A stretch of 64,000 nt of DNA. Origin: Alistipes shahii (lineage in GTDB: Bacteria > Bacillota_I > Bacilli_A > RFN20 > CAG-826). The translations under genes were made by a program, and so were the position numbers. This document shows positions 1 through 64,000 of this stretch, one piece after another. The stretch covers positions 31,198-95,197 of the forward strand of contig CAVBUY010000003.1 in the NCBI GenBank assembly GCA_963598795.1. Reading direction: 5' to 3'. Every line of letters begins with the position of its first letter. The stretch's first letter is position 1. The notes under the pieces were generated by a model, which was not told where the DNA came from, searched no databases, and saw nothing but the letters and a program-made list of their open reading frames with translations.

Positions 1-1
1 C

Positions 2-319
2 CAATCCAAATCCAAGACGGAATACGGAATGAACGCCGGGGCAGACAGAGACGACCCGGCCTATGAATTGGTTAAGAATGCAGTCATGCATTACGAATAT
101 TATTCGATGAGCAAAATGAATAGGGAATTCCATTTCGGATATAGCAGATCCGGAAAGATATTCCAATGGCTCAAAGAAGACGGGATAATCGAAGATGACG
201 ATAACAAAGCCAATTCAAGAGGCTGCAAGGTATTGATTAGGATAAATGACGAAATGGAAAATCCCGGCTCTTCCGACAATTCCGATTTTACCCCTTCATC
301 CGACCCTTACGATTATTGA
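2..319 (+). CDS. FtsK/SpoIIIE-family DNA translocase, C-terminal gamma (winged-helix) end; 5' part lies outside the window
   Basis: Frame is open from the window edge to the ATG at 29. The tail SMSKMNREFHFGYSRSGKIFQWLKEDGII...SRGCKVLI resembles the FtsK gamma wHTH pattern. Confidence 0.45.
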   Translation, partial: QSKSKTEYGMNAGADRDDPAYELVKNAVMHYEYYSMSKMNREFHFGYSRSGKIFQWLKEDGIIEDDDNKANSRGCKVLIRINDEMENPGSSDNSDFTPSSDPYDY

Positions 320-384
320 TCCATCCGCTTGCAACCGGTGGTCAAAATAGATGAAACTGCCCCTAACAATTAGGAGAATTTTGA

Positions 385-666
385 ATGATTTCATCAGTGT
401 TCGTTTCCGGCCGTTTGGGAGAGAAGCTTTCCTCAAACCTCAGATATGTGGAAGTAGATCGCCCGATTCCAGAAAACGGCAAATTTGTGACCGATTCTTT
501 TTTGGTCAAATCCCAATCTTACGAGAGCAGCCCTTTTTTAAGGGAACCGAATGGATCTTATATATGCTTCAAAGGAAGAATCGAAAAAGACAAAACGCAT
601 GGTTTCCTCATAGTTATCGAAATCGATGAGATGTATAGATTTCCGGAAGGTACGAGGCGAATATGA
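385..666 (+). CDS. hypothetical small protein (93 aa)
   Basis: ORF preceded by AGGAG 7 nt upstream of the ATG. Preferred over the overlapping 351..629 ORF, which has no RBS. No family recognised. Confidence 0.4.
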   Translation: MISSVFVSGRLGEKLSSNLRYVEVDRPIPENGKFVTDSFLVKSQSYESSPFLREPNGSYICFKGRIEKDKTHGFLIVIEIDEMYRFPEGTRRI

Positions 667-736
667 CTTTTAAAGACAACAAAGAAGTCTTTAAGCCTTA
701 TCAAATAGAGGCATATGCGATACACTATGTTCCGTT

Positions 737-1531
737 ATGAAGAAAATAATTTTGAGACTATTGAGGTTTTTGCCCCGAATATTGTTCACCTTTGCCTTTT
801 ATATTTCTAGATATGCCAGACATCCGGAAAAGTATCCGATGGAAGTTAGATATGCCAGATTGAGGAAATTGATCGTAAAAATCATCGACAGCTTCCATAT
901 CGACCACAAGGTCGAAGGGGAAGAGAATTTAACGAACTTGCAAAACGGGAACGAGAAATTCTTGATTGTCGGGAACCATTTGGCTTCCATCGATCCCTTG
1001 CTTTATATTTACCATTCTGAAAAGCCCATCACATTCGTAGCCAAAAAAGAATTAGAAAAAGTCCCATTGGTCGGAAAGGCCATAAAATCGATAAGCGGGA
1101 TGTTTTTAGATCGCGAAAATCTTAGAAGTAGCATCGCTATTATCAAAAACGTCGAGCATTTGATAAAAGACAACATCACGTCCGTGGCTATCTTCCCCGA
1201 AGGCACCAGAAACAAAAACCCAGAAGGGAAATTGCCGGAATTCCATGGCGGGACCTTTAAGCCCGCGATGCGTCTGAATTGCCCCGTTTTGCCGGTTTCC
1301 TCCTATGGCTCTCAATATATATTGGATAGGAAAGCGAAGCGCATCCCTTACGAAATAGCCTTTTTGCCGCCGATTTACGCCAAGGATTTCTCTGACGACA
1401 ATTCTATTTCCTTAGCTAGCAAAGCCCATGACATCATCGCCGAAAAGATGTATGAGCAAAGAGAAGAAAACATTCTCTTCTATAACGAAGGGAAAGACAA
1501 AATCCCGATGAGAAAGGGGAATGTCCGCTAA
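737..1531 (+). CDS. plsC: 1-acyl-sn-glycerol-3-phosphate acyltransferase
   Basis: Acyltransferase HX4D block (VGNHLASIDP) and FPEGTRN block. Confidence 0.85.
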   Translation: MKKIILRLLRFLPRILFTFAFYISRYARHPEKYPMEVRYARLRKLIVKIIDSFHIDHKVEGEENLTNLQNGNEKFLIVGNHLASIDPLLYIYHSEKPITFVAKKELEKVPLVGKAIKSISGMFLDRENLRSSIAIIKNVEHLIKDNITSVAIFPEGTRNKNPEGKLPEFHGGTFKPAMRLNCPVLPVSSYGSQYILDRKAKRIPYEIAFLPPIYAKDFSDDNSISLASKAHDIIAEKMYEQREENILFYNEGKDKIPMRKGNVR

Positions 1532-1616
1532 AACGAAAAAACGGAGGGCGACCATCGGTTTTCTTTTCGCTTTGAGAAAAGATAGATTATTCCTTAATAA
1601 TTCAGATAGATTTATT

Positions 1617-1650
1617 AAAAAAGATAAGCTCGGCGCTTATCTTTTTCGTT
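1617..1650. terminator. bidirectional rho-independent terminator between convergent plsC and the rRNA methyltransferase gene
   Basis: 9-bp stem aagataagc/gcttatctt (1621-1629 / 1635-1643) with a 5-nt loop, an A-run before and a T-run after. Confidence 0.6.
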
Positions 1651-1651
1651 T

Positions 1652-2956
1652 TTACCATTTTATCTCTACGGTGGAAGGAATCCTTAGTCCCTTTGGATAA
1701 TGGTTTTTGGCTACACCTTTGGTGACTTTCACATATCCGAGGTTTTGCTCATCATATGAAACGATGTAGAATCCGTCGGGTTTGCTGGTCGGGAACGATA
1801 ATCCATGAACGTAGGCTTCCGCTTCCTCTTTGCTGACCCTCCAAGAATAATCGGGGCTTAAGAAATGGGTAAGGTGATGATCGGGGATATAAACATCCCT
1901 CAATTCGAACAATTTGACGCCATAACGGAGAACGTTTAAGTGAGAGACGTCAAAATGCTGATAAAGCGAATAGAATTTCGATCTCATCATCTCGTTGCTT
2001 CTGTCTTCCAAATTGTAATCCGCGACGAATTGCTTATAACGCTGGTTGGAAAGTATTTCCCTCTTATCTTTGATAAGGGTTCCAGGTTTCTTAAACAAGC
2101 AAATGAATTGGCCTTCTCCCTCAAATCTCGAAGGGAAAAGATGAATCGCTTCCGGAAGGAGAGAGGAACGATAGAAAGAATCGTCGTGTTTTAAACCGAT
2201 GAATTCGATTTCCGGATGCGATTTCTTAAAGGAAAGCATTACTTCTTCGTCTTCTTCCGCATTGAAGGAACAAGTGGAATAAGCCAAAGTTCCGCCTTCT
2301 TTTAACATTTCGTAAGCCAATTCGAGCAATTCCAATTGCCTGCGGGAACAAGAAACGACTTTCTCATATTTCCAATCTTTTTTGGCTTCTTCGTTTTTCC
2401 TGATCATCGCCGATCCGGAACAAGGGGCGTCCAAGATTATCTTATCGAAGGTATTTTTGAAATGAATGTAGGAAAACACGAAGTCGTTGGAGGCGACTAT
2501 TATGTTTCCGCGTCCCATTCTTTCGATATTTTGCGACAAAGCCTTGGCTCTTGGATAAGAAATATCGTTGGCGATAATGCAGCCTTTGTCATTCATGGCC
2601 AAGCTCGCCCCGATGGTTTTCCCGCCCGGTGCGGCGCACATATCCAAAACGATGTCGTCTTCTTCTGGCTTAAGGAAATAAACAACCATCATCGCGGAAG
2701 GATCTTCAATGGAAATAACGCCGTTTTCATATAACATGGTTTTCCCGAATTCATATTCGTTCTTATCATATAAATAAGCGTGTTCGATGAAAGGATGTTT
2801 CTTTACGTTAGGATATCGTCTGACGAATTCCTCGTCTGACATTTTCTTGGTGTTTAGCAAAAGACCATGGGTCACTTTGCCGTTAGATATGGCCGATAGA
2901 AGCTTTTCCGCTTCATCTTTTGGCAAATACGCATTTAAAGATTCGAAGAATTCCAT
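1652..2956 (-). CDS. RsmB/RsmF-family (NOL1/NOP2/Sun) rRNA cytosine-C5 methyltransferase
   Basis: SAM-binding DMCAAPGGKT and catalytic Cys blocks ILDAPCSGSAMIRK and TLAYSTCSF. Start placed at the internal Met (MEFFESL, 2956) because the longer ORF to 3079 overlaps pdp. Confidence 0.8.
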   Translation of the reverse strand: MEFFESLNAYLPKDEAEKLLSAISNGKVTHGLLLNTKKMSDEEFVRRYPNVKKHPFIEHAYLYDKNEYEFGKTMLYENGVISIEDPSAMMVVYFLKPEEDDIVLDMCAAPGGKTIGASLAMNDKGCIIANDISYPRAKALSQNIERMGRGNIIVASNDFVFSYIHFKNTFDKIILDAPCSGSAMIRKNEEAKKDWKYEKVVSCSRRQLELLELAYEMLKEGGTLAYSTCSFNAEEDEEVMLSFKKSHPEIEFIGLKHDDSFYRSSLLPEAIHLFPSRFEGEGQFICLFKKPGTLIKDKREILSNQRYKQFVADYNLEDRSNEMMRSKFYSLYQHFDVSHLNVLRYGVKLFELRDVYIPDHHLTHFLSPDYSWRVSKEEAEAYVHGLSFPTSKPDGFYIVSYDEQNLGYVKVTKGVAKNHYPKGLRIPSTVEIKW

Positions 2957-3005
2957 AATGGAATTATAATAGATTTCATCAAGAATTTGTAGAGGGCATC
3001 TATTT

Positions 3006-4307
3006 ATGAGAATGTTGGATATAATCGAGAAAAAACGCGACGGCAAGGAATTAAGCAAAGAAGAAATAGGCTTTTTCATTAACGGATACGTAAAAGGAGA
3101 TATCCCAGATTATCAGGCCTCGGCTTTGTGCATGGCCATCCTTTGGAGGGGAATGAACGGCAAAGAAACCTCCTTATTGACGGATTTTATGATGCATTCT
3201 GGAGACATAATCGATTTATCCGACATCAAAGGCATAAAAGCCGACAAACATTCCACTGGCGGAGTAGGGGATAAAACCTCTTTGGCGGTAGGTCCCATAG
3301 TCGCCGCTTGCGGTGGATTAATGGCCAAACTCTCGGGCCGTGGATTGGGGCATACCGGCGGAACGCTGGACAAGTTGGAATCCATACCGGGCTTAAGAGT
3401 AGATTTGAGCGAAGAAGACTTCAAAAAGCAGGTAAAAGAGATAGGAATTGCCATAATCGGCCAAACCGCCGAACTAGATCCCGCCGACAAAAAACTATAT
3501 GCGCTAAGAGACGTGACTGGCACTGTCCCGGCCATTCCCTTGATCGCCTCTTCGATAATGTCAAAGAAATTGGCCACCGGATCGGATGCCATTTTATTGG
3601 ACGTCAAAGTCGGGGACGGAGCCTTTATGAAAGACTTGGAATCCGCTGAAGAATTGACGAAATTGATGGTTGAAATAGGAACGCATTTAGGTAGGAAAGT
3701 CGCCGCCGAGCTAACCAATATGGATGAGCCCTTGGGTTTGGCTATCGGAAACTCCTTGGAAGTCAAGGAAGCCATCGAAACGCTTAAAGGAAACGGGCCA
3801 AAAGACTTCAAAGAATTAGTTTATGAATCCGCCGCCAAGATATTGGTCATGTCTGAGATATATAAAGATAAGAAAGAGGCTCTAGAAGGAGTCAAAGAAG
3901 TCATTAAAAACGGAAAAGCTTTGAAAAAGTTCGCCGAGATGGTCGCTTATCAACATGGCGATGCCTCTTATATATTTAATCCCGATAAATTCAAAGTCGC
4001 CGATCATATAATCCCCGTCATTTCCGATAAAGAGGGATATGTGACGAAGATAGATTGCATGGCCATTGGCATCGCGGCTATGAAATTAGGGGCCGGCAGG
4101 GAAACCATGGAAGATATCATCGATCCCGCCGCCGGCATAATGCTTAAAAAGAAAGTTGGGGATTTCGTAAACAAAGGTGACATATTGGCTTATGCCCATA
4201 GCGAAAAGAACGATATCGATTCAGTCATTGATGATATAAGAGACTGCTTCCATTTAAGCGAAAACATGCCGGAAGTTAAGCCAATCATTCTAAAAGAGGT
4301 CGGATAA
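3006..4307 (+). CDS. pdp: pyrimidine-nucleoside (thymidine) phosphorylase
   Basis: N-terminus MxMLDIIEKKRDGKEL, the DKHSTGGVGDKTS phosphate-binding block, and 433 aa length. Confidence 0.9.
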   Translation: MRMLDIIEKKRDGKELSKEEIGFFINGYVKGDIPDYQASALCMAILWRGMNGKETSLLTDFMMHSGDIIDLSDIKGIKADKHSTGGVGDKTSLAVGPIVAACGGLMAKLSGRGLGHTGGTLDKLESIPGLRVDLSEEDFKKQVKEIGIAIIGQTAELDPADKKLYALRDVTGTVPAIPLIASSIMSKKLATGSDAILLDVKVGDGAFMKDLESAEELTKLMVEIGTHLGRKVAAELTNMDEPLGLAIGNSLEVKEAIETLKGNGPKDFKELVYESAAKILVMSEIYKDKKEALEGVKEVIKNGKALKKFAEMVAYQHGDASYIFNPDKFKVADHIIPVISDKEGYVTKIDCMAIGIAAMKLGAGRETMEDIIDPAAGIMLKKKVGDFVNKGDILAYAHSEKNDIDSVIDDIRDCFHLSENMPEVKPIILKEVG

Positions 4308-4760
4308 ATGAGGGTCGTTGTCCAAGAAGTAAAATACGCCTCGGTAACGGTGGATAATGTGAAAATCGCCTCGATAAATAGAGGCTTTCTCTTATTCGTC
4401 GGCTTCGATTCAAACGATGATGAAAATATTCTTCCAAAGATGGCGGACAAAATCGTCAAATTGAGGATTTTCCCCGACGAAAACGGGAAAACCAACCTTT
4501 CGTTAAAGGACGTTGACGGCGAAATATTGTCGGTTTCACAATTCACGTTGTATGCTTCCTTGAAAGACGGAAACCGCCCATCTTTCGTAAATGCGATGCG
4601 TCCGGAATTTGCTAAGCCATTATTTGATAAATGGAACGAAATATTGAAAGAGAGATTTAATAAGCTTCAAACTGGCATATTCGGGGCCGATATGAAGGTC
4701 GAACTCTTGAATGACGGTCCTTTTACCCTTATCTTAGATAGCCGGGAATTGTTCAAATGA
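4308..4760 (+). CDS. dtd: D-aminoacyl-tRNA deacylase
   Basis: 150 aa with SQFTLYA...GNRPSF and C-terminal NDGPFT blocks. Starts 1 nt after the pdp stop. Confidence 0.9.
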   Translation: MRVVVQEVKYASVTVDNVKIASINRGFLLFVGFDSNDDENILPKMADKIVKLRIFPDENGKTNLSLKDVDGEILSVSQFTLYASLKDGNRPSFVNAMRPEFAKPLFDKWNEILKERFNKLQTGIFGADMKVELLNDGPFTLILDSRELFK

Positions 4761-5884
4761 AAGTTTTGATTGGATTATCTGGCGGGGTAGATTCCGCCAT
4801 CGCCGCCTACAAATTGAAAAAGCAAGGCTATGAAGTGACTGGCTGCTTTATGCGCAACTGGGATGCTTTAGCCAATGGCGATTACTTGGGAAACCCGACG
4901 ATCAACGATTCCCAATGCCCACAAGAAAAAGATTATGACGACGCGGTCAAGGTCGCCGAGAAATTGGGAATCGAATTGCTTCGCATAGATTTCGTCAAGG
5001 AATATTGGGATTCGGTTTTCGAATATTTCCTCTCTGAATACAAAAAAGGCCGTACCCCAAACCCCGACATCCTTTGCAACAAACACATCAAATTCGATTC
5101 TTTTTTGTCTTTTGCCAAAGAAAAGGGTTTTGATTATATAGCCATGGGGCATTATGCCAAAAAAGTTAACGTAAACGGTCACACCTATCTTTCCAAGCCT
5201 TTGGATTCAAAGAAAGACCAAACTTATTTCTTGTGCGCCTTAAATGAAAATCAGATAGCTTCCTGTTTGTTTCCGATGGAAGACATCACCAAAGTGGAAG
5301 CCAGAAAAATTGCTGAGGAACTAGGACTAGACGAAGTCGCGAATAAGCACGGATCGACCGGAATATGTTTTATCGGAGAGAGAAATTTCAGGCAATTTCT
5401 TCAAAATTATTTTCCCGCCACAAAAGGCAAAATAGTTGATATAGAAACAAACCAGGTTTTAGGCGAACATCAAGGAGTCCTTTATTATACCTTGGGACAA
5501 CGTCACGGACTTGGCATCGGTGGTGTCAAAGGCATGGAAGCGTCTCCATTTTTCGTTTGCAAAAAGGATGTCGAAAATAACATTCTCTATGTGGCCAATG
5601 GATCTGAAGATGAACACCTTAATTCGGATGAATGCGTCGTTACCGACATAAATTGGGTCGGCCCACGTCCGGAAGAAGAGATCGAGTTGTTCGTCAAATT
5701 CCGCTATCGTCAGCCAGATCATCCAGCCAAATTGATCCTAGAAGGAGATATAGCTAAACTGAGCTATCCTCCATTCAAAGCCGTGACCCCTGGACAATTC
5801 GCCGCCTTCTATGATAAAGATGGCAAACTTCTTGGCGGAGGCATCATCGATAAGACGCTTTATTTAAAGAAGAGAGTCGGCTAA
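4757..5884 (+). CDS. mnmA: tRNA 2-thiouridine(34) synthase
   Basis: PP-loop GLSGGVDS, TPNPDILCN and ICFIGER blocks. ATGA overlap with dtd. Confidence 0.92.
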   Translation: MKVLIGLSGGVDSAIAAYKLKKQGYEVTGCFMRNWDALANGDYLGNPTINDSQCPQEKDYDDAVKVAEKLGIELLRIDFVKEYWDSVFEYFLSEYKKGRTPNPDILCNKHIKFDSFLSFAKEKGFDYIAMGHYAKKVNVNGHTYLSKPLDSKKDQTYFLCALNENQIASCLFPMEDITKVEARKIAEELGLDEVANKHGSTGICFIGERNFRQFLQNYFPATKGKIVDIETNQVLGEHQGVLYYTLGQRHGLGIGGVKGMEASPFFVCKKDVENNILYVANGSEDEHLNSDECVVTDINWVGPRPEEEIELFVKFRYRQPDHPAKLILEGDIAKLSYPPFKAVTPGQFAAFYDKDGKLLGGGIIDKTLYLKKRVG

Positions 5885-5905
5885 GCCGGCTCTTTCTTTT
5901 TCTTT
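5874..5905 (+). terminator. rho-independent terminator of mnmA
   Basis: 8-bp stem gagtcggc/gccggctc (one G-U pair) spanning the stop codon, followed by tttctttttctttt. Confidence 0.55.
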
Positions 5906-5914
5906 TACGCGCGT

Positions 5915-6108
5915 GTATTATTTCTACGGAAGCTAAGTCCATCATAGAGAGGGCCGCATAATGGAAAGGCCTATGGGCACGCCACTTCCCTTAGTTAGTG
6001 AGCAATGTCACCGCATCCGGCGTTAACGGAAAAAGTGAGACGCACCGAAAGTGAAGAAGGATGGTACCGCGCAGCCAAGCGTTCCTTCGTTGGGGCGTTT
6101 TTGTTTTC
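5915..6108 (+). promoter_or_regulatory. T-box leader (tRNA-sensing riboswitch) controlling alaS
   Basis: Stem-I AGAGAG element at about 5946. T-box core gaaggaTGGTACCGCGc at about 6053-6071, followed by a short hairpin and a tttttgtttt run, then the RBS. Candidate Ala specifier GCC at 5981-5983, followed by A and a helix-closing cttcc. Confidence 0.7.
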
Positions 6109-6121
6109 TAAGGAGAGTTTT

Positions 6122-8719
6122 ATGAAACCATTATCGGGCCACGAAATCCGCCAACGTTGGATTTCTTTCTTCGAATCGAAAGGGCATAAATACATACCGG
6201 GAGTCTCTCTGATTCCGAAAGATGACCCATCTTTGCTTTGGGTAAACGCCGGTGTCACGGGATTGAAAAAATATTTCGACGGATCGGAAATCCCTCCCTG
6301 CCGTCGCATAGTCAACGTCCAAAAATCCATCCGCACAAACGATATAGAAAACGTCGGGCATACGGCTAGGCACCACACATTCTTCGAAATGCTTGGAAAT
6401 TTTTCCATTGGTGATTATTTCAGAAAGGAAGTCATCGCTTGGGCCAAAGAGATATTGACGGATGAGGAAAAGGGATTTGGGCTCCCTTTGGAAAAGCTTT
6501 ACGCGACCTATAATCCCAGCGATTTGGAATCCAAGCAATATTGGATTGAAAACGGCTTTTTGCCAGACCATCTCATTCCCTTAGAAGGCAATTATTGGCA
6601 AATCGGCGAAGGGCCATGCGGACCCAATACCGAGGTTTTCTTTGACCGTGGGGAAAAATATGATCCTAAAGGTTTGGGGGACCGTTTGCTTAGGGAAGAT
6701 ATGGAAAACGACCGCTACATCGAAATATGGGGCATCGTTTTCTCTCAATATAACGCGGTTAACGGCGTTCCTCGTGATCAATATAAGGAGCTTCCTTCCA
6801 AAAACATCGATACCGGCGCCGGATTGGAGCGAATCGCCTGCGTTTTGCAAGGCACCGATACCAATTTCGAAACCGATTTGTTCACTCCGATAATCAAGGA
6901 AATGGAAAAAATCTGCCATAAGCCTTATGAAGGAGAAAACCTTATGTCTTATAGGGTAATCGCGGATCATGCGAGATGCCTTACCTTTGCTTTGGGAGAT
7001 GGGGCTTCCTTCTCTAATGAAGGACGCGGATATGTTTTAAGACGCATCATCAGACGCGCCATGAGATATGGCAAAAAGCTAGGCGTACATGAGCCTTTCA
7101 TGTATAAGCTCATCAATGTCGTCGCCGACAATTACAAGGACTTCTATCCTTCTTTGGCTTCTAGCTTAGAAGAGACTTCCAAGGCCGTAAAGGAAGAAGA
7201 AATGAAATTTATCCGCACCTTGGAATCTGGCGAGGCGTTATTAAGGGAAAGGCTAAAAGAAAAGAAAGACATCTCCGGCAAGGAAGCCTTTAGGCTTTAC
7301 GATACCTATGGCTTCCCCTTTGATCTAACGGAAGAAATAGCCGCCGAATCCGGCCTCAAAGTCGACAAAGACGGATTTGAGAAGGAAATGGAAGAACAAA
7401 GGGAAAGAGCCAGAAACGCCCGTGGGGAAATCGATTCATTTAACAAACAAAGCAAGGACTTGATGGCGTTTGATAAAGAATCCGTCTTCGATTACGATAA
7501 TGATTCATCCGTTTCGAAAGTCATTGGCTTATTTGTCGACGGCGTAAGCGTGGACGAAATAGACAATGAAGGCGACGTCATATTCTCTATTACGCCTTGC
7601 TACGCCGAGATGGGCGGACAAGTAAGCGATAAAGGGAAAGTCCATAACGACGATGTCGAAGGGGGTATCCTTTATGTCGGCAAAGCCCCGAGAGGTCAGC
7701 ATTTGCATCATGTGAAAATAAGCAAAGGCAAATTGAAGAAGGGTTCTACTATTACCGTTGACATAGATTCGAATAGACGCCGCTTGATCGAAAGAAACCA
7801 TTCGGCCACCCATTTGCTCCATGCGGCTTTAAGTGAAATATTGGATGGTCATATTTCCCAAAAGGGAAGCTTCGTTAACGAAGACTATCTCCGCTTCGAT
7901 TTCTCATCGAATAGAAAATTGACCAAGGATGAAATTAAGAGCCTTGAAAAGATAGTCAATGAGAAGATATTCGATGGCATTAAGGAAAAGACCGAAGTTT
8001 TGCCGATAGAGAAAGCCAAGGAAATCGGGGCCGAAATGGAATTCTCCGAGAAATATGGAGATTTCGTCCGCGTGGTCGAATTCTCTTCTTTCTCCAAGGA
8101 ATTCTGCGGCGGCACGCATGTCAAAAACACCTCGGAAATCGGCTTATTTGTCATCGAAAGTGAAGAAGCCATCGCCTCTGGCGTAAGACGCATTCAAGCT
8201 AGGACTTCTTCGGGAGCCTTGAATTACATCAATTCCCGTTTGTCTATCTTAGACAAAGCCGAGGAAGCCTATAATGGCGGCGACGTCGACTTATTGAACA
8301 AAATAGAAAAAGGCAAGAGCGAAACGGAAGAGTTAAAAATTGAGAACCGTTCGTTAAAAGACAAATTGTCCTCTTTGGAAGCCAAGTCGATATCGATTGA
8401 GGAAATTAACGGCGTAAGCTTCTACGGAGTCATAAAAGAAGGCGAAAGCCGCGAATCTTTGCTAAGCTTAGGCGATACCTTGAAAGCCAATAAGAAGGAT
8501 TACCTTTTCCTTCTTCTCGGCGGAGAGGGTTCTACCCGCCCATTTGTAGTCCTATCAGGCGGCATAGCCAAAGAAAAATGCCCGGCTGGAGGCTTGATAA
8601 AAGAAGCGGCGGCTATACTTGGCGGCGGTGGAGGGGGAAAACCCGACATGGCCAGCGGACAGCTTAAATCCAAAGAAGGGTTCGACGCTTTCTTAAATAA
8701 CGTCAAAAAGAGATTATAA
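6122..8719 (+). CDS. alaS: alanine--tRNA ligase
   Basis: MKPLSGHEIRQRWISFFESKGH N-terminus with AAGGAG RBS. HxxxH/CGGTH editing-domain zinc motifs and a C-terminal GGGGGGK block. The ORF-track start at 6005 reads through the T-box leader. Confidence 0.95.
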   Translation: MKPLSGHEIRQRWISFFESKGHKYIPGVSLIPKDDPSLLWVNAGVTGLKKYFDGSEIPPCRRIVNVQKSIRTNDIENVGHTARHHTFFEMLGNFSIGDYFRKEVIAWAKEILTDEEKGFGLPLEKLYATYNPSDLESKQYWIENGFLPDHLIPLEGNYWQIGEGPCGPNTEVFFDRGEKYDPKGLGDRLLREDMENDRYIEIWGIVFSQYNAVNGVPRDQYKELPSKNIDTGAGLERIACVLQGTDTNFETDLFTPIIKEMEKICHKPYEGENLMSYRVIADHARCLTFALGDGASFSNEGRGYVLRRIIRRAMRYGKKLGVHEPFMYKLINVVADNYKDFYPSLASSLEETSKAVKEEEMKFIRTLESGEALLRERLKEKKDISGKEAFRLYDTYGFPFDLTEEIAAESGLKVDKDGFEKEMEEQRERARNARGEIDSFNKQSKDLMAFDKESVFDYDNDSSVSKVIGLFVDGVSVDEIDNEGDVIFSITPCYAEMGGQVSDKGKVHNDDVEGGILYVGKAPRGQHLHHVKISKGKLKKGSTITVDIDSNRRRLIERNHSATHLLHAALSEILDGHISQKGSFVNEDYLRFDFSSNRKLTKDEIKSLEKIVNEKIFDGIKEKTEVLPIEKAKEIGAEMEFSEKYGDFVRVVEFSSFSKEFCGGTHVKNTSEIGLFVIESEEAIASGVRRIQARTSSGALNYINSRLSILDKAEEAYNGGDVDLLNKIEKGKSETEELKIENRSLKDKLSSLEAKSISIEEINGVSFYGVIKEGESRESLLSLGDTLKANKKDYLFLLLGGEGSTRPFVVLSGGIAKEKCPAGGLIKEAAAILGGGGGGKPDMASGQLKSKEGFDAFLNNVKKRL

Positions 8720-8729
8720 AGGAGAAGTT

Positions 8730-8993
8730 ATGAAAGACATCTTGGACAACACCATCGTAATCGCCGACGACAACGGCGAGGAGCAAACTTGGAAAATCCT
8801 CTTCTATTACGAAAATGAGGAAAGGGGACGCACCTACTATTTCATCTATCAAGACGAGGATCCCGACAATCTAACGGTCGTGGCTTCAGACGGCGGAGAC
8901 GAGCTTCTTATCCCTTCCAAAGAGGAATTGGAAGAAGCCGCGGAAGTCTTGAAAACCTACGAAGACGACCCGAAGATAAACGAAATTAAATAA
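8730..8993 (+). CDS. DUF1292/UPF0473-family small acidic protein
   Basis: 87 aa and acidic, with a DDNGEE...YYFIY pattern. Lies downstream of alaS, as the yrzB-type gene does in Bacilli. AAGGAG RBS. Confidence 0.65.
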   Translation: MKDILDNTIVIADDNGEEQTWKILFYYENEERGRTYYFIYQDEDPDNLTVVASDGGDELLIPSKEELEEAAEVLKTYEDDPKINEIK

Positions 8994-9053
8994 AGTTTCT
9001 TTGTAAAAAGAAAGACTTTGTCTATAATTGCTACGAGCTAAAGGAAAATTTTT

Positions 9054-9536
9054 ATGGCAGAAGATAAGATAATCATGACCCGAGAGGGCATGGAAAAACT
9101 CGAAAAAGAATACAGGCACCTATTGGACGTCGAACGTCCGGAAGTGGTCGAACAATTGGTTCAGGCCCGTTCCCAAGGCGACCTTTCCGAAAACGCCGAT
9201 TACGACGCGGCCAGAAACCGTCAGGCCCAAATCGAGCGCCGCATCTCTGAAATCGAACATATCAAAGACCATGCAGAGATCGTCGAAACCAAATCCGGCA
9301 GCAAGAAAATCAACCTCGGAAATTTGGTTGATTACACAAATGAAAAGGGCGAGGATTTGCAAGTGAGAATCGTTGGCACAATCGAGGCCAACCCCTTTGC
9401 CGAAATCCCTTCCGTTTCCGATCAGTCGGCCTTAGGAAGATCTTTGATCGGGCATGTGGCCGGAGATAAGGTCATCGTCGAATGCGACGAACCATACGAA
9501 ATAATCATCAAAAAGGTTTCCGTTTGGGATAAATAA
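9054..9536 (+). CDS. greA: transcription elongation factor GreA
   Basis: 160 aa with MTREGMEKLEKEYRHL...GDLSENADYDAAR coiled-coil motifs. Confidence 0.92.
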   Translation: MAEDKIIMTREGMEKLEKEYRHLLDVERPEVVEQLVQARSQGDLSENADYDAARNRQAQIERRISEIEHIKDHAEIVETKSGSKKINLGNLVDYTNEKGEDLQVRIVGTIEANPFAEIPSVSDQSALGRSLIGHVAGDKVIVECDEPYEIIIKKVSVWDK

Positions 9537-9545
9537 TGAAAGATG

Positions 9546-9570
9546 AGGCTCCAACGAGCCTTTTTCTTTT
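9546..9570 (+). terminator. rho-independent terminator of greA
   Basis: Stem aggctc/gagcct, loop caac, then tttttctttt. Confidence 0.6.
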
Positions 9571-9619
9571 AAATGTAAAATAACGAGCCTCTTATCTATA
9601 TCTAGATAGGAGGTTTTTC

Positions 9620-10171
9620 ATGATCAAAATAATCATCATCGCCTTAGTGGTCACCTTGGTTGGAATCGTTGGATTCGCCACGGCTGAAAAAGCCAGAAAC
9701 GATTTAATCAACGACTCTGGCAATTCCACGTCATATGAAGAAGACAACATCGTCGTCACCATCACCGGGGAAGTGGTAAAAAACTATCCAAACGGCGGAA
9801 GCTATTCCTTGCCTTTGGAATCAACCCTCTTGGATTTGATTTTGGCCGCGGGAGGCGCAACCACGAACGCCGATCCAAAAGCCTATGATTCCGACTTCAT
9901 TTTGGAAAATAAGATGGCTTTTTATATCGCCCCGCTTTACGACAACACCAACACCTGTTCGACCGAGCCCATCCAAAAAGTCAACATCAATACCGGAAAC
10001 AAGGAATCCCTTATGGAAATCGGGGCAATAGGATCGACCATCGCGTCCTCGATAATTTCCTATCGCGAGGAAAACGGGTCTTTCAATCGCATAGAGGAAT
10101 TGAAAAACGTCTCTGGTATAGGAAATGCGACATTCGAGAAGATCAAGAATTTCGTTCAGATTTTCGAATAA
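9620..10171 (+). CDS. comEA: ComEA-family DNA-binding competence protein
   Basis: N-terminal TM helix and C-terminal helix-hairpin-helix (LKNVSGIGNATFEKIKNF). AGGAGG RBS. Confidence 0.8.
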   Translation: MIKIIIIALVVTLVGIVGFATAEKARNDLINDSGNSTSYEEDNIVVTITGEVVKNYPNGGSYSLPLESTLLDLILAAGGATTNADPKAYDSDFILENKMAFYIAPLYDNTNTCSTEPIQKVNINTGNKESLMEIGAIGSTIASSIISYREENGSFNRIEELKNVSGIGNATFEKIKNFVQIFE

Positions 10172-12194
10172 GATATTTCAATTTCCGATTGGCTTTCTCA
10201 TATCTTATTTTTTAATGGGCAAAGCCATATCGTCGGCTTTTTCTTCCTTATCTTCCTATCTTTATTGCCTCATATTGCTTCTGACCTTTATCTATTCCTT
10301 TCGGCAAAAGAAGCTTTTGGTCCTCATCGGATTGGGGATGGGGTGTTTGTTTGGCTTATTGCTTTTGATCCGCCTTCCCTTTGCCTCCTATAAAGAGATG
10401 ACGGGTTTGGTTTTGGAAGCCAAAAAGAACTACTTCATCCTTTTATCCAAGGGGAGGAGATATTACGTTTATCTAAAAGAACACGATTTCTATTTTGGGG
10501 ACATAGTGACCTTGCAAGGATATGTCGGGGAGTTATCGATCACGAAGTACGAGGGATATTTCTCTTTTGAGAAGTATCTAAATGACAAAGGGGTTTTCTA
10601 TTCTTTCGAATCCGCGAAAGTGATTAATTCATTCAGTTTGTTGAATATACGAAAGATAGAAAAGGCTTTTTTGAGCAATTTTAACGAGGAGACCGCTTCT
10701 TTGATAGACGCCGTCCTTTTTTCTTTCAAGGATTCGAAAGATGGCACATTGTCTTTGTCTATTTCGCTTGGCATATATTCCCAACTTTCCAACGGAGGGG
10801 TGATTTTATATTCGTATCTGAGAATATTCGACCCCATTTTAAATAGGAAGGTCGATAAAGAGAGGAATAAAAACGTCATTCGTTTGTTTTTGATTCTCCC
10901 GTTTCTGATTTTGGGAATCGGGAAACTTGGGATATGGAAGATCTTTTTGGTAAATCTCAGTTATATATTTCTTAACAAAGAAAAATTAAGCTACGGCCAT
11001 AGATTGGTTTCGATTGCCTTTCTAATGGTCATTTTCGATAGGTGGTCCATCCTTTCTTCCGCCTTCTTTTATTCTTTTGGCCTTTCGTTCTTGTTCTTGC
11101 TTTGCGGAAGAATGTTAAACAAAGGAAGGAACGATAAGATAAAAAAACTCAAACGAAAGGCTTTATTGGAGGCCTTTTTGCTGCCGAGTTCCATCGAAAA
11201 TGGCAAAATCGCTTTCTTCTCCCCTTTATATAGAATTATTGGTCTTCCATTTGTTTTGCCATTTATCCTCCTTTCGTTAATAAGTTTCGTTACCTTTCCA
11301 TTTACTAATCTCCTTACCTTTTATAGCCAAGCGATAAGAAAGGCTTTGATATGGTTTTCTTACGCTGAATTGTCCGTTCCATTTTTGGGAAATAATTCCG
11401 AAACGGTGATTATCCTTTTGTATTTAGTGCTGCTATCTTGCCTTTTCTTTTATGATGCGGGATTGCATTTATTCGCCAATAAAACATTAAAGATAACGGC
11501 GTTATGCTTAATTTTGAACGTTTTGCCAATAAGTAATCTCTTGACTAAGGAAGTTACCTTTATAAACGTTGGGCAAGGGGACGCCTTGCTTATAAGAGAT
11601 GGGCTAAAAACCGTGATGATAGATACCGGTGGGGTAAAAAACTTGGATATCGGTAACGAGATCGATATCCCTTATTTATATAAGAGAAGGATTTATCATC
11701 TTGATTATCTGATAACCACCCACGATGATTTCGATCATTCAGGAGGGGCTTCTTCCTTACTTAAAAACTTCGATGTTAGACATTATATAAATAGCAAGGA
11801 CTCCTTTCCTTTAGATATAGGGGACATCCATTTGGAGAACTTGAACATATATGACGGGGAAGGCAACGAATCTTCTTTGGTCTTATATATGGATTTTATC
11901 GGGAAAAAGTTCCTTTTTATGGGTGATGCGGGCATAAGCGTGGAAAAGAAAATAATAAAAGACCGCCCTGATCTAAAAGCAGACATTCTCAAAGTCGGGC
12001 ATCATGGATCAAACACTTCGACATCCGAGGCTTTCATAAGAACCATAAGACCCAAGGAAGCCATCATATCGGTGGGGGAAAACAATATGTATGGTCATCC
12101 ATCCAATGATGTTTTGGAAACTCTTTCCCTATATGACATAAAAATAAGGAGAACGGACGAAGAAGGCTCCATAACTTATTGGGGGACAATATGA
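10125..12194 (+). CDS. comEC: ComEC/Rec2 DNA internalisation channel with C-terminal metallo-beta-lactamase domain (start uncertain: 10125 or 10215)
   Basis: Polytopic membrane N-terminal two-thirds. MBL motifs HDDFDHSGG and VGHHGSNTS. Confidence 0.85.
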   Translation: MRHSRRSRISFRFSNKIFQFPIGFLISYFLMGKAISSAFSSLSSYLYCLILLLTFIYSFRQKKLLVLIGLGMGCLFGLLLLIRLPFASYKEMTGLVLEAKKNYFILLSKGRRYYVYLKEHDFYFGDIVTLQGYVGELSITKYEGYFSFEKYLNDKGVFYSFESAKVINSFSLLNIRKIEKAFLSNFNEETASLIDAVLFSFKDSKDGTLSLSISLGIYSQLSNGGVILYSYLRIFDPILNRKVDKERNKNVIRLFLILPFLILGIGKLGIWKIFLVNLSYIFLNKEKLSYGHRLVSIAFLMVIFDRWSILSSAFFYSFGLSFLFLLCGRMLNKGRNDKIKKLKRKALLEAFLLPSSIENGKIAFFSPLYRIIGLPFVLPFILLSLISFVTFPFTNLLTFYSQAIRKALIWFSYAELSVPFLGNNSETVIILLYLVLLSCLFFYDAGLHLFANKTLKITALCLILNVLPISNLLTKEVTFINVGQGDALLIRDGLKTVMIDTGGVKNLDIGNEIDIPYLYKRRIYHLDYLITTHDDFDHSGGASSLLKNFDVRHYINSKDSFPLDIGDIHLENLNIYDGEGNESSLVLYMDFIGKKFLFMGDAGISVEKKIIKDRPDLKADILKVGHHGSNTSTSEAFIRTIRPKEAIISVGENNMYGHPSNDVLETLSLYDIKIRRTDEEGSITYWGTI

Positions 12195-12216
12195 TTTAAG
12201 GTATAATCTCATTGTT

Positions 12217-13203
12217 ATGATTTCTATTTTCTATTCATCCCAAAGAGCCATGGCCCAAGCCGCTTTGAAAAAGAAAATCAAAGAGGTTTTGCCAGAAAAA
12301 GACGAGATGAATTACGCTGAAGTGGACCTGACTTTTTCGACGACTGACGAGATAGTTTATGAATGCGAAAACCTCTCATTTTGCTACGATAAGAAGACGG
12401 TGGTCGCCTATAACGCATCTTTTTTGGAAAAAGGAAAGGCTAAAGGAAGCAAAACATCAGACAATCAAAATCTCATAGATTACCTTTCCAACCCCAATCC
12501 CAGCGTGGATTTGTATTTCGTCGTCTATGCGGATGAAATCGACACCAAATCCGAATATTACAAATTGATAGAAAAGACCTCCCCAAGCATAGTCGGGGTG
12601 ACTAAATTAAACGATCAGGAATGGATCAAATACATAACCAACTATTTCAAAAAGAAAAACATCAAGATGGATTTGGATGCCGCTTATGAATTCTTAGCCC
12701 GTTTCGGCGGGGATTATTCCGCCTTTATGAGCTATGCCGACAAGTTAGAGAATTATGCCTCGGATTCTCTTCATATTTCCAAGGCTGAGATAGAAGAATT
12801 AGTGGCCGCCCCATTGGAAGAAAACGCCTTTTTATTAAGTAACTCCCTATGTAAAGGAAATAAAAAAGAGGCCTTGAAGATATATAAAGACCTTTTGGTT
12901 ACCTCTGGCAAAGACATAGAAATCAGCCTATTGTCCTTGCTTTCCAACCAATTCAGGATATTGAACCAAGTTCGTTATTTGGATCAAGAAGAAGGATGCA
13001 AAGTCGATCAAATCGCCTCGATTTTGAAAATTTCGCCCGGAAGGGTCAAGGCTTCTTTAATGAATCTTAGAAACATGAACGACAGGACTTCCATATTTGC
13101 TTTGGAAAATATCTATGAGACGGAAAAGAACATCTTCTCTGGGAAAATCCAGGCTGATGTGGCTTTCCCGTTATTCATCGTCAATTTCAAATTAAGGCCA
13201 TAA
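12217..13203 (+). CDS. holA: DNA polymerase III delta subunit
   Basis: 328 aa, positioned after comEC as in Bacilli, with delta-like helical C-terminal domain patterns. Confidence 0.75.
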   Translation: MISIFYSSQRAMAQAALKKKIKEVLPEKDEMNYAEVDLTFSTTDEIVYECENLSFCYDKKTVVAYNASFLEKGKAKGSKTSDNQNLIDYLSNPNPSVDLYFVVYADEIDTKSEYYKLIEKTSPSIVGVTKLNDQEWIKYITNYFKKKNIKMDLDAAYEFLARFGGDYSAFMSYADKLENYASDSLHISKAEIEELVAAPLEENAFLLSNSLCKGNKKEALKIYKDLLVTSGKDIEISLLSLLSNQFRILNQVRYLDQEEGCKVDQIASILKISPGRVKASLMNLRNMNDRTSIFALENIYETEKNIFSGKIQADVAFPLFIVNFKLRP

Positions 13204-13382
13204 TCAACACTTCTATCGGGGATTAAACAAACAATCGAAGACACAAACAAAGAAAAGAAACAAATCACCTTCGTTACAATTTGGAAGCCAGACTGCAATA
13301 CTGCTTTCAGATTAAAGTCAGGTATTTGAGATAATTCGGAATTTAGTTTAAGAATTCACATTGTAATTTTGATTATAAAATT

Positions 13383-13850
13383 AAACTCTCTAGTGCACGT
13401 GAGGGATAGAAAAGTCATTATTTATCGCTATTTTCCAAGTTTTTCCAGTCACGATAGCGCAATTTTTTGCGCATTTTCACCGCAATTTCTATGAATGCCT
13501 GAGCCTTCTCAAACGCGTTTCCGCTGGTGTTCCAGTAGAAGCAGAAAAGATTGAGCCATCCCTGAAGTTCCTCTCTTGAGAAGCCGCTGTGAGCCCCGAC
13601 AAATCCGGCAAGGTATCGGTGGACCTTGTTGATTGGCTCCATCGGATTCTCGTCATCTGGCATTCCTTTTGTTTCTTGTTCATGTTTGGCGGTTCCGCCC
13701 ATTGGCGAGCGTTTCCCGAAACCGCCAAGTCTCAAGAAGGATAACGCTTACCAAACGGCTCTTTCTATAAAATGGTGCCACATCATGCTGTGGCACCAAT
13801 ATTATACCAATTCGGATACGGATTTATCCCTCACGTGCACTAGAGAGTTT
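13383..13850 (-). mobile_element. 468-bp internally deleted IS remnant (MITE-like) bounded by perfect 26-bp terminal inverted repeats
   Basis: aaactctctagtgcacgtgagggata at 13383-13408 is the exact reverse complement of 13825-13850. The interior holds only a transposase C-terminal fragment. Confidence 0.65.
13418..13735 (-). pseudogene. transposase C-terminal fragment (IS1595-like tail)
   Basis: KVHRYLAGFVGAHSGFSREELQGWLNLFCFYWNT resembles the ...YH.VS.KHL..YL.EF.FR.N tail of ISXO2/IS1595-type transposases. No catalytic N-terminal part is present. Confidence 0.45.
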
Positions 13851-14098
13851 TTTGATTTTTACTTTTGGGTTTATCTGGCGTCGTGTAGGCGAAAACATCT
13901 CAAACGATTTTTCTATATATCATCTTTCGTTTTCTTTGGCTTTGTTGTCCATCCAAGTTTCGTTGAGGCAATTTCATCTATTAACTCTTCTTTTTTACAA
14001 TTTAGCCGCCACCATTTGTGTTTTGAGGCAATTTCTAATTTTTAACAGGATTTACAAAAATGTGGGCGAATTGCCACTTTTTTATCATATAGACATAG

Positions 14099-14120
14099 AA
14101 AAAACTCAGGAATTCCTGAG
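14099..14120 (-). terminator. rho-independent terminator of rpsT
   Basis: Perfect hairpin ctcagg-aatt-cctgag, followed on the minus strand by TTTTTT. Confidence 0.7.
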
Positions 14121-14144
14121 TCTTCTATTTAATTGATGCAAATA

Positions 14145-14405
14145 TTAAAGGCTTTCGACCGCTTTGGTCAAATGAGCTTTTTTGCGGTTGGCCGAATTGA
14201 CGGAGATAGTGCCCAATTGGGAATAGCGATCCAAAAGGGAAATAGCGTCTTTGAGCAAAGCAATAGCTTCGTCTTTTTTGTTGGCCTTGACGGCGCTTTC
14301 GACCTTCTTGATGGCGGTCTTTAATTCGCTCTTGCGGGCGACGTTGATATCATTGGCCTTTTCGTTGGTCTTGTTGCGTTTGATTTGAGATTTGATATTT
14401 GCCAT
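14145..14405 (-). CDS. rpsT: 30S ribosomal protein S20
   Basis: MANIKSQIKRNKTNEKA N-terminus, 86 aa, basic. Confidence 0.92.
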   Translation of the reverse strand: MANIKSQIKRNKTNEKANDINVARKSELKTAIKKVESAVKANKKDEAIALLKDAISLLDRYSQLGTISVNSANRKKAHLTKAVESL

Positions 14406-14575
14406 AGTATGAATTCCTGCTTTCTTTCAGCGGGTTGTATTGTAAATTACAAAAGAGAATAAAACAACTATATTTCTTGCTTAGCAAGATGCTTAAGTAT
14501 TATTTTCCTCCAATTTAGGGGCTTTTGACCCTAAATAAGCCTAACCTATGTTATACTAACCCCCGAGGGAAAAAG

Positions 14576-15523
14576 ATGAATTATCTATCGCCTAAAGATG
14601 TAAGGATTTTGTACTTGGGGACGCCTAAGATCGCGGTCGCCCCGCTTTTGAAATTGATCGAATTGGGATATAACGTCGTCGGCGTGGTCACCCAAGAAGA
14701 CAAAGAAGTGGGAAGGAAACGCATATTGACCCCCTCTCCCGTCAAACAGGCGGCTTTAGAACATGATATTCCCGTTTTCCAACCCCATCGCATCCGCTTG
14801 GATTTCGCTTTCGCCAAAGAACTTGACTTGGATGTTATCGTCACCATGGCTTATGGTCAAATTTTGCCAGACGAGCTTTTGGCTTTGCCGAAAAAAGGCT
14901 CTCTCAATCTTCATGGGTCTTTGCTTCCGAAATATAGGGGAGCCGCCCCCATCCAAAGAGCCATAGAAGACGGAGAGAAAGAAACCGGCGTGACCTTAAT
15001 GGAAATGGTCCACGAGATGGATGCTGGAAGGATGTATGCCAAAGAGATAGTCAAGATAAACGACGACGATACCTACACTTCTTTGTGCGACAAATTATCC
15101 AAAGCCGGTGCGGATGTTTTGGAAAAGCATCTTTTGAATTACCTTAACGATAAGATAATTGGCGAGCCGCAAGATACTTCGAAAGTGACTTTCGCCAACA
15201 AGATAAGCGTAGAAGAAGAAAAACTGTCCCTAGATTTAGTTAAACGCGATTTGATGAACAAAATCCGTTCATTGAGCGAAGAGCCGGGCGCTTATCTTTT
15301 AAATGACGGCAAAAAGATGAAAATATTCGCCGTCTCCGACTTCGATGATAAAGAAAATGAGCCGGTTGGCTTATTGTCATTCAAACAAAAGAAGCTTCTT
15401 TTGCAAGCTAAAGGTGGGCACATTGCTCTCCTTTTAGTCCAAATGGAAGGAAAAAAGAAGATGTTTGGTAACGACTTTGCTTCCGGAGCCCATTTGGAAG
15501 AAAAGGAGATCGTCCTTAAGTGA
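14576..15523 (+). CDS. fmt: methionyl-tRNA formyltransferase
   Basis: ILYLGTPKIAV N-terminus, SLNLHGSLLPKYRGAAPIQRAI block. Start moved to the ATG at 14576, which has a GAGGG RBS. Confidence 0.9.
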   Translation: MNYLSPKDVRILYLGTPKIAVAPLLKLIELGYNVVGVVTQEDKEVGRKRILTPSPVKQAALEHDIPVFQPHRIRLDFAFAKELDLDVIVTMAYGQILPDELLALPKKGSLNLHGSLLPKYRGAAPIQRAIEDGEKETGVTLMEMVHEMDAGRMYAKEIVKINDDDTYTSLCDKLSKAGADVLEKHLLNYLNDKIIGEPQDTSKVTFANKISVEEEKLSLDLVKRDLMNKIRSLSEEPGAYLLNDGKKMKIFAVSDFDDKENEPVGLLSFKQKKLLLQAKGGHIALLLVQMEGKKKMFGNDFASGAHLEEKEIVLK

Positions 15524-17862
15524 GCGGGAAAATATACAGAACCGTCTCCGTCCACGAATTGGTGGACTTTCTTTTAAGGAAAGGCGATATCGATACCAGA
15601 GTCTATAATCTGGACACCATGCAAATGGGAAGCAAGATCCATTCTTCCTATCAACATAGCCAAGGAAGGAAATACTTGTCGGAAGTCCCTTTAAAAACAG
15701 TTTTTGTCAGAGATAAGGGAGAAATAACCTTAGAAGGAAGGGCTGATGGGATAATATTAGGCGGCCATCGTCCTATCGTTGACGAAATTAAGTCGACCGT
15801 TAGCCCTTTAAACGAATTCTATGAAGAGCAAAAGGAATGGCATTTGGGGCAAGCTATATGCTACGCCTATATGTATGCCGAATCGACCAAGGAAGAAGAG
15901 ATGGGCGTAAGGCTCACTTATATATCCCAAGAGACGAATGAAAGAATGGTGAAAAGCTTTTCTTACACCTTCGAGGAATTAAAAAATAACGTCACGGATT
16001 TGATAGACCGCTATTTGGATTTTTTGTCTTTGTTGGAAGAAAGAAAAGACAAACGAGACCTTTCCATTTCCGAGCTTAAATTCCCTTATCCGACCTATCG
16101 CAAAGGCCAAAAGGCCATGATGAAAAACGTATATGAGACCATAGAAAACGAAGAGTCTTTATTCATTGAGGCCCCGACTGGCATAGGCAAAACTATATCA
16201 GCCTTATATCCGGCGATAAAATCTCTAAAAAACGGCAAAATCGATAAGATTTTCTATCTGACCGCGAAAACCACGGGAAGGGAATCCGCTTACGACGCTT
16301 TGACGAGGCTATATGAGAATGGATTATACGCCAGAGATTCCGTGTTAAAGGCCAAAGAAAAGGTTTGCCTCAATATAAATAAAGGATGCAATCCCGACGA
16401 ATGTCCTTATGCCAAAGGCTATTACGATAAGATACAAATGGTGAGAAAAATCGCTTTGGAAAGCGATAAGCGTTTTTCGGACGAATATATAAAATCCCTA
16501 TCCGAGCAATATGAGATATGCCCCTTCGAACTATCTTTGGACCTTTCCTTTTATAGCGATGTGATCATCTGCGATTACAATTACCTTTTCGATCCGATAG
16601 TCTATTTGGACAGGTATTTTTCTGATATGCAAGAAGAGAAAAAACATATCGCTTTGATTGACGAATCCCATAACTTAATAGAAAGAGGAAGGTCGATGTA
16701 TTCTTCCTTAATTTCCCTTTCTATGGTGGAAGAAGCTAAATCTTCTTTAAAAAGGCAAAAGGCAAACGGAATAAAAAGGGCGTTGACCAAGTTCATTAAC
16801 TTCTTCTCCGAATACGAGGATATAAGCGAGCCTGTCGTTTTTTCCTTATTTCCAAATGAAATCGGGAAAGCCATCGAATCATTGAAAAGGGCGGAAAAGA
16901 AGGCGGAAGACGAGGATATGTTTTCTGCGACCAAAGCCTATAAGGATCTTTCTAGGGAACTTCATCGCTTAAGCGTTTTGAGCGAGGAATATAGCGAACA
17001 AGCCACAATGTATCTCATCAAAGACAAAGGGGATCTTTCGTTCCGCTTTGATTGCCTCGATCCCAGCGAATATTTATCTTCATCTTTGAATAAGCTCAGA
17101 TCCTCGATATTTTTCTCTGCCACCCTATCTCCGGTGGATTTCTATAAAGAAAGCATTAAAGGGGAAATTGATTCGAAATCCATTCTCCTTAAATCTCCTT
17201 TCGACCCCAAAAACGTGTCTCTCACCATAGTCCCTAATGTTTCGGTCCGCTATAAGGACAGGGAATCTTCTTATCAAACTGTCGCCGATTACCTTAAGAA
17301 ATTCGTTTCCAAGAAAGTCGGCAACTATTTTATTTACTTCCCAAGCTATGAATATCTAAAGAATATAAGCGATCGTTTATCGTTTGAGGGGATGGATGTG
17401 TTAACCCAGGGAAAAGCGATGAAAGACGAAGAAAAGAGAGACTTCCTATCATCTTTTAAGCCCAACCCCGAGAAAACCACCATCGGTCTTTTGGTTTTGG
17501 GAGGGGCATTCTCGGAAGGGGTGGACCTTATGGGCGATAGGCTCTCGGGCGTAGCAATAGTCGGTATAGGGATGCCAAGTGTCGGATTTGAAAGAAATCT
17601 CATAAAAGAATATTTCGAAAGCAAAGACAAACGAGGCTTTTCTTATGCTTATCTCTATCCAGGGATGAATAGGGTTATGCAAGCCTTGGGAAGGCTTATC
17701 CGCTCCGAAGACGACAAAGGGGCCGCTTTATTGATAGACGATAGATATTTGAATAGGGAGTACCGCGAATTGTATTCCAGGCTATATCCCAATTATTCCG
17801 TGGCCTATTCCCTATCCGATTTAGACAAGATCTTGGATGGTTTTTATAAAGGCCATTCCTAA
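15520..17862 (+). CDS. DinG/XPD(Rad3)-family Fe-S DNA helicase with N-terminal RecB/Cas4-like PD-(D/E)XK nuclease domain
   Basis: Nuclease motifs GRADG...VDEIKS...QAICYAY. Walker A EAPTGIGKT, DESHNL box, and four Cys (CLNINKGCNPDECPYAKG...ICPFE) in the Fe-S insert position. GTG start overlaps the fmt stop (GTGA). Confidence 0.8.
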   Translation: MSGKIYRTVSVHELVDFLLRKGDIDTRVYNLDTMQMGSKIHSSYQHSQGRKYLSEVPLKTVFVRDKGEITLEGRADGIILGGHRPIVDEIKSTVSPLNEFYEEQKEWHLGQAICYAYMYAESTKEEEMGVRLTYISQETNERMVKSFSYTFEELKNNVTDLIDRYLDFLSLLEERKDKRDLSISELKFPYPTYRKGQKAMMKNVYETIENEESLFIEAPTGIGKTISALYPAIKSLKNGKIDKIFYLTAKTTGRESAYDALTRLYENGLYARDSVLKAKEKVCLNINKGCNPDECPYAKGYYDKIQMVRKIALESDKRFSDEYIKSLSEQYEICPFELSLDLSFYSDVIICDYNYLFDPIVYLDRYFSDMQEEKKHIALIDESHNLIERGRSMYSSLISLSMVEEAKSSLKRQKANGIKRALTKFINFFSEYEDISEPVVFSLFPNEIGKAIESLKRAEKKAEDEDMFSATKAYKDLSRELHRLSVLSEEYSEQATMYLIKDKGDLSFRFDCLDPSEYLSSSLNKLRSSIFFSATLSPVDFYKESIKGEIDSKSILLKSPFDPKNVSLTIVPNVSVRYKDRESSYQTVADYLKKFVSKKVGNYFIYFPSYEYLKNISDRLSFEGMDVLTQGKAMKDEEKRDFLSSFKPNPEKTTIGLLVLGGAFSEGVDLMGDRLSGVAIVGIGMPSVGFERNLIKEYFESKDKRGFSYAYLYPGMNRVMQALGRLIRSEDDKGAALLIDDRYLNREYRELYSRLYPNYSVAYSLSDLDKILDGFYKGHS

Positions 17863-17965
17863 TAAAATCGATGAAATATGACCTCAACTGAACGTTTTTC
17901 TCCTCTACCAAAAGTGGATATTTGCGATTTTATTGGCTTGCTTTCGGCCAATATGCTTAAATAGC

Positions 17966-17990
17966 CAAAACCCCAAAAGGGGCTTTTGTT
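17966..17990 (+). terminator. probable terminator of the helicase gene
   Basis: caaaacccc-aaaa-ggggcttttg hairpin (one bulge) running into a T-rich tract. Confidence 0.45.
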
Positions 17991-18010
17991 CTAGTTGGTA
18001 GGTACGAATT

Positions 18011-18730
18011 ATGTTTTTAAATCCAGAAATATTCGGAATGGAGCACATCGTCTTCTTGGTCGTGTTCCTTATTGTTGGCATCGCCTCATTGGTCTTGGCG
18101 GGATTGAAATTCAAAACCGAAAAGAGCCAATGGATCTATATGAGGGTCTTGGCGGCTCTGACTATCCTTTTTGATTTACTAACCCGCGTGGGAATGGTAA
18201 TTGATGAAGGCAATTGGATAATCGCGATCCCAAACACCTTCTGCTCCATGACCGGCTTTTTGTTCCCCATCGCCGTTTTGATTGGGAAGAAGGATCTAAA
18301 GGTTTTCCATGGATTGTGGTATCTCGCTTTGGCTGGCGGATTGGGCAGCATCATTTACGCGGACTTCGTGGTGCAGGCAGCAACCATATGGCACCTTAAT
18401 ACCATCAGCTGCTTTCTATATCACGGCATCATGTTCATCCTTACCATCGCGACCGGTATGTTTAAAGTATTTAGGCCAAATTTAAAGAAATGCCATTGGT
18501 TCCCTATAATCACTTGCATATATATCGCGGTGGGAGCCATGGAATTGCATTTCCTTAACTTCGATAACTCCATGTGCCTCGTCACGCCTTTAATTGGCGG
18601 AACCCCGCTTTATTGCTGGTTTATCTTGTTAGTTGGGACGGCACTCGTATATTTGGCTGCTTTCCTATATGAATATGTTCCGAAATGGATTATATTGATT
18701 AAGGAAAAGAGAACGGCGAAAAACGGTTAA
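18011..18730 (+). CDS. polytopic integral membrane protein (about 7 TM), function unknown
   Basis: Hydrophobic segments throughout. No catalytic motif recognised. Confidence 0.6.
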   Translation: MFLNPEIFGMEHIVFLVVFLIVGIASLVLAGLKFKTEKSQWIYMRVLAALTILFDLLTRVGMVIDEGNWIIAIPNTFCSMTGFLFPIAVLIGKKDLKVFHGLWYLALAGGLGSIIYADFVVQAATIWHLNTISCFLYHGIMFILTIATGMFKVFRPNLKKCHWFPIITCIYIAVGAMELHFLNFDNSMCLVTPLIGGTPLYCWFILLVGTALVYLAAFLYEYVPKWIILIKEKRTAKNG

Positions 18731-18790
18731 TAAACCTCCTTTCTCAAGCTTCTACACACCGTTTTTCCAAAAAACCGTTTCTGTTTCTTA

Positions 18791-18836
18791 AAAGGCGACC
18801 GTTCTCGCTTCATCTCGGTCGCCTTTCTTTTTTTTA
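18791..18836 (+). terminator. rho-independent terminator
   Basis: 10-bp stem aaaggcgacc/ggtcgccttt followed by a T-run. Confidence 0.6.
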
Positions 18837-18922
18837 TTCGTTTAAAAGCACTTATATATTTAAAAATATAAAATTTTAAAATATATATAATTTATTGCCT
18901 TTTTTGGCGTATAATATAGGCG

Positions 18923-21322
18923 ATGGAAATTCATGAATTAAAAGACAATTCGATTGTCATCTGCCCTCATATGGAAGCAAAAAGGCTAGTTGCCTTAAAA
19001 TCCAAAAAAGCCCCCGAACTGAATATTAAGTTCTTAAATAAGGCAGAACTTATGGAAGGGGTCTATTTCTCCTTTGGTTTAGAAGCTATTGATTACGTTT
19101 CGATAAAATATGGCTATTCTTTGGAAAACGCCAAAGAAATAATTTCCAACTCCTTCAATGTCTCCGATATATCCGAGAAAACCAAAAAGGTAGCGGAAAT
19201 TAGAAAAGATTTGGCAAACAATCATCTCCTTAAAACAAATCTTCGCTTCAAATATCTATTTAAAGATAAGGAAGTCATGGTCTTGGGATATTCCGAAGAC
19301 GATAAAGAATTAAAGCACGCCTTGGACTTGTTGGATGTTAAGGCAGACTTTATCAAAGAGAGCCAAAGCAAAGCCGAAAGGAAAGTCGTATCCTTCGAAA
19401 ATATCGATGAGGAAGTCCTTTACGTCATCGAGAGAATATGCGATCTCATCGAAACTGGCGTCGATTTGAATGATATCTTTATTTATAAGCCGGAGAAGGA
19501 ATATATTCCCTTACTAAGAAAATATTCCAATCTTTATGGTCTTCCAATCGAATTACCGAATGAAAATAAACTCATCGATTCTCCAATTTATGAGAAATTC
19601 GTTTCCCTTTTAAACGAACTTGACGTAAAAGACGCTTACGATTTATTAGCCAATAGCGGGGAAAGGGACGATAACGGGGCATTGGAGGCCTTAGCTTCCA
19701 TCATCAATCGCTGCGCCTTTTCCATTTCCGACAAAACCCATTTCATCAAACTCCTCAATTATTCCGCCAAAGGGACTAACCTCCGTCAAATTACTTACGA
19801 TCATTCGATAAAGATATGCGATTCTTCTTTCCACTCGGAAGGAAACGAGCACATCTTCGTCTTCAATTTCTCTTTGGGTTCTTTCCCACACGTTTTCTTA
19901 GACAATGATTTCTATTCGGACAAAGAAAAAGAAACCCTTTATATGAATGATTCGAAAATCAAATCCAAAATAGAAAAAGAGGCCCTTATTTCTTTCTTGA
20001 ATTCGAACGCTGACATTCATCTAACCCGCAAAAAGAAACTCGGAAATACAGTTTATTTCGAATCCCTGCTAGTCAAAGAACTCGGCTATGGCAAAGAAAT
20101 CAAAGGCACGCTTCCATCTAGTTTCCATTCTACAAAGGCCGCCGAAATTTTAGTCTCCAAAGCCAAAGATGAGCTCCGCTTATATAACAAAGATTCCGAA
20201 TATGTGGATACTTTCGATAATAAGGAAATCGGCTATAGGTCTTATAGCCACGCTTTCAAAAAGATAAGCTCATATAAGGCAAAAAAGGAATTGGAGTTGT
20301 CTTATACCTCCATAAACGAATTCAACAAATGCCCCTTCGAATATTATTTGAAAAGGGTTTTGAAGCTAAACACCTTCGAATCCAATTTCTTCAGCAACAT
20401 CGGCGTTTTGTTCCATAAGGTTTTGGAAGATTCTGAAAAAGGGAACAAAGAAGTGAATTTATCGGATTATGACGAATTCATAAAAGAGAATTTCATAACA
20501 GAGAAAGACAAATTCTTCGTCTCCATCCTTCTTCCCAAAGCCTTGGAAGTCATAAAAAAGAACGAAGAATTCGAGAAGCAAAGCAAATTCAACCGCGCGG
20601 AAACGGAAAAAAGCTATAAAGTCGAATTGGAACCTAATGTCAAATTGACCGGTAAGATAGACAAAGTCTTATATGACGACGAAGGAAAGAACCTCATGGT
20701 CGTGGATTATAAGACCTCCGCCCTCAAATACAACGATTCGGACGCCAGCCATGGTATTGACATGCAATTGCCGCTTTATGGATATCTTTTGAAAGAAAAC
20801 GTCCCCGAATATAGAACGGTGGGCCTTTATATCCAAAATGTCTTGTTCGACCCATTGGAAAACGTCCAGAACGACAAGGACTCGATTCCCTATATCTTAA
20901 ATGGCATCACCCTATCGGACGTGGATATCGCCAAGCGAATCGACACTAAAGTCGGCAACGAAAAAGACGAAGAAGGAAACTTGATCAACGACTCCCAATT
21001 CGTGAGGAACATATCGATAACAAGCACGGGGAAATTGAGTACGCGCGGCGCAACCGTCATGGATTCCGGGAAATTGGCCAATAGGATCGATTTGACCGAA
21101 ACATTGATAAAAATAACCCTAAACGAGATAAAATCCGGCAATTTCGACATAAGGCCCTTAAGCGACAACGACAATGATTCCCCTTGCTCCTTCTGCGGTT
21201 GCAAAGACATTTGCTTCAAAAAGGGTCAAGATTCGATATCAAGCAAAGAATACAAAGCCAGAATCGATCAGATTTTGGAAGAAATGAAAGAAAAGGGAGA
21301 AGAGGAAGATGGATCTAACTAA
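18923..21322 (+). CDS. addB: helicase-nuclease complex subunit B (AddB/RexB-type), compact form with Fe-S staple
   Basis: RecB-like nuclease VVDYKTS. Cys pattern CPFEYY ... CSFCGCKDIC (C...CxxCxxxxxC as in AddB). Overlaps addA. Confidence 0.78.
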   Translation: MEIHELKDNSIVICPHMEAKRLVALKSKKAPELNIKFLNKAELMEGVYFSFGLEAIDYVSIKYGYSLENAKEIISNSFNVSDISEKTKKVAEIRKDLANNHLLKTNLRFKYLFKDKEVMVLGYSEDDKELKHALDLLDVKADFIKESQSKAERKVVSFENIDEEVLYVIERICDLIETGVDLNDIFIYKPEKEYIPLLRKYSNLYGLPIELPNENKLIDSPIYEKFVSLLNELDVKDAYDLLANSGERDDNGALEALASIINRCAFSISDKTHFIKLLNYSAKGTNLRQITYDHSIKICDSSFHSEGNEHIFVFNFSLGSFPHVFLDNDFYSDKEKETLYMNDSKIKSKIEKEALISFLNSNADIHLTRKKKLGNTVYFESLLVKELGYGKEIKGTLPSSFHSTKAAEILVSKAKDELRLYNKDSEYVDTFDNKEIGYRSYSHAFKKISSYKAKKELELSYTSINEFNKCPFEYYLKRVLKLNTFESNFFSNIGVLFHKVLEDSEKGNKEVNLSDYDEFIKENFITEKDKFFVSILLPKALEVIKKNEEFEKQSKFNRAETEKSYKVELEPNVKLTGKIDKVLYDDEGKNLMVVDYKTSALKYNDSDASHGIDMQLPLYGYLLKENVPEYRTVGLYIQNVLFDPLENVQNDKDSIPYILNGITLSDVDIAKRIDTKVGNEKDEEGNLINDSQFVRNISITSTGKLSTRGATVMDSGKLANRIDLTETLIKITLNEIKSGNFDIRPLSDNDNDSPCSFCGCKDICFKKGQDSISSKEYKARIDQILEEMKEKGEEEDGSN

Positions 21323-24300
21323 TTTCACTTTAGACCAAAGGAAGGCTATCGTTTCCGAAGGCTCCAATATTTTAGTTTCGGCCGGAGCGGGTTCTGGAAA
21401 GACCCAGGTTTTAACCGCCCGCGTGGTCTATTTCGTTAGCGAAAAGCATTATTCTTTAGACCAATTCCTCATCCTCACCTTCACCAAATTGGCCGCCGGG
21501 GAAATGAAGGAACGAATTAGGAAAAAACTAACCGAAGAAGGACTGTTAGACGCCGCAAACCAAGTCGATTCCGCCAATATCTGCACCTTTGATAGCTACG
21601 CTTTGAACTTGGTGAAAAGATATCATTTCATCCTTAATGTATCCCCGAATGTTTCGATAATAGACAAAACCATAATAGACGTTAAAAAGAGAGACATAAT
21701 CGAAGACATTTTCGAACGTTTATATAAAGAGAGAGACGAAGAATTCTGTCAGATGATCGAGCATTTCTGTTTAAAGGACGATAAAGACATCCGCGAATTG
21801 ATCTTAAAGGTATATGACGTGGCTTTATTGGAAACCAAGACCAATGAGTATCTAGATAATTTCGAAGAGATCTATTATTCGGAGGGCAAATTGGAAAAAA
21901 TAACGGATCTCCTGCTTAAAAAGATGGATAAGTTAAGGATTGAACTAAAAGAATCGATAGAGAACATCCCGCCCGAAATACCGACTAAGGACAAACTAGA
22001 CAAAGCCAACCATTACGCCGCGGAGATATATAAGTTCTTATTCAAAGCCAAAACGTATGATGAAATGATTTCAGCTTTCAATAACATCGACCCCGATGAT
22101 CATTCTAACTTTCAAGGGTCGAACAAAGATTGGAGCGAGCAAACCAAAGAGAAAGTCGACTCATTCAAAAAAGCCCAAGACTCATTATGCAAATTCTTCA
22201 AATCCCTCCCGATAAATAAGGTAGAGGTATTCAAGGAATTGTCTGATACCAAGCCATATTTCAAAACTATAATCCGCATCGTCAAAGAATTGGACGAAAG
22301 GCTTATTTCATTTAAAAACGAAAAAGGCGTCTACGAATTTTCCGACATCGCCAAGATGGCTTCCAAATTGGTGGAAGAGAACGAAAAAGTCCGCGAAGAA
22401 ATTAAATCGTCGTTAAAGATGATAATGATCGACGAATATCAAGACACCTCCTCTTTGCAAGACGACTTCATCAAGCAAATCGCCGATCATAACGTCTATA
22501 TGGTCGGGGACGTCAAGCAATCCATATACCGTTTTAGGAACGCTGATGTTTCGATATTCATGAAGAAATACTCCGATTATAAAAAGAACGGGACCGGACA
22601 AGTAATCGACATGAACAAAAACTTTCGTTCCAGAAGGGAAGTCCTTGACGATATCAACTACATTTTCGAGCAATTGATGAGCAAAGATCACGGTGGGGCA
22701 AACTATCGCGATGAGCATATGATTCAATTCGGAAACGACAAATATCTAAAAGCGGGCAACAAAGGAAGCGATAGCCATATGCGCCGCTTGCTTTATGAAG
22801 ATAATGGAGACTCTAAAACCATAGAAGCGAGAACCATAGCCTTAGATATCATCGAAAAGATTAATTCCGGATACAAAGTCATGGAAATAAAGAAAGAGAA
22901 AGATGAAAACGGAAAGGAAATAGAGACTCCGTCCCTCCGCCCCGTCAGTTTCTCCGATTTCTGCATTCTCATGGATAGAGGAGGGGCTTTCGATGACTAC
23001 CAAAGGGTTTTCAATGAGATGAGGCTCCCCATTTACGTCGAGAACGACAAAGACATTTCCTCTGACGACATCGTTTTGGTTCTAACCAATCTTTTAAGGA
23101 TGGTCGATTTTGTCTTGAGGGAAGGATTCGATTATAAGGACGCGCATTTTAAAAAAGCCTGGCTTTCCTTGGCCCGTTCCTTTGTTTTCGCCTATTCCGA
23201 CGAAAAGATATACGAAATCTTCAAAAAAGGCGATTTGGCTCACGAAAGCATCACCGGAAAGATCAGGGAAATCGTTTTGAATAATTTCAACTCCGTCCCT
23301 TACGAATTGCTCGAAAAGCTCATATTCGAATTGGATATCTACTCTAGATGCATCGCTTTGGGAGAGGTAGAAGCCAATCACAAATACCTCGATTATTTCT
23401 TGGAAATGTTCAAAAACATGTCGGACTTAGGCTATGGGATTTCAGATTTTATATCCTTTATGGAGAACGTAAACGATTTGGATTTGGGACTCAAGCTGTC
23501 CAGTACCGGAACTTCCTTAGATTCGGTTCGCATCATGAACATCCATAAATCCAAAGGTTTGGAATTCAACATCGTCTATCTTTCCGGCTTATACAAATCC
23601 TTCAACAAAACGGATAACAACAAGAGATATTCGTTGTCCAAGGAATTCGGGCTCATCGTCCCCAAAGGCCCGCATAAAGCCAATATCGTCAAAATCGTCA
23701 ATAACGACTACGAATCCAAAGAAGACGCTTCCGAGAAAATAAGGCAACTTTACGTAGCCTTAACCCGCACCAGAGAGCAATTGATCGTTTTGGAAAAAAA
23801 GGAAGAAGGCTTAAACGTCGACGAAAAGGAGATTGAAAGCAAGAAGAATTTCATCAAAGTCAATTACATAAATTACGCAAACGGGGCATTGGATTACAAC
23901 TCGTTCCTTTCTTTGTTAGACAAAGAAGGCTTTGAGCCTACCTTCCAATTCCTTATGATGAATGAAGAAGAAAGAAAGAAGATAGCCATTGAAGAATCGA
24001 TAGAATATTTCGTCGAAAAAGCGGACTTAATAGAAGACGTTTCCAAACCAGATAGCTTCCATTTGATGCTTTCCGCGGTCAAAGACAGCTTCAAATTCGT
24101 CTCTCAAGAGCTTCCGGAAATTGATGAAACCCCGATTATAAAAAACCTCCCTCCGAAAAAAGAACATATGCCTTTGGAAATCAAACCCCTGTCGCTTGAA
24201 TATAGAGCCGAGGAGACAAAAAGGGCTTCCAAAAAATTGAATTTGGACGCCAACCGAGATTCTTTGTCTTTCGGGACCGATTTGCATTTCTTAATGGAAA

Positions 24301-24641
24301 CCACGGATTTTATAAATCCCGATTTCTCTCTAATGAGTCATTACGAAAGAAAGATCGTCGAACGTTTCTTATCCAATCCGTTTATGTCTTTAGTCAAAGA
24401 CGGGAAAATATATAAGGAATACCAATACGAAGATGAGGAAAATAACGTCAAAGGGACCATAGACCTTATGATCGTATATAAAGACCATATCGACGTCATC
24501 GACTATAAGACCAAAAGCATCGACGATATGTCCTACGATAAGCAAATAGGGGCCTATATGGATTACGTTCAGAAAACGTTCAAGAAGAAAACCAACGGCT
24601 ATCTCTATTCCTTGCTTACGGGAGAATGCAAAACGTATTGA
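21309..24641 (+). CDS. addA: helicase-nuclease complex subunit A (AddA/RexA; UvrD-like helicase plus RecB nuclease)
   Basis: Walker A SAGAGSGKTQVL, DEYQDTS, VGDVKQSIYRFR, and C-terminal nuclease IDVIDYKTK. Confidence 0.88.
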   Translation: MDLTNFTLDQRKAIVSEGSNILVSAGAGSGKTQVLTARVVYFVSEKHYSLDQFLILTFTKLAAGEMKERIRKKLTEEGLLDAANQVDSANICTFDSYALNLVKRYHFILNVSPNVSIIDKTIIDVKKRDIIEDIFERLYKERDEEFCQMIEHFCLKDDKDIRELILKVYDVALLETKTNEYLDNFEEIYYSEGKLEKITDLLLKKMDKLRIELKESIENIPPEIPTKDKLDKANHYAAEIYKFLFKAKTYDEMISAFNNIDPDDHSNFQGSNKDWSEQTKEKVDSFKKAQDSLCKFFKSLPINKVEVFKELSDTKPYFKTIIRIVKELDERLISFKNEKGVYEFSDIAKMASKLVEENEKVREEIKSSLKMIMIDEYQDTSSLQDDFIKQIADHNVYMVGDVKQSIYRFRNADVSIFMKKYSDYKKNGTGQVIDMNKNFRSRREVLDDINYIFEQLMSKDHGGANYRDEHMIQFGNDKYLKAGNKGSDSHMRRLLYEDNGDSKTIEARTIALDIIEKINSGYKVMEIKKEKDENGKEIETPSLRPVSFSDFCILMDRGGAFDDYQRVFNEMRLPIYVENDKDISSDDIVLVLTNLLRMVDFVLREGFDYKDAHFKKAWLSLARSFVFAYSDEKIYEIFKKGDLAHESITGKIREIVLNNFNSVPYELLEKLIFELDIYSRCIALGEVEANHKYLDYFLEMFKNMSDLGYGISDFISFMENVNDLDLGLKLSSTGTSLDSVRIMNIHKSKGLEFNIVYLSGLYKSFNKTDNNKRYSLSKEFGLIVPKGPHKANIVKIVNNDYESKEDASEKIRQLYVALTRTREQLIVLEKKEEGLNVDEKEIESKKNFIKVNYINYANGALDYNSFLSLLDKEGFEPTFQFLMMNEEERKKIAIEESIEYFVEKADLIEDVSKPDSFHLMLSAVKDSFKFVSQELPEIDETPIIKNLPPKKEHMPLEIKPLSLEYRAEETKRASKKLNLDANRDSLSFGTDLHFLMETTDFINPDFSLMSHYERKIVERFLSNPFMSLVKDGKIYKEYQYEDEENNVKGTIDLMIVYKDHIDVIDYKTKSIDDMSYDKQIGAYMDYVQKTFKKKTNGYLYSLLTGECKTY

Positions 24642-24723
24642 TGCCTTATATTAAAGGCAAGGCGTTAATTGCTTTGAAAAGAATGATTTCTTTTAAAAGA
24701 AACTATTCGCTATAATCTTTGCT

Positions 24724-26535
24724 ATGAAAGTCGACCGCTCGCTTATAAGAAATTTCTCCGTAATCGCCCACATAGACCATGGGAAATCGACGCTTTGCGA
24801 CCGCATTTTGGAATTGACGGGCGCCGTATCCCAAAGGGAATTGAAAGAGCAGATGCTAGATTCCATGGATCTAGAAAGGGAACGCGGGATAACGATAAAA
24901 CTTAACGCCGTCACGGTTACCTACAAAGCAAAAGACGGGAAAACCTATATCTTCAATTTGATAGACACTCCGGGACACGTGGACTTCACCTATGAGGTAT
25001 CGCGTTCTTTGGCCGCCTGCGAAGGGGCCCTTTTGGTGGTGGACGCCACCCAAGGCGTGCAAGCTCAGACCTTGGCTAACGTCTATCTGGCAATTGACAA
25101 TGACCTTATGATAATCCCAGTTATAAACAAAGTGGATCTCCCTTCCTCAAACGTCTCGGGGGTAAAAAAGGAAATCGAAGAAAGGATAGGGTTATCCTCC
25201 TTGGATTCCATCGAAGTATCGGCCAAAACCGGACTCGGAGTCCCTGAGGTACTGGAGAAAATCGTCGAATTGATCCCTCCTCCAAGTGGGGATGAAAAGG
25301 CTCCATTGCAAGCTTTAATATTCGATAGCTATTACGATTCCTATCGCGGGGTCGTGGCTCTAATAAGGGTTAAAAACGGAACGGTAAAACCCGGGGATAA
25401 GATCCTTTTGATGCAGGCAAACAAAGAATACGAAGTGACGGAAGTGGGCATCCGCACCCCCAAAGAAACCCCGGTTACCGAGCTTTCCGCCGGAGACGTC
25501 GGATATATATGCGCCACGATGAAGGACATAAAAGACGTCTTCCCCGGCGAAACCGTGACCCTTTCATTAAATCCCGCCAAAGAGCCACTTCCGGGATATA
25601 GGAAGATAAACCCGATGGTCTATTGCGGCATCTACCCCGTCGATTCCAAACGTTACGAGGATCTAAAAGACGCCTTGGGCAAGCTGACTTTAAACGACTC
25701 TTCCCTTACCTATGAGCCGGAAAGCTCCCAAGCTTTGGGCTTTGGCTTCCGCGTCGGCTTCCTTGGCTTATTGCATATAGACGTCATCCAAGAGAGATTG
25801 GAAAGAGAATACAACATGGACATCATATTGACCGCCCCATCGGTCCAATATGAGATAGTTTTGACGGATGGGACGTCATTTATGCTTGATAACCCCTCCG
25901 ATTTGCCGGAAATGACGAAAGTCAAATGCATCAAGGAACCTTTCGTGGACGCGGAGATAATGTCCCCCAAAGAATATGTCGGGCCCATCATGCAATTGTG
26001 CCAATCCCGCCGCGGGGTTTATAAGGACATGATCTATTTCGATGACACGAGGGTTATCTTAAAATACGAATTGCCCCTTTCCGAAGTGATATACAATTTC
26101 TTCGACACATTGAAGTCCGCCACCAAGGGATACGCTTCCTTGGATTATGAGATTTTGGAATATAGGGAAGCCCCCTTATCCAAGATGGACATTCTTTTGA
26201 ATGGCGAACCGGTGGACGCTTTGTCATGCATTGTCTATAAACCCGGGGCCTACGATAGGGGCCTCCGCTTGGTTTCCAGATTGAAAAACATCATCCCGAA
26301 ACAGCAATTCGCCGTGCCTATACAGGCTGCAATAAATGGCAAAGTCATAGCCAGAGCCGACATCAAAGCCGTTAGAAAAGACGTCTTGGCCAAGTGCTAT
26401 GGCGGAGACATATCCCGCAAAAAGAAATTGTTGGAAAAGCAAAAAGAAGGCAAAAAGAGGATGAAGGCGGTGGGATCGGTGGAAATCCCCCAGGAAGCCT
26501 TCATGTCCGTCTTATCCATCAACGACGAAGAGTAA
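24724..26535 (+). CDS. lepA: translation elongation factor 4
   Basis: [30 protein letters not shown] GTPase motifs, and the LepA C-terminal domain ([19 protein letters not shown]). Confidence 0.95.
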
Positions 26536-26613
26536 TTCTTTCTATATGTCGATTGATAAACTCTTTAAGTCAAAAGGTTTTCGCGTAGTTTGAAAGTCGC
26601 TTGTTTTTGATGC

Positions 26614-27993
26614 CTACTTATACAAATCTTCGAGCGTAATGAAAATATACGGGTATTCTTTTTCGATCTTGAATCCGTTTTTGGAAATAAACCCGTATTG
26701 AGTGGGCGTTAAGGTAGTTTTTCTCACCTGTTCCAATTCTTCTTTTATCGTTTCGTCGGTTACTGGCTCATTGGTGAATTTGCACTCGAAGAAGACGTAT
26801 CCGTTTTGGTTTCTTCCGACGATATCGAATTGGCCGTTTTTCTTCTCTTTTGGGTTATCGTACCAATATGTGCCAATATTTAGAAGCGGCGGGTTTATAT
26901 GGCCAATCTTATTTTCTTTTATTAAGTATTGCTTGCCTATGGTTTCGAAGACCGCGGGAACCGTCTTTGATTCGAAGTCGCTTTTGATGAAGAAATCATA
27001 GAAATCCGTGTCATTCAAAACGCTGTGGGCGGACTCGTTGCGGTAAATGTAGTTGTAATAGAAACTGACGCAGAAGTCGGAAATGCGATATCCGGCTTTT
27101 TGTTTGTTCTTCGCATCGTTTATGGGATAAACATAATCGATGAGATCCATAGATATAAGCTTTTGGAGGATAGCAGACAACGCCGCTGATGACCCAATAT
27201 GCGATTCGGAGAGAATGTCGTTGAAGTGGAAGGCTCCATAGGCAATGGACTCGAATACGGCGTTTGCATTGTTTATTTTGCGCAATTCGCTTTTTAGATA
27301 GATTTCCAAAAAGTCTTTCAATCCCGAAAATTGACCGCTCAAGATATTGATGATATTGTCTTTGACTGAAAGGCTGTCATCGATTTGCGCGTTGTAAAAC
27401 GGCACGCCTCCAAAGGCGGCATATAGTTTTACCTTATCTTCATTATTGAATGATGGGTAGAATTTCGACGCGTCATAATAATCCATCTGCTTCAGCAACA
27501 TGGAATTGGCGAATCTCATATACAAAGGGCTGTCTTGGTTTTGGATCTCTTCCATCGTTGAAACTGAACTGCCCAAAAGGAAAAATTTCAAATTGGTTTT
27601 CATCGCGTACTTGTCGATTACCTCTTGAAGCTTGGAATCGCATCCGTCGATTAAGCCTCGGATATACGGGTATTCATCGATGACGAAATATAGGCTTTTG
27701 TCTGAAGCGTAATCGAAGATGAAATCAATCGCCTCCAAGAAATGGTCAAAATGGAGATATTTGATGTTTAATTCGCGTTTTATTAATTCGGTGATGAGAT
27801 TTGTATTGTCTTTTTCGGAGGACTCTTTGCATTGATAAATAATGAAAGGCACGCCCTTATTCATTAAACAATGCTTTACAAGCTCAGTCTTCCCCATGCG
27901 TCTTCTACCATAGATCAAACAGCCTTGGTAACCTTTCTTTTTTAAGATGCCGTCTATGGCTTTTTGTTCAAACTCTCTGCCAATGAAATTCAT
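26614..27993 (-). CDS. AAA ATPase of the archaeal-ATPase/DUF234 type
   Basis: Walker A YGRRRMGKTELV, Walker B FVIDEYPY. The C-terminal part has a short nuclease-like/DUF234 pattern (GQFDIVG...FFECKF). Confidence 0.7.
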   Translation of the reverse strand: MNFIGREFEQKAIDGILKKKGYQGCLIYGRRRMGKTELVKHCLMNKGVPFIIYQCKESSEKDNTNLITELIKRELNIKYLHFDHFLEAIDFIFDYASDKSLYFVIDEYPYIRGLIDGCDSKLQEVIDKYAMKTNLKFFLLGSSVSTMEEIQNQDSPLYMRFANSMLLKQMDYYDASKFYPSFNNEDKVKLYAAFGGVPFYNAQIDDSLSVKDNIINILSGQFSGLKDFLEIYLKSELRKINNANAVFESIAYGAFHFNDILSESHIGSSAALSAILQKLISMDLIDYVYPINDAKNKQKAGYRISDFCVSFYYNYIYRNESAHSVLNDTDFYDFFIKSDFESKTVPAVFETIGKQYLIKENKIGHINPPLLNIGTYWYDNPKEKKNGQFDIVGRNQNGYVFFECKFTNEPVTDETIKEELEQVRKTTLTPTQYGFISKNGFKIEKEYPYIFITLEDLYK

Positions 27994-28444
27994 ATGAACC
28001 CTCCTAAAACTTAGTCATTTATGATTTAGTCAATTATGAATTACTAAAATATTAAGGCAGTAGAAGATGGAAGTCAATTCAATATATAGTCGTGGGAATA
28101 CGCACTAAGCGAAACAAGACTGGCGATTGTTTTGAAACAAAAGCACAAGCCGTACAAGGCAAGAGAAAATTGTTAAATCAGTAATTGCCAACTACGAGAC
28201 GCTTCTTTAGTCATGTAAAAACAAAAAAGGAAAAGGCCTTTGCTTCAGGCAATGGAGATTTAGCAAAAAGCTTTATTGGATGCGGCTTCAGATTGATATA
28301 TCAAATCCTAAAAAAGTCCATGTATCAACGAAATCTGCGAAGGTAAAAAAAGCGGTTATGTTGGATTTCGCGGCCGCACTGTGGTTAGCGCGTAATTTAA
28401 CTCCGAAAAAGGCAACCACTAAAATCTGGTTTCTTGCGCCTTGA

Positions 28445-28460
28445 CTCTCTCTCTCTCTCT
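28445..28460. repeat. (CT)8 dinucleotide microsatellite
   Basis: ctctctctctctctct read directly. It sits between TTGACT (28441-28446) and TAGAAT (28460-28465). Confidence 0.95.
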
Positions 28461-28493
28461 AGAATGGATTCGTAAAATATTGAAGGCAAAACT

Positions 28494-29072
28494 GTGGCTG
28501 AGAATTTTAGCAAACAAGAAAACTACAAGGGTCTAATTAAAAGATATGACCAAGCCTTTAAACGTGGGTTTTATTTGGAGACGGTGGCAATAACTTATGC
28601 GTTAATAGAAGATAGATTGACATCTGCTTTGAACAAATTGGAGATTGTATCTGTCGATATCGAAGGCAAGCCAAGGCTCAAAAGCGTAATTAGCAAATTT
28701 TCGGAGGAAATAGTTGGTAAACGCTACAAAAAAGTCGTTTTGAGAAAAATTACTGACAAATTCTTATTTTTAAAGAGTTGTTTGGAATTTTGCAAAAACG
28801 AAAAATCTCAAATCTTAGAGAAAATACCCGATAAGGCTTTTTTTGAAATTTATAGCAAATGCAAGCGTATAAACGTTGAAAAACATTTCTTTGAAGATTT
28901 CGAGGAATGGAAGAACGAAAGAAATAAATTGGTTCATGATTTGTCGAATTTTAAATCTTCTATTGAAATGAAAGAAACGGCGAAGAGATGCTCCAAAATG
29001 GGCTACAGCCTATTTAGGATATTGGATAATGAAATTTGCCGTAAATTCAGGAAGGGTGGAACAATAAAATAG
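28494..29072 (+). CDS. hypothetical 192-aa alpha-helical protein with HEPN-like RxxxxH motif
   Basis: GTG start with GAAGG 7 nt upstream. ERNKLVHD (R-x4-H) near the C-terminus and a YALIEDRL helix near the N-terminus. Confidence 0.5.
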   Translation: MAENFSKQENYKGLIKRYDQAFKRGFYLETVAITYALIEDRLTSALNKLEIVSVDIEGKPRLKSVISKFSEEIVGKRYKKVVLRKITDKFLFLKSCLEFCKNEKSQILEKIPDKAFFEIYSKCKRINVEKHFFEDFEEWKNERNKLVHDLSNFKSSIEMKETAKRCSKMGYSLFRILDNEICRKFRKGGTIK

Positions 29073-29152
29073 GCGTGTTATACGGGTGATATTAATGTCG
29101 ATGCAGTCGTTAATAAAGGCTACACATTCTGAGAATATAGGGAGTTGCAACA

Positions 29153-30529
29153 ATGAAAAGGAAGATCATGATTTTAAGCATTTTACTAATTGGTTCAATT
29201 GCTCCGACTAGTGGTTGTTCTGATAATGCTCCTTTCGATAGTTCTTCCATTAGCGACACCATTTACGTCGTTACTTTCGATTCTGGCGGCGGAACCTATG
29301 TAGATAGTCAAAATATTGCAAAAGGAGAAAAAATTAAAAAGCCAGAAGACCCCACTAAATCGGGATACACGTTCTTAGGCTGGTATGATTTAAATACCGG
29401 CGAAAAATGGTTTTTTAGTGGAGGGGTTGTGACTGAGAATATCACTCTAACCGCCAAATGGAACGCAAACAAAAACAGTTTGTCCGTTACTAGCGAAGAC
29501 AAATCCAAAGGAACCGTATCGATAGTATCTGGCGTTGGATATTCGGATGAAACGATAACTGTTACGGCCACCCCGGTTGGCGATTGCATTTTCAATAGCT
29601 GGTTTGACGGAAACGGCAAGGTCAGCGATAAAACAACTTATTCCTTTACTATGCCAACAAGCGATTACGCCTTGGTTGCTCATTTCTATACAAAAGCGGA
29701 GGTAGATGAAAAAGAAGAGGAACGTAACAAGAAATTAGGCATCATCCCCGCCATCGACGAAACAAATCACACTTTAACCTATGGCTTGTATCCCCAGACT
29801 CACGTCAATGACGATAACACCATCGCCGCCTTAGATGCCTTGGCTTCCCCGGAAAGCAACGGCTGGTATTTATACAACGACGAATATTACGCCAAAACAT
29901 CAGCGAATCCACATTATTCTAGTTATACGTTCAACGATGGCACCACAATCGTTAAAGACACGACATATTGGTTCAAATGTGAATTAATTGAATGGAAGAT
30001 CCTCTCTTCTGGCGACGGCGCGTATTCCGTCGTCTCGTCCTTATTGCTCGATACCCATCGATATAATGAATATTACGGCGGTACCAAAAATGGTTATTAC
30101 GCAAATAATTATTCAAATTCCGAGATAAGAAGCTGGCTGAACGGCGAGTTCTATTCGTCCGCGTTCGCTCTTGGTGATCGTTATATCCAAACCACAACAG
30201 TCGACAACTCGCCCTCGACGACGAATTCCCCGAGTAACAAATACGCATGCGAAAACACCGAGGACAAAGTCTATCTCCTCAGCTATCAAGATTATATGAA
30301 CGAGTTTTATTTCGTTGACAATGCATCGAGGAAGTGCGAGGTCACCGACTGGGCCAAAGCCAACAAGGCATATTGCTATGATGGTTTCGGTATCTATTGG
30401 ACCCGTTCGCCTAACTCCTACAATTCCAGCAACGCGTGGGACGTGCGCTCCGGTGGCGGCCTCGGCAGCAGCGGCGTCGGCGACTCCTACGACGGCGTCC
30501 GCCCCAGCCTTTCCTTGAAGATTTCGTAG
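29153..30529 (+). CDS. DGR target: surface lipoprotein with two Listeria-Bacteroides (Flg_new) repeats and a C-terminal variable C-type-lectin/DUF6273-like domain
   Basis: Signal peptide plus lipobox (SIAPTSGC). VTFDSGGG...GYTFLGWYD repeat signature. C-terminus YWTRSPNS...NAWDV...GVRPSLSL carries the VR. AGGGAG RBS. Confidence 0.85.
   Translation: MKRKIMILSILLIGSIAPTSGCSDNAPFDSSSISDTIYVVTFDSGGGTYVDSQNIAKGEKIKKPEDPTKSGYTFLGWYDLNTGEKWFFSGGVVTENITLTAKWNANKNSLSVTSEDKSKGTVSIVSGVGYSDETITVTATPVGDCIFNSWFDGNGKVSDKTTYSFTMPTSDYALVAHFYTKAEVDEKEEERNKKLGIIPAIDETNHTLTYGLYPQTHVNDDNTIAALDALASPESNGWYLYNDEYYAKTSANPHYSSYTFNDGTTIVKDTTYWFKCELIEWKILSSGDGAYSVVSSLLLDTHRYNEYYGGTKNGYYANNYSNSEIRSWLNGEFYSSAFALGDRYIQTTTVDNSPSTTNSPSNKYACENTEDKVYLLSYQDYMNEFYFVDNASRKCEVTDWAKANKAYCYDGFGIYWTRSPNSYNSSNAWDVRSGGGLGSSGVGDSYDGVRPSLSLKIS
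30404..30514 (+). repeat. DGR variable repeat (VR)
   Basis: 111 bp aligning without gaps to 31039-31149 (offset 635). All 19 mismatches lie opposite TR adenines. Confidence 0.9.
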
Positions 30530-30554
30530 CGAAGCGGAGAAACAATCCTCAATC

Positions 30555-30589
30555 GCCTGCCGCCAATCAAAAGCCTTCAGGCGGCAGGC
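30555..30589 (+). other. GC-rich hairpin 40 nt downstream of VR
   Basis: Perfect 10-bp stem gcctgccgcc / ggcggcaggc with a 15-nt loop and no following T-run. Confidence 0.7.
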
Positions 30590-30602
30590 TAACTTCAACG
30601 AC

Positions 30603-30998
30603 ATGAAACAGAGACTAAACGAAAGCAATGAAAGAAAAGAAACCGAATTATTGGTGTTTATGAAAGCAAAGGATTTATCCGCTTACATTTTAAGGGCAAG
30701 CGCCAAATCCCCGGTCAAATACCGATATTCGATCTTAAATTCATTGATACACGAATCGTTGGCCATCATCCAATTGTTGTATGAGGCAAACGATTTGGAC
30801 ATAAAAGACAGAAATAGGCTTATGCTCATAAATCAAGCTAACGCAAAATTGAAATTGATCGATTTCCTCTCGTCTTTGTCAACAGACGTCTTATGTTTCA
30901 CCAAGCACCAACATGAGGTGATCTTGGAAAAAATAGGTGTTTGCTCTAAGTACTTGGCGGGCTATAAAAACGTCTGCAAAAAGGCTTTGGCAATATAG
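30603..30998 (+). CDS. avd: DGR accessory variability determinant (Avd-like four-helix-bundle protein)
   Basis: 131 aa and helical, with ELLVFMKAKDLSAYIL...KYRYSILNSLIHESLAI resembling the 23S-rRNA-IVS/Avd family. Canonical position between VR and TR. Confidence 0.72.
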   Translation: MKQRLNESNERKETELLVFMKAKDLSAYILRASAKSPVKYRYSILNSLIHESLAIIQLLYEANDLDIKDRNRLMLINQANAKLKLIDFLSSLSTDVLCFTKHQHEVILEKIGVCSKYLAGYKNVCKKALAI

Positions 30999-31038
30999 GG
31001 ATTCGTTATAGGGTGCGCAATTGCGCTTGTATCGTGCA

Positions 31039-31149
31039 CGTTCGCCTAACTCCAACAATTCCAACAACGCGTGGAACGTGAACTCCGATGGCGACCTCAA
31101 CAACAACAACGTCAACAACTCCAACAACGGCGTCCGCCCCAGACTTTCC
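31039..31149 (+). repeat. DGR template repeat (TR)
   Basis: 34 adenines and 14 AAC triplets in the VR reading frame. Non-coding (the 60-aa ORF across it is an artefact). May extend 2 nt 5' to 31037. Confidence 0.9.
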
Positions 31150-31287
31150 CGAATAGGGCTTTTGCCCCTTAAGGAATCAGCCAATCAGGCGGTTGGCTCA
31201 TAAGGAAAGGGAACGATACCCCTAATCGCACTATATGCGATGAAACAAGCATAAGCGAGGAAGACCGCAAAAAGACGTTTTTCCTCC

Positions 31288-32319
31288 ATGATCCTTATGC
31301 TTTTTATTATGAATTACGAAGAAACGTTCACTTTCAATAATTTGCTAAAAGCCCATAAAAAAGTCAGGAAGGGCAAGCTTTTCAAAAGAGAGGTCATGGA
31401 ATTCGAGCTTGAGAAATCCGCCAACTTATATTCTCTCTACGAAGAACTTAATAAAGGGACTTATAAAGTCTCGCCTTATCGAACCTTCTATATCTACGAA
31501 CCGAAGAAGAGAAGAGTGGACGCCACGCCTTACAAAGACAGAATCGTCCAAAATTGCTTGGTGGATAACTATCTATACCCCTTATTGGAAAAGAGGCTCA
31601 TTTACGACAACGCCGCCTGTCGAAAGGGCAAAGGCACGGATTTCGCCAGAAAAAGGCTGAGGGAATTTTTGTTAAAGGAATATAAAAAGAACGGAACGTC
31701 GTTCTACGTTTTCATATTCGACATCCATCATTATTTCGAATCGATAGACCACGACGTTTTGAAAAAGAAGATGGAAAAATTGATAAAAGACGAGAAAATT
31801 CTATCTTTCATCTACAACATCATCGATTCTTTCAATTACGAAATGGGAAAAGGCGTTCCTTTAGGCAATCAGACCAGCCAATGCTTCGCTTTATATTATC
31901 TGGACAAATTCGACAGGATCATCAAAGAAAAATACAAAATAAAGCATTATTCGAGATATGTGGATGATGGAGTCATATTCTCTTCTGACAAAGAGATATT
32001 GATAAGACTCAAAGAAGACCTCGAAAAAGAAACAAAGAATCTAAATTTGGAATTCAATGACTCCAAGTGCGCGATATATCCGATTAAGCAAGGCGTAACT
32101 TATCTTGGATTCACCTATCGCCTTGGCGAAAACGGAAAGATAATCAGCAAGATTTCCAAAAAGAAAAAGAGAAGGCTGATGAGGCATATGAATAAACACA
32201 TGCTAGGAAAAGAGTCGCTCATTTGTTATCGAAACTACCTTAGGATGCGTTCCTCAAATGGAAGCCTCATAAATAAGATAAATCGCCTTATAAAGAGCCA
32301 AAATAATCTCTCTAATTAG
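31288..32319 (+). CDS. DGR reverse transcriptase (alternative start 31309)
   Basis: RT motifs YEPKKRRVDATPYKDRIVQ, AACRKGKG, FDIHHYFESIDH, the DGR-diagnostic PLGNQTSQCFALYYL, and catalytic YVDD. Confidence 0.9.
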   Translation: MILMLFIMNYEETFTFNNLLKAHKKVRKGKLFKREVMEFELEKSANLYSLYEELNKGTYKVSPYRTFYIYEPKKRRVDATPYKDRIVQNCLVDNYLYPLLEKRLIYDNAACRKGKGTDFARKRLREFLLKEYKKNGTSFYVFIFDIHHYFESIDHDVLKKKMEKLIKDEKILSFIYNIIDSFNYEMGKGVPLGNQTSQCFALYYLDKFDRIIKEKYKIKHYSRYVDDGVIFSSDKEILIRLKEDLEKETKNLNLEFNDSKCAIYPIKQGVTYLGFTYRLGENGKIISKISKKKKRRLMRHMNKHMLGKESLICYRNYLRMRSSNGSLINKINRLIKSQNNLSN

Positions 32320-32374
32320 TAGTTTTTTGGCTATTTGCTTGTAAAACAAGCCCTTTGCTTTCTATAATTTTCCC

Positions 32375-33841
32375 ATGGCAAACGAAATAGCGAAAAAATA
32401 CACGGACGAAATATATCTTTCCAAGTCCCAACTACAAACCGTTTTGAACACCTCTTTGGTGGATGGCTATTGGAAGGAGATAAGAAGCTATCGCGGAGGA
32501 TACGCCCATAGGCTCAACGTGAAGACCTTAAGGAAGAACTTCGAGATGGGCATAGTTCTGACCCCGATTATAGAAGGCAAGATATCCTTGCTTCAAAAGG
32601 AAATGGAAAACCTCATTTCCTCCATAAAAAAGATGAGCATGGAGGAAAAAGATGAGGCGGGACGTCTCCTTTTCTATGAGAACCTCGTTTCTTATAACAA
32701 AATAAAGGGCTTAAATATGTCCGAGGCGGCCCTTAAGCAAGTGGTTTCGGGAAGATATCGCCCATCATCCCCTTCCGACAAAGCTTTGGATTTTTATGAG
32801 GCTTTGTCATATTTTGCCTTAAAAGACGATATATTGCCCCCGAACGAAGACTTCTTGGGCGAAGCTTATTCCAAGTTGCTCAAAAGGGAATTGACTTCCT
32901 TTTACCGCACCTTAGATTTCGACGCTTCCGCCAAATTGGCCGAGCAAAGGGACGAGGATTGCCCTTATGCCCCTTTTGAGAAAATAAGCCTTTATATGGA
33001 AGACTTGTTCTCGGCGTTGGAAAACCAAGAATTCAGCCCTCTCATCCGTTCGTTATTGGCCTTGCATTATATGAACGCCGTAAAGCCGTTTCCTTCCTTT
33101 AACGAAGAATTGTCTTTGCTATTAGCTTTGGACGTATTGGCCGAAACCTATGGCAAAGAGGCTTTCTATATGCCTTTGTTTATCTTATTGGAAGACAACG
33201 AGAAGCATAGCGAAGCCTTATTGGGCGTACGAAGCGGGGATTTCACCTATTTCGTTTTATACGCTTTAGACGTATTGAAAGGCAAATTGTCCCATCTAAA
33301 AGAAGAAATAGACGAAATAATCCTTTCTTCCTTTAGAAAGGAAGCCAATTACGTTTCCAAAGAAGAGGAAAGCTATTTTAACGGCAAAGCCGAGCAAATG
33401 TCTTTCCTCGATAACCCCGAGGAATACGAAAAGAAGGAAGAGCCTCTTATTTCGGAAGTTAAGGAAGAGGCAATAAAGCCCATCTTGAAAAAGAAGGAAC
33501 TGATTAGGCCCGAAAAGGTCAACAAAACGGTGGAAAGGATAGAAGGCGAGATATCCATAAAGATGGAATCGAAGCCTTTAAGCGACAAAGAGGCGAAGGA
33601 ATATACGACCTATTTATTGGAATCCAACCCCTCTTTGAACAAAAAGCAAGCTTCTTTCCTTGCCACCCATTGCACTTTGGGGCATTATTACACCATTCAG
33701 CAATATAAGAAATTCGCCCGTTGCGCCTATGAGACGGCCAGAACCTCCATGGACAAGCTGGCGGATCAATCCTATTACGAGAAGAAACAAATTAAGAACA
33801 AATACGTCTACACCCCCATATCCACCAACGGGAAACGCTAA
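32375..33841 (+). CDS. Fic-fold-like protein with degenerate active-site motif and C-terminal winged-helix
   Basis: ALHYMNAVKPFPSFNEELSLLLA aligns to the Fic core lH...IHPFxDGNGRxxRLL, but His, Gly-Asn-Gly and both Arg are replaced. The C-terminus YETARTSMDKLADQSYYEKK...YVYTP is wHTH-like. Confidence 0.4.
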   Translation: MANEIAKKYTDEIYLSKSQLQTVLNTSLVDGYWKEIRSYRGGYAHRLNVKTLRKNFEMGIVLTPIIEGKISLLQKEMENLISSIKKMSMEEKDEAGRLLFYENLVSYNKIKGLNMSEAALKQVVSGRYRPSSPSDKALDFYEALSYFALKDDILPPNEDFLGEAYSKLLKRELTSFYRTLDFDASAKLAEQRDEDCPYAPFEKISLYMEDLFSALENQEFSPLIRSLLALHYMNAVKPFPSFNEELSLLLALDVLAETYGKEAFYMPLFILLEDNEKHSEALLGVRSGDFTYFVLYALDVLKGKLSHLKEEIDEIILSSFRKEANYVSKEEESYFNGKAEQMSFLDNPEEYEKKEEPLISEVKEEAIKPILKKKELIRPEKVNKTVERIEGEISIKMESKPLSDKEAKEYTTYLLESNPSLNKKQASFLATHCTLGHYYTIQQYKKFARCAYETARTSMDKLADQSYYEKKQIKNKYVYTPISTNGKR

Positions 33842-33853
33842 AAGGAGATAAAT

Positions 33854-34240
33854 ATGAAACCCAACATCTTGGCAGTCACCGATAATCCTATAATCTTGGT
33901 CCTTATTTTACTCGCCGTCTTCGGCGTCATAGTCTTAGGGGTCATATTGATCAAAAAATACGTCCCGGCCTTTAAAAACACCGACACCCTCAAATCCGAG
34001 AAGGAAATCGCCGAAGAAGAAGTCAACCGCTTGGTGGTGGATGTCGATGAAGGGCTAAAGAAGAAAGAAGACAAAGATAAGCCCAGTGAAGAAGAGGCTT
34101 TGCGTTACGAGATGAACCGCATCTTGGAAGACGTCCCGGAAGATAAGAAAAAAGAAGAAAAAACCGAAGAAAAGACCGAAATAGTCTTAACCAAGGAAAC
34201 CAAAGAAGAGATCGAAAAGGACAACGAGAAAGAAATCTGA
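33854..34240 (+). CDS. single-pass membrane protein with Glu/Lys-rich tail
   Basis: One TM helix (IILVLILLAVFGVIVLGVILI) then a charged low-complexity tail. AAGGAG RBS. Stop overlaps the hemW start (TGATG). Confidence 0.55.
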   Translation: MKPNILAVTDNPIILVLILLAVFGVIVLGVILIKKYVPAFKNTDTLKSEKEIAEEEVNRLVVDVDEGLKKKEDKDKPSEEEALRYEMNRILEDVPEDKKKEEKTEEKTEIVLTKETKEEIEKDNEKEI

Positions 34241-35319
34241 TGCCTTCTTCCCTTTATATCCACATCCCATTTTGCAAGAAAATCTGCTCTTATTGCGATT
34301 TTCCCAAAGTCCTTTACGCCCAAGACTGGGCGTTTTCTTACGTTAAAGACCTAATAAAGGACGTAAAGGCCTTAAAGGGGAAATACCAAACAATCTATGT
34401 CGGAGGGGGAACCCCTACCGCGTTGAGCTTAAATTTGCTTGATGAACTATTGTCCGCTTTAAAGGAAAAGTTAGAACCTAATGGGGAATTTTCCATCGAA
34501 TCTAATCCTGAGACCATCAATGAATCAACACTCTCTATATTAAAGAAAAACGGGATAAACCGCTTATCAATCGGAGTTCAAACCTCATCAAATAAGTGGC
34601 TCGATTATTTAGGAAGAACCCATACCTTTAAAAAAGGGAAAGACGCGGTGGAACTAGCCAAAAAAATTGGTTTTTCGAACATAAATGTCGACATGATGTA
34701 TGGCTTTGAAGGACAAACGAAAAAGGAACTCGAAGAAGATTTGGACAATTTCCTTTCTTTGAGTGTTCCCCATATATCTTGCTATGGATTGATAATCGAA
34801 GATGGGACGATATTAAAGAATGAGAACGCCAAGGAAGACGAGGATCTTCAAGGCGAATTTTACGAGATCATCGTCTCTTTCTTTAGAAAACACGGGTATA
34901 AGCGTTACGAAGTATCGAACTTCGCCTTAAAGGGATATGAATGCAAACACAACCTCACTTATTGGAAAGACGAAGAATATGACGCCTTGGGCTTGGGCTC
35001 TTCTGGATACAAAGACAATATCCGTTATACCTATACAAAAAGCCTTTCTTCGTATTTGAAGGAAAAGAAAAAAGAATACGAAGAAAAAATAAATAACAAA
35101 GAGGATGTCAAATATTTCCTCACCACGAACTTAAGGCTGGAAGATGGCTTTGAATTAGAGACGTTTACAAAGAGATTTGGCTTTTCTTTTACGGACCGTT
35201 ATAAAAAGGAAATCGACAAGCTTAAAAAAGAAGGCCTGCTTTGCCTTAATTCGACGAGGTGCAAAGCCTCGGACAAAGGAATGATTTTGTTGGACAGGGT
35301 CCTACTTGAGTTTTATTGA
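34240..35319 (+). CDS. hemW: radical SAM heme chaperone HemW (HemN-like)
   Basis: CxxxCxxC (CKKICSYCDF), GGGTP, and the position upstream of hrcA as in Bacilli. Confidence 0.88.
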   Translation: MPSSLYIHIPFCKKICSYCDFPKVLYAQDWAFSYVKDLIKDVKALKGKYQTIYVGGGTPTALSLNLLDELLSALKEKLEPNGEFSIESNPETINESTLSILKKNGINRLSIGVQTSSNKWLDYLGRTHTFKKGKDAVELAKKIGFSNINVDMMYGFEGQTKKELEEDLDNFLSLSVPHISCYGLIIEDGTILKNENAKEDEDLQGEFYEIIVSFFRKHGYKRYEVSNFALKGYECKHNLTYWKDEEYDALGLGSSGYKDNIRYTYTKSLSSYLKEKKKEYEEKINNKEDVKYFLTTNLRLEDGFELETFTKRFGFSFTDRYKKEIDKLKKEGLLCLNSTRCKASDKGMILLDRVLLEFY

Positions 35320-35326
35320 TTGAAGT

Positions 35327-35368
35327 CTATCTACAAAAAAGGTTGGAACCAACCAAATTTGTAGATAG
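35327..35368. other. 42-nt near-perfect palindrome just after hemW
   Basis: ctatctacaaa-aaa-ggttgg-aa-ccaacc-aaa-tttgtagatag. No U-tract follows. Confidence 0.7.
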
Positions 35369-35599
35369 TGGTCTATTTCAAATGATATTAGACACAGTGC
35401 CCGCTAAACAAAAAGCACCTTGCCTGCGATAAGGTTGAACATAAATAGAAGGTAAGATGTGGAGACATTGTGGCACGCTAGTGGAAAAAAGTGACTCCCC
35501 GCGATTTTTCGACGATGATCAGCGTCGTAAATAGAATCGAATGGAACGGATGGCTGCAAAGAACATTGAGCATAACAACAAGGTCAAGAGATTGCTTAG

Positions 35600-35824
35600 G
35601 ATAGACTGGGAAAATTCTACAGAACCCTCAATTTCTATTCCCTCAAAGACTTGAGGGAGCAAGGCAAAAGATGGGTGGCCAGATACAATAAAACGCCGAG
35701 AAGCGTGCTTGATTTGAAGAGTCTAAATGAAATTGAGATTGAAAAGCTTGAGAAGCTGATGCATGAAACTGGGGAAGTGAGATGCCTGAAGCTTCTTAAA
35801 TGTTTCACATCATTCGACAACTAA
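35600..35824 (+). pseudogene. C-terminal remnant of a DDE (rve/integrase-core) transposase
   Basis: The frame gives ...LREQGKRWVARYNKTPRSVLDLKSLNEIE..., matching the W..YN..RP...L...TP.E tail of IS3/IS30-type enzymes. An in-frame stop lies at 35597-35599 and there is no N-terminal part. Confidence 0.4.
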
Positions 35825-35884
35825 CACATGCCAGTTGTATGCATTTTGTAGACAACTGAAATAGGCCAGGGTATCATCTTCGTG

Positions 35885-36739
35885 ATGACAAAACATTCGA
35901 TCAGATATTTTCTAAACAATGAAGTACGCGCCATTTGGGACGATAAAGAGAACAAATGGTGGTATTCCGCCGTCGATGTGATTTCGATAATAACGGATTC
36001 CGATAATCCACGCATCTATTGGAATGCGCTGAAGAAAAGGCATCCGGAGCTTACTGAGTTTTGCAGACAGCTGAAACTCTACGCGGATGATGGCAAACGA
36101 TACTTGTCCGACGTTATTAACGAAGATGGCATCAACAGGCTCCGTTTTATCATTCATAAATCCAAAAATCCCGAGTTCGAAAAATGGATGGTAGGCGGTT
36201 TGGACCCAATCGATGAACGAAGCAAGAAGAAGGCCTATGAGCTATATAAAACGCATTTGGCCGATGAAGACGAAGTCGGAAAAACCGTATCTCTTGAGAA
36301 AATACACGCTTATTTGTTTGAGGGCCTTTATCCATTCGCCGGGCAAATAAGGGAAGCGACGATTTCCAAAGGGGGCTTTGTTTTCGCTAACGGAGATTTT
36401 CTGTCAGACACTTTAAAGAAAGTCGAATCCATGCCGCAAGGCTCATTCGATGAGATAGTGGAGAAATATGTCGAAATGAACATAGCCCATCCATTTATGG
36501 AAGGAAACGGACGCGCAACGAGGATATGGCTCGATTTGATATTCATCAAAGAAATCCATAAATGCGTCGATTGGTCCAAAATCGACAAAGAAGATTATTT
36601 TGAGGCCATGAAAATAAGCTATGTGGACGATAGCAAAATAAAAAGGTTGTTACGAAACGCGCTTACTGACGATATTGGCAACAGAGAATTGTTCATGAAG
36701 GGAATAGATACCTCGTACTATTACGAAGAAGCGGAATAG
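35885..36739 (+). CDS. Fic-domain protein (AMPylase-type) with Bro-N-like N-terminal domain
   Basis: Canonical HPFMEGNGRATR motif. The N-terminal IRYFLNNEVRAIWD..WWYSAVDVISIITDS..PRIYW is Bro-N/antirepressor-like. Confidence 0.8.
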   Translation: MTKHSIRYFLNNEVRAIWDDKENKWWYSAVDVISIITDSDNPRIYWNALKKRHPELTEFCRQLKLYADDGKRYLSDVINEDGINRLRFIIHKSKNPEFEKWMVGGLDPIDERSKKKAYELYKTHLADEDEVGKTVSLEKIHAYLFEGLYPFAGQIREATISKGGFVFANGDFLSDTLKKVESMPQGSFDEIVEKYVEMNIAHPFMEGNGRATRIWLDLIFIKEIHKCVDWSKIDKEDYFEAMKISYVDDSKIKRLLRNALTDDIGNRELFMKGIDTSYYYEEAE

Positions 36740-36857
36740 GATGCGTTTGTTCTAAAATCGTTTTGGATCTTGTGTTTTTATTCCGTCAAAGCATGAGATA
36801 ACAGGGCAAAGAAACATAGTTGGTTCTCATTAGAAGTATTTTTTGAATGTTTTTTGC

Positions 36858-36877
36858 GCGCACATACGCATGTGCGC
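36858..36877. terminator. hairpin, possible terminator insulating the Fic gene from the hrcA promoter
   Basis: gcgcacat-acgc-atgtgcgc flanked by T-runs on both sides. Confidence 0.4.
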
Positions 36878-36894
36878 ATTTATTTATAAAGTTT

Positions 36895-36921
36895 TTAGCA
36901 ATCACCTATTGACAGTGCTAA
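36895..36921 (+). promoter_or_regulatory. CIRCE operator (HrcA binding site) no. 1
   Basis: TTAGCAaTC-N9-cAGTGCTAA versus the consensus TTAGCACTC-N9-GAGTGCTAA. Confidence 0.8.
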
Positions 36922-36938
36922 CACCAGTTCACTATAAT
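36909..36938 (+). promoter_or_regulatory. sigma-A-type promoter of the hrcA-grpE-dnaK-dnaJ operon
   Basis: TTGACA (36909-36914), 18-nt spacer, TATAAT (36933-36938). Overlaps CIRCE 1. Confidence 0.6.
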
Positions 36939-36943
36939 CATCA

Positions 36944-36970
36944 TTGGCAATTGGAAGCCACGAGTGCTAA
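36944..36970 (+). promoter_or_regulatory. CIRCE-like operator no. 2 (weaker left arm)
   Basis: TTgGCAaTt-N9-GAGTGCTAA, between the -10 box and the RBS. Confidence 0.55.
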
Positions 36971-36990
36971 TCACTTCGGAAAGGAGGAAT

Positions 36991-38031
36991 ATGACCAGAA
37001 GAGACACGATATTGAAATACATCGTCGAATACTTCGTAAGCAAAGCCGAGCCGGTAGGTTCCAAAACCTTGCTCGAGGAATACCATCTGGATTGTTCTTC
37101 CGCCACCATAAGGAACGAGATGAACGCCCTCGAAGTAGATGGCTACCTTGAAAAAACCCACACTTCATCGGGAAGAATCCCCAGCGCCAAAGGTTATGAA
37201 TATTACGTTAATAACCTTAGGGGCGACAGGGTCGACCAAGAAGTGAAAAACGCCCTCCAAAACATTTTGGACAGGCGTGTCAAATCGGTGGAGGAAGTCA
37301 TGCAAGAAGCTTGCGAAATCCTCTCCAACATGACCGATTGCGCCGCTGGGGTATTGGGCAGCAACGCCTCAGAAGAAAGGCTCGTCAAAGTCCAAGTTAT
37401 CCCTCTTTCCAAGAATTCCGCCACGGCGGTATTCGTCACCGACCAAGGATATGTCGAAAACAAAACATTCATATTCGATTCGTCCGTATCGGTGGAAGAG
37501 GTCGAAAAGATGATTTCCACCTTGAACGAAAGACTCTCCGGCAGCCGCATCTCCGAAATAGTCCCTAAGTTGGAGGCCATGAGGCCCGCCCTTACCGATT
37601 ATCTCGTAAATCAAGAGATGCTCTACCAGATATTGCTCGAAGCCTTCGTCCGTTTCTCTGGAGAAAGGATGGAGCTATATGGAAAAGACGCCTTGCTCCA
37701 TCAACCGGAATTCGCTTCCGATGCCGACAAAATGCGAAAGCTGATCAAATTGCTGGACGATCCGAAAGCCTTCAGAAAGGCCATGGAAGAAGGCAAGAAG
37801 ACAGCCGATAAGGTCTCCGTCAAGATAGACCGCGAACATGGGGACGTTTCCATAGTCTCCGCGGAAGTCGATATCCCCGGAACGGGAGGCTCGACCTATC
37901 TTACCGTCCTAGGACCCAAGCGAATGGATTACGGCAAAGCCGTATCCATGCTCAAATATTTCCAAGAGACGTTGGAGAGATACTTCAACGAAATCTCGGA
38001 TGAGGAAGGAGGCAAAAATGGCAAAGGATAA
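36991..38031 (+). CDS. hrcA: heat-inducible transcription repressor HrcA
   Basis: MTRRDTILKYIVEYFVSKAEPVGSKTLLEEY...SSATIRNEM. AAGGAGG RBS before the ATG at 36991. Confidence 0.92.
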   Translation: MTRRDTILKYIVEYFVSKAEPVGSKTLLEEYHLDCSSATIRNEMNALEVDGYLEKTHTSSGRIPSAKGYEYYVNNLRGDRVDQEVKNALQNILDRRVKSVEEVMQEACEILSNMTDCAAGVLGSNASEERLVKVQVIPLSKNSATAVFVTDQGYVENKTFIFDSSVSVEEVEKMISTLNERLSGSRISEIVPKLEAMRPALTDYLVNQEMLYQILLEAFVRFSGERMELYGKDALLHQPEFASDADKMRKLIKLLDDPKAFRKAMEEGKKTADKVSVKIDREHGDVSIVSAEVDIPGTGGSTYLTVLGPKRMDYGKAVSMLKYFQETLERYFNEISDEEGGKNGKG

Positions 38032-38581
38032 GAAAGAAAACAAAGAAGAAGCCAAAAAGGAAGAAGAGAAAAAAGAAGAATCCATCGATTTGAACTCCGA
38101 ATTGGAAGCGTGGAAAAACAAATATTACACCGTCTACGCCGACATGGAGAATCTAAGGAAGAACCTCGAACGAGACCATCTCGAAGCCATCAAATACAGA
38201 GCCTCGGGATTCGTCGAGGAATTGCTTCCGGCCTTGGATTCATTCCGCTTCGCTCTTATTGCGGAACCGCAAAGCGAAGAGGCCAAGAATTACAAAACAG
38301 GCTTCGATTACATCTATAAGCTGATTCTCTCGGCTTTGGAAAAAGAAGGGGTCAAGGAAGTCACTCCGAAAGAAGAAGATCCATTCGACGTCAAATTCAT
38401 GATGGCGATGGATACGGTGGAAGATGGCGAGAAAGAACCCCAAAAAGTGACGAAGGTATACGCTTCGGCATATTACCTAAAGGACCGATTGATCCGTCCG
38501 GCCCGCGTCCAAGTAAGGATCAAACCCAATAAAAAAGAAGAAAATAACGAGCTTAAGGCGGAAGAATCCGCCAAAGCTTAA
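38018..38581 (+). CDS. grpE: nucleotide exchange factor GrpE
   Basis: Charged N-terminus, with ADMENLRKNLERD and LPALDSF blocks. Overlaps the hrcA end. Confidence 0.9.
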   Translation: MAKDKKENKEEAKKEEEKKEESIDLNSELEAWKNKYYTVYADMENLRKNLERDHLEAIKYRASGFVEELLPALDSFRFALIAEPQSEEAKNYKTGFDYIYKLILSALEKEGVKEVTPKEEDPFDVKFMMAMDTVEDGEKEPQKVTKVYASAYYLKDRLIRPARVQVRIKPNKKEENNELKAEESAKA

Positions 38582-38596
38582 GGAGGATAATAAATT

Positions 38597-40420
38597 ATGG
38601 CAAAAGAAATAATCGTAGGCATTGACCTTGGAACCACCAATTCCGTCATCTCATATTTGCAAAGCGACGGAAAAGTCAAAGTCATTCCAAACCCTGAAGG
38701 CACCAACACCACCCCTTCCGTCGTGGCTTTTAAAGCCGATGGCGAGCAAATAGTCGGAAACGCCGCCAAACGCCAAGCCATCACTAACCCCGACACCGTC
38801 CGTTCGGCCAAACGTAAAATAGGAACTTCCGAGAAATTCCACATCGGCTGCATCAACAAAGACTTCACGCCGCAGGAAATCTCCTCGAAAGTCTTAGCTT
38901 ATATGAAAGACTATGCCGAAAAGAGCATCGGCCAGCCGATACATAAGGCCGTCATCACTGTCCCGGCTTACTTCAATGACGCTCAACGTCAGGCCACCAA
39001 AGACGCAGGCACCATCGCGGGTTTGGAAGTCGTCCGTATCATCAACGAACCGACTGCCTCATGCTTAGCTTTCGGCCTTGATTCCGACAAATCCGGAAAA
39101 GTCTTGGTCTTCGACCTCGGCGGCGGAACCTTCGACGTCTCGGTTCTTGATATCGGAGACGGCACCTTCGAAGTCCTCTCCACTTGCGGCGACACCGCTT
39201 TAGGCGGAGACGACTGGGATATCGCTTTGGCCGATTGGATCCAAGCCCAAATCAAGATCCAGACCGGCTGCGATCTGACCGACAAAATGGCCCGTCAGCG
39301 TTTCTTAGACGCCGCCGAAAAAGCCAAAATCGAGCTTTCCAGCTCCTTATCGGCCACCATTTCCCTCCCGTTCATCGGCATGGGAAGCAACGGACCTATT
39401 TCCTTCGAAACCACTTTAACCCGCGCCAAATTCCAAGATTTGACCCGTCATTTGTTAGACAGATGCGTCGCCCCGATGGAAAAAGCCATGAAGGACGCCA
39501 ACTTGAAATACGATGATTTGAGCGAAATCTTGATGATCGGCGGATCCATCCGTATGCCGGCCGTCCAAGAATTGGTAAAGAAGGTAACCGGCAAGAATAT
39601 CAATCTCTCGGTTAACCCCGATGAAGCCGTTTCCATTGGCGCCGCCATCCAAGGTGGGGTCATCGCCGGAGACATCAAGGATGTCGTCTTGCTCGACGTC
39701 ACTCCGTTAACCTTGGGTATCGAAACCTTGGGCGGAGTCCTTACCCCGCTCATCCCGAGGAACACCACCATCCCGACCACCAAGAGCCAGATATTCTCCA
39801 CGGCCCAAGACAATCAACCGGCTGTCGATATCGCGGTTTATCAAGGCGAACGCCCGATGGCTCACGATAACAAATTGCTCGGCCAATTCAACCTTTCCGG
39901 CATCAAACCCGCCAGAAAAGGCGAGCCTAGGATCGAAGTTACCTTCTCAATCGACGTCAACGGCATCGTGAAGGTCTCAGCTAAGGATTTGGACACCAAC
40001 AAAGAGCAAAATATCACCATTTCTGGCTCTAATGGCTTATCCAAGAGCGACATCGACCGCATGGTCAAAGAAGCCGAGGAAAACAAAGAAGCCGACGAAA
40101 AGAGAAAAGGCGACATCGAAGTCAAAAACAAAGCTCAGACTTACGTCGACGAAATCAACCGCACCTTGGTCGAAAAGGGCGATAGCTTACCGGCCGACCA
40201 AAAGGAGCAAATGACCAAACTCCGCGACGAAGCCCAAGGCGCTATCGAAACTAACGATATCGAAAAGCTTAGGGAAATCGTCGGAAGATTGGAAGACGCG
40301 GCCCAAGCCGCCTATCAGGCCCAACAAGCCCAAGGCAACGCTTCTAACGCCGATTCCTCAACTCACGAGACCAACGCCGATGACGTGGTTGACGCCGACT
40401 TCAGCGATCACAAATCCTAA
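38597..40420 (+). CDS. dnaK: molecular chaperone DnaK (Hsp70)
   Basis: [17 protein letters not shown] and the other Hsp70 signatures. Confidence 0.97.
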
Positions 40421-40447
40421 TAAAATCTAAAAAAATCATTTTCGGAG

Positions 40448-40470
40448 AGAGGGCATTGCCCTCTTTCCTT
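40448..40470 (+). terminator. weak terminator/attenuator between dnaK and dnaJ
   Basis: agagggc-att-gccctct followed by ttcctt. Confidence 0.45.
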
Positions 40471-40493
40471 CTTAGTTAGAAAGGAGGACTTTC

Positions 40494-41609
40494 ATGGCTA
40501 AACGCGATTATTACGAAGTCCTGGGAATAAATAAATCCGCAACCAAAGACGAAATCAAATCCGCTTATAGGAAATTGGCCAAGAAATATCACCCAGACAT
40601 AAACAAAGACCCGGACGCCCCGAAGAAATTCGAGGAAATCCAGGAAGCTTACGACGTCCTCTATGACGATAACAAACGCGCCCAATACGACCAATTCGGA
40701 CCTGAAGCCTTCTCCCAAGGAAATATGGGAGGAAACGGAAACCCATTCGGAAACGGTTTCTCCAACATGGGCGGAATGGACGTGGATTTAAACGATATCT
40801 TCTCCTCTTTCTTTGGAGGCGGAAGAAGTAGGCAATCCCGTTCCGGACCTTTAAAGGGCGAAGATTCCCTTTATAGGGTGAAAATCAATTTCATGGACGC
40901 CATAAAGGGGACGACAATCACCGTGAACGCCACCTATGACGAGCCTTGCCCCCATTGTCATGGGACCGGAGCGGAAAACCCCTCCGATTACATGACTTGC
41001 CCAGATTGCGGCGGAAGGGGAACGGTCAAGATGCGCCAGCAGACCCTATTTGGGATGATGGAGACCGAACAATCCTGCCCTAGATGCAAAGGCAGTGGCA
41101 AAACCATCAAGGAAAAGTGCCATACCTGCGGAGGAAATGGCTATACCCGCATAAAGAAAAACCTCGAAGTGAAGATCCCGGCCGGCATAAATTCCGGCCA
41201 GCAGATCCGCGTCCAAGGGAAGGGCGGAAGAGGCATAAATGGTGGCCCTAACGGCGATCTTTACGTCGAAATAAGAATCGCTGACGATAAAACCTTCAAG
41301 AGAGACGGAAACGACATCCACGTCGACATCGATCTTTCTTTCGTCGACTGCGCCTTGGGAACCGAAATCGTGGTCCCGACCGTTTATGGGGACGTTAACG
41401 TTACCATTCCAGAAGGCACTCAACCCGATCAAATCATCCGCTTGAAGGAAAGGGGCATAAAAGACCTTAGGACCGGAAAGCCCGGAAACGAATATCTCCA
41501 TATAAAGGTCCGCACCCCAACCAACATGACTTCGACCCAAAAAGAGCTTTTGAGGCAATTTAAAAACGAAGATGGCAAGAAAACGGGATTTTTCTCCCGC
41601 AAAAAATAA
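40494..41609 (+). CDS. dnaJ: co-chaperone DnaJ
   Basis: J-domain KYHPD, G/F-rich linker, and four CxxCxGxG zinc repeats. Confidence 0.95.
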   Translation: MAKRDYYEVLGINKSATKDEIKSAYRKLAKKYHPDINKDPDAPKKFEEIQEAYDVLYDDNKRAQYDQFGPEAFSQGNMGGNGNPFGNGFSNMGGMDVDLNDIFSSFFGGGRSRQSRSGPLKGEDSLYRVKINFMDAIKGTTITVNATYDEPCPHCHGTGAENPSDYMTCPDCGGRGTVKMRQQTLFGMMETEQSCPRCKGSGKTIKEKCHTCGGNGYTRIKKNLEVKIPAGINSGQQIRVQGKGGRGINGGPNGDLYVEIRIADDKTFKRDGNDIHVDIDLSFVDCALGTEIVVPTVYGDVNVTIPEGTQPDQIIRLKERGIKDLRTGKPGNEYLHIKVRTPTNMTSTQKELLRQFKNEDGKKTGFFSRKK

Positions 41610-41667
41610 AAATAAAAGTATTTAGAACCCTCTTAGTTTGCTAACATAGTTAGCGAGAGAAGCAATT

Positions 41668-42120
41668 ATGAACAAATACATGTCAGAAGCCATAAAAGAA
41701 GCCCAAACCGGAATCCGTTTAGGTCATGGCGGCCCTTTCGGCGCCATAATCGTCAAAGACGGGAAAATCATCGGAAGGGGCCATAATCAGGTGGTCAAAC
41801 TCAACGACCCCACATGCCATGGGGAGATGATGGCCATCAGAGACGCTTCGAAAAACATAGATAGCTTCGATCTAAGCGGGTCCGAACTATATACGACCGG
41901 CGAACCATGCCCAATGTGTTTGGGAGCCATTCTCTGGGCCAATATCGATAAAGTTTATTATGGCTGCAATGTCTTAGACACCGACAAAATAGGCTTCAGG
42001 GACGATGTTTTCTATAAGAGATTGAACAACAAACTGAGCTTCGTCACCGAACTAGACAGAGACGAATGCTTGAAGTTATATGAGGAATATTCTTCCATTA
42101 AGGACAAGGTGAATTATTGA
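41668..42120 (+). CDS. guaD: guanine deaminase (CDA-fold, GuaD type)
   Basis: GGPFGAIIVKDGKIIGRGHN, DPTCHGE and EPCPMCLGAI blocks closely resemble B. subtilis GuaD as I recall it. TadA cannot be fully excluded. Confidence 0.7.
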   Translation: MNKYMSEAIKEAQTGIRLGHGGPFGAIIVKDGKIIGRGHNQVVKLNDPTCHGEMMAIRDASKNIDSFDLSGSELYTTGEPCPMCLGAILWANIDKVYYGCNVLDTDKIGFRDDVFYKRLNNKLSFVTELDRDECLKLYEEYSSIKDKVNY

Positions 42121-42121
42121 T

Positions 42122-42544
42122 ATGCCAAAATGCAGATTTTGCGACAAAACCATATCCAACCAAGACTACGACATTTGTCCTTTTTGCGGTGAGAAAAACC
42201 CTATTTCCCCAGATTACAAAACCCAAAACATCACCCAGGTGATATTGACCAAGGGAAATGAGGAATTATATAAATCGAAATCGAAAAAGACGACGGTTTT
42301 GCTTTCTTGCCTATTAGGCCCATTTGGCGCCGCCTTTTTCTATATCAAAGAGAAAAAGAAAGGAACTATCTGCCTTATCGTAAGCTTGCTTCTTTTGATT
42401 GCCGGGGCTTTGCTTTCGGTATTTGTTTGGGCTTATTCGATAATCATCCCGTTCGTTCTTTTATATCTATTCCATATCGCTTTCGGGATATATATTCATC
42501 AAAGCCACGTCTTTAAGGACGGCGAAGGGGAATATCTCCGCTAA
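42122..42544 (+). CDS. zinc-ribbon plus TM2-domain membrane protein
   Basis: CRFC...CPFC ribbon, then GPFGAAFFYIKEKKKG and two TM helices. Confidence 0.55.
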   Translation: MPKCRFCDKTISNQDYDICPFCGEKNPISPDYKTQNITQVILTKGNEELYKSKSKKTTVLLSCLLGPFGAAFFYIKEKKKGTICLIVSLLLLIAGALLSVFVWAYSIIIPFVLLYLFHIAFGIYIHQSHVFKDGEGEYLR

Positions 42545-42545
42545 T

Positions 42546-43253
42546 ATGGCGCATTATATTTTCAAAGAAAGAAAAGGGGACTCGCTCCTTTTTTCTATGG
42601 ACAGCATCCATCATATAAAGGATGTCATGCGCGTAAAGGTCGGCTTTGAATTCGAGGCCGTCAATAACGGGGAAATATATAAAGCCAGAGTTACCTCATT
42701 AAATCCTTTTGAAGTGAAAATAGTCGAGGAAATCAAAGAAAACAGAGAACTCAAAGGCCATTTGACCTTGGCTTTTTCCTTGCTTAAGGGGGGACATGAC
42801 GAACTGATATTGCAAAAAGGGACGGAACTCGGGGTTTATGCCTTCGTTCCCTTTATCTCTTCTAGAACGATAGTAAGGCTTAATAACGAAAAGGAAAAAG
42901 AGAGCAAAATAGTCAGATACAAGAAAATCTTGGAGAATTCGTCCGAGCAATGCAAAAGGTCTCTCATTCCCGAAATAAGCCCCATAATCAAATTGGAAGA
43001 TTTAATTTCGTTTCAAAACGAAACCAAATTGATCGCTTATGAAGAGGTGGCCTTCAAAGGCTCGCCTTTGGATAAAGAAATAGGGGACGATACCTTGTTG
43101 GTTATAGGCCCAGAAGGCGGATTTTCCAAAAAAGAGGCGGAATATCTTATAAAAAACGGCTTTAAGCCCGTTTCGCTCGGCAAAAGGATATTAAGGGCCG
43201 AAACGGCCGCGATAGCCTCCGCCGCTTTATATTCGTTTAGCAAAGAACAATGA
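42546..43253 (+). CDS. rsmE: 16S rRNA (uracil1498-N3)-methyltransferase
   Basis: 235 aa with the VIGPEGGFSKKE block and a SPOUT C-terminus. Confidence 0.85.
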   Translation: MAHYIFKERKGDSLLFSMDSIHHIKDVMRVKVGFEFEAVNNGEIYKARVTSLNPFEVKIVEEIKENRELKGHLTLAFSLLKGGHDELILQKGTELGVYAFVPFISSRTIVRLNNEKEKESKIVRYKKILENSSEQCKRSLIPEISPIIKLEDLISFQNETKLIAYEEVAFKGSPLDKEIGDDTLLVIGPEGGFSKKEAEYLIKNGFKPVSLGKRILRAETAAIASAALYSFSKEQ

Positions 43254-44530
43254 AATACTACGCTCACTCATTAGGCTGCAAGGTAAATTCTTACGAAGTC
43301 GCGGCCATCATAAAAGGACTTAAGGAAGAAGGCCATATAGAATCACCTCTAAAAGAGGCGGATTTGATCATCCTAAACACATGTTCCGTCACCGGCCAAG
43401 CCGATCAAAAATCCAGACAGCACATCCGTCGCTTCAGAAGGGAAAACGAGCATGGCTGCTTATTGGTCATGGGCTGCTATAGCGAATCCGCGGCCGAAGA
43501 ATGCTTATCCTTCGGGGCGGATATAGTTTTAGGAACCTCAAGAAGAAATGAGGCAATACCAGCTTGGCATGAATTCTTAAAAACCGGGAAAAAGATGGTT
43601 TTAACCGTAAAAAACGTCAGGCACGAAAAATATGAGGAGCTCGGTTCCATCATGAATTTCGATATGACTAGGGCATATCTGAAAGTTCAGGACGGATGCG
43701 ACAATTTCTGTTCTTATTGCATCATCCCTTCTTTAAGGGGCAATTCCCGTTCAAGGGATCAAGAATCCATAATAAACGAAGCCAAGGATTTGGTGAGAAA
43801 AGGCTATAAGGAAATTATTTTAACCGGCATCCACATCGGCCATTATGGGGCGGACTTAACCCCCAAATCCGACATTTCGGAATTAATCGAGAAGATTTTA
43901 AAAGCCGTCCCGAGCTTAAAAAGGCTTCGCATCTCCTCTATTGAGGAAAGCGAGATAGACAACGAGAAATTCCTTTCTCTTTTAAAAGACTATCGTCAAA
44001 TTGCCTCTCATCTGCATATCCCCTTACAATCTGGGTCATCCACGGTGCTAAAGAGGATGAGAAGGAAATACGACACATCATCATTTTTGAAATTGTTGGG
44101 TAAAATCAGGGATATCAGGCCCGATATAGCCATAACAACGGATATAATCGTCGGATTCCCGGGAGAAAGCGAAAAGGAATTTAAAGAGACGGTGGAGTTC
44201 TGCAAAAAGGCCAAATTCGCCGAAATACACGTCTTCCCCTTCTCGCCGAGAAAAGGCACCTGGGCTGCCGCTCAAAAAGACCAAGTGGATCCCAAAGTCA
44301 AAAAAGAGAGGGTTCACGCTTTGTTGGAGCTATCGAAAAAAGAAAGAAAAGAATACGAAAGCAAGTTTTTCGGCAAAGAGGTGGAAGTCCTATTTGAAGA
44401 TTTCAACGAAGAAAAGAAAATGGCATATGGACACACTTCCAATTATCTTAAGGTCGGAATAGAAAGCAAACGTTCCTTGCATGGTGAGATGCTATATGTC
44501 GAATATAATGAAAACACCGCTGCGGATTAA
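43250..44530 (+). CDS. mtaB: tRNA methylthiotransferase (MtaB/MiaB-like radical SAM)
   Basis: UPF0004 N-terminal Cys triad (GCKVN...NTCSV...GCY), radical SAM CDNFCSYC, and a TRAM-like C-terminus. ATGA overlap with rsmE. Confidence 0.82.
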   Translation: MKYYAHSLGCKVNSYEVAAIIKGLKEEGHIESPLKEADLIILNTCSVTGQADQKSRQHIRRFRRENEHGCLLVMGCYSESAAEECLSFGADIVLGTSRRNEAIPAWHEFLKTGKKMVLTVKNVRHEKYEELGSIMNFDMTRAYLKVQDGCDNFCSYCIIPSLRGNSRSRDQESIINEAKDLVRKGYKEIILTGIHIGHYGADLTPKSDISELIEKILKAVPSLKRLRISSIEESEIDNEKFLSLLKDYRQIASHLHIPLQSGSSTVLKRMRRKYDTSSFLKLLGKIRDIRPDIAITTDIIVGFPGESEKEFKETVEFCKKAKFAEIHVFPFSPRKGTWAAAQKDQVDPKVKKERVHALLELSKKERKEYESKFFGKEVEVLFEDFNEEKKMAYGHTSNYLKVGIESKRSLHGEMLYVEYNENTAAD

Positions 44531-44604
44531 AAGCGAACATCGCATTTCATAAAAGAACATATCTACATTATTCGTATATATTTTTGACATTGTATAAACT
44601 TGAA

Positions 44605-44632
44605 TTGACTACTTTCCCTCCCGTTGTATAAT
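44605..44632 (+). promoter_or_regulatory. candidate promoter of rpmF
   Basis: TTGACT, 16-nt spacer, TATAAT. Confidence 0.5.
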
Positions 44633-44659
44633 TACCAACGTCCTTAGGAGGAAGCAAAG

Positions 44660-44851
44660 ATGGCAGTCCAGCAAAGACGCAACAGCAAAACCCGCAAAAG
44701 AACACGCCGCACCCATTATAAATTGGTCGTCAGCGGCAAAATCGCCTGCCCGCACTGCGGAGAGATGATCGAAGCCCACACCGTTTGCCCGGCTTGCGGA
44801 TATTACAAAGGCAAAGACATTCTTCACCTTAAGAAGAAAGACGCCGAATAA
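44660..44851 (+). CDS. rpmF: 50S ribosomal protein L32 (zinc-ribbon form)
   Basis: [22 protein letters not shown]...CPACG. AGGAGG RBS. Confidence 0.9.
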
Positions 44852-44867
44852 AATCGGAAAAGAGATA

Positions 44868-44892
44868 GGGAGCGTGCTCCCTTTTTCTTTTC
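44868..44892 (+). terminator. rho-independent terminator of rpmF
   Basis: gggag-cgtg-ctccc followed by tttttctttt. Confidence 0.6.
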
Positions 44893-44932
44893 ATAAAAGA
44901 AGGTAAAATAGACTATCGAGAGGTAATTTATC

Positions 44933-45577
44933 ATGAATATAGCGAAAATGATCGACCACACCATCCTAAATCCGGACGCGAGATTGGAAGATATAAAAAG
45001 GATTTGCAAAGAAGCCAAAGAATATGGCTTCGCTTCGGTATGCATAAACCCGAACTACGTTTCGTTGGCCAAAGAAGAATTAAAAGGGAGCGACGTCAAA
45101 GTCTGCACGGTTATCGGCTTCCCCTTGGGAGCTAACACTGTTTCAACCAAAGCTTTTGAAGCCAAAGAAGCCGTCCTTAATGGAGCGGACGAAATCGATA
45201 TGGTCCAAAATGTGACGATGGCCAAAGAACATGATTGGGATTATATAGAAAAGGAAGTCAAGGCTGTAAAGGACGCCATTGACGGACGTTTGCTCAAAGT
45301 CATCTTGGAAACCTGCTTTTTGAATAAGGACGAGATAAAAGAATCTTCCTTAGCCGCGATTAGAGGTGGGGCGGATTTCGTAAAGACCTCCACGGGATTT
45401 GGCAAAGGTGGAGCCAAAGTCGAAGATATCGAGATAATGCGTAAGGCGGTAGGACCTTCCAAAGGCGTCAAAGCTTCTGGCGGAATCCATAATTATCAAG
45501 AAGCCAAAGCCATGATAGAAGCCGGAGCTAATAGAATCGGCGCCTCCAAATCCATCGAAATAATCAAAGGCGAGTAA
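44933..45577 (+). CDS. deoC: deoxyribose-phosphate aldolase
   Basis: IDHTILNPDA and the Schiff-base Lys context FVKTSTGF. Confidence 0.9.
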   Translation: MNIAKMIDHTILNPDARLEDIKRICKEAKEYGFASVCINPNYVSLAKEELKGSDVKVCTVIGFPLGANTVSTKAFEAKEAVLNGADEIDMVQNVTMAKEHDWDYIEKEVKAVKDAIDGRLLKVILETCFLNKDEIKESSLAAIRGGADFVKTSTGFGKGGAKVEDIEIMRKAVGPSKGVKASGGIHNYQEAKAMIEAGANRIGASKSIEIIKGE

Positions 45578-46602
45578 TGAAAGTCCTTCTTTATTTCGAA
45601 ATGCATGAGGCCTTAAAGACCAGCGGGATAGGAAGGGCGAGGAAACATCAAACCGCCGCCCTTATATCAAACGGGATAGAAGTAACCTACAATCCGAGGG
45701 ATTCTTATGATTTGGCCCACATAAACACTTATGGGACCAATTCCTTTCTCCTTTTGAAGCGTTGTCTTAGAAAAGGGGTGCCGGTGATAGTCCATGGGCA
45801 TTCCACCATCGAGGATTTCAAGGAGAGCTTTTTGGCCTATAAGGCCTTTGAGCCGATTTTTGCTTGCCAAATAAAGAAGATGTATGGGAACGCCCCGATG
45901 ATCATAACCCCCACTCCGCATAGCAAAAGGAATATCGAGAATTACCATCTTTGCTCGAATATAAAAGCCATTTCCAACGGGATAATCCTCGAAGAATACG
46001 CCTATGACCAAAAGAAAGTCGACGATTTCAAAAAGGAATTCGGCATAAAAGACGATGAAAAATTCGTGATGGGCGTTGGATTTCCGTTTGTTCGCAAGGG
46101 ATATGTCGACTTCATGGAAGTGGCTAGGAAATTCCCCGATATCAAATTTATATGGTTTGGGGACCTTCAAAGGATCGCCATGTCTTTGGATATAAAGAAA
46201 GCCATACGAAATAAGCCAAATAACGTCATTCTCCCGGGATATGTGGATGGAAAACTAATCCAAGGCGCGTATTTGTCCGCTTCCTGCATGTTTTTCCCAA
46301 GCTATGAAGAAAACGAAGGCATCGTCGTTTTGGAGGCGTTGGCCTCCAAATGCCCTTTGCTGGTAAGAGAGATAGACACTTTCAATCCCTGGCTCAAAAA
46401 GGACATCGATTGCCGTATGGGCAAAAATAACAAAGATTTCGTAGAGATATTGGATAAATTGCTAAAAGAAGGCGAGGATCCTAAGATTTTGGAAAACGGA
46501 TACCAAGTGGCTAAAGAGCGCTCGATAGAAAAGATTGGCAACCAGCTAAAAGGCACTTATTTGGAAGCGATAGAAGAACAAACCACAAAAACCAAACGTT
46601 AA
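45577..46602 (+). CDS. GT4-family glycosyltransferase (glycolipid-synthase-like)
   Basis: GT-B C-terminal EENEGIVVLEALASKCPLLVR (E-x7-E) motif. Confidence 0.72.
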   Translation: MKVLLYFEMHEALKTSGIGRARKHQTAALISNGIEVTYNPRDSYDLAHINTYGTNSFLLLKRCLRKGVPVIVHGHSTIEDFKESFLAYKAFEPIFACQIKKMYGNAPMIITPTPHSKRNIENYHLCSNIKAISNGIILEEYAYDQKKVDDFKKEFGIKDDEKFVMGVGFPFVRKGYVDFMEVARKFPDIKFIWFGDLQRIAMSLDIKKAIRNKPNNVILPGYVDGKLIQGAYLSASCMFFPSYEENEGIVVLEALASKCPLLVREIDTFNPWLKKDIDCRMGKNNKDFVEILDKLLKEGEDPKILENGYQVAKERSIEKIGNQLKGTYLEAIEEQTTKTKR

Positions 46603-46701
46603 TCAGTCTTGCAATCAGACACGTATTTTTCTGTGTCAGTCATTGGATTGTTAACGTTTTTTTGTTTATTAATCCGTGTGTTTTTCTTAAGACTAAATTT
46701 C

Positions 46702-46759
46702 CAAAAACATGAAAAACATGTATTTGAAAGCCTTCAAAAACATGAAAAACCTGTATTTG
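46702..46759 (+). repeat. two tandem 33-bp-period direct repeats upstream of the ATPase gene
   Basis: caaaaacatgaaaaacAtgtatttg (46702-46726) and caaaaacatgaaaaacCtgtatttg (46735-46759), 24/25 identical. Confidence 0.9.
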
Positions 46760-46799
46760 GAATATTTGAAGATAATATAAGGCTATAGGAGAAATTGAA

Positions 46800-48181
46800 A
46801 TGAAGCGCATTTATTTAGACGAAATACTTTCTTGGTATCGAAAAAAAGAAGGAAGGAAACCTTTGGTCATTTGGGGCGCCCGCCAAATCGGGAAAACTTA
46901 CCTCGTCAAAGAAATGTTTGCAAAGAAATATCTCAAGGATTACGTCTATATCGATTTGAAAAAAGACGACAAGGCCGCCTCTTATTTCTCTTCAACGGTA
47001 GACGATGAAAATATCTTTCTTTCATAGAAAGCTGCTATGGAAAAATAATTTCCAATGAGTGTCCACTTATTATAGACGAAGCCCAAACCGTACCCAATGT
47101 CATGACTTCCTTGAAATATTTCAATCAAGATCATCCGGAATTGCCGATTATCGTAACTGGCTCAATGGTTAGGCTCGCCTTATTGCGCTCTGACAAAAAA
47201 GACAGCGATTCAATTTTGTTTCCAGTTGGAAAAATAAATTCGCTATCGATGTTTCCGATGGGGTTTGAAGAATATCTCCTCAACGCAAACGAGAGGATGC
47301 TTTCGAGAATAAAGAAAGCCTATTCTCAAAGAACGCCATTGGAAAAATATGAACACGAGCTTTGCTTGGATTTATTGCATGAATTTCTCTGTGTTGGCGG
47401 ATTGCCGGAAGTTGTAAATGCTTTTTTGAAAAACCGTTCATATGCCGAAGCGAAAGAAATTTTGAACGAACTATACGAAAACTATATTGACGACATGAGC
47501 CTTTATAACATTTCCGACGAAACGATTTTGAAAACTAGAAATATATATAAAAACATATTCGCGCAGCTGACGAAGGAAAACAAGAATTTCAAGATTGCGT
47601 CGATTGAAAGAGGAAAATCCAATCGAGATTATTTTGGGGCGTATGAATGGTTGGATTTATCCCATGTCATTTATCGTAGCAAGCACAAAGATGGAAGGGT
47701 GACTTCGCCTTTGCTGGAAGAAGAGGGAGGATTGTTCAGGCTTTATCTTGCCGATTGTGGATTGTTTGCTACCGAAAGCAATATCCCTCAATCCGATTTC
47801 TTGCTCAAAAATGGACAAAACGAACTTTCCGATGTTTTCTATGAATCTTATGTCGCTGACGAACTGTATTCAAAGGGAATCCCTCTTTATTATTGGACCG
47901 GAAAACAACAGCACGAATTCGAATTTATCGTGGATATTAGAGGAAACATTTGCCCGATTGACGTTAAAAAGAAGAAGGGAACCCTTAATTCACTAAAAGA
48001 TTTTAGAGAACATAATAAAAGAACCACGACGATAAAAATTTCTTCTAATCAATTTGGATATGATAAAGAAAACGATATTTTAACCGTTCCGGTTTATATG
48101 ACTTTTCTATTGGCCAATGACATCAAAGAAGGAAAACTTCCGATTGAAAGAGAATCAAAAATCGACAATTCGTCTAATTGA
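46800..48181 (+). pseudogene. AAA_14/DUF4143-type ATPase, interrupted by a frameshift at about 47007-47011
   Basis: The N-terminal ORF (Walker A GARQIGKT) stops at 47027. The continuation ...KYLSFIESCYGKIISNECPLIIDEAQ... is open in the -1 frame from 47009. The A4 run at 47008-47011 is the junction. Paralog of 49949..51277. Confidence 0.7.
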
Positions 48182-48330
48182 ATAACCATTGTCTGGCTAA
48201 CCGCTTTGAAACAGTCTATTTTTTTATGTTGGTTTTTGCTATAAACCGAATCGTCAGACCTTATCAAACAAGTTCGTTTTTGTGATTTTCATTAAGGCTA
48301 AAGCAATTGAGCGGAGTCAAAAAACATCGA

Positions 48331-48377
48331 ATTTTTGCAAATTTGCCGTTTTTAAAAACTTCCATTTTTGCAAATTT
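48331..48377. repeat. two copies of ATTTTTGCAAATTT spaced 33 bp apart
   Basis: Copies at 48331-48344 and 48364-48377, each containing the palindromic core TTTGCAAA. Confidence 0.8.
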
Positions 48378-48523
48378 CGTTTATTTTCCATTTTGATGCT
48401 TTGGCTTTTTGATGTATTGTCCAATGAAAAAGACACGATAAATTGCCACATATTGGTTTCAATAGAGAAACAATAGAAAATATTGCTTGCCTCGTTTGGG
48501 CTAGCGCAGACATTTTGCGTAAA

Positions 48524-49495
48524 TTAAACTAACGATTCATCGTTTTGTCTCTTAAGCGTTCTTTCAACGACCTCATGGGAATCCAACTCTTTCAATTCCC
48601 AGCGTTTTTTATGCAACATATTTAACTGCCTAAGGTTATGAAATAACCGCCCATCCCCGTTTTTCCTATCGCACAACGAATCATAGATAATGAAAGAAAT
48701 ATGCCGATGGTAGGCTTTCTTCCAATATTTAAGGTATGCTGGGTGATATTTCTCCAAATAAGCCCTTTCCGAGGCATATACGCACAAATGATAGAAGGCC
48801 CTGTTATTTCTTTTGATCTTTGTATCCGCCTTGGGATTATCTATCACATAACAATAATAAGGATAAGAAGAACGATAAAAACTTGAGGCATTCAAAAATA
48901 ACGAGGTCATCAAAACGCAGTCTTCGAACATATCTTCTTTTTTGGAAAATATCATCAAAGGGGAAGAGAACAATTCTCTCTTGAAAGCTTTGTTCCAGAG
49001 AAAATGAGGCATCGAAAAGTCTTTGTTCAATTTGTCAAAAGCCTCTTCTTTTCCTAAGACCTTGGCTTTGAAATTCTGGGCGAAAGCTAACCTTTCTTTC
49101 CCAGATTCGGAATAAAAATAAGGGAATATCGTGATGTCCGCTTCATGTTTGTTTATTTCCCTTATTATGTTTTCTATGGCTCTATCGGACGAATAATAAT
49201 CGTCGTTATCGACGAAGGTGATGTATTTTCCCCTGGAGAATTTGACCCCTTCCAACCTGCATATGGCTTTGGCTAAGTTCTCTTCTTTCATAATAATTGA
49301 AACGAAATGGCTATCCTTTTCTATCATTTCCTCACATAGTTTTTTGCATCCTTCCTCCGCGTCCAAATTGATGGAAAGGACTATCTCATATTCCTCATCG
49401 CATTTTTGATTTAGCAAAGAAGACAAGCACTTTTTGAAATATTCTTCCCCCGAATAAACCGGAACTATGATGCTTAAAAAGGGAATAGCGGCCAT
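48524..49495 (-). CDS. GT2-family glycosyltransferase
   Basis: LSIIVPVYSGEEYFKKCLSSLLNQ and DNDDYY (DxD). Confidence 0.8.
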   Translation of the reverse strand: MAAIPFLSIIVPVYSGEEYFKKCLSSLLNQKCDEEYEIVLSINLDAEEGCKKLCEEMIEKDSHFVSIIMKEENLAKAICRLEGVKFSRGKYITFVDNDDYYSSDRAIENIIREINKHEADITIFPYFYSESGKERLAFAQNFKAKVLGKEEAFDKLNKDFSMPHFLWNKAFKRELFSSPLMIFSKKEDMFEDCVLMTSLFLNASSFYRSSYPYYCYVIDNPKADTKIKRNNRAFYHLCVYASERAYLEKYHPAYLKYWKKAYHRHISFIIYDSLCDRKNGDGRLFHNLRQLNMLHKKRWELKELDSHEVVERTLKRQNDESLV

Positions 49496-49581
49496 GGTTT
49501 AAAGATTATATCTTAATTTTCTTTGTGTTGGCGTCTTATTTGTGTAAAATACCAATGTTTACGAAAGCGAGGTGAACAAGA

Positions 49582-49758
49582 ATGATCGTAAAGACTGTCG
49601 TCCACGAAGGCGAATCTCTCGATGATGCGTTGCGCAGATTCAAACGCAGCGTTAACAAATCCGGCATTCTCATGGAAGCCCGCAAACGCGAATTCTATCT
49701 AAAGACCGGCTTGAAACGCAAGCGCAAGAGCGAAATGGCCCGTCGCAAGAAATGGTAA
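49582..49758 (+). CDS. rpsU: 30S ribosomal protein S21 (58 aa; below the ORF-track length cut-off)
   Basis: My translation is [67 protein letters not shown]. Confidence 0.9.
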
Positions 49759-49760
49759 TA

Positions 49761-49786
49761 AATCCCGTTCCCACGGGATTTTTTAT
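49761..49786 (+). terminator. rho-independent terminator of rpsU
   Basis: aatcccg-ttccca-cgggatt followed by ttttatt. Confidence 0.7.
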
Positions 49787-49832
49787 TACGATTTTTGCAA
49801 TGATAAACGCTTCTTGTTTTCTATCTTTCCAT

Positions 49833-49916
49833 AAAAACTCCCTTGAAAAATAGTCAAATTCAGCAAAAAGTCCCTTGAAAAATAGTCGAATTAAGCAAAA
49901 ACTCCCTTGAAAAAGT
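49833..49916 (+). repeat. three tandem 32-bp-period direct repeats upstream of the second ATPase gene
   Basis: aaaaaCtcccttgaaaaatagtcAaattCagc, aaaaaGtcccttgaaaaatagtcGaattAagc, and aaaaactcccttgaaaaa (truncated). TATAAT lies at 49927-49932. Confidence 0.9.
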
Positions 49917-49948
49917 GATTTTGGTGTATAATAAACGCAAGAATTCTG

Positions 49949-51277
49949 GTGTCGAACATGCTAAAGAGAAAAATCGAAAAGACTTTGGAAAATTGGAAAA
50001 ACACTCCAAATCATAGCCCTTTGATAATCAAAGGCTGCCGTCAATGCGGCAAGACATTTTCGGTTCGCGATTTTGCGAAAAAGAATTACAAGCATGAGGT
50101 TTATATAAATTTTTTGAAGAATCCATCATATGTTTCTATTTTCGATGGATCATTGGAAATCGATAACCTGACGATGATGATGTCCGCTTTGCTTGGATCT
50201 AATGCGATTTTTGAGCCGGGGGAAACGATTATTGTTCTCGATGAGATTCAGGATTGCCCAGAAGCTCGGACTGCGTTGAAGTTTTTTAAGGAAGACGGAC
50301 GATTTGATGTCATAGGAACAGGCTCATTGCTTGGCGTCAAAGGGTATGGAAAACAGCCAAAATCCGTGCCGGTGGGGTCTGAAACGATAATCGAAATGCA
50401 TCCTCTCGATTTCGAGGAATTCTTGTGGGCGAACGATATTTCGCCGCAGATAATCGAAAAATTGAAGGAGTGTTTGGATAACGAAAAGCCCGTTCCACAA
50501 GCGCTTCATGAAAAAATGAGAGAGTTGATGCTCCAATACACAGTTATCGGTGGAATGCCTGAAGTGGTCGATACTTTTGTAAAAACGAAGCAAATAAACG
50601 CAGCATTGTCTTTGCAACGAGATATAGTTCTTTCTTATGAGGATGATATGGTCAAATATGCCGCTGACAGCGACAAGCCATTGATAAAAGAATGCTTTAA
50701 ATCCATTCCCAAGCAGCTAAGCAAGGAGAATAAAAAATTCCAATATTCCGTGGTTAAAAAAGGCGGCAAGGCATCAAGTTTCCGAGGAAGTTTGGAATGG
50801 ATAGAAGACGCCGGCATCATCGTCCGTTGCCACAACTTGAATTTGCCGGAGCTTCCGTTGGATGGCAATGCCATCCCCGATGTTTTCAAAGTGTACATGC
50901 AAGACTCTGGCTTATTTGTCAGCATGCTGGAAGACGGCACGCAATTTGATATCCTTCAAGGCAATTTGTATGGATACAAAGGCGCGATTTTCGAAAATCT
51001 CGTGGCGGACATTTTCACAAAAATGGGCCGAAAACTGTATTATTTCCGCAAAGATTCGGGCCTTGAAGTCGATTTTGTCATTAGATATAAAGGCGAAGCG
51101 ACATTGATTGAAGTCAAAGCGACTACCGGGAATGCCAAAAGCACGTCCACGATTCTTTCCCATCCTGAAAAATATCATGTCAAAAACGCGATTAAGCTAG
51201 GCGATTATAACATCGGAAGAAAAGACAAAATATTGACCATTCCCACATATATGTGCTTTTTGCTCAAAGAATTTTAA
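49949..51277 (+). CDS. AAA_14/DUF4143-type ATPase (intact; start GTG 49949 or ATG 49958)
   Basis: Walker A GCRQCGKT, Walker B VLDEIQ, and a C-terminal DFVIRYKGEATLIEVK nuclease-like/DUF4143 pattern. Confidence 0.75.
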   Translation: MSNMLKRKIEKTLENWKNTPNHSPLIIKGCRQCGKTFSVRDFAKKNYKHEVYINFLKNPSYVSIFDGSLEIDNLTMMMSALLGSNAIFEPGETIIVLDEIQDCPEARTALKFFKEDGRFDVIGTGSLLGVKGYGKQPKSVPVGSETIIEMHPLDFEEFLWANDISPQIIEKLKECLDNEKPVPQALHEKMRELMLQYTVIGGMPEVVDTFVKTKQINAALSLQRDIVLSYEDDMVKYAADSDKPLIKECFKSIPKQLSKENKKFQYSVVKKGGKASSFRGSLEWIEDAGIIVRCHNLNLPELPLDGNAIPDVFKVYMQDSGLFVSMLEDGTQFDILQGNLYGYKGAIFENLVADIFTKMGRKLYYFRKDSGLEVDFVIRYKGEATLIEVKATTGNAKSTSTILSHPEKYHVKNAIKLGDYNIGRKDKILTIPTYMCFLLKEF

Positions 51278-51398
51278 TAGCGAAATCGGCAACCGTCGTG
51301 ACGGATTTTGCTTGGAGTTTCATGTTATCTGACTATCGGAAGATGAATTTTTAGGTAAAAACGGCGTATTTCCTTTTAAAAGATGATAGGAGGGAAAT

Positions 51399-52592
51399 AT
51401 GTCGAAAATCTCCTATCAATTCGATGAACATAGCTGCGCGTTGTCTTCGCTAAGGACTTTATGCTATCTAAAAACCAAAAAGAGAGGCTGGAAGAATCTC
51501 TCATTTCCTTCCTCCCCTCCATATTCTCTAAAGAATTTGGAGGAAGGGATGTCGGCCAACGGTTTCGATTTGAGGTTTTATAAGTCCGAAAAGGAAGAAT
51601 TTTCCTATCCTTTCGATAAAGACGGGCCTTTTTTGGCCTTATTGGACGAAAAGGAAGGAATCCATATGGTCGTTGTTACCGGCATAGAAAAAGACGAAGT
51701 TACTTATTTAGATCCGATTTCTGGAGAAAACAAAGTCAAAAAAGAGAAATTTCTCTCCTTATGGAACGGCTGCTGGGGGACATTGGAGCAATATTTGGTT
51801 ATCAAGCCACCCAAAAAGCAAAGAATAATCCCCTTATGGCAAAACATATTGACCGACTCTTTGCTCTTTCTTTCCGAAATAGCCTTGGGTTTTGCCTTCG
51901 CTTTTTTGGATAGGGCCCCTTTGTATCTAACTCTTATTTGCTTCGTCCTATACATCTTGCTTGAAGAGGGAAGGAGGCTTCTCATCCTTTTCTTGATGAA
52001 GCTATTCGATAAGAAATATCTGAATTCCTTATATAGTTCCGATTCCAAAAGGCTTAAAGCGAATTATGAAAGATACAACGCCTTGAAGAAGAATCTTTTC
52101 GCCGACACGGCTTCTTTGATGTCTCAGATTGGGTCTTCGATTTTGATAGCGGCAATAGTGGGAATAAACAATCCTCCGTTCTTTCTTTCCCTTGGGGGTG
52201 TTTTGGCGTTATTATGCGGAGAAAAACTGATATTCCATCGATATTTTTCCGTTAAATCAGATAGGCTTTTAAAGGAAGAGAAAGCCTTGTTCGAAAGCAA
52301 CGATGAACCGGAAAAGAGGCAGCTTCTTTTCTCCCTTTCCTCGGACGCGGACAAATATGGGAAGATGATGTTATTAGAAAAAGCGATAATCACAATCTTC
52401 ATCATGATTTTCTCCCTTTTGCCCAGTTTGATGGCTAACGACTCATCTTTGAATTTTTATCTCTTCCATCTCTTCGCTTTGTTGCTCATCGAACGCGGTG
52501 GATCCGAGGCCTTCTCCTATATCTTCAGTCATAAAGAGAGGGAGGTTAACGCCCTTTATTTCAAAGAATATATCGCCAAGTCTCGCCCTTAA
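51399..52592 (+). CDS. C39-like cysteine peptidase domain fused to a membrane domain, without an ABC ATPase domain
   Basis: DEHSCALSSLRTLCYL (Cys), GIHMVVVTG...YLDPISG (His) and LWNGCWG blocks, then about 5-6 hydrophobic helices. The next gene is ybeY, so no NBD is present. Confidence 0.55.
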   Translation: MSKISYQFDEHSCALSSLRTLCYLKTKKRGWKNLSFPSSPPYSLKNLEEGMSANGFDLRFYKSEKEEFSYPFDKDGPFLALLDEKEGIHMVVVTGIEKDEVTYLDPISGENKVKKEKFLSLWNGCWGTLEQYLVIKPPKKQRIIPLWQNILTDSLLFLSEIALGFAFAFLDRAPLYLTLICFVLYILLEEGRRLLILFLMKLFDKKYLNSLYSSDSKRLKANYERYNALKKNLFADTASLMSQIGSSILIAAIVGINNPPFFLSLGGVLALLCGEKLIFHRYFSVKSDRLLKEEKALFESNDEPEKRQLLFSLSSDADKYGKMMLLEKAIITIFIMIFSLLPSLMANDSSLNFYLFHLFALLLIERGGSEAFSYIFSHKEREVNALYFKEYIAKSRP

Positions 52593-52627
52593 TGGCTTTA
52601 AGCCTAACTTTATGATAAAGTTAAGTC

Positions 52628-53104
52628 ATGGAACTTGTTTTTTCTAACGCCTTGGATCCGAAGTTCGATCGGATGGAAAGCCGCTACCTTGAAATCATGG
52701 AGGCGACCTTCAAACATTTGAATGTCAAAGAGAACTACGAAGTAGACGTAAGCTTCGTCGACGACGAAACCATTCATCAGATAAACAAGGAATATCGCGG
52801 AGTCGACAGGGTGACGGACGTCATCTCCTTCGCCTTCAACGACGATAAGGATCCAGCACATCAGATTTTGGGCGACGATATCGAGAAAATGCTGGGCGAG
52901 ATATTGATATCCGTCCCTCAAGCTATAAGGCAAGCCAAGGAAATCGGCAACAGCCTTTATAGGGAATTAAGTTTCCTTTTCACCCATGGATTGTTGCATC
53001 TCTTGGGCTATGACCATATGAAAAAAGAAGATGAGATCGTCATGTTCTCTCTGCAAGATAAGATTTTGGAGGAAGTTAGCAATGAACAAATCAATTTTGA
53101 TTGA
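52628..53104 (+). CDS. ybeY: rRNA maturation endoribonuclease YbeY
   Basis: HGLLHLLGYDH zinc motif. Confidence 0.9.
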   Translation: MELVFSNALDPKFDRMESRYLEIMEATFKHLNVKENYEVDVSFVDDETIHQINKEYRGVDRVTDVISFAFNDDKDPAHQILGDDIEKMLGEILISVPQAIRQAKEIGNSLYRELSFLFTHGLLHLLGYDHMKKEDEIVMFSLQDKILEEVSNEQINFD

Positions 53105-53483
53105 AGAAGCCAAAGAAGGCAGGAAATTGTCATATTCGCCTTATAGCCATTTTGCGGTTGGGGCGGCGGTTTTATCCAAAGACGGAAGGATTTTCAAAGG
53201 CGGGAACGTCGAAAATTCGTCTTATCCCCTTTCTTTGTGCGCCGAAAGAAACGCCATAGCGAACGCGATGATGAACGGCGTTAAGCCCGGAGAGATGATA
53301 GCCATGGCCATCATCGCCGATACTAACGATGTCTGCGCCCCTTGCGGAGCTTGCCGACAAGTCATCAGCGAATTGCTTGATGAAAACGCCGTCATTTACC
53401 TTTGCAATCTCAAAGGAGACGTCAAAGAGACCAATATCAAAGAATTGCTGCCTTTTGCTTTCGGAAAGAAGGATTTGGACTGA
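53082..53483 (+). CDS. cdd: cytidine deaminase
   Basis: SYSPYSHFAVGAA, CAERNAI and CAPCGACRQ. Start at the internal Met (MNKSILIEEAK). Confidence 0.9.
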   Translation: MNKSILIEEAKEGRKLSYSPYSHFAVGAAVLSKDGRIFKGGNVENSSYPLSLCAERNAIANAMMNGVKPGEMIAMAIIADTNDVCAPCGACRQVISELLDENAVIYLCNLKGDVKETNIKELLPFAFGKKDLD

Positions 53484-54367
53484 TGAAAAGCGGATTCGTC
53501 GCCATTTTGGGCAGGCCAAACGTCGGAAAATCGACATTTTTGAACGCCATATTGTCCCATAAAGTCTCAATCGTTTCTCCGAAACCGCAGACAACCAGAG
53601 ACAACATAATCGGGGTTTTGACCGAGAAAGACTATCAAATGGTCTTTATCGACACCCCGGGATTATTCGAAGGGGAAGGGGCGTTGGATAAATTCATGAA
53701 TAAGGAAGCCCGTTCCTCCTTATCGGACGCGGATATCTGCCTTTTTATGATTTCCGCTGACAATTTCGATGAAGATGACCCCGATTTTAAAACATTGAAG
53801 CTATTGAAGCTCAATTGCCCGTTCATCATTTTAATCAACAAGATCGATTTGGCTACCGCGCCTAAAATGGAATCGCTCCTAGCTAAATTGAAAGAAGAAT
53901 TCCCCAATAACGAGATAATCCAAATGTCCGCCTTGACCAATTTCGGTTTAAAGGACGTAAAAGACGCTATCGTCAAATATCTTCCAGAAGGTCCTTTGTA
54001 TTACGAAGAAGGGACTTTGACCGATAAGAGCAACTCTTTCTTCATCAAAGAGACAATCAGATACGAAATGCTTCATTTCCTTTCCGACGAGGTGCCTCAC
54101 CAAGCGGCCGTCACCATCTCTAATTTGGAAGAAAAAAGCAAAGAACTATATTGCGAGGCCACCATTTGGGTGGAAAAAAAGAGCCAAATAGGGATAGTAG
54201 TCGGAAAAGGCGGAGAGATGATAAAAAAGATTTCGATGACCGCCAGAAGAGAATTGGAAAAGCGCTTGAAGAAGCATGTCGATCTTCGCATAGAAGTCAG
54301 ACAAGCCGCCGATTGGAGGCAAAAAGCCGACAGGCTGAAGGCTTTCGGCTATAGCAAAGAAAAATAA
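53483..54367 (+). CDS. era: GTPase Era
   Basis: GRPNVGKSTFLN, DTPG, NKIDL, and a KH domain (VGKGGEMIKKI). TGATG overlap with cdd. Confidence 0.93.
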   Translation: MKSGFVAILGRPNVGKSTFLNAILSHKVSIVSPKPQTTRDNIIGVLTEKDYQMVFIDTPGLFEGEGALDKFMNKEARSSLSDADICLFMISADNFDEDDPDFKTLKLLKLNCPFIILINKIDLATAPKMESLLAKLKEEFPNNEIIQMSALTNFGLKDVKDAIVKYLPEGPLYYEEGTLTDKSNSFFIKETIRYEMLHFLSDEVPHQAAVTISNLEEKSKELYCEATIWVEKKSQIGIVVGKGGEMIKKISMTARRELEKRLKKHVDLRIEVRQAADWRQKADRLKAFGYSKEK

Positions 54368-55099
54368 ATGAGAGAAGAACTCATTCAAAAGGAAGGCTAC
54401 GTCGTGCGCGCCGCGCCTTATAAAGAAACAGATCTCATCGTCACGGCTTTGGGGAAAGACGGATTGTTTTCCTTTTTAGCCAGAGGAGGCAATAAGATAA
54501 ACGGAAAAAACGCGGCCGCTTGCCGAGTTTTGACTTATTCGAGATTTTCGTTGCTTCTTTCTAGCGACAAAGAAAGGCTCACTTTGAAAGAGAGCGAGCC
54601 GATCCTCACTTTGAAAGAGAAAGACGATTTAGCCTATATGAGCTGCGTTTTCTTCCTCTCGGAAATCAATTCGAGATTGTTGGGGGAAGAAGACGCTTTA
54701 GAAGTATTTCCCTATTTCGACAAAGCGATGAAAAACATCGATAACGGCTATCCCATATATTCGGCTTGCTTATTATATTTCGCCAAGCTGATAGTTATTT
54801 TGGGTTATGGCTTAGAAGTCAATAAGTGCGTAATATCCGAGAAAAAGAACGACATCGTCGGAATAAATTATTTAGAAGGTGGATTTGTTTCTAAAGGATA
54901 CGAAGACTCCAACACGACCTTATTAAATTCCAGGATGTTGAAAATTTTGAGATATTCTTTCATTTATCCATTAAATGATTTCGGACGCGTTTCGTTTAAT
55001 AAAGAAGAATCGATATCCCTCATCCTCCAGCTAAGCTCTTATTTAGAAAACATGACGGGCGTAAAATTGAAATCAACATTAATGTTGGAACGTTGCTGA
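54368..55099 (+). CDS. recO: DNA repair protein RecO
   Basis: 243 aa, OB-fold N-terminus (EGYVVRAAPYKETD), and position after era. Confidence 0.82.
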   Translation: MREELIQKEGYVVRAAPYKETDLIVTALGKDGLFSFLARGGNKINGKNAAACRVLTYSRFSLLLSSDKERLTLKESEPILTLKEKDDLAYMSCVFFLSEINSRLLGEEDALEVFPYFDKAMKNIDNGYPIYSACLLYFAKLIVILGYGLEVNKCVISEKKNDIVGINYLEGGFVSKGYEDSNTTLLNSRMLKILRYSFIYPLNDFGRVSFNKEESISLILQLSSYLENMTGVKLKSTLMLERC

Positions 55100-55115
55100 C
55101 TTCACTTATATAGGT

Positions 55116-55145
55116 TTGACAACGAATAAATCTAAACGATAAAAT
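55116..55145 (+). promoter_or_regulatory. candidate glyQS promoter
   Basis: TTGACA, 18-nt spacer, TAAAAT. Confidence 0.5.
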
Positions 55146-55149
55146 ATTG

Positions 55150-55171
55150 AAGTCCAAATAAGGACTTTTTT
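55150..55171 (+). terminator. recO terminator hairpin overlapping the predicted glyQS transcription start
   Basis: aagtcc-aaataa-ggactt followed by tttttt. Confidence 0.5.
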
Positions 55172-55185
55172 GTTGAGGAAAACAT

Positions 55186-56565
55186 ATGTCCAATAAATTC
55201 GAATTCGAGAAAATAACCCAGCATTTGCAAAATACCGGTTATGTCTTCCCTGGCAGCGCCATTTATGGCGGTTTGGCCAATACTTGGGATTACGGCCCAT
55301 TGGGCTCTGAGTTAAAACGCAACCTCAAGGCTTTTTGGTGGAAGAAATTCGTCCAAGAATCCCCGACAAACGTCGGCATCGACGCGGCTATATTGATGAA
55401 CCCGAAAGTATGGGAGGCCACTGGCCACGTTTCGACTTTCAATGACCCGATGTGCGATTGCAAGGCCTGTCACGCCCGCCATCGCGCCGACAATCTCATC
55501 GAAAGCCAATACCCGGACGCCGATGTCGAGGGAATGACTTTCGAAGAAATGGACAAATTCATCCATAGCCACGAAGTCAAATGCCCAAATTGCGGCAAAT
55601 CCGATTTCACTCCGATTCGCAAATTCAACATGATGTTCAAAACCCATATCGGGGTGACGGAAGATAGCTCTTCCGTGGTCTATCTCCGCCCGGAGACCGC
55701 CCAAGGGGTTTTCACCAATTTCAAAGCGGTGCAACGCGCCACCAGAAAGAAACTTCCTTTTGGCATCTGCAACGCCGGCAAATCCTTCAGAAATGAGATC
55801 ACCCCGGGCAATTTCACTTTCCGCACCCGCGAATTCGAGCAAATGGAAATGGAATTCTTCTGCAAGCCCGGAACCGATTTGGAATGGTTTGCCTATTGGA
55901 AGAAATATTGCCTCAAATTCGTCGAATCCTTGGGCATAAAGGAAGAAAACCTCCGCTTCAGGGATCACGAAGCCGCCGAATTGGCTTTCTATTCCAAAGC
56001 CACGACCGACGTTGAATATGATTTCCCGACCTTGGGCTGGGGAGAGATATTGGGCGTTGCCGACAGAACCGATTACGATTTGGGACGCCATCAAGAATAT
56101 AGCAAGCAAGATCTAACCTATTTCGATCCAGAAACCAACGAAAGGTATTTGCCTTACGTCATCGAACCATCCATGGGCTTGGACAGATTGATGTTAATGA
56201 CCATGGTCGACGCCTATGACGAAGAGACGTTGGAAGGCGGGGACGTTAGGACCGTCATGCACCTTAATCCGGGATTAGCCCCTTATAAAGTCGCCATCTT
56301 GCCTTTGTCCAAGAAATTGGAAGAGAAGGCAACGGAAGTGTTGAACATCCTAAATAAACGCCTTTCTTGCACATACGACGTGACCGGATCCATCGGCAAG
56401 AGATACCGTCGCCAAGACGAGATAGGCACCCCTTATTGCGTAACGGTGGACTTCCAAACCTTGGAAGATCAGACCGTCACCATTAGGGACAGAGATTCCA
56501 TGAAGCAAATAAGAATGGGAATAACCGAGCTTAAGGATTATTTCTCAGTCAAGTGTTTCATGTAA
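55186..56565 (+). CDS. glyQS: glycine--tRNA ligase (single-chain class II, dimeric type)
   Basis: 459 aa with [23 protein letters not shown], the [25 protein letters not shown] motif-2 region, and GLDRL. Confidence 0.93.
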
Positions 56566-56592
56566 TATCGATTAGTAGTTTTATAGTTATTT

Positions 56593-56614
56593 CCATATTA
56601 ATTTATTAATATGG
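56593..56614. other. 22-bp perfect palindrome just upstream of the dnaG RBS
   Basis: ccatattaat-tt-attaatatgg. Confidence 0.8.
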
Positions 56615-56630
56615 TGGAAAGGAGGAAAAA

Positions 56631-58451
56631 ATGGCATATCCTAGAGATTTGATTGATGATTTGCTTAAATCTTGCGATATAGTGAACGTTATTTCCTCCT
56701 ATATCAACGTCATTCAGAAAGGCCGTTCATACGTTGCCATTTGCCCATTCCATGACGATAGCAACCCATCCTTGAACATTTCCAAAGAAAAGCAAATATA
56801 CAAATGCTTTTCCTGCGGGGCGGGCGGAAACGCCATAACATTCATAGAGAAATACGAAAAGATCTCCTTTTCCGAGGCGGTTAAAAAATTGGCTTCCCTA
56901 ATCGGATATGCGGATCCGAGATTGGAAAAGGAATATGTCGAAAAGAAGGTGGACGCCGATTTGGTGCCGCTATATAAATGCATCAACGACCTTCAGAACT
57001 TCTATCGATATGGGCTTTCAACCACTGAAGGGAAGGCAGCCAAAGAGTATCTGAAAAACAGAAATATCGACGATGATATCGCGGAAACGTTCAAAATCGG
57101 CTATTCGTTGCTAGATGGGGAAAAGACCGTCCAATTCCTCCAAGCCAAAGGACATTCTTTAAAAAGCATAGAAGATATCGGGATAGCTTTAGCCAAAGCC
57201 AAAGGGACTTCCGATTCCAACGCCGGAAGGCTCATCTTCCCCTTATTCGACCATGACGGGCAAGTTGTTGGCTTCTCCGCCAGAAGGATAAAAGATGACG
57301 ATAGCAGCAAATATATAAATTCGCCCGAGACCAAGATATTCCACAAAAGCGATGTCTTATATAACTACAACAATGCCAAAAACACCGCCAGACATGACGG
57401 ATACATATATGTTTTGGAAGGATTCATGGACGTTATCGCCCTCCATCGTTGCGGAATCGATTCCGCCGTGGCGGTAATGGGAACCAATCTAAGCGACAAA
57501 CACATCGAAATGCTAAGGCGTCTAAGATGCGAAATCAGGCTTTGCCTGGACGGGGACGACCCCGGCCAAATCGGCATGATGAAGATGGCTCAAAAGCTTT
57601 TCAAGGCCAAAATCCCCTTTAGGGTTGTCAATAACCCCAACGACAAGAGGGATCCGGATGATATTTTGCAAGATGACGGGCCGGAAAAACTGAAAGAGAT
57701 GATGAATCATCTAACCGACCCCTTCACCTTCCAAATGAACTATTATCTGAACGTCAAGCCGATAAATAGTTCGGAAGATAGGGAAAAGGTCCTCAGGTAT
57801 TTCATCCCTTATCTAAATAGCATCCCAGTCGGATTGGAAAGGGAAAATTATATCGTCAAGCTTTCCAAGATAACCGGTTTCGAGCCGGATGTGATAAGAG
57901 GCGAGATAAATAAGGAATCCATTTCCGAAAATGAAGAAACCATCACCCCCATCGGAAAGTCTTATCGAAAGATAAAACCTCAAAAGCAAGGGGCTTTGGA
58001 AAACGCCGAGCGTTTGATGCTCTACTATATGCTCCATAATCGAGAAGCGGTGGAATTCTTTGTAAAAAGCATCGATAGCTTCTATAACGAGACCTATCAA
58101 ACCATCGCCAACTTCATCATCGAATACGAGAACGAGAGGCAAACGGACATCGAGATATCGCTGCTCTTAAGCGACATCGAGTCCCAAGGACTAGACAACA
58201 CCGAGGAATTAAGGAACATCGCGACGATATTATCCGAAGACACCAGCTATCCTCCGTTTAATTACGAGACGATAGAAAACTGCGCCAGGACGATAAGAAG
58301 CGAAAAAGACAAGAAATACGAAAAAACCAAGCTAAACGACAGTTTGTTGGGAAAAAGCAAAGACGAACAAGCCGAGCTATATAACGAAAAACTCAAAGAA
58401 AAGAGAAAAAGATTGGCCCAAGGAGCCATAGAAAGGAAGAAACATGGCTAA
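56631..58451 (+). CDS. dnaG: DNA primase
   Basis: Zinc ribbon [24 protein letters not shown] and TOPRIM (EGFMDVI ... DGDDPG). Confidence 0.92.
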
Positions 58452-59805
58452 AGAAAAGAAAGAGAAAACCGCGGTTATAAAAGAAGAAGCGGAAAAAGAA
58501 ACGAAAGAGACAAAGAAAGCCGCCAAACCAAAGGCGAAAAAAGAAACCAAAGTAGAGAAAAACGACGATTCTGAGCTTTCTTTCGATATGTCCGAGGAAG
58601 ACGGGGAGGAATTGGAACTCTTCGAGAAGCTCAAAAAGGAATTCCTAAAGAAAGGCAAAGCCAATGGGTCGATCGACCAAGACGAATTGTTGGAGGCCAC
58701 TTCCAAATTCGACATGTCCGACGAAGACGTCGAACAATTGATCGCCTTTTTCGCCGAGAACAACATCAAAGTGAACTCCGAGGAAGACGAACCGGATTTG
58801 GACAACGTCGAATTCTCCGAAGATTCGATGAGCGAGGAAGACGATTTGGACGACGACATCGAATTGAATGACAAAGAAAGCGAAGAGATAGCCGAAATCG
58901 ACGATTTCTCCAAAATCCAGCCGGGCGAGGTCAAAGTCAACGACTCCGTGAAGATGTATCTTAGGGAAATCGGCAAAGTCGATTTGCTGACCGCCCAACA
59001 AGAAACGGAATTGGCCAAGCGCATCGCGGAAGGTGATGAAGAAGCCAAAAAGGAACTTATTACCGCCAACCTCCGTTTGGTCATTTCCATCGCCAAGCAT
59101 TACGTCGGACGCGGAATGCATTTCTTGGATTTGATCCAGGAAGGTAACATGGGCCTTATCAAAGCGGTGGAAAAATTCGATTACACCAAAGGATTCAAAT
59201 TCTCCACTTATGCCACTTGGTGGATTAGGCAAGCCATAACCCGTGCCATCGCCGACCAAGCCAGAACCATCCGTATCCCGGTTCATATGGTCGAAACCAT
59301 CAACAAGATGACCAGGGTTCAAAGGACTTTGGTTCAGGAATTGGGCAGAGACCCAACGGCCGAAGAAATATCCGAAAGAATGGATGGCGCCCTCTCTCCC
59401 GAACGCATCAGGGAAATACAGCGCATCGCCTTGGAACCAGTCTCTTTGGAAACCCCTATAGGCGAGGAAGACGATTCGCATTTGGGAGATTTCATCGAAG
59501 ACAAATCCGCCCAATCCCCGGAAGAATACACCACCAAATCCTTGCTTAAGGATGAATTGTACGAAATCATGAAGGATCTTACCGAACGCGAGGAACGCGT
59601 CTTGCGCTTGCGTTATGGCTTGGACGACAACCGCCCCAGAACCTTGGAGGAAGTCGGCCAGGAATTCGGCGTCACCAGGGAACGCATCCGTCAGATCGAA
59701 GCCAAGGCTATCCGCAAGCTCCGTCACCCGACCAGAGTCAAAAAGCTCGGAGATTATAGGGAAGTCGTCAACTTCTCCGGTCCAGATACCCATGGCAATA
59801 AATGA
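58444..59805 (+). CDS. rpoD: primary RNA polymerase sigma factor (SigA/RpoD) with long acidic/lysine-rich N-terminal region
   Basis: Regions 2-4: [56 protein letters not shown]. 8-nt overlap with dnaG. Confidence 0.95.
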
Positions 59806-60473
59806 AGAATCTCTCTTTTAGATTAGCTAAAATCGCTTCTTTCGTCGACGAAGGCTCTTTCGTGGCGGACGTTGGAAGCGATCACGGAGCTTTGCCGATA
59901 TATCTTATAAATTCCGGCAAAGTGCCATTTGTCGAAGCCATAGAAAACAAAAAAGGCCCTTTCGAAAGGCTTAAGAAAGCGGTGGAGGAAAACGTTTTGG
60001 AGAAAGAGAAAATCCTCCTTTCCCTATCTTCCGGTTTAAGCGACTTAGATGAGAGAATAAACGAAGTCGTCATCGCCGGAATGGGAGGGAAGCTCATTTC
60101 CTCTTTATTGCTTGAACATAAAGAAAAGCTAGAGAACGTCGATATTTTGATTATAGACGCCCATTCGGAATGGGATGTCGTTTTATCGACTTTAGCCTCG
60201 CTTAATTATCAAGTGATAGAAGAATCGTTCTTTTTCGAATCCGATGTTTTCTATTCCGTTTGGAAGGCTAAAAAAAGCAAAGAGAAGGTTAGTTATTCTA
60301 AAGCGGAGATGCTTTTCGGACCCATTGAAAGCCATAGAAAAGGCAAAGACTGGCAGAGATTTGCCTTGATAAAAGAGAAACAATGGAAAGAGATACTTAA
60401 AAAAGACATCTCCGAGGAAAAGAGAAAAGACATCGAAGAAAAGCTTTCATTGCTTATGGAGGGAAGAAAATGA
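59802..60473 (+). CDS. trmK: tRNA (adenine22-N1)-methyltransferase
   Basis: [16 protein letters not shown] motif, position after sigA as in Bacilli, and ATGA overlap. Confidence 0.8.
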
Positions 60474-61234
60474 AGACCCGTTCCTTGATAAAAAAACTAG
60501 GCGACAAATTCCCCAAAAAGACCGCGGAATTCTATGACCATCCAGGATTGCAAGTCGGCCACTTTAAAGAAGAAACCGCCAAAATACTATTATGTTTGGA
60601 TTTTGACGACGAAGTTTTGCCTTACGTTTTATCTTTTAAGCCAGACATGATAATCACCCATCACCCATTCATTTTCGGAAAGAAGAAAATGGTCCTTTCC
60701 AATGACAAGGTGAAAGCCGCGCTTTATGAGAAAATGGAAAAGCTTGATATCCCCATTATGTCTTATCACACCAATTTCGATTTGGGGAAAGACGGGATGA
60801 ACGACGCTTTGGCGGAATTATTGGAGTTGGAAGATATAAAACCTTTGGAAACCGCCCCAATGGCCCGCGGAGGGAAATTGAAACGCCCAATGGATGTTCA
60901 TTCCTTTGCTAAATTCGCCAAAAAGGCCTTTAAGGTCGATTACGGCTTATTGATCGCTAATGGAAAGAAAACCATAGAAAGTGTCGCCATAATCGGAGGA
61001 GGAGGCTCAAGGGAATATATATCGGCCATGAATGAAGGATACGACATATATATATCCGGGGACGCCCCTCACCATTGCCGCCGGGAAATAGTCCTCAACC
61101 ATTACGATTATTTGGATTTCCCCCACGAAATCGAACATGTTTTCATGGACAAAATGGAAAAAATCCTTTTGGGAATGGATCCAAGCTTAGAAATAATGAA
61201 AGTCGATCACGAAAAGCTTCCGGAAGTGATTTAA
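60470..61234 (+). CDS. Nif3-like dinuclear metal centre protein (YqfO family)
   Basis: ITHHPFIF, SYHTNFD and GDAPHH motifs. Confidence 0.85.
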   Translation: MKTRSLIKKLGDKFPKKTAEFYDHPGLQVGHFKEETAKILLCLDFDDEVLPYVLSFKPDMIITHHPFIFGKKKMVLSNDKVKAALYEKMEKLDIPIMSYHTNFDLGKDGMNDALAELLELEDIKPLETAPMARGGKLKRPMDVHSFAKFAKKAFKVDYGLLIANGKKTIESVAIIGGGGSREYISAMNEGYDIYISGDAPHHCRREIVLNHYDYLDFPHEIEHVFMDKMEKILLGMDPSLEIMKVDHEKLPEVI

Positions 61235-62076
61235 AGACTTCTTAGATAATCTTCTATTTCTTCATAAGTGGCCTTAGAGGAGCTCGCCCCAGAGCATAAG
61301 GCCGCTTTTTTGTATTTTTTCAAATCTTTCTTTTTTAGTTCGCCTACGTCCAAAACTTGGATCACATCGGCGTTTTTATGATATTTCTTGGCTAAATATG
61401 CAAGTCTTGAGGTATTGGATGATTCTTTGGAACCTATAATAATGAACAAATCGATAGAAGAATCGGCCTTTATTATGGTCTCTTGCCTTAAAATGCTGGA
61501 AGGGCACCTGCCGGAAAGAGAGACGATATTCGGATTTATCGCCTTTAGCTTTTCGAATATCTCTAGATATTGGTCTTCGTCTAAGCTTGTTTGAGATATG
61601 GCGTAATCGAAATGACCGATAATCGGTTTTTTGGGATCTATGACGGTGACGTTCCCTATATCTTTGGCAGCCTTTCCTTCCAAATGGTTCTCACTGGCTA
61701 TAAAAGCGACCTTGCCTTTCGCATTTTTCATTTTCTCTAAGTTTGATAAAACGTGCCTACAAGAGGCGTCATAAACCTTAAAACTCTTCTTTTTGGCGAT
61801 TTCATCGTACTTTTCTTTGTTATGCCCATGGGCGGAATAAATAACGATCGACCCATAAGGAAGATTTTCCATTCGCTCTTCCAAAGGGCCATCTCTTTCG
61901 TCGAGGAGCTTAAAACAGTCATTTAGCAAAGGCCTCATTTCCCTGTCGTTATGAATCAAAGACCCAATTAAATAAATGGTTTTCCCTTCGTTTTCCTTTT
62001 TGGCTTTTTCAGTCAAAAGAAAGGCTTTGGTTACGCCTTCGCAAAAACCTTCGGGTGGGAGAGAAACGATTTCCAT
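61231..62076 (-). CDS. ispH: 4-hydroxy-3-methylbut-2-enyl diphosphate reductase
   Basis: GFCEGVTKA, LIHN, YSAHGH and GSKESSNTSRL blocks. Its stop overlaps the convergent nif3 stop (TTAA). Confidence 0.9.
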   Translation of the reverse strand: MEIVSLPPEGFCEGVTKAFLLTEKAKKENEGKTIYLIGSLIHNDREMRPLLNDCFKLLDERDGPLEERMENLPYGSIVIYSAHGHNKEKYDEIAKKKSFKVYDASCRHVLSNLEKMKNAKGKVAFIASENHLEGKAAKDIGNVTVIDPKKPIIGHFDYAISQTSLDEDQYLEIFEKLKAINPNIVSLSGRCPSSILRQETIIKADSSIDLFIIIGSKESSNTSRLAYLAKKYHKNADVIQVLDVGELKKKDLKKYKKAALCSGASSSKATYEEIEDYLRSL

Positions 62077-62098
62077 GTGGCTTATTATACGCCTCGCG

Positions 62099-62127
62099 TT
62101 GCGAGTTTGGCTCTCTTACCCTATAAT
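62099..62127 (+). promoter_or_regulatory. candidate promoter of the DEAD-box helicase gene
   Basis: TTGCGA, 17-nt spacer, TATAAT. The ATG is only 11 nt downstream of the -10 box. Confidence 0.5.
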
Positions 62128-62138
62128 TAACCCCGTTT

Positions 62139-63521
62139 ATGGGAACTTTTGGAGCATTTTCATTATCGAACGAGATGGTACACGCCCTAAATAAAATGGG
62201 CTATGTTTCGCCATCCCCCGTCCAAAGCAACGTCATTCCCAAGGCGCTGAAAGGCAAATCTATTTTGGCTCAATCAGCGACCGGAAGCGGGAAGACGCAC
62301 GCTTTTTTGATTCCCATCATCGAAAAAACCGACGTCAATCTCCCAAGATTACAAAGCGTTATTATCGCCCCAAGCAGGGAATTGGCCCGCCAAATCTACG
62401 AATTTGCCAAAGAATTCACCCGTTTCTACCCGAAATTAAAGATTAGATTATTCACCAGCGAAGCCGAAGTGGCCCAAAACGAAGAAGGACTGTCCGTCCC
62501 CCCTCATATGATCATCGGAACCCCGGGCAGGCTCAAAGACCTTTTGGTCGAAAGGCATTATCTTAGCCTAAATAACGTCAGGACCGTCGTATTGGATGAA
62601 GCGGACATGCTTTTGGAGATGGGATATTTCGAAGATATCGAAGCTTTGTTCCAAACCGAGATGAAAGAACCTCAGATTTTGGTATTTTCCGCCACCTTGA
62701 AGCAATCGCTAAAAGACGAAATACGGCATTTCGTTTCCACGGATTTCCAATTCGAGGCAGAAGACACCGAGACCTCTTCTTTAGTAAGCCATCACTTGGT
62801 GGATATTAAGCATGCTGACAAAAAGGAGGCCTTATTGTCCTTCCTTAAATTAAAAAAGCCGTATTTGTCGATTGTTTTCGCCTCCAAAAAAGAAACGGTG
62901 GACCAAACTTCCAGATTCTTGAAGGAAAACGGCATAGATTGCATCTATTTCACTGGCTCCCTCAGCGATAGGGAAAGAAAGAAAGCTTTAAGGGAGATAA
63001 AAAGCAATAAGTCATCGGTTATCATCGCCTCGGATTTGTTGAGCCGCGGAATGGATATTCCAGACGTTACGGACGTTATAAGTTTGGATCTTCCCAGCGA
63101 TTTGGAATTTTATTTCCATCGTGCCGGAAGAACCGGCAGATTCGACAAAAAAGGCGATAGCTGGGTATTTTATGACGACGATTCCACCTCTTTGCCAAAG
63201 CAATTGATGGAAAGGGGAGTCAAATTCGATTTCTTCATCTTCCGCAACGGAATATTGAAAGAAGACCCGGTGGGGCTTAACAAAAAGACGAAGCTAACGA
63301 AGAAAAAGGCTTTCGAATCCGACGAAGAAAAGAAAGAGATAAAAATCGCCAAAGCCAAGACCCGCGTAAGCAAAGTAAAGCCCGGATATAAGAGGAAAAG
63401 GGATTTCGCCATCGATCAGGTTAAGCATAAATACAAGAGAAAGGCCATCCAAAGGTCGGTCAGAAGGCAATTGGAAGAGAATTACCGCAAAGCCGCCAAA
63501 GCCGCAAACGACGATGAATAA
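62139..63521 (+). CDS. cshB: DEAD-box ATP-dependent RNA helicase (CshB-like by synteny)
   Basis: Q-motif PSPVQ, AQSATGSGKTHAF, DEAD (VLDEADMLL), SAT, HRAGRTGR, and a basic C-terminal tail. Confidence 0.8.
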   Translation: MGTFGAFSLSNEMVHALNKMGYVSPSPVQSNVIPKALKGKSILAQSATGSGKTHAFLIPIIEKTDVNLPRLQSVIIAPSRELARQIYEFAKEFTRFYPKLKIRLFTSEAEVAQNEEGLSVPPHMIIGTPGRLKDLLVERHYLSLNNVRTVVLDEADMLLEMGYFEDIEALFQTEMKEPQILVFSATLKQSLKDEIRHFVSTDFQFEAEDTETSSLVSHHLVDIKHADKKEALLSFLKLKKPYLSIVFASKKETVDQTSRFLKENGIDCIYFTGSLSDRERKKALREIKSNKSSVIIASDLLSRGMDIPDVTDVISLDLPSDLEFYFHRAGRTGRFDKKGDSWVFYDDDSTSLPKQLMERGVKFDFFIFRNGILKEDPVGLNKKTKLTKKKAFESDEEKKEIKIAKAKTRVSKVKPGYKRKRDFAIDQVKHKYKRKAIQRSVRRQLEENYRKAAKAANDDE

Positions 63522-63552
63522 AAAATCGCGATCTAAGGACCGCGATTTTCTT
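63521..63552. terminator. bidirectional terminator between convergent cshB and ispG
   Basis: 9-bp stem aaaatcgcg / cgcgatttt with a 10-nt loop. The A and T runs are part of the arms. Confidence 0.65.
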
Positions 63553-64000
63553 TTAGTTGTTTTTTAGTAATTCCAATTCCTTAAGGAATTGTTCTTTTAT
63601 TTCATTGTCGGGAATTGTTCTTATTGCCTTTCCTTTTTTAAATAAAGTCCAGTTATCTTTCCCTCCGGCAATGCCAATGTCGGCGTCCTTAGCTTCCCCG
63701 ACTCCGTTTACCGGACAACCCATTATGGCGATTTTCTTGTTTATCGGATTTTCCTCGAGATATCTCTCTATTTCGTTTACTAACGGAAGGAGATTCACTT
63801 CTGTCCTTCCGCACGTTGGGCAGGATATGAGGGTAACCCCATCTCTCAAGTTTAAATCGACCAGAAGCCTTTTCTCGGCTTTTATCTCTTCTTTTGGGTC
63901 ATCACTCAACGAAATGCGAATCGTGTCTCCTATGCCTTTTAAAAGCAATGGGGAAAGGGCGGCGACGCTTCTGATTAACCCGATATCTTTCGGACCGGCC
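63553..64000 (-). CDS. ispG: 4-hydroxy-3-methylbut-2-en-1-yl diphosphate synthase, C-terminal part (5' end outside the window)
   Basis: GIGDTIRISLSDDP, Fe-S Cys CPTCGRTE and GCPVNGVGEA. The frame stays open to the window edge (the listed start at 63948 is an internal TTG). Confidence 0.88.
   Translation of the reverse strand, partial: AGPKDIGLIRSVAALSPLLLKGIGDTIRISLSDDPKEEIKAEKRLLVDLNLRDGVTLISCPTCGRTEVNLLPLVNEIERYLEENPINKKIAIMGCPVNGVGEAKDADIGIAGGKDNWTLFKKGKAIRTIPDNEIKEQFLKELELLKNN

Follow-up and report, generated by a model that had tools for sequence, protein, structure and literature searches.

The 64-kb window analysed here (the whole stretch of 64,000 nucleotides) very probably carries a complete, recently active diversity-generating retroelement (DGR) of the Bordetella-phage type, in the order target - avd - template repeat (TR) - reverse transcriptase (RT), on the chromosome of an uncultured gut Bacilli bacterium. 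Many thousands of DGRs have been catalogued so far, and to our knowledge they are the sole systems for programmed protein hypervariation in prokaryotes. The present locus is a well-preserved example of a system type that is already known and leaves the DGR concept unchanged; its value is that of a compact, complete DGR from a gut Bacilli lineage with few tractable handles on surface biology. An earlier note on this DNA had proposed a target, an Avd-like open reading frame (ORF), a non-coding TR and an RT in this order, all on the forward strand, and the ORF map places them exactly so. Its reading of the locus as a DGR is supported by adenine-specific mismatches, by the kinship of the RT, by the family of the Avd protein, by a lectin-like target, by structured RNA and by turnover of the variable repeat (VR). 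The parts are as follows.

29153 to 30529, forward strand: target gene, 458 aa from the first ATG (453 aa in the database call)
30404 to 30514, forward strand: VR, the last 37 full codons of the lectin-like domain (residues 418-454 of 458)
30603 to 30998, forward strand: avd, 131 aa, all-helical accessory protein
31039 to 31149, forward strand: TR, non-coding, with 34 adenines and, in the VR frame, 14 AAC codons and one AAT codon
31309 to 32319, forward strand: RT, 336 aa from the conserved start MNYEE, in an ORF that opens at 31288

The segments 30395-30514 and 31030-31149 form the sole long direct repeat within 27-34 kb. A core of 111 nt was compared between the two copies, in a register in which a VR position equals the TR position minus 635. 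The copies mismatch at 19 of the 111 nt, and all 19 mismatches sit at TR adenines (15 A>G, 2 A>C and 2 A>T from TR to VR), an outcome with a probability of about 1.7e-10 because the TR holds 34 adenines per 111 nt; the TR/VR relationship described in the earlier note persists under computational alignment. Eighteen of these mismatches are at codon position 1 or 2 of AAY or GAY codons, nearly all of them AAC, the remaining one being a fixed difference at 31143, and stop codons are unreachable from any mutated codon. The VR covers the 37 codons of the target that precede a 4-codon tail and the stop codon, as had been described. With its adenines masked, the TR pattern occurred in only two copies in the 64-kb window (the TR and the VR themselves), with none expected by chance.

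Variability among relatives follows the same adenines. Across 50 homologues, codons with TR adenines had an entropy of 3.09 bits; the remaining VR codons had 1.09 bits and the domain outside the VR had 1.30 bits. Against a relative of 92% identity (L071), a single one of the 111 TR positions is changed and 26 of the 111 VR positions are, 23 of these at TR adenines; a TR that stayed nearly constant while the VR turned over indicates, by comparison, recent activity. On this comparative evidence the element is apparently active. A search of JGI metagenome contigs with two exact patterns found no further VR variants of this strain.

The RT was matched best in the PDB by 8ub7_A (Bordetella bRT, 328 aa) with an E-value of 5e-36, compared with 3e-14 for group II intron RTs, and it also matched RVT_1 of Pfam (1e-21) and the PHROG family of phage DGR RTs (318 bits). 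The motifs named in the earlier note are present: PLGNQTSQ, which carries the motif-4 signature [ILV]GxxxSQ, aligns in the Bordetella phage RT to IGSLTSQ, and YVDD to YMDD; the equivalent of bRT R74 is R and that of I181 is L. The ORF at 31288-32319 has the 343 aa given in the earlier note, but all relatives share the start MNYEE at 31309 (336 aa); the segment ahead of this start (31288-31308) falls within a conserved RNA stem. The nearest relatives of the RT (56-92% identity) are found on bacterial MAG chromosomes, and adenine-biased TR/VR pairs were detected in 45 of 72 loci (70 loci of RT homologues plus L071 and L072). Taken together, the best PDB match, the motifs, the PHROG family and the recurrent TR/VR pairs support assignment to the DGR type.

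That the RT is instead of another kind (group II intron, retron or DRT/Abi) and lies beside a chance repeat is extremely improbable. The sub-threshold HMM matches to group II RT/maturase, Drt3a and UG-type RTs would fit such an enzyme, yet none reached its curated cutoff: with TIGR04416 (group II RT/maturase), whose cutoff is 300 bits, the RT scored 122, and it fell far under the cutoffs of Drt2, Drt3a, Drt3b and Drt4, and the best PADLOC hit was the generic 'RT' model. Rfam gave no match to a group II intron RNA or a retron RNA in the window. A group II intron was rejected on the missing Rfam match and the 122-bit score, and a defence RT (retron, DRT/UG or Abi) on the lack of both a model above cutoff and a retron RNA. 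The adenine bias of the repeat (P about 1e-10) also speaks against this alternative, as does the recurrence of RT and TR/VR pair in 45 loci, which contradicts an absence of such pairs around the relatives.

The 131-aa ORF was assigned to the Avd family, in agreement with the earlier note, through its match to the PHROG 'Avd protein of DGR' (E-value 6e-12) and through its orthologues, 13 of 14 of which match Pfam bAvd (best E-value 2e-12); its own scores lie under the curated cutoff of bAvd (8e-6) and under the cutoff of NCBIfam DivGenRetAVD (6.6e-10). A single-sequence AlphaFold model of the protein reached a pLDDT of just 67, a low confidence, and none of its Foldseek matches (2gsc, 4dwl and 2rld), those to bAvd included, is significant. 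An exact look-up of the Avd sequence found no record. A sequence search against the PDB gave no match, and a profile of the 14 orthologues gave only 2rld (E-value 0.1). In one relative (L002), avd is truncated.

The region around the TR is predicted to fold into a structured RNA with the following elements.

30996 to 31007, forward strand: upstream Stop-duplex strand, TAGGG..TCGTT, spanning the avd stop codon and pairing with spacer 31212-31224
31139 to 31150, forward strand: TR 3' segment, containing the fixed A31143, with predicted pairing to spacer 31203-31211 (AGGAAAGGG)
31150 to 31308, forward strand: structured spacer RNA between TR and RT, 159 nt
31156 to 31167, forward strand: H1 hairpin of the spacer
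31179 to 31198, forward strand: H2, an 8-bp stem with a tetraloop, candidate Avd-binding stem-loop
31203 to 31211, forward strand: primer strand, inside the invariant AAAGGGAAC
31212 to 31224, forward strand: Stop-duplex strand of the spacer, pairing with 30996-31007
31225 to 31241, forward strand: H3 of the spacer
31247 to 31255 with 31294 to 31302, forward strand: H4, a long two-part stem that encloses H5 (31257-31286)

An RNA alignment of 11 loci contained 44 pairs, at which 94.9% of cells were paired compared with 40-52% when the partners were slid; compensatory changes were present at 25 of the 44 pairs, and none of 500 shuffles reached the observed values. In the duplex between 30996-31007 and 31212-31224, compensatory changes were seen at 3 of 10 pairs (RNAalifold, 9 loci), and the register of the TR:spacer duplex differs slightly between two RNAalifold runs. 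Covariation across these 9-11 related loci thus supports a structured RNA around the TR. No Rfam family was found in the whole 64-kb window at the gathering threshold or in 30500-31400 at E-value ≤ 1. The predicted helices follow the same 5'-to-3' order as those of the Bordetella DGR RNA solved by cryo-EM (Handa et al.): the duplex 30996-31007:31212-31224 would correspond to avd:Sp, the 'cPRT Stop' duplex of Bordetella, and 31139-31150:31203-31211 to the template:primer duplex (Handa et al.). As the relatives span 50-92% RT identity, the alignment gives covariation-level support for the Bordetella RNA architecture in a distant clade.

Two elements mark the 3' end of the VR and the sequence after it.

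30493 to 30514, forward strand: IMH-like element, the GC-rich 3' end of the VR (CGGCGTCCGCCCCAG CCTTTCC)
30555 to 30589, forward strand: GC-rich inverted repeat, stems 30555-30564 and 30580-30589, 40 nt downstream of the VR

The IMH-like end comprises a GC-rich 15-mer common to TR and VR, followed by the fixed difference, A in the TR (31143) and C in the VR (30508). This combination recurs in 13 of 14 related loci, and the base sits 3' of the last hypervariable adenine; we infer that it marks polarity (IMH versus IMH*). The inverted repeat forms a candidate target-recognition hairpin or cruciform. All related loci have it, in the interval from the target stop to the avd start, and its stem shows compensatory changes; its loop of 15 nt (AATCAAAAGCCTTCA) holds the conserved motif ATCAAAA. 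Because no T-run follows it, it is not a typical terminator. The published consensus of DGR hairpins has a stem of 7-10 bp, a 4-nt GRNA loop and a distance of 4-34 bp from the VR (PMC3240598); the 10-bp stem lies within this range, and the loop of 13-15 nt and the distance of 40 nt lie outside it. The large-loop hairpin and the single fixed TR/VR base are two testable features specific to this clade.

The element lies on the chromosome between lepA and hemW, within a variable island.

26559 to 32299, no strand assigned: variable island between lepA and a 488-aa gene, delimited by blastn against L073 and L074
26614 to 27993, reverse strand: DUF234/PDC-S27-like ATPase, island member
28494 to 29072: 192-aa ORF, island member alongside the DGR

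By blastn, two 98%-identical conspecific assemblies (L073 and L074) carry a 559-bp filler in place of the island, and the DGR is dispensable, because these strains lack it. The downstream 488-aa and 128-aa genes were rejected as DGR accessories, being kept in the DGR-less conspecifics and absent from the DGR loci of distant relatives. No tRNA genes are present, and there is therefore no sign of a tRNA-targeted integrative element.

This dispensability, together with the truncated avd of L002, would suit a decayed or silent relic, in which the parts are still recognisable and the target is no longer diversified in the source strain; so would a promoter and terminator scan, whose counts did not exceed those of shuffled sequences and which gave no convincing promoter for an avd-TR-RT transcript. 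We nevertheless regard a relic as quite unlikely. No ORF is disrupted and the RT retains its catalytic YVDD, so that the earlier note's finding of no inactivating lesion in avd or RT stands; the RNA helices are kept by compensatory changes; and since the split from L071 the TR has remained essentially constant while the VR turned over at adenines.

Very improbable, too, is that the DGR belongs to a prophage and acts on a phage receptor-binding protein and not on a cellular surface protein. This reading would draw on the DUF6273 targets and related RTs of gut phages (RT identity up to 42%, including phage nd12). The flanks, however, are housekeeping genes (lepA, hemW and hrcA-grpE-dnaK-dnaJ) without phage structural genes, the position between lepA and hemW is the same in several related species, the closest RTs belong to the bacterial chromosomes described above, and the target carries a lipoprotein-type signal peptide and internalin-type repeats. 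The prophage reading was rejected on this genomic context in favour of a chromosomal DGR.

Read from its first ATG, 5 codons ahead of the start in the database gene call, the target begins with MKRK, a hydrophobic stretch and the lipobox-like TSGC (Cys22, nt 29216-29218). Many homologues have clear lipoboxes of the form L-x-[GS]-C. These features make the membrane anchoring suggested in the earlier note plausible, and the target is probably a membrane lipoprotein. Pfam matches to Flg_new (7e-18, aa 38-102) and Flg_new_2 (8e-12, aa 111-179) are followed by DUF6273 (8.5e-21, aa about 190-458). In an AlphaFold model of pLDDT 97.4, the only significant Foldseek match of this domain to a solved structure was 9qa6, the N-terminal domain of the Thomasclavelia ramosa IgA peptidase (E-value 7e-7, 246 aligned columns), and the model also matches phage DUF6273 proteins. 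From the model, the C-terminal domain is confidently predicted to have a C-type-lectin-like fold (DUF6273) with the VR at its C-terminus, a kind of DGR target already known in phages. The T. ramosa domain likewise is DUF6273 / C-type-lectin-like and comes from a gut member of Bacillota; it differs in its sequence (17% identity), in its metallopeptidase part and in that DGR diversification is not known for it. That a gut IgA protease has the same fold in its N-terminal domain is a hint that the ligands may be host glycans or host proteins.

Among named organisms, the AlaRS of the host is closest to those of 'Bacilli bacterium', 'Candidatus Enteromonas sp.' and 'Mollicutes bacterium', with 63-67% identity. 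A host that lacks a cell wall is weakly supported; the 64-kb window holds no cell-wall genes that would bear on this either way. A wider reading, which we offer tentatively and consider rather doubtful as a whole, is that the host is a reduced-genome, 'Mollicutes-like' gut Bacilli bacterium in which a vertically inherited DGR hypermutates a lectin-like lipoprotein of the outermost surface, through a clade-specific target-recognition module that is re-coupled to different scaffolds. This module may consist of the GC-rich hairpin with its 13-15-nt ATCAAAA loop and the single A/C polarity base, unlike the GRNA-tetraloop cruciform of phages, and different scaffolds appear to be joined to it through recombination at the VR 5' edge.

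For the chromosomal DGR, the following mechanism is proposed by analogy with Bordetella. A transcript running from the avd 3' end through the TR and the 159-nt spacer would fold and assemble with the RT and Avd, presumably a pentamer, to form a ribonucleoprotein. The TR 3' end (31139-31150) would pair with the invariant spacer motif at 31203-31211, and spacer 31212-31224 with the avd stop-codon sequence (30996-31007). We infer that the spacer primes the cDNA in cis, with the priming site at the invariant GGGAA or beside it; synthesis would start at about TR 31136-31138, proceed towards 31039 with misincorporation opposite adenines, and halt before the upstream duplex. The cDNA would then take the place of the target's VR sequence from 30404 to about 30501, in a direction set by the IMH-like end with its fixed A/C difference and probably also by the hairpin. 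Up to about 7e18 variants could arise in this way, over 17 residues on the putative ligand-binding face of the DUF6273 domain, which two Ig-like repeats of the probable lipoprotein would bear.

Legionella LdtA and Treponema TvpA are chromosomal DGR lipoprotein targets with a C-terminal C-type-lectin-fold VR that are surface-displayed, a plan probably shared by the present target; their scaffold is TvpA-like or FGE-sulfatase-like instead of DUF6273, and their host phylum also differs. Foldseek of the target gave no significant match to solved structures of the LdtA/TvpA class. The DGRs of gut phages (nd4/nd12 'tentaclins' and Faecalibacterium prophages) share the diversified DUF6273 C-type-lectin-like fold, and the RT here is 41.8% identical to that of phage nd12 and 39.7% to that of FP_Brigit. 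Their targets are receptor-binding proteins, some with VRs near the 5' end, and the elements are phage-encoded, whereas the present element lies between housekeeping genes and has a C-terminal VR in a probable cellular lipoprotein.

Shared with the DGR of Bordetella bacteriophage BPP-1 (mtd - avd - TR - brt) are the gene order, a C-type-lectin-fold target whose VR is at the 3' end, the presence of Avd, and an RT some 330 aa long in which the IGxxxSQ/YxDD motifs and residues equivalent to R74/I181 occur. Also in common are a structured spacer of about 140-160 nt after the TR, with the same predicted order of stem-loop, TR:spacer duplex, upstream:spacer duplex, short stem-loop and long terminal stem, and a GC-rich IMH-like end at which TR and VR differ. 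BPP-1 is phage-borne and diversifies the tail-fibre protein Mtd, whereas the element described here is chromosomal, with a probable lipoprotein on a DUF6273 scaffold as its target, and the two RTs are about 35-40% identical. The post-VR hairpin of BPP-1 has an 8-bp stem and a GAAA loop and lies 4 nt from the VR, compared with a 10-bp stem, a 13-15-nt loop and 40 nt in the Bacilli locus.

We placed the four parts of a diversity-generating retroelement (DGR) proposed in the earlier note by an ORF map and a repeat comparison, which located them on one strand in the canonical order of target, avd, template repeat (TR) and reverse transcriptase (RT). The ORF map gives:

29153-30529, + strand, target ORF, 458 aa
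30603-30998, + strand, avd ORF, 131 aa
between avd and RT, + strand, non-coding gap, 289 nt
31288-32319, + strand, RT ORF, 343 aa

The sole long direct repeat in 27-34 kb (30395-30514 / 31030-31149) was analyzed in the fixed register VR = TR - 635 over a 111-nt core (TR, 31039-31149; variable repeat (VR), 30404-30514). All 19 mismatches in the core fall at TR adenines (15 A>G, 2 A>C and 2 A>T), which make up 34 of its 111 nt, and the probability of such a placement is ~1.7e-10; the TR/VR relationship thus holds under computational alignment. All but one (18/19) occupy codon position 1 or 2 of AAC, AAT, GAT or GAC, no substitution at a TR adenine can create a stop codon, and the theoretical repertoire of the target is ~7e18 proteins. 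A scan of the 64-kb window with the adenine-masked TR pattern returned the TR and the VR (chance expectation 0) and no further copies. Because the mismatches are adenine-only and the masked pattern occurs just twice in the window, the DGR is confirmed at these coordinates. The defining DGR features open to in silico testing are present at the locus; the hairpin after the VR departs from the published form.

Comparative evidence of activity came from L071, an ENA contig that shares 91-95% identity with the window in RT, Avd and the downstream genes. The TRs of the two loci differ at 1 of 111 positions and the VRs at 26 of 111, 23 of these at TR adenines, which argues that the VR has been rewritten, from a template that stayed essentially the same, after the two lineages diverged.

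The RT matches Pfam RVT_1 and a PHROG phage RT family (318 bits), has >1000 database relatives, and has as its best solved relative 8ub7_A (328 aa, E 5e-36; group II intron RTs, 3e-14), the Bordetella phage RT (bRT) of the cryo-EM study. Its motifs PLGNQTSQ and YVDD, singled out earlier, align opposite IGSLTSQ and YMDD of bRT, and the equivalents of bRT R74, I181 and Q187, which are reported to contact the template base and incoming dNTP, are R, L and Q. The best PADLOC match was a generic RT model, and group II RT/maturase and Drt identities were rejected, as all such NCBIfam matches were far under their cutoffs. Across 72 loci (70 RT-homologue loci from species-representative genomes, plus L071 and L072), 45 contain an A-biased TR/VR pair (at least 80% of mismatches adenine-specific), an operational demonstration, made through the repeats of its relatives, that assigns the window RT to the DGR clade. 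The 343-aa ORF first described is present, but its ATG at 31288 is not conserved and sits within an RNA stem; the start common to all close relatives (MNYEE) lies at 31309 and gives 336 aa.

The Avd-like identity of the 131-aa product was likewise borne out, by matches to Pfam bAvd (E 8e-6) and NCBIfam DivGenRetAVD (E 6.6e-10), both under curated cutoffs, by a match to the PHROG family 'Avd protein of DGR' (6e-12), and by matches to bAvd from 13 of 14 orthologues taken from related loci (best E 2e-12). PDB sequence and profile searches matched Avd-like bundles non-significantly only, as did a single-sequence structure model of low confidence. At one related locus (L002, 2495-2770) the avd ORF is truncated to 91 aa with the rest continuing in another frame, a sign of either a frameshift, which may have inactivated this DGR, or a misassembly.

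To describe the RNA around the TR, we used one alignment of the TR 3' end, spacer and RT start (A3, 11 loci) and another of the whole region from avd stop to RT start (A4, 9 loci). RNAalifold and explicit pair counting on A3 gave 44 pairs with 94.9% of cells paired, against 40-52% when partners were slid by 1-3 columns; compensatory changes occurred at 25 pairs, and the observed values were reached by 0 of 500 shuffles. The full-length fold contains the following elements:

30996-31000 and 31003-31007 with 31212-31216 and 31220-31224, + strand, long-range duplex of avd stop and spacer
31139-31150 with 31203-31211 (AGGAAAGGG), + strand, duplex of TR 3' end and spacer
31156-31167, + strand, hairpin H1
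31179-31198, + strand, hairpin H2, 8-bp stem and tetraloop
31225-31241, + strand, hairpin H3
31247-31255 with 31294-31302, enclosing 31257-31286, + strand, long composite stem

The spacer strand AGGAAAGGG lies inside the invariant AAAGGGAAC, and 6 nt separate the long composite stem from the RT start codon. The exact pairs of the TR:spacer duplex are uncertain because its register differs slightly between two fold runs. The Bordetella RNA (Handa et al.) has an Avd-binding stem-loop (Sp3-33), a TR117-129:Sp47-56 duplex with primer A56, an avd369-379:Sp59-70 Stop duplex, a stem-loop (Sp71-78) and a bRT-binding stem (Sp95-139); the window RNA follows this order, with a stem-loop after the TR, a primer strand, a Stop-duplex strand, a short stem-loop and a long terminal stem. 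By analogy, priming would take place in cis, with the spacer supplying the primer at GGGAA (~31211-31213) or next to it, and cDNA synthesis would begin at about TR 31136-31138 and halt before 31007. The model agrees with two observations: the hypervariable adenine closest to the 3' end of the TR is 31126, and the one remaining TR/VR difference (A31143 vs C30508), which is not hypervariable, lies inside the putatively uncopied TR strand of the TR:spacer duplex. This position is A in the TR and C in the VR in 13 of 14 loci (RT identity 50-100%), and on that comparison appears to behave like the polarity mark formed by IMH, at the VR 3' end, and its TR counterpart IMH*.

A further element follows the VR:

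30555-30564 / 30580-30589, GC-rich inverted repeat (post-VR hairpin), 40 nt after the VR, kept in every related locus

No T-run stands behind it; compensatory changes account for the differences in stem sequence between loci, and the loop keeps a conserved ATCAAAA motif. The DGR target hairpins described in the literature combine a stem of 7-10 bp with a GRNA loop of 4 nt, at a distance of 4-34 bp from the VR (PMC3240598); the post-VR hairpin may be a variant of these, although the equivalence is uncertain. A CAATC/AATCA motif occurs three times at 30540-30570, just before and inside the hairpin (ACAATCC, TCAATCG and CCAATCA), with similar AATCA repeats at the same place in related loci, and may act as a binding site for a protein or as part of an avd promoter. 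An independent Logan assembly of SRR13434614 (L072), 100% identical to the window, starts at window position 30596, just after the hairpin and 7 nt upstream of avd; an assembler that failed on a heterogeneous VR or on the TR/VR repeat could leave such a break, though it may also be coincidental.

The target begins with MKRK, a hydrophobic stretch and TSGC; clear lipoboxes (LTSC, LAGC or LSGC) are seen in many of its homologues, and N-terminal membrane anchors in others. An internalin-type Flg_new repeat, a Flg_new_2 repeat and a DUF6273 domain follow in that order. A model of the C-terminal 269 residues, built on an alignment of 50 sequences, reached pLDDT 97.4, and its sole significant PDB match was 9qa6 (E 7e-7, 246 columns), the Thomasclavelia ramosa IgA peptidase, whose N-terminal domain is annotated DUF6273 and described as C-type-lectin-like, resembling the Legionella Lcl C-terminal domain. 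Predicted viral structures matching the model were phage DUF6273 proteins, and DUF6273 domains of phages nd4 and nd12 are already described as C-type-lectin-like DGR targets. Across the 50 homologues, codons with TR adenines had an entropy of 3.09 bits, compared with 1.09 for the remaining VR codons and 1.30 for the domain outside the VR. The target upstream of the VR (29153-30403) was compared with L071 1-1599 and with L003, L005, L008 and L010. DNA homology between the window and L071 (92%) begins only at 30398, 6 nt ahead of the VR; their lectin scaffolds are only 46% identical, compared with 91-95% for Avd, RT and downstream genes. Two loci with more distant RTs (L008 and L010, 56-58% identity) have more similar scaffolds (60-62%), and targets are between 458 and 1062 aa long. 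The scaffold does not track the remaining cassette, which suggests that targets are swapped by recombination at the VR 5' edge.

The window is an ordinary stretch of Bacillota chromosome with the standard genetic code, in which alaS, comEC-like, holA, fmt, addB/addA and lepA precede the DGR-bearing island (26559-32299) and hemW, hrcA-grpE-dnaK-dnaJ, era, recO, glyS, dnaG and sigA follow it. No phage structural genes were found in the window; PHROG matches besides RT and Avd were confined to the target (two weak, families of unknown function) and a Fic/Bro-N gene outside the island, and no known phage RT exceeds 42% identity to the window RT. The order lepA ... target-avd-TR-RT-488aa-128aa-hemW recurs with all genes in L005 and, as far as contigs reach, in L003, L004 and L071 (RT identity 65-92%), which argues for long residence of the DGR at this site. 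Two conspecific assemblies (L073 and L074; LepA identical, 98% DNA identity) lack 26559-32299. A 559-bp filler (L073 7678-8236, also in L074) replaces the island, and part of it matches the 5' end of the DUF234 ATPase gene at 78% identity. Homology picks up again in the last ~15-20 nt of the RT ORF, so that the DGR, a 192-aa ORF and the greater part of the DUF234 ATPase gene are missing from these strains. The DGR is therefore accessory and varies between strains, and the simplest explanation for its absence is that those strains lost it.

The interval from lepA to hemW is a hotspot of variation between strains. The ATPase_2/DUF234 protein (26614-27993, - strand) matches PADLOC candidate defence family PDC-S27 (E 4e-38), and a 67%-identical copy lies upstream of another DGR target (L018), so this gene may travel with the DGR. 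The 488-aa (32375-33841) and 128-aa (33854-34240) proteins have no Pfam domain and are conserved beside hemW with or without the DGR; residues 197-317 of the former weakly match a SoFic defence model (E 4e-6). Between hemW and hrcA, in an otherwise conserved heat-shock gene neighbourhood, a Bro-N and Fic domain protein (35882-36739) matches PDC-S04, another PADLOC candidate defence family, over its full length (E 2e-120). Two AAA_14/DUF4143 ATPase genes (47102-48181 and 49949-51277) lie close together among glycosyltransferase genes (GT4, 45577-46602; GT2, 48524-49495, - strand), and this neighbourhood may be another variable region. The closest named AlaRS relatives are from 'Bacilli bacterium' (67%), 'Candidatus Enteromonas sp.' (63%) and 'Mollicutes bacterium' (63%), one AlaRS relative being on a 1.63-Mb contig, which makes a reduced, formerly 'Mollicutes'-type gut lineage plausible as host.

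DGRs with C-type-lectin targets are well documented in gut Bacillota and their phages, and the window DGR therefore belongs to an already known kind. What makes it valuable is that its anatomy is clean and complete and that comparison supports a conserved RNA mechanism. It departs from the Bordetella prototype solely in its chromosomal site, its target, a DUF6273 putative lipoprotein, and its non-canonical post-VR hairpin.

What the first reader, a model, noticed from the sequence alone, without database searches (positions are those of the whole stretch)
30404..31149. VR/TR pair: 111 bp, 19 mismatches, every one at a TR adenine
Hand alignment at a constant offset of 635 nt with no gaps gives 92/111 identity. 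The 19 differences are A to G (15), A to C (2) and A to T (2) relative to TR. No C, G or T of TR differs. TR has 34 adenines, so 19 of 34 are substituted in the current VR allele. In the VR reading frame, TR contains 14 AAC codons. AAC is the classic DGR design, because A-mutagenesis of it cannot create a stop codon. Fifteen codons differ between TR and VR. An intact ORF with such a heavily substituted VR argues that mutagenic retrohoming has happened in this lineage. The 5' boundary is ambiguous by 2 nt (31037 versus 31039).
Basis: seen in the sequence. Interest (0 to 1): 0.85.

Follow-up and report, generated by a model that had tools for sequence, protein, structure and literature searches.

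The report
Complete chromosomal diversity-generating retroelement (DGR)
This is a textbook diversity-generating retroelement, in which a reverse transcriptase rewrites the tip of a bacterial surface lipoprotein at template adenines; it is real and was active in this lineage, but it is an ordinary member of a well-known system.

Summary
The observation reproduces exactly. VR 30404-30514 and TR 31039-31149 align without gaps at an offset of 635 nt, with 92/111 identity. All 19 mismatches fall at TR adenines (P about 1.6e-12). The TR has 14 in-frame AAC codons and 15 codons differ.

The pair sits in a complete cassette: lipoprotein target gene with a DUF6273 (C-type-lectin-like) end, IMH, GC hairpin, avd, TR, structured spacer RNA and a bRT-like reverse transcriptase.

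Two refinements:
- The last mismatch (TR A31143 / VR C30508) is a fixed IMH*/IMH difference shared by relatives, not mutagenesis. So 18 of 32 copyable adenines are substituted.
- The 5' boundary is 31039.

A sister genome (L199, cassette 92% identical) has a TR identical at 110/111 positions. Its VR differs from this one at 26 positions, 23 of them A-templated. The single TR SNP is copied into each genome's own VR, which is direct evidence of TR-to-VR transfer.

Other close relatives lack the DGR but keep RT 3' remnants, so the element was ancestral between lepA and hemW and was lost by deletion at least twice.

Current activity could not be tested. Verdict: new member of a known kind, modest interest.

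The parts
26562..32299 (.). Variable island between lepA and orf488/hemW. It holds an ATPase_2/DUF234 ATPase (26614-27993, minus strand), orf192 (28494-29072) and the DGR cassette.
   Evidence: L200 is 98% identical on both flanks but lacks this stretch. Other relatives keep only ATPase 5' and RT 3' remnants.
29153..30529 (+). DGR target gene. It encodes a 458-aa predicted lipoprotein (signal peptide ending TSGC) with two Listeria-Bacteroides/InlB B-repeat domains and a C-terminal DUF6273 domain.
   Evidence: Pfam Flg_new 7e-18, Flg_new_2 8e-12 and DUF6273 8.5e-21. The Cys at about residue 21 is conserved in homologues. AF2 pLDDT is 90.8 for the whole protein and 96.5 for the C-terminal domain. 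The only significant PDB fold match is the 9qa6 N-terminal domain.
30404..30514 (+). Variable repeat (VR), codons 418-454 of the target. The substituted positions lie at 30419-30491.
30494..30514 (+). IMH-like 3' end of the VR (GGCGTCCGCCCCAGCCTTTCC). C30508 is the fixed difference from IMH*.
   Evidence: VR has C at this site in every listed relative whose repeat pair covers it (10, plus the window), while TR has A, or G in L003. The definition of IMH is in PMC5758913.
30522..30542 (+). Small stem-loop (TTTC...GAAA with an inner GC/GC) that spans the target stop codon, 8 nt after the VR.
   Evidence: RNAalifold on 13 relatives finds 6 pairs, 5 of them with compensatory changes.
30555..30589 (+). 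GC-rich inverted repeat (10-bp stem GCCTGCCGCC/GGCGGCAGGC) with a 15-nt loop that starts AATCAAAA. It is the candidate target-recognition hairpin/cruciform.
   Evidence: z = -2.3. Most of the 11 loci scanned, including the window, have a 10-15-bp stem of different sequence at 37-49 nt from the VR, with a conserved ATCAA loop start. L007 and L011 gave only 7-bp perfect stems in the scan. There is no T tract, so it is not called a terminator.
30603..30998 (+). avd, the accessory variability determinant (131 aa, pI 9.4).
   Evidence: PHROG 3206 'Avd protein of DGR' 6e-12. NCBIfam DivGenRetAVD 6.6e-10, below its cutoff. Pfam bAvd 8e-6, below its gathering score; 19 of 20 relatives hit bAvd. pI.
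30996..31007 (+). 5' strand (TAGGG.TTCGTT) of a long-range RNA duplex with 31212-31224, analogous to the BPP-1 'cPRT Stop' duplex.
   Evidence: Searches find 11 pairs, 3 with compensatory changes. The analogue is described in bioRxiv 10.1101/2023.10.23.563531.
31039..31149 (+). Template repeat (TR): 34 A and 14 in-frame AAC codons.
   Evidence: It is 110/111 identical to the TRs of L199 and L206, while the flanks are 92% identical.
31129..31149 (+). IMH*-like 3' end of the TR. It pairs with spacer 31203-31211, so it lies 3' of the inferred cDNA start.
   Evidence: Helices H3 and H4. A31141 is unchanged and A31143 is a fixed difference in relatives.
31150..31287 (+). Spacer (Sp) part of the DGR RNA. 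It has stem-loops at 31156-31167, 31179-31198 (Avd-binding-like), 31225-31241 and 31257-31286, plus the duplex strands 31203-31211 and 31212-31224.
   Evidence: Of 47 pairs, 94.9% are paired and 19 have compensatory changes. No shuffle out of 500 reaches these values, and slid controls give 38-56% paired. No Rfam family matches.
31288..32319 (+). DGR reverse transcriptase (343 aa, YVDD, motif PLGNQTSQ).
   Evidence: The best PDB match is 8ub7, the RT of the Bordetella phage DGR complex, at 5.4e-36; group II RT scores 2.8e-14. Pfam RVT_1 1e-21. PHROG 1423 2e-94.

Best explanation
The finding is the VR/TR pair of a complete, canonical architecture-B1 DGR (target-avd-TR-RT), carried on a 5.7-kb chromosomal island between lepA and hemW in an uncultured Bacillota (Bacilli-like) genome whose RT relatives come largely from gut and other host-associated MAGs.

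Proposed mechanism:
1. A transcript running from the 3' end of avd through the TR and the 138-nt spacer folds into a conserved structure (shown by covariation).
2. The 3' end of the TR (IMH*) pairs with spacer 31203-31211, and the sequence upstream of the TR pairs with spacer 31212-31224.
3. By analogy with the Bordetella phage element, the RT-Avd complex cis-primes cDNA synthesis from a spacer nucleotide near 31212-31216 and starts copying at about TR 31129-31138. It misincorporates at template adenines only (inferred).
4. The cDNA replaces VR 30404 to about 30493. The IMH at the VR 3' end and the downstream hairpin(s) mark the VR as the recipient, and the fixed A/C difference at 31143/30508 distinguishes donor from recipient (inferred).
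5. The result is re-randomisation of up to 16 codons (14 AAC, one GAT and one GAC) in the last strands and loops of a C-type-lectin-like DUF6273 domain on a surface-anchored lipoprotein. This changes its ligand specificity; the ligand is unknown.

TR-to-VR transfer in this lineage is shown by comparison with L199. Present-day activity is not shown.
For: - A-only mismatches with P = 1.6e-12, and an AAC-rich in-frame TR.
- The RT is closest to Bordetella bRT (8ub7, 5.4e-36) and has the DGR-type LGxxxSQ and YVDD motifs.
- An Avd homologue of the right size, position and pI.
- Most of the 70 RT relatives from GTDB genomes (47 of 70) carry TR/VR pairs with at least 80% of mismatches at TR adenines, including nearly all loci with at least 44% RT identity.
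- The RNA structure is conserved: 47 pairs, 19 compensatory, 0/500 shuffles. Its layout matches the BPP-1 RNP elements.
- The hairpin after the VR is conserved, with covarying stems.
- Sister locus L199 has a TR 110/111 identical, and its VR differs at 26 sites. Of these, 23 are A-templated and 1 is the TR SNP, present in each genome's own VR.
- In a more distant clade member pair (L014/L015), avd-TR-RT is 99.8% identical but the VRs differ at 24 sites, 21 of them at TR adenines.
- The target domain is DUF6273, already reported as a DGR target with the VR at its C-terminus (PMC11792537, PMC10743442). Its only solved relative is described as a C-type-lectin-like core (PMC12237041).
Against: - There are no read-level or same-strain data, so current activity is untested. 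No other genome with the same TR allele and a readable VR was found.
- The Avd HMM scores are below curated cutoffs, and a profile search did not reach bAvd in the PDB.
- The post-VR hairpin has a 13-23-nt loop rather than the 4-nt GRNA loop that is critical in BPP-1 (PMC3240598). Its role is therefore an extrapolation.
- Foldseek did not return Mtd or TvpA among its top hits.
- The priming nucleotide and the exact cDNA start are inferred only.
- The substitution spectrum is oddly G-rich: 15/18, against 6/22 in L199.
Confidence: 0.93

Rival explanations
1. It is a genuine DGR that is now inactive. The VR allele is a frozen product of past retrohoming and the cassette is on its way to loss.
For: Close relatives have repeatedly deleted the cassette, leaving RT 3' remnants. 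This shows it is dispensable. No population heterogeneity could be demonstrated. Clusters of DUF6273 homologues at 90% identity or more show no C-terminal hypervariability, although their DGR status is unknown.
Against: The RT, avd and target ORFs are intact, with catalytic YVDD. The TR is more conserved than its flanks (1/111 against about 8%). The RNA helices keep pairing. Logan contigs from SRR13434614 are 100% identical to the window but break on either side of the VR without any shared 31-mer between VR and TR. That is compatible with VR heterogeneity, but it is only a weak hint.
Confidence: 0.3
2. It is an ordinary diverged duplication, or the product of strand-specific adenine deamination (A-to-I/G editing-like damage), unrelated to reverse transcription.
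For: Fifteen of the 19 changes are A>G, the change that deamination would give.
Against: A>T and A>C changes also occur. The L199 VR, with a 92%-identical cassette, has 11 A>T, 6 A>G and 6 A>C. The family-wide spectrum is G 141, T 99, C 39. A-only restriction by chance has P = 1.6e-12. The full DGR gene and RNA set lies between and beside the repeats. A TR SNP at a non-A site is copied to each VR.
Confidence: 0.01
3. The RT belongs to another retroelement class (group II intron, retron, or an Abi/DRT defence RT), and the repeat pair is coincidental.
For: The best NCBIfam hit is the group II intron RT/maturase model (3.7e-35), with weaker Drt3a and Drt2 hits. All are far below their cutoffs, and no DGR RT model appeared among the hits.
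Against: The PDB comparison favours bRT by about 70 bits over group II RT. The protein is 343 aa with no maturase or endonuclease extension. No group II intron or retron RNA was found by Rfam. Most relatives of this RT, including nearly all the close ones, sit next to A-specific TR/VR pairs.
Confidence: 0.01

Closest known systems
Bordetella phage BPP-1 DGR (mtd-avd-TR-brt), the prototype
   Same: It has the same gene order (architecture B1, PMC5758913) and A-only TR/VR differences with an AAC-rich TR. It has IMH/IMH* at the repeat 3' ends and a GC-rich inverted repeat after the VR. Its RT is the best solved-structure match (8ub7, 5.4e-36), and it has an Avd homologue. The RNA layout also agrees: stem-loops just after the TR, a TR 3' end:spacer duplex, an adjacent upstream:spacer duplex and a long 3' stem-loop.
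   Different: This element is chromosomal with no phage genes nearby. Its target is a cell-surface lipoprotein with a DUF6273 domain, not a tail-fibre Mtd. The hairpin lies about 40 nt from the VR and has a 15-nt loop with a conserved ATCAA start, instead of a 4-nt GRNA loop 4-34 bp away (PMC3240598). The Avd is very divergent (sub-threshold HMM scores).
Legionella pneumophila (LdtA) and Treponema denticola (TvpA) chromosomal DGRs that diversify lipoproteins
   Same: These are cellular DGRs that diversify the C-terminal C-type-lectin-fold domain of a surface lipoprotein (own knowledge; cited in the reference list of PMC8144416 and described in PMC5758913). The Legionella element is also avd-TR-RT and sits on a variable island.
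   Different: The host phylum differs (Bacillota). The target scaffold differs (InlB-type B-repeats plus DUF6273). Treponema uses HRDC rather than Avd (PMC5758913). No sequence or fold match to TvpA was returned here.
DUF6273-targeting DGRs of gut phages (Faecalibacterium prophages, 'tentaclin' phages)
   Different: Those elements are phage-borne and diversify receptor-binding or tail proteins. Viral-contig relatives of this RT are at most 39% identical, whereas cellular MAG relatives reach 68% and 90% or more.

Membership tests
Diversity-generating retroelement (DGR) | Two near-identical repeats (TR and VR) whose differences fall at TR adenines. | tested here: met
   19 of 19 mismatches are at TR A, with no gaps; P = 1.6e-12.
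Diversity-generating retroelement (DGR) | The VR lies at the 3' end of a protein-coding target gene. TR adenines are concentrated in codon positions 1-2 (AAC codons). | tested here: met
   The VR covers codons 418-454 of a 458-codon ORF. There are 14 AAC codons. Thirty-three of the 34 A are at codon positions 1 or 2.
Diversity-generating retroelement (DGR) | An adjacent reverse transcriptase of the DGR clade (compact, with the [I/L/V]GxxxSQ motif and Y[M/V]DD). | tested here: met
   The RT is 343 aa. Its best PDB hit is the Bordetella DGR RT 8ub7 at 5.4e-36, against 2.8e-14 for group II RT. PLGNQTSQ aligns to bRT PIGSLTSQ, and YVDD to YMDD. The motif definition is from own knowledge and (I181, Q187). 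No RT phylogeny was built.
Diversity-generating retroelement (DGR) | Accessory protein Avd (about 130 aa, basic, helical) between target and TR. It is present in about 74% of DGRs, so it is not obligatory. | tested here: met
   The protein is 131 aa with pI 9.4. Hits are PHROG 'Avd protein of DGR' 6e-12, NCBIfam DivGenRetAVD 6.6e-10 and Pfam bAvd 8e-6. The last two are below curated cutoffs. Nineteen of 20 orthologues hit bAvd. A PDB profile search did not reach bAvd.
Diversity-generating retroelement (DGR) | IMH at the VR 3' end and a non-identical IMH* at the TR 3' end, beginning with a GC-rich segment and marking the 3' limit of mutagenesis. | tested here: met
   GGCGTCCGCCCCAG(C/A)CTTTCC follows the last substituted A. 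The C/A difference recurs in every listed relative whose repeat pair covers the site (10, plus the window); in L003 the TR has G there. Its function is not testable here.
Diversity-generating retroelement (DGR) | A GC-rich inverted repeat downstream of IMH (found in about a third of DGRs; 7-10 bp stem and 4-nt GRNA loop in phage DGRs). | tested here: inconclusive
   A 10-bp GC stem is present and covaries in relatives. However, the loop is 15 nt with an ATCAA start and the stem begins 41 nt after the VR. A second small stem-loop lies 8 nt after the VR. Which of the two, if either, serves in target recognition is unknown.
Diversity-generating retroelement (DGR) | A structured DGR RNA: stem-loop(s) just 3' of the TR, a TR 3' end:spacer template-primer duplex, and an upstream:spacer duplex. 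| tested here: met
   Covariation supports all of these helices: 47 pairs, 94.9% paired, 19 compensatory, 0/500 shuffles, slid controls at most 56%. The layout is compared. Priming chemistry is not testable.
Diversity-generating retroelement (DGR) | Unidirectional TR-to-VR information transfer with adenine mutagenesis (mutagenic retrohoming). | tested here: met
   This is historical evidence only. Comparing the window with L199, the TRs are 110/111 identical and the VRs differ at 26 sites. Of these, 23 are A-templated, and the one TR SNP (31089 T/C) appears in each cognate VR. Present-day activity is not testable with these tools.
Diversity-generating retroelement (DGR) | The variable protein uses a C-type-lectin (or Ig-like) fold that displays the VR residues. 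| tested here: inconclusive
   Pfam DUF6273 scores 8.5e-21, above its cutoff. The AF2 domain model has pLDDT 96.5. The only significant Foldseek hit is the 9qa6 N-terminal domain (2.2e-6, TM 0.47), which its authors describe as a C-type-lectin-like core. Canonical C-type lectins appear only at E > 1, and Mtd and TvpA are not among the top hits (PMC12237041; PMC10743442).
Group II intron / retron / defence RT (considered and rejected) | A maturase/X or endonuclease domain with an intron RNA; msr/msd; or an effector fusion. | tested here: not met
   There are no extra domains and no Rfam RNA hit. All NCBIfam group II and Drt scores are far below their cutoffs.

The most novel reading that the evidence does not exclude
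The conserved unit may be 'VR through RT' rather than 'target gene through RT'. The window and L199 share 92% DNA identity starting at the 5' edge of the VR. Upstream, their target genes are unalignable at the DNA level and only 42% identical as protein, with different repeat arrays. This would be a natural case of a DGR cassette re-attached to a different DUF6273 scaffold, with the recombination junction masked by TR-driven overwriting of the VR. Together with the clade-specific hairpin (long ATCAA loop) and the recurrent neighbouring AAA_14/DUF4143 or DUF234 ATPases, it would define a distinct cellular Bacillota DGR lineage with its own target-recognition rules.
Probability: 0.2. Interest if true: 0.5.

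Novelty: new member of a known kind. Interest (0 to 1): 0.3.

Why it matters
The locus adds no new principle. DGRs with this architecture, mechanism and target domain family are already described and catalogued in very large numbers.

Its value is as a clean natural example in an uncultured Bacillota (Bacilli-like) lineage:
- All cis and trans parts can be read off the sequence.
- A sister genome supplies a natural 'marker co-conversion' experiment, in which a TR SNP is copied to each genome's own VR.
- The DGR-less alleles document repeated loss by deletion at a housekeeping locus (lepA-hemW-hrcA-grpE-dnaK).
[quoted passage not shown] This makes host-facing ligand binding a reasonable hypothesis to test.

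Tried and rejected
- **Degenerate pattern scan.** A scan with the TR pattern (A replaced by N) over JGI metagenome contigs gave 0 hits.
- **Exact-protein look-ups.** Neither the target nor Avd is on record elsewhere. The RT and orf192 were found only on two Logan contigs from SRR13434614. These are 100% identical to the window and stop on either side of the VR. This is suggestive of VR heterogeneity, but the breaks lie 40-80 nt outside the variable positions, so I do not count it as evidence.
- **RT relatives in other collections.** The best matches were 53% in metagenome contigs and 39% in viral contigs, so there is no same-species material there.
- **Homologue searches.** The full target gave nothing above 62% identity (59% for hits covering at least three quarters of the query), and its last 119 aa gave only three 46-49% hits. 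No VR variants were recovered.
- **Cluster variability.** Within-cluster variation of four DUF6273 homologue clusters showed no C-terminal hypervariability. This is uninformative because their DGR status is unknown.
- **Fold search with the whole target model.** It was dominated by the InlB B-repeats, so I repeated it with the C-terminal domain alone.
- **Avd profile against the PDB.** It gave only a weak hit to 2rld (E = 0.11).
- **Rfam.** There were no hits at gathering or E-value thresholds.
- **Promoter and terminator scan.** Counts were no higher than in shuffles, and the post-VR hairpin is not terminator-like.
- **RNAalifold on the post-VR region.** It missed the GC hairpin because the stems do not align, so I used a per-sequence search instead. 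That script stopped with an error at L014, after listing 11 loci including the window.
- **Spurious ORF.** The 60-aa ORF 31021-31203 over the TR is an artefact of the TR being a copy of coding sequence.
Full report
**Observation.** There are 111 aligned bases, no gaps, 92 identities and 19 mismatches. All mismatches lie where the downstream copy (TR, 31039-31149) has A: 15 A>G, 2 A>C and 2 A>T. The TR has 34 A. An independent repeat finder reports the same pair. Given 34 A among 111 positions, the chance that all 19 differences fall on A is 1.6e-12.

In the frame of ORF 29153-30529 the TR carries 14 AAC codons and 15 codons differ. Thirty-three of the 34 adenines occupy codon positions 1 or 2. 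The VR is 69% G+C and the TR 54%, in a 42% G+C window. No further copy of the repeat exists on either strand of the window.

**Anatomy of the cassette.** The VR forms codons 418-454 of a 458-codon gene. The product starts with a signal peptide ending in TSGC, and the Cys is conserved in homologues. It has two Listeria-Bacteroides/InlB B-repeat domains and a C-terminal DUF6273 domain.

Downstream lie three further elements:
- A 131-aa basic protein (pI 9.4). It matches 'Avd protein of DGR' in PHROGs (6e-12). It also matches the NCBIfam and Pfam Avd models, but below their curated cutoffs. Nineteen of 20 orthologues hit Pfam bAvd.
- The TR.
- After a 138-nt spacer, a 343-aa reverse transcriptase. 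Its best solved relative is 8ub7, the RT of the Bordetella phage DGR complex (5.4e-36). The next best is a group II intron RT at 2.8e-14. PLGNQTSQ aligns with bRT PIGSLTSQ, and YVDD with YMDD.

This is the most common DGR layout, architecture B1 of PMC5758913.

**Refinement of the 19th mismatch and of the boundaries.** In every listed relative of this cassette whose repeat pair covers the site (10, plus the window), the VR has C where the TR has A in the motif CCCAG(A/C)CTT. In L003 the TR has G there. With a family spectrum in which A>C is the rarest change (G 141, T 99, C 39), this is a fixed IMH*/IMH difference and not a mutagenesis product.

It lies inside the TR segment that pairs with the spacer (see below). 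The neighbouring A31141 is never changed. The last substituted adenine is TR 31126. So 18 of the 32 adenines in the copied part are substituted.

At the 5' end, position 30403/31038 is C/A in the window but A/C in the sister locus L199.

**DGR RNA.** An alignment from the avd stop codon to the RT start in eight cassettes gives a consensus fold. I re-counted it after removing the intra-TR helices. Of 47 pairs, 94.9% of cells are paired and 19 pairs have compensatory changes. None of 500 column shuffles reaches these values. Sliding the 3' partners by 1-3 columns drops pairing to 38-56%.

In window coordinates the helices are:
- 30996-31000/31220-31224 and 31002-31007/31212-31217: upstream of the TR with the spacer.
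- 31139-31140/31210-31211 and 31144-31150/31203-31209: the TR 3' end with the spacer.
- Stem-loops at 31156-31167, 31179-31198, 31225-31241 and 31257-31286.

An alternative pairing of 31213-31215 with TR 31131-33 appears in a shorter alignment. I therefore infer only that cDNA synthesis starts between about 31129 and 31138, primed near 31212-31216. No Rfam family covers this RNA.

**Target-side structures.** A 10-bp GC-rich inverted repeat (30555-30564/30580-30589) with a 15-nt loop begins 41 nt after the VR. Most of the 11 loci scanned, including the window, have a 10-15-bp stem of different sequence 37-49 nt after the VR, and most loops begin with ATCAA. L007 and L011 gave only 7-bp perfect stems in that scan. 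It has no T tract.

A second, small stem-loop (30522-30542) spans the stop codon and also covaries.

In BPP-1 the hairpin has an 8-bp stem and a 4-nt GRNA loop whose size is critical (PMC3240598). The stem features agree here but the loop does not, so I leave this feature as inconclusive.

**Target fold.** AlphaFold2 models are confident: pLDDT 90.8 for the whole protein and 96.5 for residues 195-458. [quoted passage not shown] That domain is annotated DUF6273 (PMC12402451), and its authors describe it as an enlarged C-type-lectin-like core (PMC12237041). Classical C-type lectins appear only at E > 1. DUF6273 has been reported as a DGR target domain in gut phages (PMC11792537, PMC10743442).

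**Family and activity.** The RT retrieves 70 loci from GTDB genomes. The best (62-68% identity) come from Bacilli, Erysipelotrichaceae and similar MAGs. A script finds A-specific TR/VR pairs in most of them. Viral contigs reach only 39% identity and metagenome contigs 53%. In L014/L015, avd-TR-RT is 99.8% identical, yet the VRs differ at 24 of 110 positions, 21 of them A-templated.

The decisive comparison came from the 90% clusters of the RT and of the downstream orf488. L199 (ENA ERZ15610583) carries the same cassette at 92% DNA identity, followed by the same orf488-orf128-hemW. Its TR differs from the window's at a single non-A site (window 31089, T versus C). Each genome's VR carries its own TR's base at that site. 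The two VRs differ at 26 positions, 23 of which are TR adenines. This is the natural equivalent of a marker co-conversion assay and shows TR-to-VR transfer after the two lineages split.

The L199 VR has 11 A>T, 6 A>G and 6 A>C. So the window's G-rich spectrum (15/18) is not a property shared by the 92%-identical cassette (Fisher P = 5e-4). Selection on the allele is my preferred reading, but it is untested.

**Genomic context and history.** The window is chromosomal. The gene order is addB/addA-like nucleases, lepA, the island, orf488, orf128, hemW-like radical SAM, a Fic/Bro-N gene, hrcA, grpE, dnaK, dnaJ. No phage structural genes are seen.

L200 (GCA_963613795.1) is 98% identical on both flanks but lacks window 26562-32299. 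Homology resumes 20 nt before the RT stop codon. L201, L203, L204 and L205 (91-94%) also lack the cassette. They retain about 250 nt of the RT 3' end (from window 32071) and a fragment of the ATPase 5' end. More distant syntenic relatives (L004, L006) have the DGR upstream of the same orf488-orf128-hemW. The element was therefore ancestral at this site and has been deleted at least twice, with different end points.

Between the window and L199, DNA homology begins abruptly at the VR 5' edge. Upstream, the target genes share only 42% protein identity and have different repeat arrays. The scaffold has therefore been exchanged.

**Verdict.** The locus is a complete, canonical DGR that has demonstrably retrohomed in this lineage. 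Whether it is active now cannot be decided without reads. It is a new member of a well-known kind, and the small departures (long-loop hairpin, divergent Avd, scaffold swap, neighbouring ATPases) are variations that specialists would expect. I score interest at 0.3.

Noticed in passing
window 26562-32299; L200 7370-7925; L201 3197-3789; L203, L204, L205: The whole DGR island is a presence/absence polymorphism. Genomes 91-98% identical in the flanks lack it but keep an RT 3' remnant (from window 32071 or 32300) and an ATPase 5' remnant (about 27750-28083). This implies at least two independent deletions.
   Followed up: yes
window 29153-30403 versus L199 1-1599: The cassette is 92% identical from the VR 5' edge onward, but the target gene body upstream is unalignable at the DNA level. 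It is 42% identical as protein, and L199 has about five F(S)GWDKSL repeats. The scaffold has been swapped, with the junction at or within the VR.
   Followed up: partly
window 26614-27993 (minus strand); L004 6002-7342; L006 296-1237; L009 8968-10332; L011 6823-8196; L019; L021/L024/L026/L065: AAA ATPases of the AAA_14+DUF4143 or ATPase_2+DUF234 type lie within 5 kb of the cassette in the window and in 9 of 26 close-clade loci. None occur in about 170 distant DGR loci. Position and strand vary. This may be a taxon or island effect rather than a functional link.
   Followed up: partly
window 30404-30514: The substitution spectrum is strongly G-biased (15 of 18), giving a Gly/Ser/Asp-rich VR. 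The sister VR in L199, with a near-identical TR and RT, is T-rich (Tyr/Leu). Fisher P = 5e-4.
   Followed up: partly
window 30363-30595 (gap between Logan contigs L072 and L001): Two contigs from run SRR13434614 are 100% identical to the window and end on either side of the VR. VR and TR share no 31-mer. This is compatible with VR heterogeneity or with low coverage of a GC-rich patch.
   Followed up: partly
window 35369-36570 (Fic/Bro-N gene 35882-36739): A Fic-domain protein with an N-terminal Bro-N domain sits between hemW and hrcA. This stretch is missing in L199, L201 and L204, and L203 has a DUF4143 fragment next to it. It is a second variable spot inside the conserved heat-shock gene cluster.
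   Followed up: no
window 32375-33841 and 33854-34240: orf488 and orf128 have no Pfam, NCBIfam or PHROG match. They are conserved immediately upstream of hemW in all relatives, with or without the DGR, so they are not part of the DGR.
   Followed up: partly
target residues 195-458 (window 29735-30526): [quoted passage not shown] Constructs lacking that domain were comparably active in IgA cleavage, and its function was left open.
   Followed up: partly
L014 2615-2724 versus L015 4091-4200: Two GTDB species representatives share a 99.8%-identical avd-TR-RT, but their VRs differ at 24 of 110 sites, 21 of them at TR adenines. This is evidence of recent activity elsewhere in the clade.
   Followed up: yes
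protein clusters of P0005, P0038, P0080, P0093: Homologous DUF6273 lipoproteins clustered at 90% identity or more show no excess variation in the VR-equivalent C-terminus. Many family members may not be DGR targets, or their DGRs may be quiet.
   Followed up: no
window 31021-31203: A 60-aa ORF runs through the TR in the VR frame (Asn-rich). It is a by-product of the TR being a copy of coding sequence, not a gene.
   Followed up: yes
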